A DNA stretch of 64,000 nt from Planctomycetota bacterium (GCA_020638675.1 JACKID010000001.1:2051261-2115260), one strand, 5' to 3'. Positions 1 to 64,000 are shown, counted from the first letter of the stretch. Notes: generated from the letters alone by a model not told the origin. Numbers and translations are program-made.

Positions 1-7
1 CCTCGGC

Positions 8-889
8 GTGGGGTTGGGCTATGTCGGCACGTTGCTGACGCTGATCATCGTTCTGCCGCTCAGCGACAAGATCGGCGACCAGGCGACGTTCCTCGCCACG
101 GCCGGGATGTTTCTGGTGTTCGCGCTGCCGAGCTTCCTGCTCGTGAAAGAACGCCGAGTGACATCGCGCGAGCCGTTCAGCATGGGGCTGGTGAGTGAGA
201 GCTTCGCCTCGGTGCTGAAGACGTTGAAGTCGCTGCCGAAGAACCGCCCGGTGATGTGGTTCCTGCTCGGCAATTTCTTCTGCGTGGACGTGCTGAACAC
301 GGCCATCCTGTTCTTCGGTGACTTGACCAGCACCACCTTCGCGGGCTCGATCGAACGCGGTGAGGCAAGCATCTTCGGTTTCCAGATCGAGTCCACGACG
401 TCGCTGCTGATCATCGCGGGCATGACGCTGAACGGGCTGGCGCTGGTATTCGGCATCACGCTCGGCTTCCTCACCGACCGGCTCGGCTCGTTGCGAATGC
501 TCCGATTCAGCGCGCTGTGCCTCGTGGTTGGTTTGATCGGCGCGGCGCTCGCCGCCGGGCAGACGGTGCTCGGCTACCTGATTGGCATCTGCGGCTTCGG
601 GGGGCTGGGGCTCAGCGGCATCTGGACGGCCGGGCGGAAGCTGCTGATTGAGCTGAGCCCGCGCGAAAAGGTGGGCGAGTACTTCGGGCTGTACGGCATC
701 ACCACCAAGTTGAGTGTGATCGGCAGCGCGGTCGTGGGCATCCTGCAGGACGTTATTTCAAGACAGACCGGCAGCGATCTGACCGGCTGGCGCATCGCGA
801 TCGGCGCACAGGCCGCACCTTTGCTGCTGGGCATCCTGTTCCTGGCACTGGTGAAAAGGCCTACCGGCACCGCTACTGCCACGTCTTAA
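8..889 (+). CDS. Membrane transporter, C-terminal part (MFS-like); probably continues upstream of the window
   Basis: ORF 8..889 is hydrophobic throughout with multiple predicted TM helices (LLTLIIVLPL, FLVFALPSFLLV, LLIIAGMTLNGLALVFGITLGFL). The ORF track begins it at the first Met after the window edge, so it may be truncated. Confidence 0.5.
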   Translation: MGLGYVGTLLTLIIVLPLSDKIGDQATFLATAGMFLVFALPSFLLVKERRVTSREPFSMGLVSESFASVLKTLKSLPKNRPVMWFLLGNFFCVDVLNTAILFFGDLTSTTFAGSIERGEASIFGFQIESTTSLLIIAGMTLNGLALVFGITLGFLTDRLGSLRMLRFSALCLVVGLIGAALAAGQTVLGYLIGICGFGGLGLSGIWTAGRKLLIELSPREKVGEYFGLYGITTKLSVIGSAVVGILQDVISRQTGSDLTGWRIAIGAQAAPLLLGILFLALVKRPTGTATATS

Positions 890-955
890 CGATTTGCCCA
901 CACGGTTGCGGCGCAGGGCCTCCCGCCTACACTGCCCGCAACTCAGGAGAGAGCC

Positions 956-1888
956 ATGCGTGCAACCCGTGATGCCTTTGGAGTCGCCCTGCTGGAGCTG
1001 GGCCGCGAGAACCCGAACGTCGTCGCGCTGACGGCCGACCTCGGCGGCAGCGTCAAGACCGGCGCGTTTGCCAAGGAGTTCCCGGACCGTTTCTTCCAGA
1101 TGGGCGTGGCCGAGGCCAACATGGTCGACGTCGCCGCGGGCATGAGCACGGCCGGCAAGATCCCCTTCGCTACCACCTTTGCGATGTTCGGCACCGGTCG
1201 CGCGTGGGAAAGCGTGCGCAACACCATCGGCTACCCAGCGCTGAACGTGAAGATCGCCTGCACCCACAGCGGCCTCGGCGTGGGCGAAGACGGTGCGAGC
1301 CACCAGTCGCTGGAAGACATCGCGTTGATGCGCGTGATCCCGAACGTGACGGTCTGCGTGGCGGCTGACTACGCTTCGGCCTATGGATTGACCAAGGCCG
1401 TTGCAGCGCACAAAGGCCCCGTGTACCTGCGCCTCGGCCGCCCGAAGGTTGTGGACGTCTACAAGGACGGCGAGAAGTTCGAGATCGGCAAAGCCAAGAT
1501 CATCCGCGAGGGTAACGACGTCGCGATCATCGCCTGCGGCCCGCAGGTCGGCTTCGCGGTCGAAGCGGCCGACGAGTTGAAGAAGGCAGGCATCAACGCG
1601 ACCGTCGCCGACTTTCACACGATCAAGCCGCTCGATGAGGAAACGCTGGTGGCACTGGCGAAGAAGTGCGGCGCGGTGATCACGGCCGAGGACCACAACG
1701 TGCTCGGCGGGCTCGGCGGCGCGGTCGCTGAAACACTCGCACGCACGCACCCAACCCCGATCCGCTTCATCGGCACCCAGGACACCTTCGGCGAAAGCGG
1801 CGACCCGGACGCCCTCTGGCGCAAATACGGCGTCCACGTCGCCGACATCGTCAAAGCAGCCAAAGAAGCGATCGCTGCGAAGGCATGA
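956..1888 (+). CDS. tktB: Transketolase, C-terminal subunit (split transketolase TktB-type)
   Basis: 310 aa; strong similarity to the transketolase pyrimidine-binding and C-terminal domains (FFQMGVAEANMVDVAAGMS, HSGLGVGEDGASHQSLEDIALMR, YLRLGRP). No N-terminal TPP-binding subunit gene lies adjacent. Confidence 0.85.
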   Translation: MRATRDAFGVALLELGRENPNVVALTADLGGSVKTGAFAKEFPDRFFQMGVAEANMVDVAAGMSTAGKIPFATTFAMFGTGRAWESVRNTIGYPALNVKIACTHSGLGVGEDGASHQSLEDIALMRVIPNVTVCVAADYASAYGLTKAVAAHKGPVYLRLGRPKVVDVYKDGEKFEIGKAKIIREGNDVAIIACGPQVGFAVEAADELKKAGINATVADFHTIKPLDEETLVALAKKCGAVITAEDHNVLGGLGGAVAETLARTHPTPIRFIGTQDTFGESGDPDALWRKYGVHVADIVKAAKEAIAAKA

Positions 1889-1911
1889 ACAACTCATTTC
1901 CGCAGAACTAG

Positions 1912-1943
1912 AGCCCCGGATGGAAATCCGGGGCTTTCTCTTC
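1912..1943 (+). terminator. Rho-independent terminator after tktB
   Basis: Hairpin agccccggatggaaatccggggct followed by ttctcttc immediately after the tktB stop. Confidence 0.6.
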
Positions 1944-2000
1944 GACACCGGCAAACATTTCGGTCTAGTCTTGATTGCCTGAACCGAACCGGAGATTGCC

Positions 2001-3071
2001 ATGCTGCGTCGGATGAAGATAATGGCGCTGGCCGTCGCCAGCCTGATCACAATCGGTGTGCTGACCCCATCACACGAAACCAGCCAGAACGCGCCCGCGA
2101 AAGAAAGCGGCGATCCGCTCCCGAAAGCTCCAGTGCGAAACTGGGGAGACTGGTGGCCGGAGACCCAGTTCGGCGAAGACGACTCGGTTACTACAGATCA
2201 GATTCGCGCCGGCGACCGCACCTTTGAGCGAGTGGTGTACGGGGCCATAAGTACTCCATGGAACGGCTGCCTTGCCAATTTCTCCCACTCAGAGGCCGGT
2301 GACGGTTTGCGTTTCGACCTCTTGTGGAGCCGCCCGGGTGACTTCGCCTCCAAAGAGGAGAAGGACGCCTTCAAATCGCCCAAACAGGGCGACATCAGAG
2401 CTGCCATCGTGAGGGGAGACAAGGTCATCGCTGAGCCAACTAACGGCGAACCAGCGATTTCCGCATGGGCAGGCGGCAGTCTCGGAATGACGGGCGACAT
2501 GATGATCTTCTTCGATTGGCTGCCCGCAGACTTTGAAGACTATTGGATTCGGGTCGACATGCTGAAGGAGAGGCACTGGTTCCTGATCCCTTATGGGCTC
2601 GGATCCAACCCAAAGGAGAACGCGGGCCTAGAACTCGTCGAACGAGGCGGCCCTGAACAACCGCAGGCTGCGCAGAAGGCCGACCGTCTCCATCTTTGGA
2701 ACAGTGTTGGGTATGAACTCGGCTGGGTGAAGGAGGAGGGCTGGCATGTCTCGGCTTCGGTTTCCAACCCCTTCGACACAGAAATCCGGATTCACGTGTA
2801 CGAAGACGGCGCGCGTTGGGAACTCAGCTACCCGCGAACTTCGGCCGTCTATAACTGGCCGGCTGGTTATTCACGATTCTGTTCGTGGACGTCAATCTCG
2901 CGCGCAGATTCCATCGACTACTCGCGCACAGACACGTTCAAGTTCTGGCGAACGCCGTTTGATACTCGCAACTGGGGCCTCCTGCGGGTGACTGTGGAAG
3001 ACCACGCATTCGACAAGGTCGTACCCAGTAGTCTGTTCAACTACACACACAATTGGCTAGAGAAGAAGTAG
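2001..3071 (+). CDS. Secreted hypothetical protein (signal peptide, Trp-rich)
   Basis: 356 aa; N-terminal signal peptide MKIMALAVASLITIGVL; no recognisable domain; many W, D and E residues. Wedged between tktB and the convergent gpsA. Confidence 0.55.
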   Translation: MLRRMKIMALAVASLITIGVLTPSHETSQNAPAKESGDPLPKAPVRNWGDWWPETQFGEDDSVTTDQIRAGDRTFERVVYGAISTPWNGCLANFSHSEAGDGLRFDLLWSRPGDFASKEEKDAFKSPKQGDIRAAIVRGDKVIAEPTNGEPAISAWAGGSLGMTGDMMIFFDWLPADFEDYWIRVDMLKERHWFLIPYGLGSNPKENAGLELVERGGPEQPQAAQKADRLHLWNSVGYELGWVKEEGWHVSASVSNPFDTEIRIHVYEDGARWELSYPRTSAVYNWPAGYSRFCSWTSISRADSIDYSRTDTFKFWRTPFDTRNWGLLRVTVEDHAFDKVVPSSLFNYTHNWLEKK

Positions 3072-3077
3072 TGCCGG

Positions 3078-4061
3078 TTACTCCGCCTTGATGGATCGGG
3101 TCATCAGGCGGGTAACGGCTGTGCGTGGGTCGGCGTGGTCGTATATGACGTTGCAGACTTCTTCGCAGATGGGCATCTCTACACCCTTCTGGCGGGCGAG
3201 TTCGCGCAGGGCCTTGGCCGTGTTGTAGCCTTCCACCACCATTTCCATTGACGCGATGATCGCTTCAGGCTTCTCGCCGCCGCCGATGCGTCGCCCGAAG
3301 TTCAGGTTGCGCCCGTGGCTTGATGCACAGGTCGTGTACAAGTCGCCGATGCCGCTGAGCCCGCTAAACGTCCGCTCTTCAGCGCCGATTGCAACGCCGA
3401 GCCGGACGATCTCGGCCAAACCGCGCGCGATCAACGCCGCCTTGGCGTTGTCGCCCAGCTTGAGCCCGTCCACGATGCCCGCCGCGATAGCGACTACATT
3501 CTTCGCAGCGCCGGAAAGCTCCACACCCGCAAGGTCGGTGCTGTAGTAGACGCGGAAGGTGGGGGTGCTCACCAGCTCCGCCAATGCCTGCGCGCGCGTC
3601 TCATCGCCCGCGCTGACAACCACGGCGGGCATTCCGCGCGCGACTTCCTCGGCGTGGCTCGGCCCCGACAGGCACAACAGGTGCTTCGAGCTGGTGACCT
3701 CGCCCAGGATCTGCGTTGGAAACTTGACCGTCTCCTGCTCAATCCCCTTGCTCAGGCTGACGATCGGAAGTTCAGGCGGCAGGCGGTCAGCCAGTTGCGT
3801 GAACTCGCTGCGAATGAAACGGGTCGGCACGGCGCTGATGCACCAGTCGAAGCGCTCGAGGCCGTCCAACTCGTTGGTTGCCTCGAGGCCTTCCGGGAAG
3901 GAGATATCCGGCAGGAAGATGCGGTTCACGCGTGTCTTCGCCAGTTCGGCCGCGTAATCCGGCAGGCGCTCATACAACGTCACGCGGTTGCCCGCACCCG
4001 CGAGCAGCACGCCGAACGCGGTCCCCCAACTGCCTGCACCGATGATCAGCACTTCAGCCAT
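3078..4061 (-). CDS. gpsA: NAD(P)H-dependent glycerol-3-phosphate dehydrogenase
   Basis: 327 aa; GAGSWGTA Rossmann motif and the conserved GpsA core (LSGPSHAEEV, NVVAIAAG, GRNLNFGRRIG). Confidence 0.9.
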   Translation of the reverse strand: MAEVLIIGAGSWGTAFGVLLAGAGNRVTLYERLPDYAAELAKTRVNRIFLPDISFPEGLEATNELDGLERFDWCISAVPTRFIRSEFTQLADRLPPELPIVSLSKGIEQETVKFPTQILGEVTSSKHLLCLSGPSHAEEVARGMPAVVVSAGDETRAQALAELVSTPTFRVYYSTDLAGVELSGAAKNVVAIAAGIVDGLKLGDNAKAALIARGLAEIVRLGVAIGAEERTFSGLSGIGDLYTTCASSHGRNLNFGRRIGGGEKPEAIIASMEMVVEGYNTAKALRELARQKGVEMPICEEVCNVIYDHADPRTAVTRLMTRSIKAE

Positions 4062-4719
4062 TGCTTGCCTCAGGCGTTTTGCGGCCGATACGCGGCTCGC
4101 TGCCGTTCATGATTCTACGGATGTTTGAGCGATGTTTGACCAGCACGGCGAGCGACATCACGCAGATCAGTATAAAGCGTCGGTCGTATGGCTCGGTGAA
4201 TGTCTGCGCGCCCAGCCAGGCATAGTAGAAGGCCGGCATGCTAAGCCCGGCCACAATGCTCGAGATGCTCACCATGCGAGTCACCAGCAGCGTCAGCCCG
4301 AACGCGCCGAGCGCACAAAGGGCAGGCAGCGGTACATGAATCTCGGGCAACGTTGTCACGACCAATACTACGCCGAGCCCGGTCGCCACGCCCTTGCCGC
4401 CTTTGAACTTGAGATAGATCGAGTACAGGTGGCCCATCAGGGCGCCGATCGCCGCGAACAGCACGAGGTCCGTGCCGGCGCGCGGCGCAAGCCAGAGTCC
4501 AAGCAGGCAGGGGCCGGCGCCCTTGAGTGCGTCAAGCAACAGCACGACGGGAAACCACTTCCAGCCGATGACCCGCGCCGCGTTGGTCGCGCCGATGTTG
4601 CGGCTGCCGTGCTGGCGAATGTCCACGCCCTTCAGCAGGTAGCCCGCAAGCAGCCCGTACGGAATGCTGCCCACCATGTAGGAGACGAGCAGCGTTCCGA
4701 TGATCCAGGCCCAGGTCAT
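4054..4719 (-). CDS. plsY: Glycerol-3-phosphate acyltransferase PlsY
   Basis: 221 aa membrane protein with PlsY motifs (GSIPYG, SRNIGATNAAR, FKGGKGVATG). Overlaps the gpsA start by 8 nt (classic plsY-gpsA arrangement). Confidence 0.9.
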   Translation of the reverse strand: MTWAWIIGTLLVSYMVGSIPYGLLAGYLLKGVDIRQHGSRNIGATNAARVIGWKWFPVVLLLDALKGAGPCLLGLWLAPRAGTDLVLFAAIGALMGHLYSIYLKFKGGKGVATGLGVVLVVTTLPEIHVPLPALCALGAFGLTLLVTRMVSISSIVAGLSMPAFYYAWLGAQTFTEPYDRRFILICVMSLAVLVKHRSNIRRIMNGSEPRIGRKTPEASNG

Positions 4720-6557
4720 GCCTTCGCCGGGGTGAGTGTGCGCGCGTAGCGGGTCAGCTCGCTGATCATTTCGTAGCGGTTCATCGGCGTGATCATGTAG
4801 AAGCCCTGCACCTCGGGCGCGATCTCTTGCATCAACTCTTTGCTGATCTTTACGCCTTCCGCACGCCCGCTTTCGCCGCGCTTGCCTTTCATGCGCTCGC
4901 GAATGTCCTCGGGCACGTCGATGCCGGGAACCTCGTGGTGAAGGAAATCGGCGTTGCGTTCACTGACCAGTGGCATGATGCCAAGAATCAACGGAACGCC
5001 GAGCGGCCTCGCGGACTCGGTCACGCGTCGGGCCGTGGCGATATCAAACACCGGCTGCGTCATGATGAACCTGGCGCCCGCCTGCACCTTCCGCTGAAAG
5101 CGTTTGACCTCGTTCTCCAGCCGCAATGACGCACAGTTGAACGCGCCGCCGACGAAGAAGTTGGTGGGGGAATTGCCGTCACGCCCCGTCGCGAATTCGC
5201 CCTTGTTGAAGCGCGAGATCATCTCGATCAGCTTGTGGCTGGCCATGTCGAACACGCCGCTGCTGCCCTTGTAGGCCTGCGTGGCGACCGGGTCGCCGGT
5301 CACGGCGAGGATGTTGGTAATGCCCATCGCGTAAGCACCCAGCAGGTGCGACTGGGTGCCGATCAGGCTGCGGTCACGGCAAGCGATGTGAAGCACGATG
5401 CGCGCATCGACCTGCTGCATGAGCAGCCCGGCAAACGCGAGGTTGCTCATGCGCATGATGCTGAGCGCGTTGTCTGCAATGGTGATGGCGTCGGCGCCGG
5501 CCTTCACGACTTCGGCGGCGCCTTTCAGTTCGCCCGTTGCATCGAATCCGCGCGGAGGGTCCACTTCGGCAATCACGATCCTGCGGGTCTTCAGATCCCC
5601 TTCGAGCGTCGGCTGCAATTTCAGAGGCTCGGAGGGCTTGGCCTTCTGTGCGGGCTCAGCGGCTACGCGCAGGTGACGCATCGACGGCTTGCGCGCGCTG
5701 ACCTGGCCCTTGAGTTTGCGGATGTCCTCAGGCGTCGTGCCGCAGCAGCCGCCGATCAGGTTGGCGCCAAGGTCGGCCAGGCGACGCGCGCTGCGGGCGA
5801 AGTAGTCGCTGCTTTCGATGTAGATCGGCCGTCCGTGATCGTCGAAATCCGCAAGACCGCGGTTGGGGTAGATGCTGATCGGCTTCTCCGTCAGCTCGAC
5901 CAGACGCTTGCAGACTTCAATGGCCGCGCTCTCGCCGCCGCCGCAGTTGGCGCCGATGACGTCGACCGGCTGCCTGTCCAGCTCGCGGACCATGCGCTCG
6001 GGTGAAATGCCCGTGGTGGTCGTGCCTGCAAGTGTGAACGCCATCTGCGCGATCAGCGGCGTCCCGGGGGCGACGGCGCGCACAGCCGCAATGGCAAACA
6101 GCAGCTCGGAGAGGTCGGGAAAGGTCTCCAGCAGGAGGGCGTCGACGCCGCCCTCAACCAGTCCCGTGACTTCTTCCTTGAAGCACTCGCGGCGCTCGTC
6201 GTCGGTGAGCTTGTTACTGGAGCGGAACAGCGGGCCGATAGCTCCCACGACATAGGCGCGGTCGCCGGCAACCTGCCTGGCCAGCTCCGCGCCGGCCTTG
6301 CAGACGTCATGGCTTGTGACATTGGCTTCGGCCGCTGCGAGTGCCATGCGGTCGGCGCCGAAAGTGTTGGTCTCGATTACGTCTGAACCTGCGTCGAGGT
6401 ATTCCTGGTGCGCGGCAATCACGAAGTTCGGCTTGGCGAGGTTCAGCACTGGCCCGATGCCGCCGCCCGCCACGAGCCCGCGACTTGCCAGCAAGGTGCC
6501 GTACGCCCCGTCACCAACGAGGACCTTCTTCCTGAGTGCTTCGAGAAACGGCTCCAT
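4716..6557 (-). CDS. Bifunctional homocysteine S-methyltransferase domain / 5,10-methylenetetrahydrofolate reductase (YitJ-like MetH-N/MetF fusion)
   Basis: 613 aa. The N-terminal half has Hcy-binding (S-methyltransferase) motifs including the zinc-ligand cysteines (ANCGG, GGCCGTT). The C-terminal half is MetF-like (MTHFR). Confidence 0.8.
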   Translation of the reverse strand: MEPFLEALRKKVLVGDGAYGTLLASRGLVAGGGIGPVLNLAKPNFVIAAHQEYLDAGSDVIETNTFGADRMALAAAEANVTSHDVCKAGAELARQVAGDRAYVVGAIGPLFRSSNKLTDDERRECFKEEVTGLVEGGVDALLLETFPDLSELLFAIAAVRAVAPGTPLIAQMAFTLAGTTTTGISPERMVRELDRQPVDVIGANCGGGESAAIEVCKRLVELTEKPISIYPNRGLADFDDHGRPIYIESSDYFARSARRLADLGANLIGGCCGTTPEDIRKLKGQVSARKPSMRHLRVAAEPAQKAKPSEPLKLQPTLEGDLKTRRIVIAEVDPPRGFDATGELKGAAEVVKAGADAITIADNALSIMRMSNLAFAGLLMQQVDARIVLHIACRDRSLIGTQSHLLGAYAMGITNILAVTGDPVATQAYKGSSGVFDMASHKLIEMISRFNKGEFATGRDGNSPTNFFVGGAFNCASLRLENEVKRFQRKVQAGARFIMTQPVFDIATARRVTESARPLGVPLILGIMPLVSERNADFLHHEVPGIDVPEDIRERMKGKRGESGRAEGVKISKELMQEIAPEVQGFYMITPMNRYEMISELTRYARTLTPAKA

Positions 6558-6597
6558 GCGGACTCCGGCGAACGTTGCGCGAGTATATGAGCGCGCG

Positions 6598-7740
6598 TCA
6601 AGCTTCCAAGCGCACGTAGCGCTTGCCGGGCAGGGCCTTGGCGAGGCGCTTCATTTCGAGGGTGAGCAGGCCGCTGCTGATCTGCGCGGCGGGCAGGCTG
6701 GTTTTGCCCATCAGCTCATCGACGGTCAGGCCGTCGCTGGGCATCAGCACTTTCCACAACGCGGCCTCAGTGGGGGACATGCCTTGTGGCGTGGCGCTTG
6801 CCCGCTTCTCCGGCGCCTTTTCCTCGGGCAGCAACTTGAGCATCTCGAGGCCTTCGTAAACGTGCTCCGGCTCAGCGACGAGGTGCGCGCCTTCGCGGAT
6901 CAGGTCGTGGGGGCCCTGGCTGAGGTCGCTGTCGACTTTGCCCGGCAGTGCGAAGACCTCGCGGCCTTGCTCGGCGGCGAGGCGCGCGGTGATCAATGAG
7001 CCGGACTTGCGCGTGGCCTCGACCACGAGAACGCCGAGGCTAAGCCCGGAGATGATCCGGTTGCGCTGCGGGAAGTTGCGCGCGCGCCCGGGCGTGTGCA
7101 GGGGGAACTCGCTTACGACCGCGCCATTCTCGGCAATCTCCAGCGCGAAGCGGTCGTTCTCGGGCGGATAGATGTCCAACAGTCCGCTTCCCACCACGGC
7201 GATTGTTCGGCCGCCGGCATCCAGCGCGGCGCGATGCGCGGCTGTGTCGATCCCCCGAGCCAGGCCGCTCACGACGGTGACCCGGCGAATGGCAAAGTCG
7301 CGGGCGAAGCGCGCGGCCTGCGCGGTGCCGTAATAGCTGGCGCTGCGGCCACCGACGATGGCGAGCGACAGGTCGTCGTGTGAAGTGATTTCGCCACGGA
7401 CGTAGAGCAGCGGCGGCGGGTCATCGATGCGCTTGAGGATCTGCGGGTATGCCTTGTCCTCGAGCTCAAGCAGCTTGACTCCGTGCTTCTCGCACTCTTC
7501 CAGCTCGCGGAGGTGGTCGCCCTTGCGGATGACCTCCGCCAGCGCCTCCGCCCCTTGCTTGTTTACCTTCGGGACCTTGTTGAGTTCGCTCTTTGGGGCC
7601 GCGACGATGCCGCTCGCGCTGCCGAATCGCTTCAGCAGGTTCGCGACACCCAGCGGCGTGAACTTCTGCGCCACCGCCAGCGCGACTTTCGCCTCGATCT
7701 CACGCATGTGACCGGCCCAGCAGGGTTGCCGCGAGTGCAT
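6598..7740 (-). CDS. dprA: DNA processing protein DprA (Smf)
   Basis: 380 aa; DprA Rossmann-like core (LAIVGGRSASYYG, VVSGLARGIDTAAHRAAL, TIAVVGSGLDIYPPEN, FPQRNRIISGLS) plus a C-terminal winged-helix-like tail. Start uncertain (Met1 or Met12). Confidence 0.85.
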   Translation of the reverse strand: MHSRQPCWAGHMREIEAKVALAVAQKFTPLGVANLLKRFGSASGIVAAPKSELNKVPKVNKQGAEALAEVIRKGDHLRELEECEKHGVKLLELEDKAYPQILKRIDDPPPLLYVRGEITSHDDLSLAIVGGRSASYYGTAQAARFARDFAIRRVTVVSGLARGIDTAAHRAALDAGGRTIAVVGSGLLDIYPPENDRFALEIAENGAVVSEFPLHTPGRARNFPQRNRIISGLSLGVLVVEATRKSGSLITARLAAEQGREVFALPGKVDSDLSQGPHDLIREGAHLVAEPEHVYEGLEMLKLLPEEKAPEKRASATPQGMSPTEAALWKVLMPSDGLTVDELMGKTSLPAAQISSGLLTLEMKRLAKALPGKRYVRLEA

Positions 7741-8785
7741 CGTCCAGCCTGCAGGGAAGGGCCCCAGCTTCGCCCAACTCTGAAAGCACTACGAATCGCA
7801 GCACGTGGCCGGTGCGCTTCTTGTCGGCCTCCATGATCTCCAGCGCGCGCGCCGCTTCCAGGTTCTCCGGGACAACGGTCGAGAGCCCGAAGCGTCCGAA
7901 CAAGGCAACCACCCGAGTGGCGACTTCCGGGTCCAGCTTCGCACGCTCAACCGACAGGCGCAAAGCCGCGGCGGTGCCGATGGCAACAGCTTCGCCATGC
8001 AGATAGCGCTCGGGAAAGGCAGTCTCGATCACGTGGGCAAGCGTGTGCCCGAGATTGAGTGTCGCGCGGCGCCCGGTGACTTCCACCTCGTCCTCCGCGA
8101 CGACCTGCGCCTTGAAACGAACGCAAGCCTCGATGACCCGTTGCAGTGAATCCACCTCGCGGGCCGCCAGCTTGTCCGCCGACGCTTCGAGCAACGACAT
8201 CAACTCGTCGCCGCTGAGGGCGGCTGTCTTGATGATCTCTGCGATGGCGCTGACATACTCGCGCTCGGGCAGCGTCTTCAAGAAGTGAAGATCGCAAAAG
8301 ACGGCCGCGGGCTGGTGGAACGCGCCGATCAGGTTCTTGCCCGCCGCGTGGTTGATCGCGGTCTTGCCGCCTACGCTTGAATCGACCATCGCCAGCAGGC
8401 TCGTCGGCACCTGCACGTACCGAATTCCGCGCAGCAGCGTGGCCGCGAGATAGCCCGCGAGGTCGCCAACCATCCCGCCGCCCAGCGCAAACACGAGCGA
8501 GTGTCGATCCACCTGGCGCGCGGCGAACACTTCATCGTAAAGTCGCGCGAGTTGTTCAATGCCCTTGCTGTTCTCACCGGCAGGCACGGTGAAGACTTCG
8601 TTCGCCACCACTGCGTTCTGTACTACGTCGGCGTGAAGCGGCCCCACGTTGGTGTCCGTGACAATGAAGCTGCTCGTCGGCTTCTCGGCTTCTGCGAATT
8701 CACGCATTTCGCCAAGCAGCCGCTCGCCGATCACGACGTCGTAGCTGCGCTCGCCAAGGGAAACTGGTACGCGGGTAACTTCCAT
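7700..8785 (-). CDS. aroB: 3-dehydroquinate synthase
   Basis: 361 aa; AroB motifs (GGGMVGDLAGYLAATLLRG, VQVPTSLLAMVDSSVGGKT, NLGHTLAH). Confidence 0.9.
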   Translation of the reverse strand: MEVTRVPVSLGERSYDVVIGERLLGEMREFAEAEKPTSSFIVTDTNVGPLHADVVQNAVVANEVFTVPAGENSKGIEQLARLYDEVFAARQVDRHSLVFALGGGMVGDLAGYLAATLLRGIRYVQVPTSLLAMVDSSVGGKTAINHAAGKNLIGAFHQPAAVFCDLHFLKTLPEREYVSAIAEIIKTAALSGDELMSLLEASADKLAAREVDSLQRVIEACVRFKAQVVAEDEVEVTGRRATLNLGHTLAHVIETAFPERYLHGEAVAIGTAAALRLSVERAKLDPEVATRVVALFGRFGLSTVVPENLEAARALEIMEADKKRTGHVLRFVVLSELGEAGALPCRLDDALAATLLGRSHA

Positions 8786-8816
8786 TGCCTGAGCCTAACA
8801 CGCGGCGTGCAAACGA

Positions 8817-10727
8817 CTATTCCTTGGCGTGCGGGTCGTCCGGCTCGGGCTCGGACGGCTGTTCCGGCTGGGTTGGCTCAGCGGGAGCTTCAGGCTCGCC
8901 GCCTTTGCCGCCCGGCAGCGGCTTCAGCTTGAGTCCGCCCTGCTTCTTGATTCGTCCGCGCGACAGCTCGAGGGTGCTGGCCTCGAAGCGCGCGCGCTCT
9001 CGGCGCTCGCTGAGGATGAACCACGTCAATACCGCGAGCAGCAGCACCACACCGCCGATTCCGGCCACCGCGTACAGCCAGGCGCCTTCTTCACTGTCTT
9101 CGGCGATGCCTTTCATCTTTCGCACGATGATCAACGGCCGAACGCTTGAGCTGGTGCTGTTGCTCTCGAACACGTTGCGATAGTAGCGCGCGTCGATGTC
9201 GATCAGCGCGCGGGGCTCCAGCCCGGTGGGCGGCTCGATCATGTCACACAGGTAGCGCTTGGGTGTTTCCAGGTCGCCGGTGTCGTGCAGGACGAGCGCA
9301 CGGAACACGCGCCGCAGCCCGCTGATGTTCGGTGGCAGTATCACCGGCGCGTAGTCGTCGCCGATCATGCCGACGACGTGAATCCCCTGGCCGCGGTAGC
9401 GCGGGCCGGTTTCTTCACCCGCAAGGTCGAAGTAGCCGATCTCGGGCACGATCTCAACCTGGTCGTCCGGGTCGTTGGCCTTGGCGAGCATCGCGTAGTA
9501 CGCCGCCTCGGACTCAAGGTAGATCGGGTCTTCGCGCATCGCATCGCGCACCTGCTGAAGCAGTTCATCCGTAAGCTCGTAGGGCGACCTTTGGCTGAGT
9601 GCCAGGTCAGCCGTGAGCAGCAGCGGAAGATGGTCCTGCGTGACGACCTTCTTGGCCTGTGTGCTGTAGGGCTTGACCTCGCGGCTGTAGATCCAGCGGC
9701 GCAGGAACGCGCCTGTAAACTTGACCATCACCTTCTCGGTGACCAGCTTGTCTTCGTGCGAGACGGATCCCTTGTCGTTCACGTAGGGCTTGAGCGCATC
9801 CGGAATCGTCAAGGCCTGGAACTCGACGGTGCGCTGCTCAATCTTGTGTTCCTTGCGCAGCATTCCCGGGCCGAGCAACGCCACGACGCCCTCGTAGTAG
9901 CTTTCCACCTTTGTGCCGTCCTGCAGCACGATCGCCTTGTCGGGCCTGATTTCGTAAAGGTCGAACAGGCGCCCCTCGGCCGCGAAGCCCCGCCCGCGAT
10001 ACACTTCGCATACATCCTGCGACTTGCCGAAATACCAGCCGGACTGCTCGACGCGCTTCTGGTATTCGGCGTACGCCGCGCTGCCCGGTGCGGGCAGCTT
10101 CTTCAGAATCTGCAGTGCCAGCACCTCGTTGGTAGGCGCCTGGCGTCCGCGGTAGGCGTCGAACTCGTTCATCGACTTTTCGCGCGAGGCATCGGTGAAC
10201 TGCACGAAATCGAGCAGGTTCTGCGTTTCGTCCGCCAGCCTGAACACCGGCTCAAGCGTCAGCTTCTCGGCGATGGCCAGTTCCCGCTCCGCTTCCTGAC
10301 GCGCGAGGTCACGCTGATCGGTGCCGCCGCTTGACGGGAATGGGTCCGGCGGCGGCAGCTCTTCGCCGCCGTCGAACGGCAACCCGACGTCGTTCGACTT
10401 CGGCTTGTTGGCCTTCGTCGGGTCGGAGTCCGTCTCGAAGTTGCCGGGCAACTGGTTGATCGGATGCTCCGTCTGCCACTGTTCGCGCTTCTGCTTGAAC
10501 AACGCCCGAATCTGCTCGGTCGTCAGCAGCGGGTCGAAGTTGGTGCGGATGCTTTCCGGCTCCCAGTCCCAGGACTCGCGGTCGTCCTGCCACGAGTACG
10601 TCAGCAGCATGAAAATGATGCCGACCAGGCTGATCGTCATGACGACCAGTCCCGCCAGCTTCACGAACATCGCCGAAGCGGCGGGGGCGGGGCCGTGGTC
10701 AACTGGCTTGATGGAAATCTTCGCCAA
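8817..10727 (-). CDS. Hypothetical membrane protein: two TM helices (N- and C-terminal) flanking a large ~500-aa domain, Pro/Glu-rich C-terminal tail
   Basis: 636 aa; TM at approximately residues 20-43 and 555-580; no recognisable domain. First gene of a tight four-gene minus-strand cluster. Confidence 0.6.
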   Translation of the reverse strand: MAKISIKPVDHGPAPAASAMFVKLAGLVVMTISLVGIIFMLLTYSWQDDRESWDWEPESIRTNFDPLLTTEQIRALFKQKREQWQTEHPINQLPGNFETDSDPTKANKPKSNDVGLPFDGGEELPPPDPFPSSGGTDQRDLARQEAERELAIAEKLTLEPVFRLADETQNLLDFVQFTDASREKSMNEFDAYRGRQAPTNEVLALQILKKLPAPGSAAYAEYQKRVEQSGWYFGKSQDVCEVYRGRGFAAEGRLFDLYEIRPDKAIVLQDGTKVESYYEGVVALLGPGMLRKEHKIEQRTVEFQALTIPDALKPYVNDKGSVSHEDKLVTEKVMVKFTGAFLRRWIYSREVKPYSTQAKKVVTQDHLPLLLTADLALSQRSPYELTDELLQQVRDAMREDPIYLESEAAYYAMLAKANDPDDQVEIVPEIGYFDLAGEETGPRYRGQGIHVVGMIGDDYAPVILPPNISGLRRVFRALVLHDTGDLETPKRYLCDMIEPPTGLEPRALIDIDARYYRNVFESNSTSSSVRPLIIVRKMKGIAEDSEEGAWLYAVAGIGGVVLLLAVLTWFILSERRERARFEASTLELSRGRIKKQGGLKLKPLPGGKGGEPEAPAEPTQPEQPSEPEPDDPHAKE

Positions 10728-10791
10728 TGGCGCACCTCTTAACCATAGGAACGGGAAATTCCGCTCCCGGTTCAGCTGCGGCTATTGGAGC

Positions 10792-11616
10792 CTATTCCGG
10801 CTTCGTTGTGAACTGGAAGATTCTCGCACCCTTGGGGTGCTTGAGCGTAATGGCCACAACGATCTCGTCGCCGTCGCGCAAGGGCACGGGCTCATGCACC
10901 GGCAGGCCATTGAGGTACGTCCCGTTGGTCGAACGCATGTCCTCGATCATGAACGCGTCGCCATCCTTTCGGATCTGGAAGTGACGCTTGCTGATCGTCG
11001 GGATCTGGAAAACCAGGTCGCTGGGCGGCTCACGCCCGATCATCATGGTCTTGCGAATCTCGTGGCGCGTGCCGCTCTCGACGTCGACCAGGTAGCCGAC
11101 TTCGGCCTTCGAGGCCTTGTCCACGGGGCGCTGCGCGCGCGTCGGCTTCGATTGTTTCGCGGGCTCTGGTGAGAGGGCCGGGGCTTCGGGCGACAGCGCG
11201 GTGGGGGCCATCTCGGTCCTGTCCGACTGAATCGGCTTGGCGGCCTTCACCGCCTCGTACTTCGAGCCCTTGATGTTGGCCTTCACCTTGGCCGCGTCCA
11301 CCCTGCCGTTGCCTGCCAGCGGCTGCACAACGTCGACCTCGACCATGCGGTAGAGGTTGGCGTGGCGGAAGTAGCGGTCGACGGACGGCGGAATGCGGAT
11401 CAGCACCTTCTTCTCGGCCGCTTCGCCGCCGATCAGCTTGATGGCAATGCTTCTGAAGGCGTCCTCGGAAATCTCCAGCGTGCCGGTGATGTCCATCTCG
11501 ACGCGGTCGTACGGGAGCTGCAGCAACTGCGGGAAATAGTCGAACACCGCCGAGATGAATTCTTCCTCACTCTCGGCGGCGATCACAAGTCGATTCCAGC
11601 GCAGCGTTGCAGACAT
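10792..11616 (-). CDS. FHA domain-containing protein (C-terminal FHA, N-terminal unknown domain)
   Basis: 274 aa; C-terminal FHA signature (IGREPPSDLVFQIPTISKRHFQIRKDGDAFMIEDMRSTNGTYLNGLPV); the N-terminal ~170 aa are unassigned. Confidence 0.7.
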   Translation of the reverse strand: MSATLRWNRLVIAAESEEEFISAVFDYFPQLLQLPYDRVEMDITGTLEISEDAFRSIAIKLIGGEAAEKKVLIRIPPSVDRYFRHANLYRMVEVDVVQPLAGNGRVDAAKVKANIKGSKYEAVKAAKPIQSDRTEMAPTALSPEAPALSPEPAKQSKPTRAQRPVDKASKAEVGYLVDVESGTRHEIRKTMMIGREPPSDLVFQIPTISKRHFQIRKDGDAFMIEDMRSTNGTYLNGLPVHEPVPLRDGDEIVVAITLKHPKGARIFQFTTKPE

Positions 11617-11619
11617 GGC

Positions 11620-11889
11620 CTAGTCGTCTTCTCCGTCGACGAACCGCAGCGCCTCGTTCTGGAGCAGCGTAAGCTGCGAGTCGGAGTTGCCGGTCGCCTC
11701 GATAATTCCGCGCATCTGCTGTTTGCGTTCGTCACCCTCAATCAGCGTATCAATCAACAGCCGGTACAGGTGGGTTGTGCTGATCGGAATTGCATGGATG
11801 AGGTCGTCAAACTCGTCATCCGAGAACTGGAAGTTCCCGTGATCCGATTGAAGGGTAGCGGAGCCGTCGTCGTTCTTGATGATCTTCAT
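11620..11889 (-). CDS. Small acidic hypothetical protein
   Basis: 89 aa ORF sitting 3 nt after the FHA gene start and 24 nt before the next gene, same strand; operon position supports it being real. No domain seen. Confidence 0.45.
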   Translation of the reverse strand: MKIIKNDDGSATLQSDHGNFQFSDDEFDDLIHAIPISTTHLYRLLIDTLIEGDERKQQMRGIIEATGNSDSQLTLLQNEALRFVDGEDD

Positions 11890-11913
11890 TGAGGTGTGTT
11901 TCTCCGTTACGGT

Positions 11914-13110
11914 TTAGCGCTTCTGGGTGATGCGGCAGGAAAGGCCCGCATCCTTGAACCGGTCGCGCACGCCCTGGGCCTCGTCTTCCGAGACGCCCTT
12001 CACGACCGGCACAATCATCTTGCCGGCCAGAGCAATTGCAGAGTTCATGTCGATGCCCTGAATGTCCGCAATGATCTCGGCCGCGGCCTGCTTCTTGTCT
12101 GCGCCCTTGGGCGGCGACAGGAACACCGTGAAGTTGCCGCCACCTTCGGCCGCCTTGCGACCTGAGCCGCCGGCCGCCGGGGCTACCGCACCGGTGTTCG
12201 GCTTCTTGATCTGTTTCGTGACTGGCTTCTTGGCCGCGCCCGGGAGCTTCGGGGCGGGCTTGCCGGCCGGTGCCGGCGCGGCCTTGTTGAGTTTGGAAGT
12301 CTCGCGCTTCTTTTTCTCGAGGTTCGGGTCTTTGTAGGTGCTGGCCTTGCCGGTCCAGACCGGAAGAGTGTCTTCCGGGCCCGGCTTGAACTTGGCCTTC
12401 GGGTTTCCGTCAGCGTCCAATTCGACCTCCTCGTCATCAAGCGAAAGGTTTTCCAGCGAAAGTCCCGCGTCATCATCTTCGACCGACAGCGACGGCTGTG
12501 AAGCCTTGCGAGTCGGCGGCAGCATGGTCATGGCGTCCGCGTTGAAACCCGGCTCGTCATCTGCGGGAATATCCAGTGCATCTACGGGGATGTCGACCGA
12601 GTCATCGGACACATCCATCACGTCGCCCTCAAGCCCTAGGCCGCCCGCGTCGTCGCCGGGGATATCCACGCCGACGGACACGTTTTCGTCACCTTCCAGG
12701 TCGCTGAGGTCAAGGTCCAGGTCGTCGGACTCAGTTACATCCTGCGTCCCGACAGTCTCTTCCATCTGGACGCTGCCGTCGTCGTCCACATCGTCGAACG
12801 GGATGTCAACCGCCATCGGCTCACCGCCGAAGGGCTCAACGGCCGCGAGGCTCTCGACCTTCTGGGCCGGCATCGGCTCATGGGCGCTCTCGTTCTCGGC
12901 CGCAAATTCGTCGGTGAGATCGACCGGCTCAGGATCGTCATGGATGGGCGGGACGCCGCCGAAGATGGTAGGAGCGCCCATCGGCACGGGTGACGAAACT
13001 GCTACGCCGTCCGGGGTTAAACTCATGTCAAGGCGCAGGGGCTGACCGGGCACCTCAAGTCTTACTGATATCGAATCGCCGGGGCGAAGAACTACTTCTT
13101 GTGTGGCCAT
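11914..13110 (-). CDS. Polyelectrolyte protein: short N-terminal domain, long poly-acidic Asp/Glu-rich region, Lys/Pro-rich basic region and a C-terminal ribosomal L7/L12 C-terminal-domain-like fold
   Basis: 398 aa. The C-terminal 70 aa (FTVFLSPPKGADKKQAAAEIIADIQGIDMNSAIALAGKMIVPVVKGVSEDEAQGVRDRFKDAGLSCRI) match the L7/L12 CTD pattern F.V.L...K...IK.VR..TGLGLKEAK.LV...P..VKEGVSKEEAE.IK.KLEEAGA.VE. Confidence 0.6.
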   Translation of the reverse strand: MATQEVVLRPGDSISVRLEVPGQPLRLDMSLTPDGVAVSSPVPMGAPTIFGGVPPIHDDPEPVDLTDEFAAENESAHEPMPAQKVESLAAVEPFGGEPMAVDIPFDDVDDDGSVQMEETVGTQDVTESDDLDLDLSDLEGDENVSVGVDIPGDDAGGLGLEGDVMDVSDDSVDIPVDALDIPADDEPGFNADAMTMLPPTRKASQPSLSVEDDDAGLSLENLSLDDEEVELDADGNPKAKFKPGPEDTLPVWTGKASTYKDPNLEKKKRETSKLNKAAPAPAGKPAPKLPGAAKKPVTKQIKKPNTGAVAPAAGGSGRKAAEGGGNFTVFLSPPKGADKKQAAAEIIADIQGIDMNSAIALAGKMIVPVVKGVSEDEAQGVRDRFKDAGLSCRITQKR

Positions 13111-13326
13111 AGGTCGTTTTACACCTGTTCAGGCGTTGCCCGTCTTTCGCGGCTGCAATCCTTTGGGGTCAAGGAATTGTCGCGGTCAGCGGCAACTTGT
13201 GTCAAGCCCTTTCACAGAGCATCCCTGCGCACCGAGAATCACATCCTCACAGCATCCACGCAACATGCAAGCCGCCACCGGACACCCGTTGCCAAAGCCG
13301 CGGCGCAGTGGTTGCATACCGCCGAC

Positions 13327-14016
13327 ATGGTTGCCACGAACCCATCCGCAACGCCGGCCCTGCAAATCGAGGACCTGGTCAAGACCTATCCGGGCGGGAT
13401 TGAGGCCGTCAAGGGCGTCAGCCTAACCGTTCAGCAAGGCGAGATGCTTGCGATCATGGGCAAGTCCGGCAGCGGCAAGTCCACGCTCATGAGCCTGATC
13501 GGCACCCTCGACAAGCCGGACAGCGGCCGGATTCTGATCCATGGGCAGGACATCGCGCACATCAAGAACCTTGCCAGGTTCCGGCGCGAGGAAATCGGGT
13601 TCGTGTTCCAGTTGCACTATCTGCTCCCGCACCTGACGCTGCTCGACAACGTCGCGCTGCCCCTGTTGGGCAAGTCCGGTGCGCAAGACCTTGCCCGCAA
13701 GGCGCTTGAGCAGGTGGGGCTGTCGCACCGCGTGGGTCACGTGCCGGCCAAGGTCAGCGGCGGCGAACGCCAGCGTGCGGCCATCGCCCGCGCGATTGTG
13801 AATCGCCCGCGCGTTCTGCTTGCGGACGAGCCTACCGGCAACGTGGACAGCGAAAGCGAAGCCGTGCTGCTCGATCTGTTCCAGAGCCTGCAGGATGAAT
13901 TGGGGATGACGCTGATTGTAGTGACACACGAGCGCGGCGTGGCCGACCGGGCCGACCGAATCGTGCACTACAAAGACGGTCTGATTGAGCGGATCGAGAC
14001 CAGGGAATCAGTTTGA
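13327..14016 (+). CDS. ABC transporter ATP-binding protein (LolD/MacB-type ATPase)
   Basis: Walker A GKSGSGKST, ABC signature LSGGERQRAAIARA, Walker B VLLADEPTGNVD. Start placed at Met77 of ORF 13099..14016; the upstream 76 residues look like non-coding read-through. Confidence 0.85.
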   Translation: MVATNPSATPALQIEDLVKTYPGGIEAVKGVSLTVQQGEMLAIMGKSGSGKSTLMSLIGTLDKPDSGRILIHGQDIAHIKNLARFRREEIGFVFQLHYLLPHLTLLDNVALPLLGKSGAQDLARKALEQVGLSHRVGHVPAKVSGGERQRAAIARAIVNRPRVLLADEPTGNVDSESEAVLLDLFQSLQDELGMTLIVVTHERGVADRADRIVHYKDGLIERIETRESV

Positions 14017-14471
14017 GACTCGCAGCAGTCATATTGATGTTGGCACTCGGATTGGCGTGCGCCGGCTGCCTTGATTCGGGCAACATCCCCGGTGTCACCA
14101 CCGACCCCGAGGCCGCCGCCAAGGCCGCATTCCCGGAATTACCGCCCGCAGCCGAGGCCACGCAACTGAAAGATCGCGGGAGCAAGATGTTCAACGGGCT
14201 CGGCTGCCAGAGTTGTCATTCCACGACACACGAGCGCAACGGACTGATGGGACCGCCGCTGGGCGGAGTCAGCGACAGGGTGCTGGAACGCAAGGACCAT
14301 GACCCGTTGAAAGCGCGGCGCTGGCTGGTGATGCACATCAAGGACCCTTTGATGTACCCGAGCCCCTTCGCCGATCAAGCTGACTACAAGGGCACCCATA
14401 TGCCGCCCAACCCGCGCGTCACGGACGAAGACCTGCGCGCACTGGTTGAGTTTCTCTGGGCCCTGCGCTAA
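14013..14471 (+). CDS. Cytochrome c family lipoprotein (mono-heme)
   Basis: 152 aa; lipoprotein signal ending LACAGC; single CxxCH heme-binding motif (CQSCH). ATGA overlap with the upstream ABC ATPase. Confidence 0.7.
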   Translation: MRLAAVILMLALGLACAGCLDSGNIPGVTTDPEAAAKAAFPELPPAAEATQLKDRGSKMFNGLGCQSCHSTTHERNGLMGPPLGGVSDRVLERKDHDPLKARRWLVMHIKDPLMYPSPFADQADYKGTHMPPNPRVTDEDLRALVEFLWALR

Positions 14472-14503
14472 ACCCGCTTCCCAAGCGACTTCCGGAATTT
14501 GGC

Positions 14504-15589
14504 ATGCGCGGCCCGGCCGACCAACTCTCATTCCCTCCGGGAACCGAACTCGTGTTCGGGCCACAGGCCGCGCGCCGCCAGTTCATCAGCGACCGCATTG
14601 CCGAAGTCTCGAGAGGCTGGGGATTCACTGAGATCATTCTGCCCGCCTTCGACAGCGCCGAGACCTTCCGCGACCTCGGCGACGAGACCGAGCTTTACAA
14701 TCTTGTGGACCGCGAGGGCCACACGCTCACGCTGCGCGCAGACTTCACTTTGATCGCTGCCAAGGCCTTGGCGATGGAGTTGCGCCGGGAGCGACGCCAG
14801 ATCCGCGCCAGCTACGAAGGCCGCGTGTACCGCTTCGCGCCCAGCGGCCACGGTCATCGCGTCGAGCAGACCCAGCGCGGGCTGGAGTGGGTGAACGCAG
14901 CCGGCGCGACGTATGACGCAGCCGTACTGATGATGGCCCGCGAGTGCCTCAATGCGGGCGGCGCGGAGGATGCGATCATTGTCGTGGGGCACGGCGGGTT
15001 CATTCACGCAGCCCTCGGCGAAAAGGGGCGCAACGAGCGCCGCCTGATTGAAGCCCTTGACCACAAGAACCCGAGCCGCATCGCGCAGCTGGCACAGCGC
15101 GTCGGGCTTGATGCAGACACGGCCGCGCTGCTTGGGTCTTTGCCGCTGCTGACTGGCGGTCCGGAAGTGTTCAAGAACGCACGCGAGTTCAAGCTGAATG
15201 CCGCGGCAGACGCCGCGTTGTCCGAACTCGAGGGCCTGTATCGGTTGCTTGAGGAAGCCGGCGCGGCCGATCGTGTGCTGATCGACCTAGGCGAAGTGCG
15301 ACGCTCGGACTACTACAGCGGCTTCATGTTCAAGATCTACCACGAGGCCGTCGGCGAAGAGCTTGGCGGCGGGGGCCGCTACGATCGCCTGTTCGACCGC
15401 TTCGGGATGGACGTGCCGGCCGTGGGCTTCGGGTTCAACCTGGCCCGTTTGGCCGAGGCGACTTCACGCAACGGCTACGCGGGAACACCGCCGACTGCGA
15501 TAGCTTCGTCCGGCGGCGCTGACGCGCTGAAGAAGGTGCTGGAGCTGCGCCGTCAGGGCAAGCCAGTAGACCTGAAGGGGGATGCCTGA
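14504..15589 (+). CDS. hisZ: ATP phosphoribosyltransferase regulatory subunit HisZ (HisRS paralog lacking the anticodon-binding domain)
   Basis: 361 aa; class II aaRS-like core (RYDRLFDRFG, GFGFNLARL). Followed by a short-form hisG with overlapping stop/start. Confidence 0.8.
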   Translation: MRGPADQLSFPPGTELVFGPQAARRQFISDRIAEVSRGWGFTEIILPAFDSAETFRDLGDETELYNLVDREGHTLTLRADFTLIAAKALAMELRRERRQIRASYEGRVYRFAPSGHGHRVEQTQRGLEWVNAAGATYDAAVLMMARECLNAGGAEDAIIVVGHGGFIHAALGEKGRNERRLIEALDHKNPSRIAQLAQRVGLDADTAALLGSLPLLTGGPEVFKNAREFKLNAAADAALSELEGLYRLLEEAGAADRVLIDLGEVRRSDYYSGFMFKIYHEAVGEELGGGGRYDRLFDRFGMDVPAVGFGFNLARLAEATSRNGYAGTPPTAIASSGGADALKKVLELRRQGKPVDLKGDA

Positions 15590-16233
15590 TGCTGCGCATG
15601 GCACTCCCTACCGGGCGAATGCTGAAACAGGCTATGCCGTTTCTGGAAGCCGCAGGCTACGCTCCGAACGAGCCGCTGCATGAGACCCGCAAGCTGACCG
15701 TGCCCAGCAAATGCGGGCGCATTGAGTATCTGCTGGTGAAGCCGGTGGACGCCCCGCTGTATGTCGAGCAGGGCGTGGCGGAAGTCGGCGTGTGCGGCAA
15801 GGACGTGCTGATGGAAGTCGGCGCCGACCTGCTCGAGCCGCTCGACCTTGGGTTCGCTCGCTGCCGCATGGTCGTTGCAGGAAAGCCTGAGATCGAACGC
15901 AAGCTGGACAACCTGCTGTCGCCGGTCCGCGTCGCCAGCAAGTTTCCGCGGGTGGCGCAGCACTACTTCCTGAAGAAGGGTACGCCGTGCACGGTGTTCA
16001 AGCTGTCCGGGAGCGTAGAAATCGGTGCGGTGCTGGGGCTTTCTCACTACATTGTAGACATAGTGGAAACAGGCACGACGCTGAAGGAGAACGGGCTTGT
16101 CGTGCATGAAGAAATCGCGGAGTGCAGCGCGCGCCTGGCGGTGAATCGCGCCGCTTGGTACGCGAAGCTGGCGGAAGTGCGCGAGCTGCTGAACAACCTG
16201 AAACAGTCCGTCGAGGGGGCAAGCCATGACTGA
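15589..16233 (+). CDS. hisG: ATP phosphoribosyltransferase, short form
   Basis: 214 aa; HisG motifs (MLRMALPTGR, GVCGKDVL, DIVETGTTLKENGL). Confidence 0.9.
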   Translation: MLRMALPTGRMLKQAMPFLEAAGYAPNEPLHETRKLTVPSKCGRIEYLLVKPVDAPLYVEQGVAEVGVCGKDVLMEVGADLLEPLDLGFARCRMVVAGKPEIERKLDNLLSPVRVASKFPRVAQHYFLKKGTPCTVFKLSGSVEIGAVLGLSHYIVDIVETGTTLKENGLVVHEEIAECSARLAVNRAAWYAKLAEVRELLNNLKQSVEGASHD

Positions 16234-17626
16234 CACGCTGAACATCTACGAAGTCGGCTCTGACGAGTTCACCGCGTTCCAGAGGCGGCTTGCGGCGCGC
16301 GCGCTGTCTGACGACATGTCGCTGGGCGGCAAGCCGGGCGAATTGCTGCAGCGCGCCCAGGACAGCGGTGACTCCGAATTCGCGGCGTTCGCCACGGCGT
16401 TTTATGAAGGCCTCGCGCACACCGCGCGCGCAACGGTCGAACGCGTCATCCAGCGGGTCGAGACCATGGGGGATGAAGGCGTGCGCCAGTGCGCGCGACT
16501 GTTCGACGGGCAGGAATTGCCGACGGCACGCATCCAGGTCAACAAACTGGACCTGATGAAGGGCGCCGACGGCGTCGATGAAGCGCTGCTGAAGCAATGC
16601 ACTGACGAGATAATGCCGCGCCTGCGCAAGTTCCACGAGAAGCAGAGAGAAGCGTCGTGGCAGATTGACGACGACGGCGGCTCCGTCGGCGTGCGGGTAC
16701 AGCCGCTGCGCCGCGTCGGCCTGTACATTCCGGGTGGAACTGCCTGCTACCCCAGCACCCTGATGATGACGTATGTGGCGGCTCAGGTCGCAGGCGTCGA
16801 GGAGATCGCTGTCTTCACTCCGCCGGAGACCCTGGAAAAGTCCCCGCTGCTGTGCGCGCTGCTCAATGAGCTTGGCATCAATGAGGTGTTCCGCGTCGGC
16901 GGCGCGCAGGCCATCGCTGCTGCCGCCATCGGCACCGAGAAGATCGCCAGGGTCGACAAGATAGTAGGCCCGGGCAACATCTTCGTGGCAATCGCGAAGC
17001 AGATGCTCAGTGGACGCGTCGGCATTGACAGCTTTGCGGGCCCCAGCGAAATCGTCGTCGTGTTCGACGCATCGTCAGACCCGGCGCTGGTAGCCGCGGA
17101 CATGCTGGCCCAGGCCGAGCACGATGGTCACGCCGCCGCAATCGGCATCACCGACAGCGCCGAGCAGGCCGAGAAGGTGAAGGCAGAAGTCGCGAAGCAA
17201 CTCGCAGACCTGCCGCGTAAGGACATCATCGAAGTGTCCCTCAGGACCTACGGTGGAATTCTCTGCGTGCCGAGCAAAGGCTTTGCGTTCCGCTTTGCCG
17301 ACTCGATCGCGCCGGAACACCTTGAGTTGCATACCGAGGACGCCGAAAACGACGCCAAGCAGATCAAGAACGCGGGCGCAATCTTCATCGGCCCATACGC
17401 GCCGGAATCGTTCGGCGACTACAACGCCGGGCCAAACCACACGCTGCCCACGGCCGGCAGCGCGCGTTGGGCGAGCGCGCTCAGCGTGCGCGACTTCGTG
17501 CGCCACGTCAGCATCATCCGCGGCAGCAAAGAGCTTCTCGCGGCAAACAAGGATGCGGCCATCGGGCTTGCACGCGCCGAACAGCTGGAAGCCCATGCCC
17601 GCAGCCTCGAGAAGCGTTTCTCCTGA
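16226..17626 (+). CDS. hisD: Histidinol dehydrogenase
   Basis: 466 aa; HisD motifs (GPGNIFV, AGPSEIVVV, AQAEHDGHAAA). Overlaps hisG by 8 nt. Confidence 0.9.
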   Translation: MTDTLNIYEVGSDEFTAFQRRLAARALSDDMSLGGKPGELLQRAQDSGDSEFAAFATAFYEGLAHTARATVERVIQRVETMGDEGVRQCARLFDGQELPTARIQVNKLDLMKGADGVDEALLKQCTDEIMPRLRKFHEKQREASWQIDDDGGSVGVRVQPLRRVGLYIPGGTACYPSTLMMTYVAAQVAGVEEIAVFTPPETLEKSPLLCALLNELGINEVFRVGGAQAIAAAAIGTEKIARVDKIVGPGNIFVAIAKQMLSGRVGIDSFAGPSEIVVVFDASSDPALVAADMLAQAEHDGHAAAIGITDSAEQAEKVKAEVAKQLADLPRKDIIEVSLRTYGGILCVPSKGFAFRFADSIAPEHLELHTEDAENDAKQIKNAGAIFIGPYAPESFGDYNAGPNHTLPTAGSARWASALSVRDFVRHVSIIRGSKELLAANKDAAIGLARAEQLEAHARSLEKRFS

Positions 17627-18702
17627 TGAACGACACGACGCTTAAATATTTCAAGCAGCAGCTTCCGGGACTCGCGGGCGGCTACACGCTCGACGTGCCC
17701 GATTGCGCCATCAAGCTGAACCAGAATGAGAACGCCTGGGACTGGCCCGCGCACCTGAAGCAGGAAGTGTTCGAGCGCGTCCGCGACCTGCCGTGGAATC
17801 GCTACCCGCCGTTTACGCCGGACGCTTTCGTGGGCAAGGTTGCGGCACACATCGGGGCAGAACCGGGACAGGTGCTCGTCGGCAACGGCAGCAACGAGCT
17901 GCTCTATTCCGTGTTCGTCAGCACTCTTGAGCGCGGGCGCAAGGTCGTGATTCCGCAGCCCACGTTCACCGTCTACAAACTGCTGGCGGACCTGCTCGGT
18001 GCGGATGTCGAGACAGCGGGCCTGGACGATGAACTGCAGTACGACTCGGCCGCACTGGAGAAAGCCGCTGAGGACGCAGCGGTCGTCGTCCTGGCGACGC
18101 CCAACAACCCGACCGGAAGCGTGATCGACCCGACCGACCTGGAACATCTGGTCAATACCAGCGGCGCGCTCTGGGTCGTTGATGAAGCCTATTTCGAGTT
18201 TCACGGCGAGACCGCGATTGAGCTTACGCGAAGCTGCCGCAATCTCGTGGTCTTGCGCACGTTCAGCAAGGCGCTCGCGACGGCCGGGCTGCGCTTCGGC
18301 TGCATGGTCTGCCACCCGGAGGCGCGCCCGATCTTCGGCGCTGCGAAGCTTCCCTACAACCTGAACATCTTCACGATGGCCGCGGTCGAGACCGCGATTG
18401 AGAACGCAGTCACCATGAAGACCCGCGTGGAGGAAACCAAACGCGAGCGTGACCGCATCGCACGCAAGCTGCGCGAGTACACCGGCGTGAAGGTCTATCC
18501 AAGCCGCGCAAACTTCATCCTGTTCGAGACCGAGCGCAGCCCGCGTGACGTTTGGAAGGCTATGGTCGAGCGCGGCGTGTTAATCCGCGATGTCTCCGGC
18601 TATCCGCGATTGGGCAAGGCCCTGCGGGTAAGCATCGGGCGGCCGGAAGAAAACGATGCATTCATCAAGGCGCTGGAATACGCGATGACGGTGGTGGCAT
18701 GA
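17626..18702 (+). CDS. hisC: Histidinol-phosphate aminotransferase
   Basis: Start at ATG 17626 (overlapping the hisD TGA) within ORF 17467..18702; class II aminotransferase with the PLP lysine in FSKA; typical HisC N-terminus (IKLNQNENAW). Confidence 0.85.
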   Translation: MNDTTLKYFKQQLPGLAGGYTLDVPDCAIKLNQNENAWDWPAHLKQEVFERVRDLPWNRYPPFTPDAFVGKVAAHIGAEPGQVLVGNGSNELLYSVFVSTLERGRKVVIPQPTFTVYKLLADLLGADVETAGLDDELQYDSAALEKAAEDAAVVVLATPNNPTGSVIDPTDLEHLVNTSGALWVVDEAYFEFHGETAIELTRSCRNLVVLRTFSKALATAGLRFGCMVCHPEARPIFGAAKLPYNLNIFTMAAVETAIENAVTMKTRVEETKRERDRIARKLREYTGVKVYPSRANFILFETERSPRDVWKAMVERGVLIRDVSGYPRLGKALRVSIGRPEENDAFIKALEYAMTVVA

Positions 18703-19292
18703 CGCAGCGCACGGGTACGTTCACCCGCAAGACGGCCGAGACGCAGATCAACGTCGAAATCAACATTGATGGCGAAGGCAGCTACGACGTCGACACCGGC
18801 ATCGGGTTCCTGAACCACATGCTGGAGTTGTTCAGCAAACACGGACTGTTCGACCTTAAGGTGACCTGCAAGGGCGACCTGGAAGTAGACGCGCACCACA
18901 GTGTGGAAGACATCGCCATCGCCATCGGCGAAGCGTTCAAGCAGGCCGCCGGCGACAAGGCGGGCATCAACCGCTATGGCCACGCGTACATCCCGATGGA
19001 TGAGGCGTTGATTCGCTGTGCGCTCGACCTCAGCGGTCGCCCGTACCTGGCGTGCGAGCTCGGCAACATGCAGCGCGAAGAGGTGGGGGGGCTGCCGACG
19101 GAAATGGTCGAGCACTTCTGGCGCAGCTTCAGCACGCACTTCCCGATGAACCTGCACATTGACGTTCTGCGCGGCGACGACACGCACCATATCATTGAGG
19201 GCGTGTTCAAGGCGGTCACCAAGGCCCTGCGCGTTGCGCTGGACTTTGACCCGCGGCGCAAAGGCGTTCCCAGCACCAAGGGCGTGCTATAG
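18699..19292 (+). CDS. hisB: Imidazoleglycerol-phosphate dehydratase (IGPD domain only)
   Basis: 197 aa from ATG 18699 (overlaps the hisC stop); IGPD motifs (RKTAETQI, DTGIGFLNHML, DAHHSVEDIAIA, HHIIEGVFKA). No histidinol-phosphatase domain. Confidence 0.9.
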   Translation: MTQRTGTFTRKTAETQINVEINIDGEGSYDVDTGIGFLNHMLELFSKHGLFDLKVTCKGDLEVDAHHSVEDIAIAIGEAFKQAAGDKAGINRYGHAYIPMDEALIRCALDLSGRPYLACELGNMQREEVGGLPTEMVEHFWRSFSTHFPMNLHIDVLRGDDTHHIIEGVFKAVTKALRVALDFDPRRKGVPSTKGVL

Positions 19293-19294
19293 CC

Positions 19295-19903
19295 ATGGCC
19301 GCCGTCACGATCGTCGATTCCGGCATCTGCAATCTCGCCAGCATCTCGCGCTCGCTGGAGCGGGCAGGTGGGCGGGTGCACGTTGCGTCAGGACCAGAGG
19401 ATCTCACGCTCGCGCAGCGCCTGGTGCTGCCCGGGGTAGGAAGTTTTCCCGCAGGCATGAAGGCGTTGAACGAGCGCGGGCTCAGCGAGGCGATTCGCGA
19501 TTTCGCCGCGACCGGCAAGCCGGTGCTGGGAATCTGCCTGGGCATGCAGCTCCTGTTTGAAACGGGCGAAGAGTTCGAGCCCACAACGGGCCTGGGGCTG
19601 ATTCCAGGTCGGGTGCGAGAGATTCGGGCAGGAGACAATCCTTCACCGCACATGGGCTGGAACCGCGTAAACGTAACGGCCGACGATCCGTTGTTGCGTG
19701 ACCTGCCGGCCGAGCCGTTCCTGTATTTCGTGCACAGCTATGTGTGCGAGCCGGTCGAGGCTTCCGACGTCATCGGCGAGACTGAATACGCGGAGACATT
19801 CTGCAGCGTCGTGCGGCGAGGCAATGTGCGCGGCATCCAGGCGCACCCGGAAAAGAGCCAGCGCTGCGGCGCCAGGCTGCTGGAGAATTTCCTCAAGCTA
19901 TGA
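19295..19903 (+). CDS. hisH: Imidazole glycerol phosphate synthase, glutamine amidotransferase subunit
   Basis: 202 aa; class I GATase (GICLGMQLL with catalytic Cys; HSY; H-E near the C-terminus). Confidence 0.9.
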   Translation: MAAVTIVDSGICNLASISRSLERAGGRVHVASGPEDLTLAQRLVLPGVGSFPAGMKALNERGLSEAIRDFAATGKPVLGICLGMQLLFETGEEFEPTTGLGLIPGRVREIRAGDNPSPHMGWNRVNVTADDPLLRDLPAEPFLYFVHSYVCEPVEASDVIGETEYAETFCSVVRRGNVRGIQAHPEKSQRCGARLLENFLKL

Positions 19904-20634
19904 GCGACTTCACTCTCTATCCGGCCATTGATCTGCGACAGGGGCGCGTCGTCCGCCTGCAGCAAGGCCGCGCCGACGCCGAAACCACATACGGCGAAGA
20001 CGCCATGGAGGTTGCGCGCGAGTTCGAGGCACAGGGCGCCGAGTGGCTGCACGTCGTCAATCTCGACGGCGCGTTCGGCGACGCGAGCGAAAACCTGTCT
20101 GTCCTGAGCACAATCTGCGGCGTCATCGACATCCCCGTCGAATTCGGGGGCGGGCTGCGGTCCGCGAACGACGTCCGGCGAGCGCTCGACCTTGGCGCCG
20201 CCCGCGTGATTCTCGGTACGGTGGCGCTGCGAAAGCCTGAGCTGGTTCGCGAACTGGCCTCAAAGCATGCGGACAAGATCGCGGTCGGAATCGACGCACG
20301 AAACGGCATGGTCGCCGTGGAAGGCTGGGTCGAAACCAGCGAAACCTCGGCCGAAGAGTTGGCCCGCCGCATGATGGATGCCGGAGTGCGGCGCTTCATC
20401 TACACTGACATTGCGCGCGACGGCATGATGGTGGGGCCCGATCTGGACGGTGCCACGAAGCTCGCGCAGGGCGGTGCGGGAGTGATCGCCTCCGGTGGAG
20501 TTGGAACGCTGGAGCATGTGACGTCGGCCGCAACCGCGTCAGGCGTCGAGGGATTGATCGTCGGCAAGGCGTTGTATGAAGGGCGATTTACGGTAAGAGA
20601 GGCGCTGGAGGCGGTGAAAGGAACACGGACATGA
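19900..20634 (+). CDS. hisA: 1-(5-phosphoribosyl)-5-[(5-phosphoribosylamino)methylideneamino]imidazole-4-carboxamide isomerase
   Basis: 244 aa; HisA motifs ([53 protein letters not shown]). Confidence 0.9.
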   Translation: MSDFTLYPAIDLRQGRVVRLQQGRADAETTYGEDAMEVAREFEAQGAEWLHVVNLDGAFGDASENLSVLSTICGVIDIPVEFGGGLRSANDVRRALDLGAARVILGTVALRKPELVRELASKHADKIAVGIDARNGMVAVEGWVETSETSAEELARRMMDAGVRRFIYTDIARDGMMVGPDLDGATKLAQGGAGVIASGGVGTLEHVTSAATASGVEGLIVGKALYEGRFTVREALEAVKGTRT

Positions 20635-21398
20635 GCGACTTCCTGGTGATCCCGGCCATCGAGCTGCGCGGTGGCATGGCCCTGCGCTACGAATCTGTCG
20701 GCATGGGCACGCGCGCCAACCGCGTTGAGCCGATCGGCTTCGCGCGCCAGTTCGTCGAAGCCGGCGCCAGGATGCTGCACGTCTACAATCTCGACGGCCC
20801 GTTCATCGTGAGCCAGGCCGAGCACTCCGGCAGCGTGCTCGCCGGCGCCGAACGCAACCTGACCGTGATGGGCGAGATGGCCAAGACACTCAACGTACCG
20901 ATCCAGGTCAGCGGCGGTATCCGCGATTTCGAGAGCTTCAAGATGATCACGCGGCTTGGCATCCAGCGCGCCGCGATCGGCAGCTCGGCCATGCAGGATC
21001 CGTCGCTGGTCGCCGCCTGTGTTGCCGAAAATGCCGACGCCGCGGTTGTGTACATCGACGCCAAGGATGGCCGTCTTGTTTCGCAGGAGTGGATCAAGGA
21101 CGCAAAGGCCAGCGTGGCCGACGTCGCCGCCAAGGTTCGCGAAGCGGGCGTAAAGCATTTCATCTACCAGGACGTAGCGGCCGACGCGGCCGGCAACGGG
21201 CCTCGGGCAGCCGATGCCGCGCAGGTCGGTGCTGACGTTATTGTCACCGGCGGCGTCCAGACGCTCGACCACATCAAGGCCGCGGCCTCGGTCAGCGGCG
21301 TAAGCGGTGTGCTTGTCGGCAAGCCGCTGATGCAGGGGGAGTTCACCCTGCAGCAGGCCGAAGAATACGCCAAGGCCGGATTCGCGGCGCGAAGCTGA
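20631..21398 (+). CDS. HisA/HisF-family (beta/alpha)8 barrel paralog, divergent; function unknown
   Basis: 255 aa; clear HisA-like fold signatures ([52 protein letters not shown]) but an altered catalytic region (E for D in PAIEL; the RDG Asp is replaced) and a ~25-aa insertion. Sits between hisA and hisF with overlapping stop/start codons. Confidence 0.6.
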
Positions 21399-21400
21399 TC

Positions 21401-22171
21401 ATGCTTGCAAAACGACTCATCGTGTGCCTCGACGTGAAAGACGGCCGCGTCGTGAAGGGCGTGAATTTCGTGGGGCTGCGTGACGCAGGCGACCCAGTTG
21501 AGTGCGCGGTGCGCTACGACCGCGAAGAGGCCGACGAGCTGGTCTTTCTGGACATCACGGCCAGCAGCGACGAGCGCGACACGACCGTCGAGCTGGCCCG
21601 CCGCTGCGCGCTTGAGCTGAGCATTCCCTTCACCATCGGCGGCGGCGTTCGCAGCGTGGACGATTTCGAAAGGCTCCTGCGCGCCGGGGCGGACAAAGTG
21701 GCGATCAACAGCGCCGCCGTGAAGAACCCCGAATTGATCCGCCAGTGCTCGGAGCGCTTCGGCAAGCAGGCAGTTGTGCTCGCCGTGGATGCGCGTCGGA
21801 CCGGCCAGGGCTGGCACGTTTACGTGAAAGGTGGACGAGAGGACACCGGGATGGACGCGCTGGAGTGGATTCGGCAAGGGGTCGCTCTCGGCGCCGGCGA
21901 GATCCTGCTGACCAGCATGGACCGCGACGGCACAGGCAAAGGCTTTGACCTTGATCTCACCCGATCCGCGGCCGAAGCGGTGGCCGTGCCGGTGATCGCT
22001 TCCGGCGGCGTTGGTACACTGGAACATCTGGCCGAAGGCCTGCAAGCCGGGGCGGCTGCGGTGCTCGCGGCCGGGATATTCCATTTCGGGCAGCACAGCG
22101 TCGCGGAAGCCAAGCAGTTTCTGCGGGAGAGACACATCGCCGTGCGCCCGCCGGAGGCTATGCCCGCATGA
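21401..22171 (+). CDS. hisF: Imidazole glycerol phosphate synthase, cyclase subunit
   Basis: 256 aa; HisF motifs ([52 protein letters not shown]). Confidence 0.9.
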
Positions 22172-23478
22172 GCGACATTACCGAACAGGCGCCGGTCAGC
22201 GGACTGAAGTTCGACAGCAACGGGTTGCTGCCGTGCATCATGCAGGACGCCCGCAGCGGTGAAGTGCTGACGCTGGCGTGGATGAATCTGGAGGCCTTCA
22301 AGCACACGCTCGAGACCGGGCTGGTGACGTTCTATTCGCGCAGCCGCAAACAGCTTTGGACCAAAGGCGAAACCAGCGGCAACATCATGCGCGTGGCCGA
22401 GCTGAAGCTCGACTGCGATGGTGACGCACTGGTCGCCCGCGTGCTGCCGGAAGGTCCGGCATGCCACACCGGCGAAGGCGACTGCTTCTTCCAGACCGTG
22501 TTCAAGAACAAGGCGGTGCTCAGCGAAGTCGAGGGAGCGCCCGCACGGACAGACGGCTGGGGCGCGCGCCTGGGTACACTGATGGATGACGTGCGCACGC
22601 TGCTGCAAGAGCGCAAGGCAACGCTGCCCGAAGGCAGCTACAGCACGTACCTGTTCACCAAGGGTCTCGACAAGATTCTCAAGAAACTCGGTGAAGAGGC
22701 CACCGAGACAATCGTCGCCGCCAAGGGAAGCGACCGCAGTGAGCTGATTGGCGAGATGTGTGACCTCGTGTTCCACCTAATGGTGCTGATGGTGGAAAAG
22801 GAAGTCAGCTTCGAAGACATCCGGCGCGTCATGCAGAAGCGCCACCGCAGCGACGAGGCCAAGGCTTCCCCGGACACTGAGTTGAAGGTCAGTCGCCCGG
22901 TTGAGTGCGAGCCGCTTGAGAAGCGCCTGCTTCAGCAGCTCGATCCCAGCCTTCACCGTGACGTGACGCGCGCGCTGGAAGTCATGTACCGCGCGCACAA
23001 GGGTCAGCTGCGCGACGGGGGACTGCCCTACGCGACCCACCCGCTGGAGGTTGCACTGGTGGCCGTCGAGGACGTCAAGCTTCGCGAGCGCGACGAGATC
23101 ATCACGGCGCTGCTGCACGACGTGCTCGAAGACGACATGGAAACCACGCCGGCCGAGTTGACCGACAAGTTCGGCGAAAAGGTTTCGGCCGGGGTCGTGC
23201 TGCTGACCAAGATGTACAAGCGCGACGGCTCACCCAAAGAGCTGGGGCTGCAGCGCTACTATCAGGGCCTGCGCACGGCGCCTGGCTGGGTGCGCGCGAT
23301 CAAGATGTGCGACCGTGTGCACAACCTGCGGTGCCTGCCGGACTCCGGCCGCAGTGCCGAAGAGATCGCCCACTATGTGAAGGAATCACGGGCGCACCTG
23401 CTGCCCCTTGCGGCCAGCACGACGGACCAGCGGCTGCTGCGCGCCGGCGACCTGCTGTTGAAGGAACTCTACAAGTAG
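22168..23478 (+). CDS. hisIE: Tri-domain fusion: phosphoribosyl-AMP cyclohydrolase (HisI) / phosphoribosyl-ATP pyrophosphatase (HisE) / C-terminal RelA-SpoT-type HD hydrolase domain (small alarmone hydrolase-like)
   Basis: 436 aa. Residues ~1-110 are HisI ([32 protein letters not shown]). Residues ~125-215 are HisE/MazG-like ([44 protein letters not shown]). Residues ~250-436 match the RelA/SpoT HD domain ([49 protein letters not shown]). Confidence 0.85.
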
Positions 23479-23479
23479 G

Positions 23480-26400
23480 TCACACGCGGGAGTCGTGCAG
23501 GTCGCTGTCGGCTTCCGGCAGCTTTTCAGGCGCCTCGGACTGCTTCGACCTGCCGCGCTTGAACCAGCCAAGCAAGTCATCCAGCAGCACATAGAACGCA
23601 GGCACCACGAGCAGACTCAACGCCGTCGCGACACCCATGCCGCCAAGCACACCGATTGCCATCGGCCGTCGAATCTCGCCACCCGGCCCAAGCGCCATTG
23701 CCGCCGGCAACGCCGCCATCATGGTGGCCACGCTGGTCATCAGGATCGGGCGCAAACGAATCGGCCCGGCCTTCTGCATTGCTTCGCGCGTCGACAGCCC
23801 CTTCAGGCGCAACTGGTTGGCGTAGTCGACGAGGATGATCGAGTTCTTCTTGGCGATGCCGATCAGCAGCAACAGCCCGATCATGCTGAAAATGTTCAAC
23901 GTCTGACCTGTCGAGATAAGCGCCAGGGTCGCACCCGCAACGGTAATCGGCACGATGGTCAGCACGGTCACCGGGTGCCAGAAACTGTTGAACTGCGCGG
24001 CCAGCACCATGTAGGCCACGAGAATGCCCATCAGCATCGCGAAGATCAGGCTCTGGATCGCGTTGTTGTAGTCCGCGGCGGCGCCGCTCATGACGACGCG
24101 ATAGCCCTCGGGCAACTTGGCGCCGAGTTCTTTGCCTTTCTGAAGCGCCTCGTCCTGTGTATGGCCCGCGCCGGGGTTGCCCATGATGGTGATCGAGCGT
24201 TCGCGGCCTTCGCGATTGATGCTCTGGAGTACGGGGCGTTCTTCATGCCTTACCAGCAGCGAAAGCGGTACAAGCTTGCCGTTGCTGCTGCGCACCTGCA
24301 GTCGCTCGATGTCGGCGGGGCTCTGGCGCTGCTCCTTCAACAGTCGCAGTCGTACATCCAGGCGACGCCCGGAGTCGGAGAACTTGCCCACACGAACGCC
24401 GCCGATCAGTGCGTTCAACGTAACGGCCACGTCCTGCACCGGCACACCAAGATCGGCCGCGCGATCGCGGTCCGGCGTGATGCGCAGCTCGGGCATGCCG
24501 ACCTGGTAGTTGGTGTCCACGTCGGTCGCATAGCCGCTGTCCTCAAGCTCCTGGGCGAGCTGCTGCGACAACTCACCGAGTTTCTCGAAGTCGGGGCCGC
24601 GCACGGAGAACTCGATCGGGTAGCCGCGCCGCGCGGCAAAGCCGCTCTGCGACAGGTCCTGCACGCGGGCCTTCACGCCCGGAATCGAGTTGATCGCCTT
24701 GCCCAGCTCCGCGCCGATTTCGTTCTGCGTCATGTCGCGCTCATCGGGCGGCACGAGCGTCACGAACATGCGGCCCTCGTTGACGTTGCCACCGCTGAAA
24801 CCGCCCACGATGGCGAATGCGCGCTTCACGTACTTGTGGTTGTTGACGATCTCTTCGGCCTTCTTGAACAGGTCGTCACTCTCTTCCATGTTGCTGCCGA
24901 CGGCCGACTTCAGTGAAACCATCAGGCGGCTCTGGTCCTGGCTGGGCACAAACTCCTGCGGCATCACAAACATCAGCCACATCGCCCCGGCGAAAACACC
25001 ACCGGCGACCAGCAGCACGAAAGCCGGGAAACGCACGGTGGGCTTCAGCGCGCGGTCGTACAGGCCCTTGAGCCCGTCGAAAGCCTTGTCCGCCAGCTTG
25101 CCCATGCCCTTGCGTTCCAGCTTGCCGGTGTCGCGCAGAAGTTGCGCACAGCGCGCCGGGGCAAGGGTGACCGCTTCGATGTAGCTGAACATCACCGCAA
25201 GGCTGAGCGTAACGCCGAATTGCAGGAAGAACCGCCCGATCACGCCGTCCATGAAAATGACCGGCACAAAGATGGCGATCACGGCCACCGTCGCGGCCAG
25301 CGCCGCGAACGCAATTTCTGTCGTACCGCCGATGGAGGCTTTCAGTCGGTCCGCGCCCTCTTCGCTGTGACGGAAAATGTTCTCCATCACCATGATTGCG
25401 TCATCGACCACGATGCCGACCGCCAGTGCCAGCGCCAGCAGCGTGAACGTATTGAGGGTAAACCCGAGGAAGTAGATCACGGCAATTGTGCCGAGCAGCG
25501 ACATCGGGATTGCCAGGATGACGTTGAGCGTGCTGCTAAGCGATCCAAGGAATATCCAGCAGACCAGCGCGGTGAGCAGCACGGCGAGAATCAGTTCGAA
25601 TTCGATCTCGTGAACGGATTCCTCGACGAACTTCGTCGAGTCAAAGTTGATGCCAAGCTCCATGTCTTCGGGCAGCCCGGCGCGAATATCCTCCAGCTCG
25701 GCGCGCACGGCTTGCGCAACGGCGACGGCGTTGGCACCGCGCTGCTTGCGGATGCCCAGGCCCTGCGCGGGTACGCCGTTCACACGCGACATGCGGCGCT
25801 CGTCCTCGAAGCCGTCTTCGACCAGCGCGACCTCGTGCATGTACGTGGGGACACCGTCCACTTCACGAATCACGAGGTTGCGCAACTGGTCAAGATGCAG
25901 TGCCTCGCCCATTACCCGAACGTTCACTTCACGCCCGACGGTTTCCATGCGCCCGGCGGGCAGCTCAACGTGCTCGCGGCGCAGGGCATTCGTGATATCC
26001 GCAACGGTAAGACCCTTGCCCGCCAGCTTGTCGGCATCCACCCAGATGCGCACGTTGCGCTCAAGGTAGCCGCCGAGAGTTACTTCGCCGACGCCCTCGA
26101 TTGTCTGCAGCCGCTCCATCACGCGATAGCGCACCGTGTCAGCCAGCTTCTGGCGCGAATACGGCCCGCTCAGGCTGATGTACATGATAGGGCGATCTTC
26201 CGGGTTGGTCTTGCGCACTACCGGCGGGTCGATGTCTTCCGGCAGGCGCCGCTGGGCCTGGGCGATCACCGCCTGCACTTCCTGCACGGCGAGGTCGATG
26301 TCGCGGTCGATCTGGAACTCAATCGTAACCTGCCCGCGCCCCTGTTCGGATTCGCTGGTGATGTTCTGGACGCCCTCGACCTGCACGAGAGCCTCTTCGA

Positions 26401-26599
26401 GGATCTCGACCACGTCCTGCTCAACGGCTTCCGGTGCGGCATTTTCCCAATCGACGCTGATGCTTACATTCGGGTAGTCAACGTCCGGGAACTGGCTGAT
26501 TCCGATTCGCATGGCCGCCACGACGCCAAAGACGATGGTCGCGCCCATGATCATCCAGGCGAGCACCGGTTTGCGAACGCAGAGCTCGGTCAGCTTCAT
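23480..26599 (-). CDS. Efflux RND transporter permease subunit (AcrB/CzcA family)
   Basis: 1039 aa, 12-TM RND architecture with two large periplasmic loops; RND motifs throughout. Confidence 0.9.
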   Translation of the reverse strand: MKLTELCVRKPVLAWMIMGATIVFGVVAAMRIGISQFPDVDYPNVSISVDWENAAPEAVEQDVVEILEEALVQVEGVQNITSESEQGRGQVTIEFQIDRDIDLAVQEVQAVIAQAQRRLPEDIDPPVVRKTNPEDRPIMYISLSGPYSRQKLADTVRYRVMERLQTIEGVGEVTLGGYLERNVRIWVDADKLAGKGLTVADITNALRREHVELPAGRMETVGREVNVRVMGEALHLDQLRNLVIREVDGVPTYMHEVALVEDGFEDERRMSRVNGVPAQGLGIRKQRGANAVAVAQAVRAELEDIRAGLPEDMELGINFDSTKFVEESVHEIEFELILAVLLTALVCWIFLGSLSSTLNVILAIPMSLLGTIAVIYFLGFTLNTFTLLALALAVGIVVDDAIMVMENIFRHSEEGADRLKASIGGTTEIAFAALAATVAVIAIFVPVIFMDGVIGRFFLQFGVTLSLAVMFSYIEAVTLAPARCAQLLRDTGKLERKGMGKLADKAFDGLKGLYDRALKPTVRFPAFVLLVAGGVFAGAMWLMFVMPQEFVPSQDQSRLMVSLKSAVGSNMEESDDLFKKAEEIVNNHKYVKRAFAIVGGFSGGNVNEGRMFVTLVPPDERDMTQNEIGAELGKAINSIPGVKARVQDLSQSGFAARRGYPIEFSVRGPDFEKLGELSQQLAQELEDSGYATDVDTNYQVGMPELRITPDRDRAADLGVPVQDVAVTLNALIGGVRVGKFSDSGRRLDVRLRLLKEQRQSPADIERLQVRSSNGKLVPLSLLVRHEERPVLQSINREGRERSITIMGNPGAGHTQDEALQKGKELGAKLPEGYRVVMSGAAADYNNAIQSLIFAMLMGILVAYMVLAAQFNSFWHPVTVLTIVPITVAGATLALISTGQTLNIFSMIGLLLLIGIAKKNSIILVDYANQLRLKGLSTREAMQKAGPIRLRPILMTSVATMMAALPAAMALGPGGEIRRPMAIGVLGGMGVATALSLLVVPAFYVLLDDLLGWFKRGRSKQSEAPEKLPEADSDLHDSRV

Positions 26600-27714
26600 G
26601 GCTTGGCTCCAGCGGGAGCACCTGCAGTGCTGTCCTTCTGGCCGGCAATCTTCACGGCCGCGCCATCGCGCAGCGCGTCTGCGCCGCGTACTACGACCAC
26701 TTCACCGGGCTCGACACCGCTTCGTACTTCGATGCGCCCGTCCGGCGTGCGCAATCCGATTTCGATCACGCGTTCGTGGGCTTTGCCGTCTTTCACGACA
26801 TATACGAGCATGCCCTTCTCACTGGCGCGCACGGCCGTTTCGGGCACGGTGGGGGCGTTGGGACTGGAGCCCACGGGAACTTTCACCAGTGCGAAACTTC
26901 CGGGAGTCAAGGTCGAGGCCGGCTCACCACTGACTTCTGCCGTCACGTTGACCATGCGGGTCGCGGGATCGGCGGACGCCCCGATGTGGATTATGGACGC
27001 GGTGTACTCGGCTTTCTCCCCGCTCACGCTAAAGCGCGCCTCCATGCCCTTGGCCATGGCGGACGCCGCCTCTTCGGGCACGGTGAACTTCAGCAGTAAT
27101 GGATCGCGCCGGAGCAGGCGTGCGATCACCGTGCCGGGCTGGACCCACTGCCCGGTCTGCACGAGGCGCGACTGAATGATGCCCGCGATCGGTGATGTCG
27201 GGGTGGCGTTCTGCAGGTCAAGCTCAGCCTGTGAGAATTCGGCGGCGCGCTCGCGCTCATTCGCCTCCGCTACGGCGACCTTGGTGCGCCACGCCTCAAT
27301 TTCCTCTTTTGAGAAGATGGAGCCCTTGGGGTCCTCGCGGCGCTTGAGGCCTTCCTGGGCCTCCTTCAGCTCCGCCTTCGCCCGGTCGTGGGCGGCCTGC
27401 GCGGCGTTGTATGAGTACTGAAAGCGTTTGGGTTCGATCTCGGCCAGAACGGTTTCGGGAGTAACGGCCTGGCCTTCGCGAAAGTTGATTTTCTCGACCA
27501 CGCCCTGGACCTGCGCCGTGATCAGCACCTCTTCAAAGGCGTCAACCGAGCCGGTGGCGCTGACCACGTACTCGACCTTGCGGCCCTCAATCGTTTCAAC
27601 ACCGACGGGGAAGGCGCGTGCCTTTGGCGCACCCGAGCCGCCGTCGTCGTCGCCACCGCAGGCTGCCACCAGTGCCGCGAGGCACGCACAAGCCAAAATG
27701 GACACCAGCCTCAT
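26596..27714 (-). CDS. Efflux RND transporter periplasmic adaptor subunit (membrane fusion protein), lipoprotein
   Basis: Start placed at Met45 (MRLVSILACACLAALVAACGG lipobox) because the first 44 codons of ORF 26596..27846 run into the tRNA-Val gene. HlyD-family coiled-coil and beta-barrel regions present. Overlaps the RND permease by 4 nt. Confidence 0.8.
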   Translation of the reverse strand: MRLVSILACACLAALVAACGGDDDGGSGAPKARAFPVGVETIEGRKVEYVVSATGSVDAFEEVLITAQVQGVVEKINFREGQAVTPETVLAEIEPKRFQYSYNAAQAAHDRAKAELKEAQEGLKRREDPKGSIFSKEEIEAWRTKVAVAEANERERAAEFSQAELDLQNATPTSPIAGIIQSRLVQTGQWVQPGTVIARLLRRDPLLLKFTVPEEAASAMAKGMEARFSVSGEKAEYTASIIHIGASADPATRMVNVTAEVSGEPASTLTPGSFALVKVPVGSSPNAPTVPETAVRASEKGMLVYVVKDGKAHERVIEIGLRTPDGRIEVRSGVEPGEVVVVRGADALRDGAAVKIAGQKDSTAGAPAGAKP

Positions 27715-27831
27715 GCGGCTTCCCCTCGGGTACATATCTCGCTTATACGCTGCGAGCCTTTGCAACAGACTCGATATCGCCGATATTCCAGCCGTTGTTC
27801 TGCGACGGCTTTGCGCTATCTTTACGCCCGC

Positions 27832-27908
27832 GGACGTGTAGCTCAATTGGTTAGAGCATCTGCTTTACACGCAGAGGGTCGGGGGTTCGAGTCCCTCCAC
27901 GTCCACCA
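27832..27908 (+). tRNA. tRNA-Val (anticodon TAC)
   Basis: Manual cloverleaf: acceptor GGACGTG/CACGTCC, D-arm GCTC...GAGC, anticodon stem TCTGC/GCAGA with loop TTTACAC (anticodon TAC), T-arm GGGGG TTCGAGT CCCTC, discriminator A, encoded CCA. Confidence 0.85.
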
Positions 27909-27911
27909 ACG

Positions 27912-27945
27912 AATCGGCGGCCGCATGGCCGCCGATTTGTTGGTT
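27912..27945. terminator. Bidirectional rho-independent terminator (tRNA-Val on + strand, DUF2277-like gene on - strand)
   Basis: Near-perfect 11-bp stem aatcggcggcc gcat ggccgccgatt followed by tgttggttt. Confidence 0.6.
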
Positions 27946-27965
27946 TGCCGGCGATCCTGGCTGAT

Positions 27966-28232
27966 CTAGCCAAAGCGTTTCCTTGCACGTTCCCTGGCCT
28001 TGGCGGCCTCGTCTTCCCGGTTCTTTGGCTCGGCGTTGGTTTCCAGCGACTCGATCAGCCTGCGGGCAGCGTCCGCTACCTCAAGCACGCCCGCGTTGAA
28101 TGCCTCTTCGTTTGCCTGGCTGGGTTTCGTAAAGCCGCTGATTTTGCGCACGAACTGCAGCGCCGCGGCCTGGATCTCCGCCTCAGTGGCCGGCGGCTCG
28201 AAGTTGAACAGCGTTCGTATGTTCCTGCACAT
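27966..28232 (-). CDS. Conserved small protein (DUF2277-like)
   Basis: 88 aa; the N-terminus MCRNIRTLFNFEPPATEAEIQAAALQFVRKISG resembles the conserved DUF2277 family; charged C-terminal tail. Ends just before the convergent terminator. Confidence 0.55.
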   Translation of the reverse strand: MCRNIRTLFNFEPPATEAEIQAAALQFVRKISGFTKPSQANEEAFNAGVLEVADAARRLIESLETNAEPKNREDEAAKARERARKRFG

Positions 28233-28274
28233 GGATCACCTCCGGCTTGCTTATACATCGTCGCGACGAGTGGT

Positions 28275-29138
28275 ATGGTCGCCTGCATGACCGACAGCGA
28301 TACAAAACCGCGGCGCATGCGTACCGTCCGGGACAAGCTGCTGCTCGTCGCGCTGGCCGTGCTGATTGTCGCCCCGTTCGCCGTCTATTTCGCCGTCTCC
28401 GGCGATTCGAAAGACGTCTGCGAGTCGGCCGAGGACCTCAGGAAAATGGCCGACGACGAGCCGCTGGTGGTCACCCGCGCACTAAAGGACGACGACCTGG
28501 CAGAGCTCGACCGCTTCACAAACCTGCAGGATCTGCAGCTGCACTACAGCGACATCACGGACGCCGGCGTGCCGCACATCGCCCGACATTCGGAGATGAA
28601 GCGGCTGGTGCTACACGCGACCAAGCTTACGGACACGGGCGCACGCCGGCTTGCCGGCCTCACCGGGCTGGAAGAGCTGGTGTTGATCGGGTGCATTGGC
28701 GTGACGTCAGACGGGCTGAAGTTCCTGCCTGACATGCCCAAACTGAAACAACTGGTTCTGCACCAGTTACCGGAAGTCGACGACGGAATCGGCGAAACCG
28801 TAGCCCAGTGTCATGCGCTCGAAAGCCTTGAATTCGAGGTGATGCGCGGAATCACCAACAAAACCGTGTTCGCGATCGCGAGTCTGACGCAACTGAGGGT
28901 GCTGGTGCTCGACCTTTGCCCAAACGTTACGGACGAGGCAATCGTTGCCGTAGCCGCGATGGAGGGGCTGGAAACGCTGTCGCTCGAGGGCGCGGACGAA
29001 ATGACCGACGCCTCCCTGCCCGGGCTGCAGCGCCTGAAGAAGCTGAAGAAACTGAACCTGCCCGTCAGGGCGAAGCTTTCGAAAGCGGCCATCGACAACC
29101 TGAAGGCCGCTCTGCCCGACTGCCAATTCAACCGCTGA
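28275..29138 (+). CDS. Membrane-anchored leucine-rich repeat (LRR) protein
   Basis: Start at Met111 of ORF 27945..29138 (the upstream part overlaps the DUF2277-like gene on the other strand). N-terminal TM helix (LLLVALAVLIVAPFAVYFAV), then repeated L..L..L.L..C..ITD-type LRR units (LQDLQLHYSDITDAGV, LEELVLIGCIGVTSDGL, LRVLVLDLCPNVTDEAI). Confidence 0.65.
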   Translation: MVACMTDSDTKPRRMRTVRDKLLLVALAVLIVAPFAVYFAVSGDSKDVCESAEDLRKMADDEPLVVTRALKDDDLAELDRFTNLQDLQLHYSDITDAGVPHIARHSEMKRLVLHATKLTDTGARRLAGLTGLEELVLIGCIGVTSDGLKFLPDMPKLKQLVLHQLPEVDDGIGETVAQCHALESLEFEVMRGITNKTVFAIASLTQLRVLVLDLCPNVTDEAIVAVAAMEGLETLSLEGADEMTDASLPGLQRLKKLKKLNLPVRAKLSKAAIDNLKAALPDCQFNR

Positions 29139-29145
29139 GGAAACC

Positions 29146-29799
29146 ATGCCGGACGACGACTGCATCATTACGCGACGACACTACAACTACATCGCCGAGC
29201 ACACGCGCGGTGACGACGACTTCCTGATCGAGTTGAAGAAGGCGGCCGAGGCTGCGGATATCCCCAGGATCTGGATCTCACCGGCGCAGGCCAGCCTGAT
29301 GCAGGTGATCCTGAAGCTGCACGGCGCCAAACAGGTCATCGAAGTAGGCACGCTGGCCGGATACAGCGCAATCAGCATGGCCCGTGCACTGCCTGCCGGC
29401 GGGCGGGTGCGCACCATTGAATTGGAGCCGAAGCACGCCGACTTCGCGGAAGACTGGATCGCCAGGTCGGACGTTGCAGACAAAGTTGTCGTGCTGCGCG
29501 GAGCGGGCGTGGACGTACTGAAAACCATTGAGACCGGCAGCGCCGATGCCTGTTTCCTCGATGCCGACAAGGCCAACTACCCGAAGTACCTCGACGAATG
29601 CCTGCGCATCCTCCCGGTCGGCGGCTTGATCATGGCAGATAACGCCTTCGCATTCGGTCGCCTGTTTGAGGAAGCGGACGACGAGTCCGGCGTTGCGGCC
29701 GTGCGTCGCTTCAACGACTACATGGCCGCTGAAAAGCGCGTGCATGCTGTCATGGTGGGAATCGGCGACGGCTGCTGGGTGGGAGTCAAGGAAGCTTGA
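29146..29799 (+). CDS. Class I SAM-dependent O-methyltransferase (caffeoyl-CoA OMT-like family 3)
   Basis: 217 aa; motif I VIEVGTLAGYSAI and the divalent-cation-site pattern FLDADKANY typical of O-methyltransferase family 3. Confidence 0.8.
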   Translation: MPDDDCIITRRHYNYIAEHTRGDDDFLIELKKAAEAADIPRIWISPAQASLMQVILKLHGAKQVIEVGTLAGYSAISMARALPAGGRVRTIELEPKHADFAEDWIARSDVADKVVVLRGAGVDVLKTIETGSADACFLDADKANYPKYLDECLRILPVGGLIMADNAFAFGRLFEEADDESGVAAVRRFNDYMAAEKRVHAVMVGIGDGCWVGVKEA

Positions 29800-30380
29800 A
29801 GCCACTGCCGCAGGAATGGTACTTCCGAAACGTCGTCGAAGTCGCTCGCGACCTTCTCGGTCGACACATTCGGCGCGGCGGCGTCACCGTACGCATTACC
29901 GAGGTCGAGGCATATTGCGGCCCAGGCGACAGCGCGGCTCACACAAGCAAGGGACGCACGCCGCGCACCGCGCCGATGTGGGGCGACGGAGGCCACGCCT
30001 ACGTCTACCTCTGCTACGGACTGCACAACATGCTGAACATCGTAACGGGGCACGGTGAGGGAACGGCCGTGCTGATCCGGGGCGCCGAGCCGGTGGTGGG
30101 GGAGGCTGTGATCCGCAAACGCCGCGGCGGCAAGACCGGCACGGTCCTGCTTACAGGCCCCGGCAAGCTGGGGCAGGCGCTGGACCTGACGACAGAGTGG
30201 TCAGGCCATGCGCTGTTCGAGAGCGGCGGGCTGGAGATGCTGGAAGGCAAACCCGCCACCCGGATTATCGCCGGGCCGCGCGTCGGTATCGACTTCGCAC
30301 GCCCCAAAGACATCCGCGCCCGCCTGAGATTCGCGGACGCGGACAGCGATTGGGTTACGCACAAAGGCAAGCTGCGCTGA
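29796..30380 (+). CDS. mpg: DNA-3-methyladenine glycosylase (Mpg/AAG family)
   Basis: 194 aa; Mpg family signature (GRHIRRGGVTVRITEVEAY, HAYVYLCYGLHNMLNIVTG, LTGPGKLGQALDLT). Confidence 0.85.
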   Translation: MKPLPQEWYFRNVVEVARDLLGRHIRRGGVTVRITEVEAYCGPGDSAAHTSKGRTPRTAPMWGDGGHAYVYLCYGLHNMLNIVTGHGEGTAVLIRGAEPVVGEAVIRKRRGGKTGTVLLTGPGKLGQALDLTTEWSGHALFESGGLEMLEGKPATRIIAGPRVGIDFARPKDIRARLRFADADSDWVTHKGKLR

Positions 30381-30381
30381 G

Positions 30382-31098
30382 TTACTTCTTCTCGCCCTTG
30401 TCCGGCTGATCGCCCTCGGCAGGCTTTTCGGGCTTGTCTTCGGTCTTGTCAGCCTTGCCGTATTCGACTTTGAGCGCCGCCTCGATCTCCTTGCGCAGGT
30501 CCGCATCCTCCGGCGTGACCTTGCTGGCGTAGAACTTGATCACCTTGCCGTCCTTGCCGACGAGGTACTTGCAGAAGTTCCAGCTGGGCAGTTCTTCGGA
30601 TTGTTTCTTCAGGTTGGCGTAGATCGGCGACTGGCCGTCGCCTTCCTTGGTCTGGACTTTCTCAAACAGCGGGAAGGTGACTTCGTACTTGTCGGTGCAG
30701 AACTTGCGAATCTCTTCGGGTGTGCCCGGCTCCTGTCCGCGGAAGTCGTTGCTGGGGAAGCCGAGAATCACGAAGCCCTTGTCCTTCAGGTCTTCGTACA
30801 GCTTCTCCAAGCCGGTGTATTGCGGCGTGTAGCCGCACTTGCTGGCGACGTTAACCACGAGCGTTACTTTGCCCTGGTAGTCTTTCAGGTCTGCGTCTTC
30901 GCCCTCGAGCGTCTTGGTCTTCAGGCGATAGAGGGAGTCCTCAGGCAACTCTGCTTCTTGCTTGTCGCTGGAGTTGTCGTCTGACTTGGCAACCTTTCCG
31001 TCGTCATCCTTGGCGGGCTTGTCGTCCTGCGCGACGACTCCAAGGGTCGGCAGGGCCAGCAGCGTGAGCAGCGCCGCGAACTGCATCATTCGGTTCAT
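30382..31098 (-). CDS. Glutathione peroxidase, secreted form with charged N- and C-terminal extensions
   Basis: 238 aa; signal peptide; GPx core (LVVNVASKCGYTPQY, LGFPSNDFRGQEPG, WNFCKYLVGKDGKVI) flanked by K/D/E-rich tails. Confidence 0.85.
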   Translation of the reverse strand: MNRMMQFAALLTLLALPTLGVVAQDDKPAKDDDGKVAKSDDNSSDKQEAELPEDSLYRLKTKTLEGEDADLKDYQGKVTLVVNVASKCGYTPQYTGLEKLYEDLKDKGFVILGFPSNDFRGQEPGTPEEIRKFCTDKYEVTFPLFEKVQTKEGDGQSPIYANLKKQSEELPSWNFCKYLVGKDGKVIKFYASKVTPEDADLRKEIEAALKVEYGKADKTEDKPEKPAEGDQPDKGEKK

Positions 31099-31115
31099 GA
31101 CGAGTCTCCGGTTTC

Positions 31116-31601
31116 TCAGGCACTCAGCGCGTCGTTGATGTCAGTCAGCAGTTGCGAATCATCGGGCTTCGTCGGCGGTGCATAGCGCTTGATAACCTGG
31201 CCATCCTTGCCGACGAGGTACTTCGTAAAGTTCCAGTCCGGCTCGTCCTGGTCGGACGTCAGGAACTGATACACCGGGTGCTTGCCGTCGCCCTTCACTT
31301 CGACCTTCTCGAACATCGGGAAGTCGACGTGGAACTTCGTTGTGCAGAACTCACGAATCTGCTCTGCCGACCCGGGCTCTTGCGCGCCGAACTGATTGCA
31401 CGGAAAGCCGAGCACGTTGAAGCCCTTGCCGGACAGCTCAGACTGCAGCTTCTGCAAACCCTCATAGTGCGGCGTAAGCCCGCAGGCGCTGGCCACGTTC
31501 ACGACAAGACTGACATTGCCCTTGTATTGCGACAGGTCGGCCGGCTTGCCCTCGAGCGTCTTTGTCTTCAGGTCGTACAGCGATGCCATGACTTCTCCCA
31601 T
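31116..31601 (-). CDS. Glutathione peroxidase (cytoplasmic)
   Basis: 161 aa; GPx core (LVVNVASACGLTPHY, LGFPCNQFGAQEPG, WNFTKYLVGKDGQVI). Confidence 0.9.
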   Translation of the reverse strand: MGEVMASLYDLKTKTLEGKPADLSQYKGNVSLVVNVASACGLTPHYEGLQKLQSELSGKGFNVLGFPCNQFGAQEPGSAEQIREFCTTKFHVDFPMFEKVEVKGDGKHPVYQFLTSDQDEPDWNFTKYLVGKDGQVIKRYAPPTKPDDSQLLTDINDALSA

Positions 31602-31710
31602 TTCCCCTGATTCCCGGCGCAGCTTAGCGAGCTAACACGCGTCTGTGCGGGGCTGTTCCATTGAAAGTGGATTGGTAACGTAGCCGGCAGCACCGGCACG
31701 GAAGGCCCAC

Positions 31711-32232
31711 ATGCCGCACCGACTCGCAGTTTACCCCGGCACGTTCGACCCGGTCAGCAACGGCCACATCGACGTCATTGAACGCGGCTCGCAGTTGTTT
31801 GAGCAACTCGTGGTTGCATGCGCGGTAAACATCTCAAAGCAGCCGCTCTTCTCGCTGGAAGAGCGCATGGAAATGCTGCGTGAGTGCACGGCCGACTTCA
31901 CCAACGTCCGTATCGAGAGCTTTTCCGGCATGGTGGTGGACTACGTCCGCAGCCTGAGCGGCAAGGTCATCCTGCGCGGACTTCGCACCTTCAGCGACTA
32001 CGAGAACGAGGTGCAGATGGCCTACGCCAACCGCACGTTCGCGCCGGACATCGAAACGGTGTTCGTCTGCGCGAGTCTTGAGGAAAGCTTCATTTCTTCC
32101 AGGCTCATCCGTGAAGCCGCAGCGCTGGATGGTGACATCTCGCGCTTCGTGCCCGAAGGCGTCGCCAAACGGCTGCGCAGCAAGGCTTCAGCACTCAAGG
32201 GCGAAGTCAAGAAACACAGCGAAGGACGCTGA
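31711..32232 (+). CDS. coaD: Phosphopantetheine adenylyltransferase
   Basis: 173 aa; YPGTFDPVSNGHIDV (T/HxGH nucleotidyltransferase motif) and the CoaD core. Confidence 0.9.
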   Translation: MPHRLAVYPGTFDPVSNGHIDVIERGSQLFEQLVVACAVNISKQPLFSLEERMEMLRECTADFTNVRIESFSGMVVDYVRSLSGKVILRGLRTFSDYENEVQMAYANRTFAPDIETVFVCASLEESFISSRLIREAAALDGDISRFVPEGVAKRLRSKASALKGEVKKHSEGR

Positions 32233-32298
32233 TTTTTGCGCCTTGCGCCTCCGATGATGCATCCGCACAATGCCGCCGCCTTACCGGAGACGTAATCG

Positions 32299-33462
<1,164 letters not shown>

Positions 33463-33585
33463 GCGCGTGAGCGCCGGGCGCTTACCTTGACTATCGGGGG
33501 TGCCGGACTAGTCTGGTCCGGCCTTCCGCGGGCGCGGTAGCCGTGTCATTTGGGCATTTAACTCGATTCAGGTCGGAAGAACTCA

Positions 33586-34770
33586 GTGGACGTCTTCGCC
33601 AAGTGCTTCGAATTCACGCGCGACCTTGAAGTTCAGGCGGCGGGGCTATACCCCTTCTTCAAGACGATTGAGGGTAACCACGGCTCGCGGGTAGTGATCG
33701 ATGGCCGCGAAGTCGTCATGGCCGGGTCCAACAACTACCTGGGCCTGACGCGTCACCCGCGCGTAGTCGAAGCTGCCGTCAAGGCAACCAAAGAGTTCGG
33801 CACGTCCTGCAGCGGATCTCGCTACGCCAATGGCACTTATGTAATCCACGTCGAGCTTGAGGAAAAGCTCGCGGATTACATGGACAAGCCCAAGGCCCTC
33901 TGTTTCACGACGGGCTACACGACCAACATGGGCGCGATCAGCGTGCTGGCCGGGCGTCGCGACATCATTTACAGCGACCGCGAAAACCACAGCTGCATCA
34001 TGGACGCAACGCAGCTCACGTTCGCGGAAACCAAGAAGTACAAGCACGACGACATCGAAGACCTCGCCCGCATCCTGGAAAACTCACCTGCGGACGCGGG
34101 CAAGCTGATCGTTTCTGACGGCGTGTTCAGCATGAAGGGCACCATCTGCCGCCTGCCGGAGATGGTTGAACTCAAGAAGAAGTACGGCGCCCGCATCTTC
34201 GTTGACGACGCGCACGGCGTGGGCGTTGTCGGCCCCACAGGCCGCGGTACGGCCGAGCATTATGGCCTCGATAAAGACGTCGACGTGGTGATGGGCACGT
34301 TTAGCAAGAGCTTTGCCGGCCTCGGCGGCTTCATCGCCGGCGAGGAACGCGTCATCAACTACGTGAAGCACCACGCACGCCAGTTGATCTTCGCGGCCAG
34401 CATGACGCCCGCCAGCGTCGCGGCCGTGAGTACCGCGCTGGACATGATCCGCAGCGAGCCGCAGCACCTTGAGAACCTGCGCAAGGTGATCTCGAGTGTT
34501 CGCGCGGAATTCCGCCGCATCGGCTACCCGGTCGACGACCAGCCGACGCCGATCGTCTACGTGAAGGTGGGCGAAGACATCGAAGCGTTCCAGTTCTGGA
34601 AAGAGCTGCTTGAGATGGGCGTCTACACCAACCCGGTCATCACGCCGGGCGTGCCCCAAGGCCAGAGCGGCGTACGCGCCAGCTTCATGGCAATCCACAC
34701 TGAAAGCGACCTCGCGCGCATCATCGACGCGTTCGAGAAGCTCGGCAAGAAGTACGGGCTGCTGAAGTAG
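33586..34770 (+). CDS. Alpha-oxoamine synthase family PLP enzyme (serine palmitoyltransferase/BioF/KBL-like; SPT-like by motif)
   Basis: 394 aa (GTG start per ORF track); PLP-lysine motif GTFSKSFAGLGGFIAG resembles SPT (GTFTKSFG) more than BioF or KBL; fold-type I aminotransferase throughout. Confidence 0.75.
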   Translation: MDVFAKCFEFTRDLEVQAAGLYPFFKTIEGNHGSRVVIDGREVVMAGSNNYLGLTRHPRVVEAAVKATKEFGTSCSGSRYANGTYVIHVELEEKLADYMDKPKALCFTTGYTTNMGAISVLAGRRDIIYSDRENHSCIMDATQLTFAETKKYKHDDIEDLARILENSPADAGKLIVSDGVFSMKGTICRLPEMVELKKKYGARIFVDDAHGVGVVGPTGRGTAEHYGLDKDVDVVMGTFSKSFAGLGGFIAGEERVINYVKHHARQLIFAASMTPASVAAVSTALDMIRSEPQHLENLRKVISSVRAEFRRIGYPVDDQPTPIVYVKVGEDIEAFQFWKELLEMGVYTNPVITPGVPQGQSGVRASFMAIHTESDLARIIDAFEKLGKKYGLLK

Positions 34771-34776
34771 CGATCC

Positions 34777-35226
34777 ATGAAACTTACCAGCTACACAATC
34801 GAGCGCGGCTACCCGGTACCGCCGGAGCGCCTGTACGCAGGCTTCACCGAGCCCGATCTGCTGAAGCAATGGATCTGGGGCCCCGGCGCCAAAGACGTGC
34901 GCGTTGAGTGCGATCTGCAGATCAACGGCACATTCAACATCAGCATGGACGGCGGCGACTCACGCTGGGGAATGCGCGGCATGTACCTGGAGATTCAGCC
35001 GGGCCGCAAGCTGATCCACACGCTGCACTGGGACGCAGACGTCGGCTACAACGGCGAGGGTAAGCATCCGATTGACGAAGTCATCGTCGTCAACATCAAG
35101 CCCTACGCCGACGGCAGTGCCCTTGAATACCTGCACATGGGCATCCCCGACGACGGCCGGTCAGCCGCTGAGCACGAACGCAGCGTACGGGCTACGCTGG
35201 ACCTGCTTGAGAAGGTCCTTGCCTGA
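34777..35226 (+). CDS. SRPBCC-fold protein (AHSA1/activator-of-Hsp90-ATPase-homolog-like)
   Basis: 149 aa; pattern typical of the AHSA1/START-like family (ERGYPVPPERLYAGFTEPDLLKQW). Confidence 0.6.
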   Translation: MKLTSYTIERGYPVPPERLYAGFTEPDLLKQWIWGPGAKDVRVECDLQINGTFNISMDGGDSRWGMRGMYLEIQPGRKLIHTLHWDADVGYNGEGKHPIDEVIVVNIKPYADGSALEYLHMGIPDDGRSAAEHERSVRATLDLLEKVLA

Positions 35227-36189
35227 CTACTTGTCATACCAGATCACGTCCGGCACCTGCCAGTCAGTCTGCTTGTCCATGTACTCTTCGTTCAGGTACT
35301 TGTCGGCGGCGTGTTCGTCGCCCTTCAGGTACTTGTCGAAGAATACGGTGGTCAGCGCTGCGATGATGATGTTGGCGCGCGCCTTCTTGCCCCAGTCGTT
35401 GGGCGCGTTCGTGAAATCCAGGTGGCCGACGTTCTGCAGCGCGATGAAGTACTTGTCGCCGCTCGGCATGTCGTCGTAGCTAGCCTTCTTCTCAAGCCAG
35501 CCGTCGTCCGTGCCCGTGATCTGCATGCACGGCACTTCGTAATGGTCAAAGCTGGTGTTGTCGAACCACGGGCTCGCGCCGCCTATGTCGCCGGCGGCCA
35601 TGGGCACTACCGCGTCCACCCGGTCATCGCGCAGGTTCTCGTGGTGGTCGTCGAAATTGACGTCCGTGCCGCCCATGAAGTGCGCGGTTGCGCCGCCGAA
35701 GCTATGGCCCGTCACGCCGATCTTGTCCATGTCGAACTTGCCGGCCAGCTTCGGGTCGGTCAGGTTCCACTGCTCTGCCATGTCCAGCACGAAGCTGATG
35801 TCGGCCGCGCGGTCACGCGCCTCGTTCTCGTTGTAGAGCGCCTCGGCCAGCTCAAAGGCGTTCAGACGCGAGCTGCTGCCCACGTGCTCCGGCACGATCA
35901 CGACGTAGCCGTGTCGGGCGAGGTGCTTGTCAAGGTAAGTATAGTGCGAACGGTCGCCGCCCAGCCCGTGCGACAGCACAACTACCGGGAACGGGCCGGC
36001 GTCGTCGCTCGGGTAGTAGACCGTGGTCGGGACGTCGCGGTCGCGCGCGTCGTCCTCCAGGTCGTCGAACTTGACCGACTTGATCTCATGCCCGCCGTCT
36101 GAGCCCGGGCCGCTTGCCGGCTTCTCGTTCTTGTCACAACCAGCAGCGAACAACACCAGCAGCGCCAGCGCGGCGTAGACCGTCTTCAT
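35227..36189 (-). CDS. Alpha/beta hydrolase lipoprotein (PAF-acetylhydrolase/chlorophyllase-like)
   Basis: 320 aa; lipobox LFAAGC; nucleophile elbow GHSFGG; catalytic Asp and His candidates downstream. Confidence 0.7.
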   Translation of the reverse strand: MKTVYAALALLVLFAAGCDKNEKPASGPGSDGGHEIKSVKFDDLEDDARDRDVPTTVYYPSDDAGPFPVVVLSHGLGGDRSHYTYLDKHLARHGYVVIVPEHVGSSSRLNAFELAEALYNENEARDRAADISFVLDMAEQWNLTDPKLAGKFDMDKIGVTGHSFGGATAHFMGGTDVNFDDHHENLRDDRVDAVVPMAAGDIGGASPWFDNTSFDHYEVPCMQITGTDDGWLEKKASYDDMPSGDKYFIALQNVGHLDFTNAPNDWGKKARANIIIAALTTVFFDKYLKGDEHAADKYLNEEYMDKQTDWQVPDVIWYDK

Positions 36190-36253
36190 GGGATGCCCCC
36201 GGAATTCGAGGTTGTGAGCGACGTCGGTTATTATGACTCGCCCGCGGCCGCTT

Positions 36254-36613
36254 TCACGGATTTACCGGATTTGCCCCGCCGCGGAACACGAAGAACGCGG
36301 CGGCAACAAGGCAAAGCGCCGCCCAGAAGTAGTCCATCTTCAGCGGCACCTTCAGGTAGAGGATCGCGAAGCCCGCGAACACGGTCATCGTGATCACCTC
36401 CTGCATCACCTTGAGCTGTCCAAGCGAATAGACCTTTGCACCCAGCCGATTGCCGGGCACCTGCAGGCAGTACTCAAAGAACGCGACGCCCCAGCTCGTG
36501 AGGATCACGATCCAGAGTGCCGAGTTCTTCTGGTCCTTCAGGTGCCCGTACCAGGCATACGTCATAAAGAGGTTGCTGCCGATCAGCAGCAACGGCGTGT
36601 AGAGCTTTTCCAT
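36254..36613 (-). CDS. DMT-superfamily small membrane protein (DUF486-like)
   Basis: 119 aa, 4 predicted TM helices; N-terminus MEKLYTPLLLIGSNLFMTYAWYGHLK resembles the DUF486 family. Confidence 0.55.
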   Translation of the reverse strand: MEKLYTPLLLIGSNLFMTYAWYGHLKDQKNSALWIVILTSWGVAFFEYCLQVPGNRLGAKVYSLGQLKVMQEVITMTVFAGFAILYLKVPLKMDYFWAALCLVAAAFFVFRGGANPVNP

Positions 36614-36673
36614 ATGGGGATGGGATCCGGGCAGAACGGTCGATCGACCAGGCTGTACCTACCAACTATCAAC

Positions 36674-37840
36674 TCAGATCACGTTCGCTTCTTCGTGCAG
36701 CCTGCTGGGGTCGCTGAACCGGGCGAGTTCCAGCGGCGTGATATCGACGCTGCTGGCCTTGCCGTCCAGTACCAGCTCAGCCGTGACGATGCCGGCCGCC
36801 GGCGCGTGCATCAGCCCGTGGCCGCTGAAGCCGGCGCAAACCCAGGCGCCTTGCAGGTGCCCAAGCTTGTCGATCACCGGATGGTGGTCCGGCGTGACCT
36901 CGTACAGCCCGGCCCACTTGTGCTTCGGCACCGCGTTCTCGAGCACCGGCGCGCGCTCCATGGCGGTCACCAGCATCTGCTCGCCGAAGTCTTCATTGAA
37001 GCTGTCGTTGAAGCCGGCCGATTCGCTGTGGTCGCTCATCCCGATCAGCACGCCGCCGGACTCGCGGTGGAAGTACAGCGTCGTTGACAGGTCAACAGTC
37101 ATCGGGAACGGGTCTTTGATGTCCTCGAATTTGTCCGTCACAATGATCTGGCGGCGGATCGGGTCGATCGGGACGTCAATGCCCGCCAGCGCGGCAACCT
37201 TGCGCGTCCACGCGCCGGTGCACAGCACAACGCGGCCCGTCTTCACCTCGCCCTGGTTTGTTTCAACCGCTACCACGCGCCGGTTGTTGTCATCCAGCTT
37301 GATGCCGGTGACCTCGACGTTGTTCTCGATGGTCGCGCCCGCCTTGCGTGCGGCCTTGGCAAAGCCTTGCGTGATGTCGCTGGGGTCGCCGAACCCGTCG
37401 CGTTGGTGGAAGGTCGCGCCCTGAACGCCGTCGGTGTTCACGTAGGGCAGGCGCTCGGCCACCTGTTCCGGCGACCACCACTCGACGTCCATGCCGAGGC
37501 GCTTCCACATCTCGAACGACTTCTTGAAGCTCGCCACCAACTCGTCGCTGGTCAGCAGGAAGCAGTAGCCCCATTGCCAGTACTGCAGCGGCTCGCCGAT
37601 CTCGGTTTGCCAGTTCTCGAAGGCCTTGATGGACAACAGGCTGAGCCGCGTGTTGACCTCGGTACTGAACTGCGCGCGGATGCCGCCCGCGCATTTGCCG
37701 GTGCTCTCCTGCCCGAGAAACTCGTCGCGCTCGAGCAGCAAAACCTTGCCCGCGCCGCGTTTTGCCAGGTGATAGGCGACTGACACGCCGATGCACCCGC
37801 CGCCGATCACTACGATGTCTGCACTGTGCTGCACGATCAC
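36674..37840 (-). CDS. FAD-dependent oxidoreductase (DAO family; sarcosine oxidase beta / glycine oxidase-like)
   Basis: 388 aa; N-terminal dinucleotide-binding motif VVIGGGCIGVSVAYHL; DAO-family core. Confidence 0.8.
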   Translation of the reverse strand: MIVQHSADIVVIGGGCIGVSVAYHLAKRGAGKVLLLERDEFLGQESTGKCAGGIRAQFSTEVNTRLSLLSIKAFENWQTEIGEPLQYWQWGYCFLLTSDELVASFKKSFEMWKRLGMDVEWWSPEQVAERLPYVNTDGVQGATFHQRDGFGDPSDITQGFAKAARKAGATIENNVEVTGIKLDDNNRRVVAVETNQGEVKTGRVVLCTGAWTRKVAALAGIDVPIDPIRRQIIVTDKFEDIKDPFPMTVDLSTTLYFHRESGGVLIGMSDHSESAGFNDSFNEDFGEQMLVTAMERAPVLENAVPKHKWAGLYEVTPDHHPVIDKLGHLQGAWVCAGFSGHGLMHAPAAGIVTAELVLDGKASSVDITPLELARFSDPSRLHEEANVI

Positions 37841-37968
37841 TCCTGCCCGTGTTGCAGGTGTCCCGCCTGCACGCTCGGACGGCAGCCCGAGCGAAGTTCA
37901 GAGACACTATTACCCATACCGTGATAACTCAACGGCGACGACGCTGCGGGCGAGACGCCCACAACACG

Positions 37969-38808
37969 TCAGGCCCTTGCCGCCAGCGCCTCTTTCATGC
38001 GCTCGAAGTCCTCGGGCGGGCAGCCGCGCTTGCCGAAGAACTTGCTGCGGGCGTGTTCCGGCCCGTGGAAGTCCGCGCCGCCGCTGACCAGCATGTCCAG
38101 CTTGCGCGCGATCGAAACGTAGTGCTGCGAGACGTCATGGTTGTGGTCGCTGTGGTGGCACTCAATGCCGTCCAGGCCCTCGCGACGCGCTTCAAACACC
38201 ACTTCGTCGCCGTTGCGGTACAGCCCCGGATGCGCAATCACCGCCACGCCGCCCGCCGACTGGATCGCGTCAATGGCAATCTCGATCCGGATCGTGGTGT
38301 GCGGCACAAAGCCCGGACAGCCCTTGCGCAGGTAGCGCGCAAACGCCTCCTGGTAGTTCGCCACCTTGCCCTGCTGCACCAGCAGGCGCGCCAGGTAAGG
38401 CCGGGCCAGCGACACGCCGTCTTCCACACCTTCGGTGCTCAGCGGCACCCCGTGGGCCCGCAGGCGCTCAACCATCTCGAAGAAGCGCTTGCGCCTGCGC
38501 TCCTGCACATCGCCGCACAGGCGCTGCAGTGTTCGGCTGGTGCGATCGATTCCCAGCCCGAGCAGGTGGACTTCCGTGCCCGCACACTCACACGTGATTT
38601 CCACACCGGGCACAAACTCGACGCCATGTTCGCGCGCTGCGGCCTCGGCTTCATCCAGACCGGCGGTTGTGTCATGGTCGGTGAGTGCCAGCGTGTGTAC
38701 GCCGCGGCTCGCGGCCTCTTCAAACAGGCGTGCGGGCGCGAATGCGCCGTCCGAGCAGGTGGAGTGGCTGTGGAGGTCGATCAGGGGTGAATGCGGGCTG
38801 TCGTTCAT
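37969..38808 (-). CDS. PHP-domain phosphoesterase (TrpH/YciV-like)
   Basis: Start at the internal Met (MNDSPHSPLIDLHSHSTCSDG) of ORF 37969..39393; PHP metal-binding His motifs (HSHS, DHD, HP). Confidence 0.75.
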   Translation of the reverse strand: MNDSPHSPLIDLHSHSTCSDGAFAPARLFEEAASRGVHTLALTDHDTTAGLDEAEAAAREHGVEFVPGVEITCECAGTEVHLLGLGIDRTSRTLQRLCGDVQERRRKRFFEMVERLRAHGVPLSTEGVEDGVSLARPYLARLLVQQGKVANYQEAFARYLRKGCPGFVPHTTIRIEIAIDAIQSAGGVAVIAHPGLYRNGDEVVFEARREGLDGIECHHSDHNHDVSQHYVSIARKLDMLVSGGADFHGPEHARSKFFGKRGCPPEDFERMKEALAARA

Positions 38809-38856
38809 CGTTATCCAGAAGGTAGAGTCCGCACGGACTTCCGGAAAGGGGGCAAG

Positions 38857-39237
38857 GTGAAACAACTTGCACTGGTATGCCTCGGCGGAGCGCTCGGGGC
38901 ATCGATGCGCTGGGGCATCGCGATGGGGCTGCAGTGGAAATGGCCCAAGTTCGCGGAGACGTTCCCGTACGCAACTCTCATCGCAAATTTCATCGGCTGC
39001 TTCGCTATCGGTCTCGGCGTCGGCCTGCTCGGGCGCGAGGGAGTAAAGTGGGGGGCCGAGCTGCAACTGCTGCTGCTGGTGGGCGTCTGCGGCAGCCTGA
39101 CCACCTTCAGCACCTTCGCCAACCAGACACTCGACCTCGCCCCCGGCAAGGCGCTGCTGAACATCGGCATCAGCGTCGCCGGCGGGCTGTTCCTGGCCTG
39201 GCTCGGCCTGACACTTACCGGAGCCCGGCCTGCATAG
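38857..39237 (+). CDS. crcB: Fluoride ion channel CrcB (FluC)
   Basis: 126 aa from GTG 38857 (alternative ATG at 38791 overlaps the PHP gene start); CrcB motifs (GGALGASMRW, ANFIGCFAIG, GVCGSLTTFSTFA). Confidence 0.75.
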   Translation: MKQLALVCLGGALGASMRWGIAMGLQWKWPKFAETFPYATLIANFIGCFAIGLGVGLLGREGVKWGAELQLLLLVGVCGSLTTFSTFANQTLDLAPGKALLNIGISVAGGLFLAWLGLTLTGARPA

Positions 39238-39456
39238 CCCCGCGCCCGTTAAGCGGGGGTGACATTCGGGGCATCGGGACGCGGGCGTGCGGCCCCGCCA
39301 AACCACATCGCGCGACCAGTCCGACGAAGCTTCAGCGAAGGCGGAAGACGCGGCAAACAGCCAAAGCAACCATAGGTAAACACCGGTGAACAAGTGAATG
39401 GATGTTCACCGATGGTTGCGTTGGCCGTTGCACTACTTCGCTTCAAGCGGAGCCAA

Positions 39457-39531
39457 GGGGACTATCCCGGAAGTTCGGGACTGTCCCCGTTCTCAAAAGC
39501 TCTAAGTCAAACGACTACGGGGACCGTCCCG
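39457..39531. promoter_or_regulatory. Array of three GGGAC-N(1-2)-GTCCC palindromes (operator-like) in a convergent intergenic region
   Basis: ggggactatcccgg (39457-39470), cgggactgtccccg (39476-39489) and cggggaccgtcccg (39518-39531). Two are perfect 5+1+5 palindromes; centre-to-centre spacings are ~19 and ~42 bp. Confidence 0.4.
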
Positions 39532-39550
39532 TACCGGTGAAGTCCCCTTG

Positions 39551-40018
39551 CTACGCCGCGGCCGACTCGACCGGCGGAGAGGCCTCCATCCTCTCCTGTT
39601 TCCAGTCGTTGAGCGCGTCCATGGCTTCAGCCAGGAAGGCGTCGAGCTGTTCCGCCTGCTTCAGCGACGGCTCGTTGACCGCCTTCGCCGGCGCGCTGTC
39701 GAACGGCTCGGAGATCAGGCCGCGCTCGAGCAGCACTTCCTCAATGCACGTTTGCATCAGCTCGACCTTGCGTTGCTGCTGGCGCTCGAGGTCTTTCTGC
39801 GCGCGCAGCCCGACGCTGGGGGCGATGCGCCAGCGGTACGGCTTGTCGAACGGCAAAGTCGCGACGTGGTCCAGCTCGCGCTCGTGCTCGGCCAGCACCT
39901 TGCGGTCGCGGGCGATGGCGCGGTCAATGTCCTCGCCGCCCAGGTTCAGGTAAAGCTCATTGAGTTCCCGGCGGATCGCATCCTGCTCTTCGGCCGGAAG
40001 TTTCGAAGGATCAAACAT
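39551..40018 (-). CDS. Hypothetical protein (coiled-coil, charged)
   Basis: ORF 39551..40057 taken from internal Met14 (MFDPSKLPAEEQ...); no domain; weak support. Confidence 0.4.
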   Translation of the reverse strand: MFDPSKLPAEEQDAIRRELNELYLNLGGEDIDRAIARDRKVLAEHERELDHVATLPFDKPYRWRIAPSVGLRAQKDLERQQQRKVELMQTCIEEVLLERGLISEPFDSAPAKAVNEPSLKQAEQLDAFLAEAMDALNDWKQERMEASPPVESAAA

Positions 40019-40250
40019 GTCGTGTCTCCGTGTGTGGTTGCTGAAACAAGTATCCACACCGGTGCGACATTCTAGGCCGATTTAAGGCCAACCCGGATGC
40101 CAACCAACGCCCACAGAGCCTTATTTAGAGGGCTTCACGGGCGCCACAAAGGTTTTTTCGGGCTATTTTCGGGCAGCCAAAAAGGGGCTCGTCCGCGTAG
40201 CGCACATTCCGTCATCTCCCAATCAGCTGCTACTGACCCGCCGGTTGGGC

Positions 40251-41234
40251 CTAAGGCTTAGACTTGATAATCCAGTTAACCGATACGTTTGTCGGTCGAG
40301 TCTCAGCATCCCCACCCTTGCCGATGATGTGTGAATGTGCTCCTGCCGTTTCGGTAACCACTGACTCGTTGCTAGGGTAGCCATACTCTCGATCAATGGA
40401 AATTCGAGAGACAGAACCTAGGTTGATGTTTTCTCCGACCAACTTTCTGCTTGTGTAGTTCGACCAGAATATTGCGGTCTCCAAGACTAGTGAGTTACTG
40501 GAGCCCCTTGGCAAGTCTTCTGACCTCACGAACGGCTCGTCCCGCGGGGAAAACAGCGAGTGGTTGTGTGCTCCACCTTCGTTAGTTTCAAACTTCTTGA
40601 GGGGCATCGCCGTACTACCCCTTTGACGGCTACCTACTACATCTCCAACCTGAGCCCCCGAGCCGCTGGTCCTTTTCGCAGCCTCTAAATCAATACCCGC
40701 ACCGCTATCTACACCACGCAAAAACTGGCCGCGAAGATCGGGAATGTTGAACATTGCTGTGTTACCAGCACCATTGCCATGGGTGACGCCGATGGCGGCG
40801 TATAGCTCTGCGTACTCATCCATGCGGATCGCGCGCCCGTCACAAAGCAGCCAGCCAGTGGGTATGTTATTGGCTGGTCCAGAAAATGCCGTCACAGCGC
40901 CAACGGGGACGCCGGTGAGCTCCTGCGCCAGAGCCTTCCTGGCCAGCTCGTCCTCGCTAATGGCCCGCCCAATGGACTTAGCGGTCAGATCCTCTCGCGC
41001 CGACTTCATCTCCTTGTCATAGCGGTCAAGAACTTCTTGCTTTTGCATTGCGAGATCCAGCTCCAGCCCTGCCTTTATGCTGCTGTAGCCCGACCAGCCC
41101 GCGAGACCAAGCGCGGTTAGAAAAACTCCGAAGTAGATCATCGCACGATTTATCCATGCGTGGCACGCATCTCGGACCGCCAATAACTGCGAGGCGGATA
41201 ACTCCTCACCCTTCTTTTCGATCTTCTCAGTCAT
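40251..41234 (-). CDS. Membrane-anchored phage tail collar domain protein (MdpB/microcystin-dependent-protein-like)
   Basis: 327 aa; N-terminal TM helix (MIYFGVFLTALGLAGW) and coiled coil, then Phage_Collar signature (IPTGWLLCDGRAIRMDEYAELYAAIGVTHGNGAGNTAMFNIPDLRGQFLRG), GGAHNHSL / AGAHSHII repeats and a tail-fibre-like C-terminus (PTNVSVNWII). Local GC content is visibly lower than the surroundings. Confidence 0.75.
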   Translation of the reverse strand: MTEKIEKKGEELSASQLLAVRDACHAWINRAMIYFGVFLTALGLAGWSGYSSIKAGLELDLAMQKQEVLDRYDKEMKSAREDLTAKSIGRAISEDELARKALAQELTGVPVGAVTAFSGPANNIPTGWLLCDGRAIRMDEYAELYAAIGVTHGNGAGNTAMFNIPDLRGQFLRGVDSGAGIDLEAAKRTSGSGAQVGDVVGSRQRGSTAMPLKKFETNEGGAHNHSLFSPRDEPFVRSEDLPRGSSNSLVLETAIFWSNYTSRKLVGENINLGSVSRISIDREYGYPSNESVVTETAGAHSHIIGKGGDAETRPTNVSVNWIIKSKP

Positions 41235-41258
41235 CTACGTTCTAGCCTCCCTTTGCGC

Positions 41259-41765
41259 TCAGTCGTCTTCCCAAAGCCAGGCGAGCCGTGCGCGGTCAGT
41301 TGTGGTAACCCGATTCCAGCCCGTCTCATCTCTTAGTTCGTTCCAAAGTTCGATGAGTTCGTCTCTCGCTGAGATGCACTCTTGAAGAGCGATCTGATGA
41401 TCCGCGTGGCCAATAATGCCGGAAGTCAGGCGCAACCGATTGACCTCAATGTCGTTCTCGAGTTGAGCGAGCTTTTGGCAAAACGGGATCCAGCTCTTGG
41501 TCGGCCAGACGTCCTTCTGTACGTCCGGGCGATTGAGGTTCATGCCAATGCGGTGTCGGTATCTTGCATACTTGCTGACATCCTGTTGAAGTTCGTCCCA
41601 CGCGAGAACATCCTTTGCGAACTCGTTGGACTCTCGTTGATCAAGGAACGTGAAACCGGTGAGAACGGCGCTGGCCACCGAAATCACGATAGCGATGGCC
41701 GCCATCCATCGCTCTATCGACCAACCTGAGTTCTTCTTTTCACTCATGCGATGATTGTAGCCCAT
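41259..41765 (-). CDS. Hypothetical membrane-anchored protein (partner of the tail-collar protein)
   Basis: 168 aa; one TM helix (WMAAIAIVISVASAVLTGF); same strand, 24-nt gap to the tail-collar gene; low-GC region. Confidence 0.45.
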   Translation of the reverse strand: MGYNHRMSEKKNSGWSIERWMAAIAIVISVASAVLTGFTFLDQRESNEFAKDVLAWDELQQDVSKYARYRHRIGMNLNRPDVQKDVWPTKSWIPFCQKLAQLENDIEVNRLRLTSGIIGHADHQIALQECISARDELIELWNELRDETGWNRVTTTDRARLAWLWEDD

Positions 41766-42073
41766 ATAGGGTATGTGCGACGATTACAATCGGAAGCAAC
41801 GCTGGTAGCACGCCAGAATCGAACTCGCACCAAGGAAGCGCTCGTGATGGGATGATGCCCCTTGTTGCTCACGATGGGGCCCCCAAGCCAAGACCCGGGG
41901 CTCCAGTGGGCTATTATCTACCGCCCCTGCCTTGCCGTCGGTTGCGCCGGTCATATACTTCCCGCCCCTTCGGTGACGTGTTTCCGGGTGTGTGCCTGGG
42001 CGTTGCTGGAGACACATCAGAGCCCGGCCGTGCGTGGCTTGCCGCGTCCGAAGTCGGGATCAGGAACCCTTAC

Positions 42074-43777
42074 ATGTCATCATTGCGTGCCATCAATCCG
42101 CTCATCCGTCGCTACGGACCGAAGTCAGAAGTCGTCGAAGCGGAACTCGATTCAATCTGGAAAGAACCGTCGCTTGAGGACATGGTCCCGAGCGCACGCC
42201 ACTTCAGCGAAGACTCGCTGGTCAAGGGCCGTGTCATCACCGCCGAAAAGGACCGCGTCATCGTCGACATCGGCGCCAAGACCGTCGGCATCATCGACGC
42301 ACGCGAGTTCTCGGCCGACGAGGACAAGCCAAAGGTCGGCGACGAAATCACCGTCCTGATCGAAGAGCTTGAGAACGATGACGGCCTCATCGGGCTGTCG
42401 AAGCGCAAGGCCGACCGCAAGATCAACTGGGAAACCGTCGTCGCCAAGCACAAGGAAGGCGACACCGTCCGCGGCAAGGTCACCAAGAAGATCAAGGGCG
42501 GCCTGCTGATCGACATCGGCGTGCCCGCGTTCCTGCCGGCCAGCCAGGTCAGCATTCGCCGCACCCGCGACATCAACGAGTTCATCGGCGACGAGCTGGA
42601 ATGCGAGATCATCAAGATCGACCAGGCCCGCGAGAACATCGTCGTCAGCGCCCGCAAGCTGCAGGAGCGCAACCGCGAACGCCTCAAGGACGCGCTGCTC
42701 AGCGAAATCGAGGAAGGCCAGCTGCGCGAGGGCGTGGTCAAGAACATCGCCGACTTCGGCGCGTTCGTTGACCTCGGCGGCATCGACGGCTTGCTGCACA
42801 TCACCGACATGACCTGGGGCCGCATCCAGCACCCGAGCGAAGTGGTCAAGATCAACGAGACGGTCAAGGTGAAGGTGCTCAAGGTCGACCGCGACCGCGA
42901 GCGCATCGCGCTGGGCATGAAGCAGCTTCACGACAGCCCGTGGAAGGGCATCGCCGAGCGCTACCCGGTCGGCTCACGCCACCAGGGCAAGGTTGTCAAC
43001 ATCATGTCCTACGGCGCTTTCATTCGCCTCGAGGAGGGCATCGAAGGCCTGGTCCACGTCAGCGAAATGAGCTGGACCAAGCGCGTCAACGACCCGCGCG
43101 AAGTCGTGCAGCTTGGCGACGACGCGGAAGTCATCATCCTAGGCGTGAACGAGGAAAAGCAGGAAATCAGCCTCGGTATGAAGCAGCTTGAGGACAACCC
43201 GTGGGACAAGGTCAGCGCCAAGTACCAGCCGGGCGCCAAGGTCAAGGGCGTCGTGCGCAACCTGACCACCTACGGCGCGTTCATTGAGATCGAGCCGGGC
43301 ATCGACGGGCTGCTGCACGTCAGCGACATGAGCTGGACCCGCAAGGTCAGCCACCCGAACGAGATGGTCAAGAAGGGTGACGAAGTCGAGTGCGTGGTGC
43401 TGGCGGTCGACACCGACAAGCACCGCATCGCGCTGGGCATGAAGCAGCTCAAGACCGACCCGTGGGAAGACGAGATTCCGGAGCGTTTCTCGGTCGGCAC
43501 CGAAATGGAAGGCACGATCACCAAGATCACCAACTTCGGCGTGTTCGTAGAGCTGGACAACGAACTCGAAGGCCTGCTGCACATCAGCGAGCTCGCGGCC
43601 GAGGGCGGCGACAAGCCGGAAGAAGTCGTGAAGGTCGGCGAGAAGATCAAGGTCAAGGTGATCAAGCTCGACCCGAAGGAGCGCAAGATCGGGCTTACGG
43701 CGTCTGATTTCGAGGGCAGCGAAGGCGAAGTCGGCGGCACGACCCCGGCCGACGATTCCGACGCAAGCGCCGAATAG
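42074..43777 (+). CDS. rpsA: 30S ribosomal protein S1 (six S1 domains)
   Basis: 567 aa from ATG 42074 inside ORF 41852..43777; repeated S1-domain motifs (G.V..I...G.F..L..G..GL.H.S...W). Confidence 0.9.
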   Translation: MSSLRAINPLIRRYGPKSEVVEAELDSIWKEPSLEDMVPSARHFSEDSLVKGRVITAEKDRVIVDIGAKTVGIIDAREFSADEDKPKVGDEITVLIEELENDDGLIGLSKRKADRKINWETVVAKHKEGDTVRGKVTKKIKGGLLIDIGVPAFLPASQVSIRRTRDINEFIGDELECEIIKIDQARENIVVSARKLQERNRERLKDALLSEIEEGQLREGVVKNIADFGAFVDLGGIDGLLHITDMTWGRIQHPSEVVKINETVKVKVLKVDRDRERIALGMKQLHDSPWKGIAERYPVGSRHQGKVVNIMSYGAFIRLEEGIEGLVHVSEMSWTKRVNDPREVVQLGDDAEVIILGVNEEKQEISLGMKQLEDNPWDKVSAKYQPGAKVKGVVRNLTTYGAFIEIEPGIDGLLHVSDMSWTRKVSHPNEMVKKGDEVECVVLAVDTDKHRIALGMKQLKTDPWEDEIPERFSVGTEMEGTITKITNFGVFVELDNELEGLLHISELAAEGGDKPEEVVKVGEKIKVKVIKLDPKERKIGLTASDFEGSEGEVGGTTPADDSDASAE

Positions 43778-43800
43778 CATTGGCCATACGCCATATCGCG

Positions 43801-43834
43801 ACGCCCGGGGAAACCCGGGCGTCGTTTTATTTGC
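43801..43834 (+). terminator. Rho-independent terminator after rpsA
   Basis: Hairpin acgcccggggaaacccgggcgt followed by cgttttatttg. Confidence 0.7.
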
Positions 43835-43981
43835 CCTATTTGGCGTTTTTGAGCACAATCGGTAAGCCCAACGGCATTTTTGCCACAGACAGTACGGGGC
43901 CATTGGCGTGGAATTGCTGTGTGATTCCACACCTGCGTCGCCTCTGGCGACCGTACTCAGCCAGAGACGAGGATCGCCGCC

Positions 43982-45289
43982 ATGCAGCTACTTCGACCGG
44001 CCACACTTCTGCTGATTGCGTTGTTGTCCGCGCCTGCGTGGGCCGCGCTGGTTGAGTCCCAATTCCCCGGCAAGACGGAAGACGCAGTGGCGGCCGAGTT
44101 CGAGGCCGGCTTGCCCGCATGGCTTCAGGCGCGCCTCAAAGAACCGGCCAAGCCGCAGATGTACACGCTCGACGGCAAGACCGAGGTGTTCGTTGAATTG
44201 ACGGCAATCGACGGCTCCAACACCACCTGGATGACGCTGGTTCGTGTGGGCTGGATAGCCGAGACGAATCGCTACGGTTGGGGCCCCTACGGCAAGGAGT
44301 ACAAACTCGCGTTGGCGGACATTCCGGCACGCGAAGTCGCCGGCTGGTTCGTGCCTAAATTCCGCACGCCACAGGAGATTGTCGCGCTCGCGTGCTGGCT
44401 GGCGTCGAAGGGCGAGCAGCTTGAAGCGAACGCAAAGTTGGCGGGTCTGGCAGCCGTCAAGGAAGACCTGAAGAAGGACGCAGAGGCCTGGGTCGCCGCA
44501 AAGAACGGCTGGACCGTCCCGGCGGACGGGCTGATGATCGTCGAGACCCACGACCTTGAGCGCAACGAAGACGGCATGCTGTTCCAGACCAAAGCCGCGA
44601 ACGCGGAACGGCTCAAGGAACTCGACAAGGAAGCAAAGAAAGCCTTCAAGGAACTCGAGAAGCTGCAGGGTCTGGACGTAAAGAGCAAGCCGGGCTACCG
44701 CAAGAATTCGCCGGGAATGCGGCTCGTGATCCTGCAGGATTACGTCGATCGCTTCGAGCGCCGCTATGCCGGAACAAGTTTCATGGAAAAGAAGGGCACC
44801 AAGGAAGACCTCGACGATATCCGCGCGGCGATCAAAGCCGACCTCGAATACGTCGAGACCGAGAAATACAAGGCCGAGCGTTCCGGCATCGACGGGGACT
44901 GGCACGCCGCCGCCGAAGCCTACGACGTGATTCTGCGCGTCGACCCTTTGAATCCTGACCTAGTACTCGCGACGGCCGAGGCGTTCAGCAAAGCAGCCAA
45001 GATCACCAACGGCGCACGCAATGCCGAAGACCCGGCGTCGGCGAAACGCGCAGCGTTGTTGTATGAGCGATTGCTGGAGATCTACCCGAAGGCACTGGGT
45101 TTTCATAACCATGCGGGCGTAAACTGGCTGGCCGCCGCCAGCGACAGCAAGGTGGCTTCCGATGGCAAGAAACGGGCGAAGGAACACCATGAGGAGGTGA
45201 TCCGCCGCACGGACAACCGCAGCGACCTGTCAGAGAGTGAAAAGAGCAATCGTGAATACGCCGAAGGCCAACTGAAGCTGATCAAGTGA
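43982..45289 (+). CDS. Secreted hypothetical protein, paralog 1 of a tandem family (N-terminal conserved domain, K/E-rich coiled coil, TPR-like C-terminus)
   Basis: 435 aa; signal peptide LLIALLSAPAWA; shares architecture and motifs (IVALACWLASKGEQLEAN...) with the next two genes. Confidence 0.6.
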   Translation: MQLLRPATLLLIALLSAPAWAALVESQFPGKTEDAVAAEFEAGLPAWLQARLKEPAKPQMYTLDGKTEVFVELTAIDGSNTTWMTLVRVGWIAETNRYGWGPYGKEYKLALADIPAREVAGWFVPKFRTPQEIVALACWLASKGEQLEANAKLAGLAAVKEDLKKDAEAWVAAKNGWTVPADGLMIVETHDLERNEDGMLFQTKAANAERLKELDKEAKKAFKELEKLQGLDVKSKPGYRKNSPGMRLVILQDYVDRFERRYAGTSFMEKKGTKEDLDDIRAAIKADLEYVETEKYKAERSGIDGDWHAAAEAYDVILRVDPLNPDLVLATAEAFSKAAKITNGARNAEDPASAKRAALLYERLLEIYPKALGFHNHAGVNWLAAASDSKVASDGKKRAKEHHEEVIRRTDNRSDLSESEKSNREYAEGQLKLIK

Positions 45290-45360
45290 GGAAGCAGCTT
45301 CGGTTGCGGCAAACAACCTGTTTGTTACCTTTGACAATCAGGGACTGAGGAGGAGAGGAA

Positions 45361-46704
45361 ATGAGGAGCATCAACACAGCCCTGCTCGCGGCATTGGTTT
45401 GCGCCGGCTTTGCGGGCACTTTGCTGGCCGACCCCAGCGAAGACCTGTTCAGCAAAACCCACAAAGGCGCCAAGGAAGCCAAGGTCGCCTCTGACTGGTA
45501 TGACGCGCTGCCGGCGTGGGTGAACTCGCTGACGAGCAAAAACAACTTCCCGGTAACGCACCTGCCCTACGAGATCGTGAAGGGCAAGCTGAAGAACTCA
45601 AAGGTAGTGAACAAGTTCGAAATCCGCGACGCCAACGCCAAGCAGTTCAGCGCCTATCTCATGGTGCTCAACGGGACAGACGCCAACGGTCTGCCGGTCT
45701 ACGAAAAGACTAACGACTACGGCTGGCTTGCCTGGAAGGGCTGGCCCGCCAAGTACATCGTCGAGACCTATCCCGTCGAGGCCAACACTGACACGGCGAC
45801 CCTCGTGGCATTTGGCGCCTGGCTGTACGGCGAGAAGGAAAACGAGCTCGCCAACCGGGTGCTTACGGTCGCGCATGAGAAGGACAAGGAGCTCGCCCCG
45901 CTGATCGAGGCCTACATCTGCGACAAAGAGAAGTGGGAACTCCCGGCGACCGGCATGCAGCTCTGGAACGCGTGGGACGCGGAATACCAGAAAGAACGCG
46001 CGATTCTCGTAACTCCCGAAGAGCACGAGAAGCGCCTCAAGGAGCGCGAGAAGTCGGCTGAATCCGAATTCAAAGCCATCGTCGACGCGCGCGGCGACTA
46101 CAAGGGACGCCCGCCCCGCCGCAAGGTTCCGACCAAGCAACTGGTCCTGCTGCAGTGGGAGATCAAGCAGTACAAGATCGCCTACGCCTCGGCCGACTTC
46201 TTCAAGGACAGCAAGGTCACGGACAAGCTGCAGGAGATCACAGACTCAATCACCGACGACCTCGCGCTGATCAAGGACAACATGGAAGTCGCCCGCAACA
46301 TGGGCGCAGACGGTGATGCCAACGAGCTCAAGAAGAAGGCCGAGTTCCTGGAAGAAGTCCTGAAGATCGACCCGGAAGACCTGAATCTGCGCAGCCAGGT
46401 CGGCAACGCGTGGTACATCTGGGGCAACCCGGCGCCGCACGGCAACAGCTGCGACCGTGCAGACGGCATGAAGAAGGCCATCCCGCACTACGAAATCATC
46501 ATCAAGGCTTACCCGAGTAACACGTCGTTCCTGCTGGCTCTCGGGCGCTGCTACCAGGCGCTGGAAGACAGCAAGCACGCACGCGTCTACTACGAGAAGG
46601 TGATCGAGATCGACGGCACCAAGGGCAACGCGGTGACCGCCAAGGCCCTGATCCGAAACATGGACATGGCCGACCAGACACGCGCCAAGAACGGCGGAAA
46701 GTAG
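45361..46704 (+). CDS. Secreted hypothetical protein, paralog 2 of the tandem family
   Basis: 447 aa; signal peptide; ETYPVEANTDTATLVAFGAWLYGEKENELANRVLTV aligns with paralog 3 (TTYPVATNPDTQDVIAFAVWLYLNADDPMIANRVLTV). Confidence 0.6.
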   Translation: MRSINTALLAALVCAGFAGTLLADPSEDLFSKTHKGAKEAKVASDWYDALPAWVNSLTSKNNFPVTHLPYEIVKGKLKNSKVVNKFEIRDANAKQFSAYLMVLNGTDANGLPVYEKTNDYGWLAWKGWPAKYIVETYPVEANTDTATLVAFGAWLYGEKENELANRVLTVAHEKDKELAPLIEAYICDKEKWELPATGMQLWNAWDAEYQKERAILVTPEEHEKRLKEREKSAESEFKAIVDARGDYKGRPPRRKVPTKQLVLLQWEIKQYKIAYASADFFKDSKVTDKLQEITDSITDDLALIKDNMEVARNMGADGDANELKKKAEFLEEVLKIDPEDLNLRSQVGNAWYIWGNPAPHGNSCDRADGMKKAIPHYEIIIKAYPSNTSFLLALGRCYQALEDSKHARVYYEKVIEIDGTKGNAVTAKALIRNMDMADQTRAKNGGK

Positions 46705-46712
46705 ACTGCAAC

Positions 46713-46745
46713 GGGGCCCGGGAAGCCGGGCCCCGACTGTTTTCT
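46713..46745 (+). terminator. Rho-independent terminator after paralog 2
   Basis: Hairpin ggggcccgggaagccgggcccc followed by gactgttttctg. Confidence 0.6.
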
Positions 46746-46823
46746 GAAATAGTGCGTAGCGCAAAGCAACCAAGCGTCACTTATCTGCAGCGCCCCCTCG
46801 GCCGACCCCTTCGCGGCTGAACC

Positions 46824-48041
46824 ATGACTCGCTCTCTGATTGTGCTTCTCGTGCTGGCACTCGCGGCACCGCTGTTCGCGAGCGGGCTGGTTGAGAAGGT
46901 CTTCGCGCGCAAGATCGCCGACGACTGGTACAAGCACTTCCAGGACTACGTCGAAGGGCAATGCAAAGCCGGGAAGTACCCGGAGACCTGGTTCGAGGGC
47001 GCGGACGGCACGCTGCAACTGTTCCGGATCCAATCCGTCAGCGACGGCAAACTGATCACCTTTGAACTGGTCGAGGCCGCCGACGCCAAGGGCAACATCA
47101 GCCGCAGCCCCGCCAAGGAATCGACCACATTCGAGTGGTCACAGTGGCAACCGAGATTCATCGCCACCACCTATCCGGTGGCGACGAACCCGGACACGCA
47201 GGACGTGATCGCGTTTGCCGTATGGCTCTATCTCAACGCCGATGACCCGATGATTGCCAATCGCGTGTTGACCGTCGTCTACGAAGCCAATCCGGACATG
47301 CGCGACGACATCACGGACTTCGTCCGCGAGCACCACGCCTGGTCACCCAAGGACAAGCTGGCGGTGGGGGAGATGTGGGACGAAGTCTTCGCCAAGTGGC
47401 GCCGCGTGCTGCTGCCCAAGAAAGAAGCAGAGCAACTGGAGAAGGACCGCAGCAAGGAGTGCAAGGCCGTTTCCACACTGCTGGACGAATACCGCAATGC
47501 GGAAGCCCGCACACTCACGCTCGCGCAGATTGCCTATGGGCTGCGCGAATGGCGCAAGAAGCACGGCGCTTCCGACACTGGCTCAAAGTATCTCAAAGAC
47601 GTAGAAGCCGTGCTGGACTCCATCAGCACCGACCTCAAGAATGTGGAAACACTCGTCGCCCTGGCTGACGGCGGCGCAAAAGCCGCCAAGCCCCAATGGG
47701 ACGCCGTCGCCAAGGACTATGAGAAAGCGCTTGCGCTCGACAATCGCGACGCGCGCCTGCTTTCCCTCACGGCCGACGCATGGCGCAAGCACGCGAACCC
47801 CGAAGTCGTCGGCGGCCAGTTCAAGTGCACACAGGAACACTCGGCCCGCCGCGCGCTTGAGCTGTACGAACGTTGGCACGAAAGCGAGCCGACCAACTAC
47901 AAGGTCGTGCTGAACATGGCCGTCTGCAACCACGTAATCGGACAGCGCAACGACGCGCGCAAGCTGTATCAAAGAGTGATCGACGAGAGCGAAGACGCGG
48001 CGCTGATCAAGCAGGCCCGCGACTACGACAAACTGCCCTGA
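46824..48041 (+). CDS. Secreted hypothetical protein, paralog 3 of the tandem family
   Basis: 405 aa; signal peptide LIVLLVLALAAPLFA; conserved ANRVLTV block and TPR-like C-terminus shared with paralogs 1 and 2. Confidence 0.6.
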   Translation: MTRSLIVLLVLALAAPLFASGLVEKVFARKIADDWYKHFQDYVEGQCKAGKYPETWFEGADGTLQLFRIQSVSDGKLITFELVEAADAKGNISRSPAKESTTFEWSQWQPRFIATTYPVATNPDTQDVIAFAVWLYLNADDPMIANRVLTVVYEANPDMRDDITDFVREHHAWSPKDKLAVGEMWDEVFAKWRRVLLPKKEAEQLEKDRSKECKAVSTLLDEYRNAEARTLTLAQIAYGLREWRKKHGASDTGSKYLKDVEAVLDSISTDLKNVETLVALADGGAKAAKPQWDAVAKDYEKALALDNRDARLLSLTADAWRKHANPEVVGGQFKCTQEHSARRALELYERWHESEPTNYKVVLNMAVCNHVIGQRNDARKLYQRVIDESEDAALIKQARDYDKLP

Positions 48042-48077
48042 CTTGCCCGCGTCGGTCGCCCCCGCTAAACCCGCGTC

Positions 48078-48875
48078 ATGAGCGGCGCAAAGATTGCATC
48101 CATCTCACTGCCTTGCCTTGCGCTGGTGTTCCTGCTGGCAGGTTTCATCGCGAACCCGCCGGCCGAGCCGGAGCCCGAGCCGCTGCCGCCGCAGGAATTT
48201 GATCTCCTGTTGGCGCGCGAGTACGTGGAGGCCCAATGCTGGCAGTGCCACAGTGTCAGCAGCCTGCACGACGAACTTGTCGCCGAGTTCGGCGAGCAGG
48301 CCGCGGGACTGCGTCCATACGGGCCGGACCTGGCAGGCGTTGGCAATCGCTACGCAGCAGACTGGCACGCGGCCCACTTCTGGCAGCCCGGCACGGTCGT
48401 CGCGGGCTCACAGATGCCCGCGCAGCGGCAGTTGTTCGACCAGTCCGGCGCCCTGAACGAACTGGGACAAAACGTCGTGCGCTTTCTGCTGACGCTCAAG
48501 ACCCCGTCGCCGATCAACAAGCCCTGGCCCACGGAGCGCCTGTCCGCTCCAGACGGCGACGCCGCCCGGGGGCGTACGGTGTTCGTTCGCGAATGCGCCG
48601 GCTGCCATGGCGACCAGGGGCACGGCGACGGCCCCGCGGCGCGCTTCTTCAAGACCGTACGCGCACCGGCGAAGCTGGCCGACGGCGAGTTGATCACCCT
48701 GCGCGACGGCGAAGCCCCGCTCGACACCATCTACACGAACATCACCAACGGGCTGCCGGGCACCGGCATGCCCAGCTTTGGCACTCGCCTGAATGAAGCC
48801 GATAGAGCGGATGTCGCGGCCTACGTGCTCAAGATCAGCCAGGGGGCTGGCTCAGTTTCGCCAGGCAAAGACTGA
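48078..48875 (+). CDS. Di-heme c-type cytochrome (CcoP/FixP-like), membrane-anchored
   Basis: 265 aa; N-terminal TM helix; two CxxCH motifs (CWQCH, CAGCH). Confidence 0.7.
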   Translation: MSGAKIASISLPCLALVFLLAGFIANPPAEPEPEPLPPQEFDLLLAREYVEAQCWQCHSVSSLHDELVAEFGEQAAGLRPYGPDLAGVGNRYAADWHAAHFWQPGTVVAGSQMPAQRQLFDQSGALNELGQNVVRFLLTLKTPSPINKPWPTERLSAPDGDAARGRTVFVRECAGCHGDQGHGDGPAARFFKTVRAPAKLADGELITLRDGEAPLDTIYTNITNGLPGTGMPSFGTRLNEADRADVAAYVLKISQGAGSVSPGKD

Positions 48876-48956
48876 CGAGTTTTGCAGAGAGGGGGCACGG
48901 CGAAATTGTGCCTGTCCCCATCACGGGCTAGGATCACGGCAACCGAGGAACCACCG

Positions 48957-49424
48957 ATGGCACTGTTTTCATCAACCTACCCGATTCGTTTCAGCGATGT
49001 GGACCACGCGGGAATCCTGTACTACCCGCGCTTTCTGCACTACTTCCACTGCTGCTTTGAGGACTTCTTCGAGCGAGGGCTGGGCATTCGTTACAGCCAC
49101 CTGCTCGACGTCGAGCGCATCGGCTTTCCCACCGTGCACATGGAGGTCGATTACCTGAAGCCGCTGCGCTTCGGCGACCACGTCGAGATCAGCCTCGGCA
49201 TCCAGAAGATCGGCAAGAAGAGCGTAACCTGGACCTACACCGGCGACACCGCGCGCGACAACAAGAAGGTCCGCGCCGTCGAGGCCAGCCTCGTCACCGT
49301 CTGCCTTGACATGGACTCTTTCACAGGCGTCGAGCTGCCCCAGAAGTACCACGACCTGTTCAAGAAGTGGCTCGTCCCTGACAGCCACCGAACCGGCCTC
49401 TACAAGGCCGTGAAGCCGGAATGA
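48957..49424 (+). CDS. Acyl-CoA thioesterase, hotdog fold (4-hydroxybenzoyl-CoA thioesterase/YbgC-like)
   Basis: 155 aa from the internal Met (MALFSSTYPIRFSDVDHAGILYYPRFLHYF) of ORF 48882..49424; 4HBT-family pattern with the catalytic Asp in SDVD. Confidence 0.75.
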   Translation: MALFSSTYPIRFSDVDHAGILYYPRFLHYFHCCFEDFFERGLGIRYSHLLDVERIGFPTVHMEVDYLKPLRFGDHVEISLGIQKIGKKSVTWTYTGDTARDNKKVRAVEASLVTVCLDMDSFTGVELPQKYHDLFKKWLVPDSHRTGLYKAVKPE

Positions 49425-49521
49425 CGGTTCCGTCTCTGCCGGGCAGTTCAGTCTCCGCCCATTGAGCCGCCTCTCGCGACTCCCGCACTCCAGCCGTCGC
49501 AGACGGCGCCTCACTTGATAG

Positions 49522-50155
49522 CCCCCGGTGGAGCGAAGCGAAACCGGGGGAATTCGTCGCCATCGGAATCCCGAGCCGGCTTGCCGGCGGCTCTCGTGTG
49601 GGCGCGGGCCCTCCCGCCCGATATCATCCGGTCATGGCCCACACGTACACGCGGCAGTTGCTTCATATCGTGTTCAGCACGAAGGACCGCCGTCCGCACC
49701 TTACGCCTGACAGACGCCCGCGCATGCTCGGCTATCTGCGTACGGTTTCCGAGGACCTTGGCGTCACGTTACTCCGATCAAACGGCGTTGAAGATCATGT
49801 ACACCTGCTGATCGACCTGCCGGCGTCGCTCAGCACGGCCGAGTTCATGCAAAAGCTGAAGGCCAATTCATCGCGCTGGTTTCGCAAGCAATTCACCGCT
49901 GTCGATTTTCACTGGCAGCGCGGCTACGGCGCGTTCAGTGTCAGGGAATCGAAGGCCGCCGACGTGTGTGGCTACATCGACCGGCAGGAACAGCATCACA
50001 AGAAGAGTTCGTTTGAAAACGAACTTCGCAAGCTTGTAGCAAGCCACGGGCTGGAGTTTGACGAACGCACCTTCCTTGAGTGATGAGTCGCCGGCAAGCC
50101 GGCTCGGGTCCGTTCTTACCTGCATACCCCCGGTTCCGCTGCGCTTCACCTGGGG
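49522..50155 (+). mobile_element. REP-associated tyrosine transposase (RAYT) unit with flanking inverted repeats
   Basis: Left side: hairpin cccccggtggagcgaagcgaaaccggggg (49522-49550) and cccgagccggcttgccggcggctc (49570-49593). Right side: gagtcgccggcaagccggctcggg (50085-50108), an inverted copy of the left repeat, and cccccggttccgctgcgcttcacctgggg (50127-50155), a near-inverted copy of the left hairpin arm. These enclose the RAYT gene. Confidence 0.7.
49634..50083 (+). CDS. IS200/IS605-family Y1 transposase, REP-associated (RAYT/TnpA-REP)
   Basis: 149 aa from Met13 (MAHTYTRQLLHIVFSTKDRRP); HuH motif DHVHLLI; Y1 catalytic Tyr near the C-terminus (GYGAFSV...Y). Confidence 0.8.
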   Translation: MAHTYTRQLLHIVFSTKDRRPHLTPDRRPRMLGYLRTVSEDLGVTLLRSNGVEDHVHLLIDLPASLSTAEFMQKLKANSSRWFRKQFTAVDFHWQRGYGAFSVRESKAADVCGYIDRQEQHHKKSSFENELRKLVASHGLEFDERTFLE

Positions 50156-50282
50156 CTATCGAGAGAACCGCCGTCTTCGACGGCTGACGGGCCGACCTGC
50201 CGGAGAGCAGCCTGTGCCGAGGCACGGAAACGTTCGACTTGCGTCCGGGGCTCCAGTTCCTTGAATCGATGCGCACGAGGAC

Positions 50283-51860
50283 GTGAACATGAGCGACATT
50301 CCCGAGTTTCCCGATCGCTTCAACATGGCGAGCTACTTCGTTGACTCGAACATTGAGGCCGGGCGAGGCAGCAAGGTTGCGATTCACTACGAGGGCGCTC
50401 GTCTCACGTACCAGCAGGTGTTCGAGAACGTAAACCGCGCGGGCAACGGGCTGAAGGCGCTTGGACTGCAGCCGGAACAGCGCGTCTTGACCGTACTGCA
50501 CGACCGCCCGGAGTTCGTCGACTTCTGGTTCGGCGCGATCAAGGTGGGCGGTGTCGCCACGCAGATCAACCCGCTGCTGCCGACCGAAGACTTCGCGTAC
50601 TACCTGAACTACACCAAGGCGCCGATCGCGGCCGTTGATGAAGAGGCGTTGCCGAGTTTCCTGCCGGCGCTGAAGGAAGCGCGCTACCTGAAGCACGTAA
50701 TCGTCGTCGGCAAGGCGAGCGCTGACGCGCCCGCGGGCATCAAGCTTCACGCATGGAATGAATGGCTTGCCGGCCAGAGCGACAAGCTTGATCCGGCAGA
50801 CACCAGCAAGGACGACCCGAGCGTCTGGCTGTTCACCAGCGGCACGACCGGCCACAGCAAGGGCGCCGTCCACTTCCACTTTCACTTCCCGTACAACACC
50901 GAAGTCTACGCCAAGCGTTTTATAGGCATGCGCGAGAGCGACATCACCGTCAGCGGCCCGCGCCTGTTCTTCGGCTACGCCACGGGCACCAACGTGATGT
51001 TTCCGTTCGCGGTGGGGGCGACGACGGTGCTGTTCCCTGACCGGCCTACGCCCGCGCGCCTGTTTGAGCTTGTGCAGAAACACAAGTGCACGGTGCTGAC
51101 CAACGTGCCGACGCTGATCAACAAAATGCTCGCTGAAGAGGCCCGCCCGGACCTGTCTTCACTGCGCTTCATGTGGAGCGCCGGCGAAGCACTGCCCAAA
51201 GACCTGCACGAAAAGTGGGATGCCGCATTCGGCGTGCCGATCATTGACGGCATCGGCAGCGCAGAGAGCTTTCACATCTATATCAGCAACCGGCCTGACG
51301 ACGTGCGCCCCGGAAGCCTTGGCAAGCTGGTACCGGGCTACACCGCAAAGCTGACCGACGACGACGGCAACGCGGTGCAGCAGGGCGACGTCGGCACGCT
51401 CTGGGTCGGCGGCGACAGCGCTGCGCTCTACTACCACAACGCGTATGCGAAATCGAAAGAACACCTGCGCGGAGGCTGGATCGTAAGCGGCGACAAGTTC
51501 CGCCAGGACGCCGACGGCTACTGGTTCTATGAAGGCCGCGGCGACGACCTGATCAAGAGCGGCGGCATCTACGTCAGCCCGCTGGAAGTCGAGAACTGCC
51601 TGATGCAGCACGAGGCCGTGAAGGAATGCTGCGTAATCGGCAAGAAGGACGAGGCGGGGCTCGAAAAGCCCTTCGCCATCGTCGTGCTGAACGAAGGCGT
51701 TGAAGCCAGCGACGCCACCAGCGACCGGCTGATCGCGCACGCCAAGCAGAAACTCGTACGCTACAAGGCCCCGCACGGCGTGGCCTTCAGCGACAAACCA
51801 CTGCCACGCAACGACCGCGACAAGATCGACCGCAAAGCCCTGCGCAAGGAATACGCCTAG
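50283..51860 (+). CDS. Aryl-CoA ligase, AMP-binding (benzoate-CoA ligase family)
   Basis: 525 aa; AMP-binding motif FTSGTTGHSKG; overall benzoate/4-hydroxybenzoate-CoA ligase-like organisation. Confidence 0.7.
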   Translation: MNMSDIPEFPDRFNMASYFVDSNIEAGRGSKVAIHYEGARLTYQQVFENVNRAGNGLKALGLQPEQRVLTVLHDRPEFVDFWFGAIKVGGVATQINPLLPTEDFAYYLNYTKAPIAAVDEEALPSFLPALKEARYLKHVIVVGKASADAPAGIKLHAWNEWLAGQSDKLDPADTSKDDPSVWLFTSGTTGHSKGAVHFHFHFPYNTEVYAKRFIGMRESDITVSGPRLFFGYATGTNVMFPFAVGATTVLFPDRPTPARLFELVQKHKCTVLTNVPTLINKMLAEEARPDLSSLRFMWSAGEALPKDLHEKWDAAFGVPIIDGIGSAESFHIYISNRPDDVRPGSLGKLVPGYTAKLTDDDGNAVQQGDVGTLWVGGDSAALYYHNAYAKSKEHLRGGWIVSGDKFRQDADGYWFYEGRGDDLIKSGGIYVSPLEVENCLMQHEAVKECCVIGKKDEAGLEKPFAIVVLNEGVEASDATSDRLIAHAKQKLVRYKAPHGVAFSDKPLPRNDRDKIDRKALRKEYA

Positions 51861-52618
51861 TGGAACACACCTTCGGCAACAACACCTGGCCGCAGATCAA
51901 AGCCGCGCTTGAGGCTGACGCGCCCGTCGTGGCGATTCTGCCATGCGGCGCTACCGAAGCTCACGGCCGTCACCTGCCCCTGAACACCGACGTCATTATC
52001 AGCGACGGCATGGCCGCCTACGCGCTGCCCGCGCTAGAGGAAGCCGGTGTAGTCGCGTTCATGCTGCCATCGTTGCCGTACGCACCGGCCGAGTATGCGG
52101 CGGAGTTCGCCGGCACGCTAAGCGTAAGTGCGGAGGCCGCGGCGGGAGTCATCTTCGACATCGCCAGGGGCCTGAAGGCGCAGGGCTTTGCCTGCTTGGC
52201 CCTCGCGAACAGCCACTTTGACCCGGCGAACGTACAGATGCTGCGCGAAGTCACCGGCCGCATTGAAACTGAGCTGCAGCTGCCGGTCGCGTTTCCGGAT
52301 TTCACGCGTCGTAAGCTCGCGCAGACGCTGACCGACGAGTTCAAGTCCGGCGCCTGCCACGCGGGGCAGTACGAAACCAGCCTCGTCATGGCGTCCCGCC
52401 CGGAACTGGTAGACGAGCCCGCAAGGCAAGCCAGCAACGACAACCCGGCCAGCCTGACCGACGCATTCGCCAAGGGTGCCAAGACGTTTGAGGAAGCCGG
52501 CGGCCCGCAGGCCTACTTCGGGTATCCGCGCGCCGCGACACCTGACGAAGGCGTACAAACGTACGAAACCCTTGCTGCAGCGCTGGTTGAGGCGATCCGG
52601 GCCAAGCTGCCCGCCTGA
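51860..52618 (+). CDS. Creatininase-family amidohydrolase
   Basis: 252 aa; creatininase-family metal-site pattern (ILPCGATEAHGRHLPLNTD, ANSHFDPAN, GACHAGQYETS). Start overlaps the stop of the ligase. Confidence 0.7.
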   Translation: MEHTFGNNTWPQIKAALEADAPVVAILPCGATEAHGRHLPLNTDVIISDGMAAYALPALEEAGVVAFMLPSLPYAPAEYAAEFAGTLSVSAEAAAGVIFDIARGLKAQGFACLALANSHFDPANVQMLREVTGRIETELQLPVAFPDFTRRKLAQTLTDEFKSGACHAGQYETSLVMASRPELVDEPARQASNDNPASLTDAFAKGAKTFEEAGGPQAYFGYPRAATPDEGVQTYETLAAALVEAIRAKLPA

Positions 52619-52654
52619 TTCCACAATCCACAACCGGCTTGCGAATCGCCACTT

Positions 52655-52715
52655 TTCTGATTAGACGCACTCATATTAATTGCACCCAGGGATAATTGAA
52701 ACCTAAAGTATTATC
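52655..52715 (+). promoter_or_regulatory. AT-rich putative promoter/operator region upstream of the SDR-RidA-MarR-ECH-ACAD gene series
   Basis: ctcatattaattgcacccagggataattgaaacctaaagtattatc is strikingly AT-rich against a ~65% GC background; contains TTGCAC / TTGAAA and TATTAT-like hexamers. Confidence 0.3.
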
Positions 52716-53483
52716 ATGACACCTACGGTAATCATCACCGGCGCTTCCCGCGGCATCGGCAAAGCTATCGCAACCGACCTGGCCCAGCGCGGCTACAACC
52801 TGATGCTGGTCGCACGCAACGAAGGACGACTTCTTTCAGTCCGGGACGAGTGTGCCAAGATTGGGGCGAAGGCAGCCGTCCTGACAATTGACCTGACCCG
52901 AGACGACGCCGGCGCGGCCGTGCGAGACGCAACGCTTGACACCTTCGGGCCAGCATGGGGTTTGGTGAATAACGCCGGGATGGCCGAAAGCGCGCCGCTG
53001 GCAAAGAGCGACGACGACTTTCTCAGGCAGCACATGGAGCTGAATTTCTACGCGCCCATGCGCATCATGCGCTCGGTCCTACCGCGCATGATCGAGACGA
53101 AGGGTGGGCGCGTCATCAACATGTGCAGCACGGCTGCGCTATCGGGCTACCCGTACATCAGCGCATACGCAGCCAGCAAGCACGCGCTGCTGGGCGCCAC
53201 CCGCGCGCTGGCCAAAGAGTTCGCGCAGAAGGGCGTCACGTTCAACGCAATCTGCCCGGGCTACGTCCGCACAGAGGTCTGGGAAGCCACCATCAAGAAC
53301 ATCGTGGACAAGACCGGGCTCGACGAAGTCCAGGCCGAGGACAAGCTGAAAAAACTTTCGCCGCAGTACCGCATCTTCGAGCCGGCCGAGATCGCGCACA
53401 CGGTCGCGTTCCTGCTCAGCGAGGAATCGCATGGCATCACCGGGCAGGCAATCAGCATCGATGGGGGAGAGATCGAGCATTGA
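52716..53483 (+). CDS. SDR-family oxidoreductase
   Basis: 255 aa; TGASRGIG NAD(P)-binding motif, NNAG, catalytic S-Y-K (YxxxK in SAYAASK). Confidence 0.85.
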   Translation: MTPTVIITGASRGIGKAIATDLAQRGYNLMLVARNEGRLLSVRDECAKIGAKAAVLTIDLTRDDAGAAVRDATLDTFGPAWGLVNNAGMAESAPLAKSDDDFLRQHMELNFYAPMRIMRSVLPRMIETKGGRVINMCSTAALSGYPYISAYAASKHALLGATRALAKEFAQKGVTFNAICPGYVRTEVWEATIKNIVDKTGLDEVQAEDKLKKLSPQYRIFEPAEIAHTVAFLLSEESHGITGQAISIDGGEIEH

Positions 53484-53890
53484 TGACCACACAGGCTGAA
53501 ACCATCAACCCGCCCGGCTGGAAGCGGCCCAAGGGCTACTCCAATGCGATCGTGCTGCCCAAGGGCAGGCCGATGTTCATTGCGGGCATGGTCGGCTGGG
53601 ATGAAAACGAGGAGTTCGTCAGCGACGACTTCACGGCGCAGTTCCGGCAGGCACTGTTGAACATCAGGGCGTGTACCGAAGCCGCGGGCAGCCGCGTCGA
53701 CTGCATCGGGCGCATGACGCTTTACGTGATCGACAAGCGAGACTACACGGCCGACCTGCCCGGCATCGGCGCCGCCTGGCGCGAGGTGATGGGGCGGCAC
53801 TACCCCGCAATGGCTCTGATTGAAGTGAAGTCCTTGCTTGAGCCGGGTGCAAAGCTGGAAATCGAAGCGACAGGAGTGGTGCCGGATTAG
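53483..53890 (+). CDS. RidA-family protein (YjgF/endoribonuclease L-PSP)
   Basis: 135 aa from ATG 53483 (overlaps the SDR stop) inside ORF 53123..53890; RidA pattern (PKGYSNAIVL, FIAGMVGWD, PAMALIEVKSL). Confidence 0.8.
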   Translation: MTTQAETINPPGWKRPKGYSNAIVLPKGRPMFIAGMVGWDENEEFVSDDFTAQFRQALLNIRACTEAAGSRVDCIGRMTLYVIDKRDYTADLPGIGAAWREVMGRHYPAMALIEVKSLLEPGAKLEIEATGVVPD

Positions 53891-53892
53891 CC

Positions 53893-54348
53893 ATGGATAA
53901 CCCGCTGACACAATCTGAGCGCGCCCGCGTCGGTCTCTGGATCCGCCTGGCCCGCTGCTACAACCTTGCGATGCGCGACTTGCGCAGCGGACTGCGCGAA
54001 GAGTGCACCATGCCCCAGTTCGACGTGCTTGCGCAGCTCGAGCGCTCGCCCGAAGGGCTGACTTTCAGTTCGCTTTCGGAGAAGCTGCTGGTCACGGCCG
54101 GCAACTTGACAGGCATCGTCGACCGGCTCGAAAAGCAGGGGCTGGCGTTTCGCGAAACCAACCCGAAGGACCGCAGGCAAACGTTCATCAAGCTGACCGA
54201 CAAAGGTCGCGAGTACTGCGACAAGATCATCCCGCAGCACACGCACGACATCGCCAGGCTGCTGGCAGGGCTGAGCGACAACACGGTCCAGAACCTGCGC
54301 GGCGATCTCGACAAGATGGCCGCGTTGCTCGACGGTCAGCAGGAATGA
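53893..54348 (+). CDS. MarR-family transcriptional regulator
   Basis: 151 aa; winged-HTH MarR pattern (PQFDVLAQL, LSEKLLVTAGNLTGIVDRLEKQGLAFRETNPKDRRQTFIKLTDKG). Confidence 0.8.
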   Translation: MDNPLTQSERARVGLWIRLARCYNLAMRDLRSGLREECTMPQFDVLAQLERSPEGLTFSSLSEKLLVTAGNLTGIVDRLEKQGLAFRETNPKDRRQTFIKLTDKGREYCDKIIPQHTHDIARLLAGLSDNTVQNLRGDLDKMAALLDGQQE

Positions 54349-55148
54349 CGGGAGAAACCATGCAGCCCAAGTCGTTTCTCTACGCGGAATCTGACGGCAT
54401 CGGAACGATCACGCTGAACCGCCCGGAGCGCTACAACGCCCTCACGTTCGAGGTGTACGCCGAGCTTGGGGCGTTCTTCAAGCAGCTTGCGTCGCGCGAC
54501 GAAGTGCGCGTCATCGTCATCACGGGCGCCGGCAAGGCTTTTTGCAGCGGCGGCGACGTTGAGGACATCATCGGCGAGCTGTTCGCGCGCGACATGCGCG
54601 GGCTGCTCGACTTCACGCGCATGACCGTGGACCTGATCCGCGCAATCCGCACCTGCCGCAAACCTGTAATCGGCGCGCTCAACGGAACCACCTGCGGTGC
54701 GGGCGCGGCGATTGCGCTGGCCTGCGATTTCCGCATTGCCAGTACGTACGCGAAGTGCGCCTTTCTCTTCACGAAGGTCGGGCTCAGCGGCGCGGACATG
54801 GGCGCGTGCTTCCTGCTGCCGCGTGTGGTCGGCATGACCAAGGCGACCGAATTGCTGATGCTCGGCGATTTCATCGACGCCGCGGAGTGCCACCGGATCG
54901 GGCTCTACAACGAAGTGGTCGATTCAGATCAGCTGATGCCGCGCGTGAAGGCGCTGGCCGAGCAACTTTGCAGAGCCCCCCAGTTCGGCTTGATGATGAC
55001 CAAGGAGCTGCTCAACAAGGCTATGAGCTTCGACCTGGAAACAGCTCTCGAAGCCGAGGCGGAGGCGCAGGCCATCTGCATGCAGCACCCGGACTTCCGC
55101 GAATCCTATGACGCGTGGACGGAAAAGCGCGACCCGAAGTTCCAGTGA
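54345..55148 (+). CDS. Enoyl-CoA hydratase/isomerase (crotonase) family protein
   Basis: 267 aa from ATG 54345 (overlaps the MarR stop) inside ORF 54003..55148; crotonase oxyanion-hole motifs (ITGAGKAFCSGGDV, ALNGTTCGAGAAIALACDFRIA). Confidence 0.85.
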   Translation: MTGETMQPKSFLYAESDGIGTITLNRPERYNALTFEVYAELGAFFKQLASRDEVRVIVITGAGKAFCSGGDVEDIIGELFARDMRGLLDFTRMTVDLIRAIRTCRKPVIGALNGTTCGAGAAIALACDFRIASTYAKCAFLFTKVGLSGADMGACFLLPRVVGMTKATELLMLGDFIDAAECHRIGLYNEVVDSDQLMPRVKALAEQLCRAPQFGLMMTKELLNKAMSFDLETALEAEAEAQAICMQHPDFRESYDAWTEKRDPKFQ

Positions 55149-55150
55149 CC

Positions 55151-63375: not shown

Positions 63376-64000
63376 GGCTGCATTGTACCAGCTTCGCCGG
63401 AATCTGCTGAAGGTGGGGGAGGCTTGATTCCAAGGCCTTCCAGCACTTCGACCACTTCGTCCACGCTGATCAACTTCATCAGCACGCCGTCCTTGTCGTC
63501 TCGGCGATCGTAGCCGTCAGGCCACTTCGCCTTGTCAACCTGCAGCACGGCCACGCGCTCCTGACTCGGATACGGCCCCGTCCACGCAGGATCGTCCGGG
63601 CCGAAAAGCGCGATCGTCGGCACGTCCAGCGCCAGACCTGCCTGCATCAAGCCGGTGTCGCCCGACACGTGCGCCGCGCACAACTGCAGCAGCGCCGCGC
63701 TGCCCATGAACGGAAGTTTGCCTACCGCAAAGTGTGCGGGCATGTCGTGGTCGCAGCGTGCCTTCACCATCTCAGCCAGCAGGGCGTCGTCCGGGCCGCC
63801 GACGAACAGGCAGGTGTAGCCGCGCTCGCAAAGAATCCGCGCGAGCCCTACCCAGTGGCTCACCGGCCAGCGCTTGCTGGGCAGCGACCCACCCAGATTC
63901 ATGGCGACGGCCGTGCCCGACCGGATGCCCATGCCGTGAAGCAGCTCAGCAGCCTGGGCCCGGTCGCCGTCGTCGGGGTACAGCTCGGTGTGCCAGTGGG
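63372..64000 (-). CDS. Glycosyltransferase family 9 (heptosyltransferase-like), C-terminal part; N-terminus lies beyond the window end
   Basis: GT9 C-terminal domain motifs ([50 protein letters not shown]); the reading frame is open to the window edge. Overlaps the yeaH start by 4 nt. Confidence 0.65.

Follow-up and report, generated by a model that had tools for sequence, protein, structure and literature searches.

Three paralogous, exported TPR proteins of uncultured Planctomycetota: a candidate set of cell-envelope adaptors

Three adjacent genes of a Planctomycetota bacterium, here called P1, P2 and P3, encode exported paralogs that are under purifying selection, keep a conserved gene order and evolve at very different rates. 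We propose, as an evenly poised reading of the evidence, that they form a set of soluble periplasmic or cell-envelope TPR adaptors that act together, most likely either as a hetero-oligomer or in parallel in one envelope process. The genes lie in a 64,000-nucleotide stretch (GCA_020638675.1, JACKID010000001.1:2051261-2115260), referred to as the window; positions are counted from its first letter.

Results

Three paralogs share one architecture

Open reading frames of 435, 447 and 405 amino acids were found where the initial annotation had placed three paralogous genes (Table 1), and their similarity is significant in every pairing: P2 and P3 match by BLASTP at E=1e-32 (25% identity over 379 aa), P1 and P2 at E=3e-22 (24% over 419 aa), and P1 and P3 at E=2e-8, while the N-terminal domains taken alone align with hhalign probabilities of 99.5–100%. 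All three proteins have one architecture: a signal peptide, an N-terminal domain, a helical linker and a C-terminal TPR region. The common domain plan, the export and the origin by successive duplication that had been proposed were supported; the closeness ascribed to P2 and P3 was not, as they are only 25% identical and P2 is central between P1 and P3. A conserved block described in the N-terminal domain is present in P2 (aa 136–170) and P3 (aa 116–151; 47169–47276), and more weakly in P1 (aa 122–155). What is conserved in all subfamilies is for the most part packing positions occupied by Ala, Leu, Pro or Trp, and no catalytic-looking residue set common to P1, P2 and P3 was found; this agrees better with a scaffold than with an enzyme.

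Judged from sequence searches, the family is small and Planctomycetota-specific: about 45 clusters at 50% identity turned up in 1.84 billion representatives, and every one comes from a small group of uncultured members of the phylum. It matches no well-characterised family, and a literature search found nothing on it.

Table 1. Features of the P1–P2–P3 locus
Feature	Position	Strand	Remarks
Terminator-like hairpin 3' of rpsA	43798..43825	+	12 pairs, then T-run; separates rpsA from the P1-P2 unit
P1 (435 aa)	43982..45289	+	paralog of intermediate rate; lacks the Cys pair of P2 and P3
P1 signal peptide, aa 1-21	43982..44044	+	MQLLRPATLLLIALLSAPAWA, cleavage before A
P1 version of conserved block	44345..44446	+	WFVPKFRTPQEIVALACWLASKGEQLEANAKLAG
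Weak hairpin in 71-nt P1-P2 spacer	45302..45318	+	5 bp; background-level stability; not conserved as a strong structure
P2 (447 aa)	45361..46704	+	slow-evolving core paralog; in every lineage carrying the family
P2 signal peptide, aa 1-23	45361..45429	+	model pLDDT <50 here
P2 N-terminal alpha/beta domain, aa 24-218	45430..46014	+	predicted compact unit
P2 conserved block, aa 136-170	45766..45870	+	TYPVEANTDTATLVAFGAWLYGEKENELANRVLTV; W154, N165 and L168 invariant family-wide
P2 K/E-rich 26-residue helix, aa 219-244	46015..46092	+	annotated initially as coiled coil
P2 basic, proline-rich loop, aa 245-260	46093..46140	+	GDYKGRPPRRKVPTKQ; conserved; R253 invariant
P2 TPR module, aa 313-447	46297..46701	+	about four units; from sequence and model
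Strong G+C hairpin directly 3' of P2	46712..46735	+	10 G-C pairs
P3 (405 aa)	46824..48041	+	fast-evolving paralog
Membrane-anchored di-haem cytochrome c	48078..48875	+	CWQCH and CAGCH; partial FixO domain and cytochrome c domain

Export signals and a conserved cysteine pair

A signal-peptide-like N-terminus had been noted on each protein, and it recurs in all 59 copies surveyed, from every genome examined (aa 1–19 in P3). These calls follow a rule rather than a trained predictor: the n-region is basic, the hydrophobic core spans 12 residues with KD >2 and the cleavage site is AxA-like. No other TM segment was seen in the 59 copies, and by sequence P1–P3 are soluble, exported and acidic. The TPR region of P2 holds two conserved cysteines, Cys364 (46450–46452) and Cys397 (46549–46551), which probably form a disulfide; the pair is kept in P3 as C335/C368 and is conserved in 100% of P2 and 81–88% of P3 sequences. 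Its conservation fits an oxidising compartment, and the three proteins would be Sec-exported to the periplasm or cell envelope.

The C-terminus of P2 is a TPR module

The TPR-like helical C-terminus reported initially is borne out as a genuine TPR module by several lines of evidence: firstly, P2 scores 27.2 against Pfam TPR_8, above the gathering score of 25.7; secondly, its C-terminal ~135 residues superpose in the AF2 model on the designed repeat protein CTPR3 (PDB 1na0; TMt 0.79, rmsd 2.7 A, 135 columns); thirdly, residues 313–356 align with residues 357–447 as an internal repeat (hhalign probability 86%, E=4.7e-6). As modelled, the P2 C-terminus is a superhelix of tandem 34-residue helix-turn-helix TPR units. 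P3 falls below its cutoff (TPR_19, 23.9 versus 25) and P1 has no Pfam TPR match, yet the whole of P1 is homologous to P2, and both proteins align to the P2 TPR region. Pfam, NCBIfam and PADLOC scans of P1–P3 gave, beyond P2 TPR_8, sub-threshold or generic TPR matches only. The likeness of the P2 C-terminus to the generic TPR superfamily (Pfam clan CL0020) lies in the superposition, the above-threshold TPR_8 score and the homologous internal repeats; the difference is that TPR makes up only ~30% of each protein, and that P1 and P3 stay below every Pfam TPR cutoff. The Lys/Glu-rich segment described ahead of this module does exist in P2 (aa 219–244); in the model this putative coiled coil is a single 26-residue helix.

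Helicobacter cysteine-rich (Hcp) proteins are secreted Sel1-like-repeat paralogs in which disulfides bridge repeat helices, and P2 and P3 resemble them in that their TPR module retains a Cys pair. P1–P3 differ in that no Pfam Sel1 match was found in them at E<=1, the cysteines form a single pair rather than one per repeat (and P1 has none), a large non-repeat N-terminal domain is present, and the orthology pattern is stable instead of expanding.

The N-terminal domain is confidently modelled and has no detected relatives

AF2 modelled full-length P2 with a pLDDT of 89.8 and a pTM of 0.75. Because TPR matches swamped the Foldseek search of this model against PDB, we modelled the ~195-residue N-terminal domain separately, and it reached a pLDDT of 95.7 and a pTM of 0.89. 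Its predicted content is two helices, a four-strand beta meander, four helices and a beta hairpin.

Searches of Pfam, NCBIfam, PDB (by sequence or Foldseek) and BFVD recovered no relative of this domain. Foldseek against PDB gave no match (best E=0.11), and against BFVD the best hits were uncharacterised phage proteins at E=4e-3 with a TM of ~0.2; PDB sequence searches with the single P2 sequence and with the domain profile returned designed TPRs or noise only. The domain profile drew just two family-member fragments from a set of 5.8 billion proteins, in a weak test that did not re-list the full-length members. For the ~300 non-TPR residues of each protein, no relatives outside the family were found. 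Sequence comparison lent no support to the conserved block being a cryptic TPR (hhalign probability 0.1–0.2%). It is unlikely, taken as a whole, that the domain is a previously undescribed fold within a periplasmic P1/P2/P3 hetero-oligomer in which P2 is the core and P3 a specificity subunit that can be exchanged, and which serves an envelope or respiratory-chain assembly function confined to one lineage.

Likeness to CpoB/YbgF and possible glycan binding

Among the nearest named comparisons is the Tol-Pal-associated CpoB/YbgF (TIGR02795), which shares the general plan of a Sec-exported soluble periplasmic protein with a non-TPR N-terminal domain and a C-terminal TPR part of some three to four repeats, and YbgF is among the best named partial matches in both NCBIfam and Foldseek. 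However, P2 scores 20.9 bits against an equivalog cutoff of 90.1, and the match covers only its TPR part; the N-terminal portion here consists of an alpha/beta domain of ~195 residues and a helical linker, while that of CpoB is a trimerising coiled coil; CpoB has ~260 aa, compared with 405–447 aa for P1–P3; and three paralogs stand in place of one gene, with no tol/pal genes nearby.

TPR parts that tether a synthesis or export machine are familiar from BcsC, AlgK, PgaA and CpoB. By analogy, P1–P3 might be independent proteins that bind glycan or another envelope polymer, the aromatic-rich beta-sheet N-terminal domain holding peptidoglycan or polysaccharide and the TPR part tethering such a machine, with no heteromer needed. 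Many conserved Trp/Tyr residues do lie on and around the P2 beta meander (W122, W125, W128, W154, W192, W205), though this cluster is not conserved in P1, and Foldseek found no CBM or other glycan-binding fold. The soluble, exported, acidic character of the proteins would suit such a role, as would the weak NCBIfam TPR match to YbgF/CpoB (E=4e-4), which has to be set against its distance from the cutoff, and a faint Foldseek likeness of the N-domain helices to the YbgF TPR. A YbgC-like thioesterase gene lies near the module even in the divergent lineage L034; its product, however, falls short of either YbgC cutoff, the gene forms a pair with one of the benzoate-CoA ligase family, and a Tol-Pal/YbgC link through it was rejected. 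No tolQ, tolR, tolA, tolB or pal gene was found in the window locus or in ~25 related loci, nor were polysaccharide-synthesis genes found in any locus. Taking both sides together, we regard glycan binding as improbable.

P1 and P2 appear to form one transcription unit

A terminator hairpin of its own had been attributed to each gene. Only P2 has a strong one, and nearly all relatives carry a comparable hairpin after P2 (dG -21 to -32 kcal/mol). The stem after P1 is weak, P1–P2 spacers across genomes measure 0–144 nt and lack a strong hairpin, and none follows P3, where the next gene is 36 nt away. Since a convincing, conserved terminator-like hairpin stands after P2 alone, P1–P2 looks like one transcription unit. 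A GGAGGAG Shine-Dalgarno sequence precedes P2 (~45345–45351), and no obvious one was seen upstream of P3. An Rfam scan of the locus gave nothing real, its sole match (near 43798–43825) being far below threshold.

Ancient duplications, fixed order and unequal rates

P1, P2 and P3 are each monophyletic across 19 species (NJ bootstrap 200, 166 and 197 of 200), and the order P1-P2-P3 holds in 16 of the 19 species genomes, with gene order as such fixed in all 19. With one orthologous group per copy and a fixed gene order, the duplications are ancient, and the set is not an array in recent diversification. Other arrangements occur as well: L025–27 lack P3 and have a second P1 copy, so that copy number stays three; two lineages carry P1-P2 only; L034 has a P1-like/P2-like pair in a different neighbourhood; and the divergent L033 has a solo P2-like gene. 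A 444-aa gene upstream of the latter was considered as a hidden P1 and rejected, its product being unrelated and made up of four internal repeats.

Gene-wide dN/dS among the closest genome pairs lies between 0.02 and 0.15 for all three genes, and omega is 0.02–0.04 for P2, 0.06–0.07 for P1 and 0.09–0.12 for P3. All three are under purifying selection, and P3 evolves 3–6 times faster than P2.

These values bear on the first view of the locus, as a diversifying array of surface or secreted proteins, whether adhesins, scavenging or substrate-binding proteins or immunity-like ones, on which positive selection would act. P3 alone leaves it some room: between clades its identity falls to 25–31% where P2 keeps 50–62%, its omega is 3–4 times that of P2, and in L013 it has been replaced or has radically diverged. 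Even so, omega stays well under 1 in each of the three, orthology is one-to-one in a fixed order, and copy number is only two or three, with no further copies in the window. The roles named also lack their usual signs: there is no substrate-binding-protein (SBP) fold, no adjacent toxin and no transporter gene flanking the module. An ABC-transporter SBP was rejected on scores of 14–16 bits against cutoffs of 485–525 (EfaA 16.4 versus 485, SloC 14.6 versus 525), in matches that align to the P1 K/E-rich helix; anti-phage defence or immunity was rejected on a stable, syntenic context and on the lack of any PADLOC match at E<=1. Positive selection on the array is thus very unlikely, and for P1 and P2 largely refuted.

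A cytochrome c gene is a frequent, not constant, neighbour

The module has mixed neighbours: rpsA and genes for cytochrome c, a thioesterase, a member of the benzoate-CoA ligase family and one of the creatininase family. The cytochrome c gene lies 3' of the module in ~15 of 19 species genomes, frequently though not constantly next to P3, which in the source genome ends 36 nt upstream of it. Periplasmic TPR apocytochrome c chaperones such as CcmI/CycH and NrfG therefore invite comparison, since here too a TPR-module gene adjoins a c-type cytochrome gene in most genomes. On this analogy P1–P3 could be assembly or chaperone factors for the adjoining membrane-anchored multi-haem cytochrome c, with P3 client-specific. 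In most genomes P3 stands 9–48 nt upstream of the FixO-like cytochrome c and no hairpin lies between them, both are fast-evolving, and in L025–27 secreted thioredoxin-fold proteins lie between P2 and a tri-haem cytochrome c, although these lack a CxxC motif. The Pfam TPR_CcmH_CycH match (PF23914) is weak, at 13.4 bits and E=0.07 versus a cutoff of 42; P1–P3 have no CcmI-type membrane anchor, and no ccm or ccs genes occur in the locus. Strict co-occurrence of P3 and cytochrome c was rejected: L003 has the cytochrome c without P3, and the cytochrome is absent beside the module in L018, L019, L020, L021, L033 and L034. A chaperone function for this cytochrome is accordingly quite unlikely.

Discussion

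The adaptor reading, which we consider evenly poised, draws on the paralogy, the signal peptides, the Cys pair, the confident AF2 models, the TPR superposition, monophyly, synteny and low omega, and also on the P1-like/P2-like pair of L034, the spacer and hairpin pattern and the three copies kept in L025–27. In each protein a helical linker would connect the family-specific N-terminal alpha/beta domain with a TPR module of some four units. TPR modules of this kind in known TPR proteins bind an extended peptide of a partner, and those of P1–P3 may do the same. The three old, non-redundant paralogs would work together, P1 and P2 being co-transcribed and P2 serving as the constrained core; P3, a rapidly evolving peripheral member, would have a transcript of its own, perhaps one that includes the downstream cytochrome c. 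Most likely they would assemble into a hetero-oligomer, or else serve one envelope process in parallel. A three-part complex cannot be obligatory, given the solo P2-like gene of L033 and the two lineages with P1-P2 only. Against the adaptor reading, synteny kept inside a narrow clade is a weak guide to function, the neighbours are heterogeneous and P1 has no Pfam TPR match.

The finding does not touch a long-standing open question, and since the organisms are uncultured its practical significance is modest. The envelope biology of Planctomycetota is unusual and poorly understood; if the adaptor reading is true, these bacteria would carry exported TPR adaptors with an unclassified domain as a compact module that defines their clade. 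The N-terminal domain, whose model is confident, offers structural classification a candidate new domain, and the locus is a clean natural case of old paralogs whose order stays fixed while their rates are very different, with a slow core and a fast periphery.

Three paralogous exported proteins are encoded in tandem

The three + strand reading frames of the initial annotation, P1, P2 and P3, were confirmed at the positions and lengths listed in the table. Their proposed paralogy holds far above chance by pairwise BLASTP: P2 matches P3 with E=1e-32 (25% identity, 379 residues), P1 matches P2 with E=3e-22 (24% identity over 419), and P1 matches P3 with E=2e-8. Profile-profile comparison of the N-domains alone (P2 residues 24-218 and their counterparts) gave 99.5-100% probability in all three pairs, and the motif block first noticed there is present in each protein (P2 aa 136-170, P3 aa 116-151 and, degraded, P1 aa 122-155); tblastn found no additional family copies within the window. 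At the N-terminus of every copy, in the window and in all relatives examined, a basic n-region leads into a hydrophobic core with an AxA-like cleavage site after it, bearing out the signal peptide assigned to each protein; the copies contain no other hydrophobic segment (19-residue Kyte-Doolittle mean maximum <=1.0). The mature P1-P3 proteins are acidic (pI 5.7-6.1), with ~30% charged residues.

Features of the locus (window coordinates) and of the P2 model (residues)
Feature	Position	Strand	Detail
ORF in low-G+C block	39551-40057	-	
ORF in low-G+C block	40251-41234	-	Phage Tail Collar domain, PF07484; N-terminal hydrophobic segment
ORF in low-G+C block	41259-41765	-	
Terminator-like hairpin after rpsA	43798-43825		strong
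P1	43982-45289	+	ORF, 435 aa
P2	45361-46704	+	ORF, 447 aa
Hairpin after P2	46712-46735		10 G-C pairs
P3	46824-48041	+	ORF, 405 aa
Cytochrome c, membrane-anchored, di-haem	48078-48875		CWQCH, CAGCH; partial CcoO/FixO domain + class I cytochrome c domain
IS200-like Y1 transposase	49598-50083		PF01797, E=6e-26; inside 49421-50293 insertion
P2 signal peptide, disordered	residues 1-22		AlphaFold2 model
P2 two helices	between signal peptide and beta meander		AlphaFold2 model
P2 four-strand beta meander	residues 65-124		AlphaFold2 model
P2 four helices	residues 130-189		AlphaFold2 model
P2 beta hairpin	residues 200-217		AlphaFold2 model
P2 K/E-rich helix, 26 residues	residues 219-244		AlphaFold2 model
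P2 loop, conserved, basic, Pro-rich	residues 245-260		AlphaFold2 model
P2 all-helical part	residues 261-445		AlphaFold2 model

An unclassified N-domain precedes a TPR module

AlphaFold2, given a 34-sequence alignment, produced a confident model of P2 (pLDDT 89.8, pTM 0.75). Modelled alone, residues 24-218 reached pLDDT 95.7 and pTM 0.89, and the suggested N-terminal domain of ~200 aa is therefore a coherent predicted unit. We found no family for it in Pfam, NCBIfam or PADLOC, no sequence-profile match in the PDB, and no Foldseek match in BFVD or the PDB (best PDB E=0.11, TM <=0.24); as predicted, the N-domain is confidently modelled yet unclassified, with no relatives found in the databases searched. 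The C-terminus, initially described as TPR-like, is a genuine TPR module of about four units, as judged from a TPR_8 match above the Pfam cutoff in P2, superposition of the P2 model on the designed consensus TPR CTPR3 (PDB 1na0; TMt 0.79, rmsd 2.7 A), and homology of P2 residues 313-356 to 357-447 (hhalign E=4.7e-6). Designed consensus TPRs are also the only PDB sequence matches, and membership of the TPR superfamily is limited to the last ~135 residues. Residues conserved in all three subfamilies (L29, W154, N165, L168, L261, A311, A327, D337, A348, A373, P385, A407 and A427) are mainly packing or TPR-signature positions, not a catalytic set. P2 invariably carries Cys364 and Cys397, which 81-88% of P3 sequences share and P1 lacks; the two could plausibly form a disulfide, in keeping with export.

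The family is old, rare and kept in constant order

Each of the 52 proteins obtained by word-indexed searching is a P2 ortholog (full-length or fragment, 40-93% identity) from an uncultured Planctomycetota MAG, annotated as 'tetratricopeptide repeat protein' at most. When 1.84 billion representatives were searched exhaustively with a HMMER profile, full-length matches came from only ~45 clusters at 50% identity, the full-length representatives being P1-like (~16), P2-like (~5) or P3-like (~14), all with signal peptides; thousands of weaker matches were generic multi-repeat TPR proteins aligned only at profile positions ~320-440. Within the GTDB species set the family occurs in 19 of 185,579 genomes, titled 'Planctomycetota bacterium' or 'uncultured bacterium' without exception. 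P1, P2 and P3 form separate groups in a neighbour-joining tree of 59 sequences (200/200, 166/200 and 197/200 bootstraps), so the triplication is older than the split of the carrier species.

Across these 19 genomes P1, P2 and the third copy keep a constant order on one strand: P1-P2-P3 in 16/19, P1-P2 alone in 1/19, and P1a-P1b-P2 in 3/19, a divergent clade in which the next genes encode CxxC-less secreted thioredoxin-fold proteins and a tri-haem cytochrome c (392-424 aa). Of two still more divergent lineages, one carries a P1-like/P2-like pair after rplM-rpsI, the other a solo P2-like gene in unrelated surroundings. From these patterns, P2 is the core member, P1 a nearly constant partner and P3 dispensable.

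In the clade where P3 is absent (L025; also L026, L027 and L007), two paralogous secreted proteins of 321 and 259 aa (7339-9604 in L025) lie between P2 and cytochrome c, each combining a thioredoxin-like N-terminal part that lacks CxxC with a helical tail rich in K/E. In L033, the solo P2-like gene is preceded by one (6585-7919) for a secreted 444-aa protein with four ~105-residue internal repeats, unrelated to the P1-P3 family (hmmsearch E>0.03) and with no Pfam match on record.

Purifying selection acts on all three genes

The initial annotation proposed diversifying surface proteins. For the window compared with its closest relative, at a dS near saturation, Nei-Gojobori dN/dS was 0.065 for P1, 0.054 for P2 and 0.153 for P3, with neighbouring genes at 0-0.126; for the closest genome pairs (dS 0.5-0.7) it was 0.055-0.073, 0.023-0.036 and 0.087-0.123. 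Mean identity inside subfamilies is 57% for P2, 43% for P1 and 36% for P3, and P3 drops to 25-31% between clades where P2 keeps 50-62%. These values point to purifying selection on all three, with P3 much less constrained. In one relative, P3 (L013, 7468-8750) shares only 32-36% identity with the P3 of L011 and L024, against 84-90% for P1 and 76-84% for P2 of the same genomes, which indicates a gene replacement or burst of divergence confined to P3. Gene-wide diversifying selection is unsupported at ratios of 0.023-0.153, and diversifying surface proteins are a very unlikely reading.

P1-P2 and P3 appear to be separate units without a constant neighbour

Of the terminator hairpins initially assigned to each gene, only that of P2 stood; the P1 stem has just 5 bp, and P3, with only 36 nt between its end and the following start codon, has none. 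Almost every genome has a strong G+C hairpin directly 3' of P2 (dG between -21 and -32 kcal/mol, within 45 nt; many have a T-rich tail), including L021, which is without P3; none comparable was seen 3' of P3 across the genomes compared. P1-P2 spacers span 0-144 nt with structure at background level only, and a strong Shine-Dalgarno sequence precedes P2. We infer from these signals that P1-P2 is probably bicistronic and P3 a separate unit that may extend into the gene for cytochrome c.

Flanking genes (rpsA, di-haem FixO-like cytochrome c, 4HBT thioesterase, benzoate-CoA ligase family and creatininase-family genes) keep their order across the clade and are functionally heterogeneous; none is a constant partner. 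Cytochrome c assembly as the process served would place the P3-adjacent cytochrome at its centre; several genomes lack this gene beside the module and one has it without P3, and we regard the idea as quite unlikely. There is no ccoN near the cytochrome gene, and its sequence changes quickly (81% identity, compared with 93% for P2). The thioesterase (window 48957-49421; L034 5262-5738), which scores below YbgC cutoffs, adjoins the module even in the divergent locus L034, where its identity to the window copy is 81%, against only 39% for the P2-like protein; the adjacency reflects either leftover synteny or an as yet unexplained link.

Other features concern the surroundings. The rpsA ORF as mechanically called (41852-43777) starts ~74 codons too far upstream; its alignment with orthologs begins at 42074. 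Between crcB (38941-39165) and rpsA lies a ~2.9-kb block (39200-42070; G+C 0.55 vs ~0.62); in relatives this position is either empty or taken by a MOSC gene or a small ORF, so the block is a lineage-specific insertion. A second, ~870-bp insertion (49421-50293) separates the thioesterase and ligase genes, only 3 nt apart in the closest relative; it is bordered by GC-rich palindromes of similar sequence (CCCCCGG...CCGGGGG), an arrangement that resembles a REP-associated tyrosine transposase.

P1-P3 may act as a set of periplasmic TPR adaptors

Export, a predicted peptide-binding TPR module and non-redundant co-inheritance of P1-P3 are indicated directly at sequence level. The best-supported general reading, to which we give an even chance, is that P1-P3 would be soluble periplasmic or envelope TPR adaptors functioning as a set. 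Because order is fixed, co-transcription signals are present and three copies are kept even when a second P1 replaces P3, we infer that they could form a hetero-oligomer, P2 being its core and P3 a variable peripheral subunit. Tethering of glycans or envelope polymers is an unlikely candidate for the process such adaptors would serve. The nearest functional analogue is CpoB/YbgF, a periplasmic protein that joins a short TPR module to an N-terminal domain of non-TPR type, but P1-P3 differ from it in family score, N-terminal coiled coil and tol-pal context. The locus is well supported and tidy, its hosts are uncultured, and the analysis brought out no surprising mechanism; the P1-P3 family is an uncharacterised, lineage-restricted one in which an unclassified N-domain is joined to a known TPR module.
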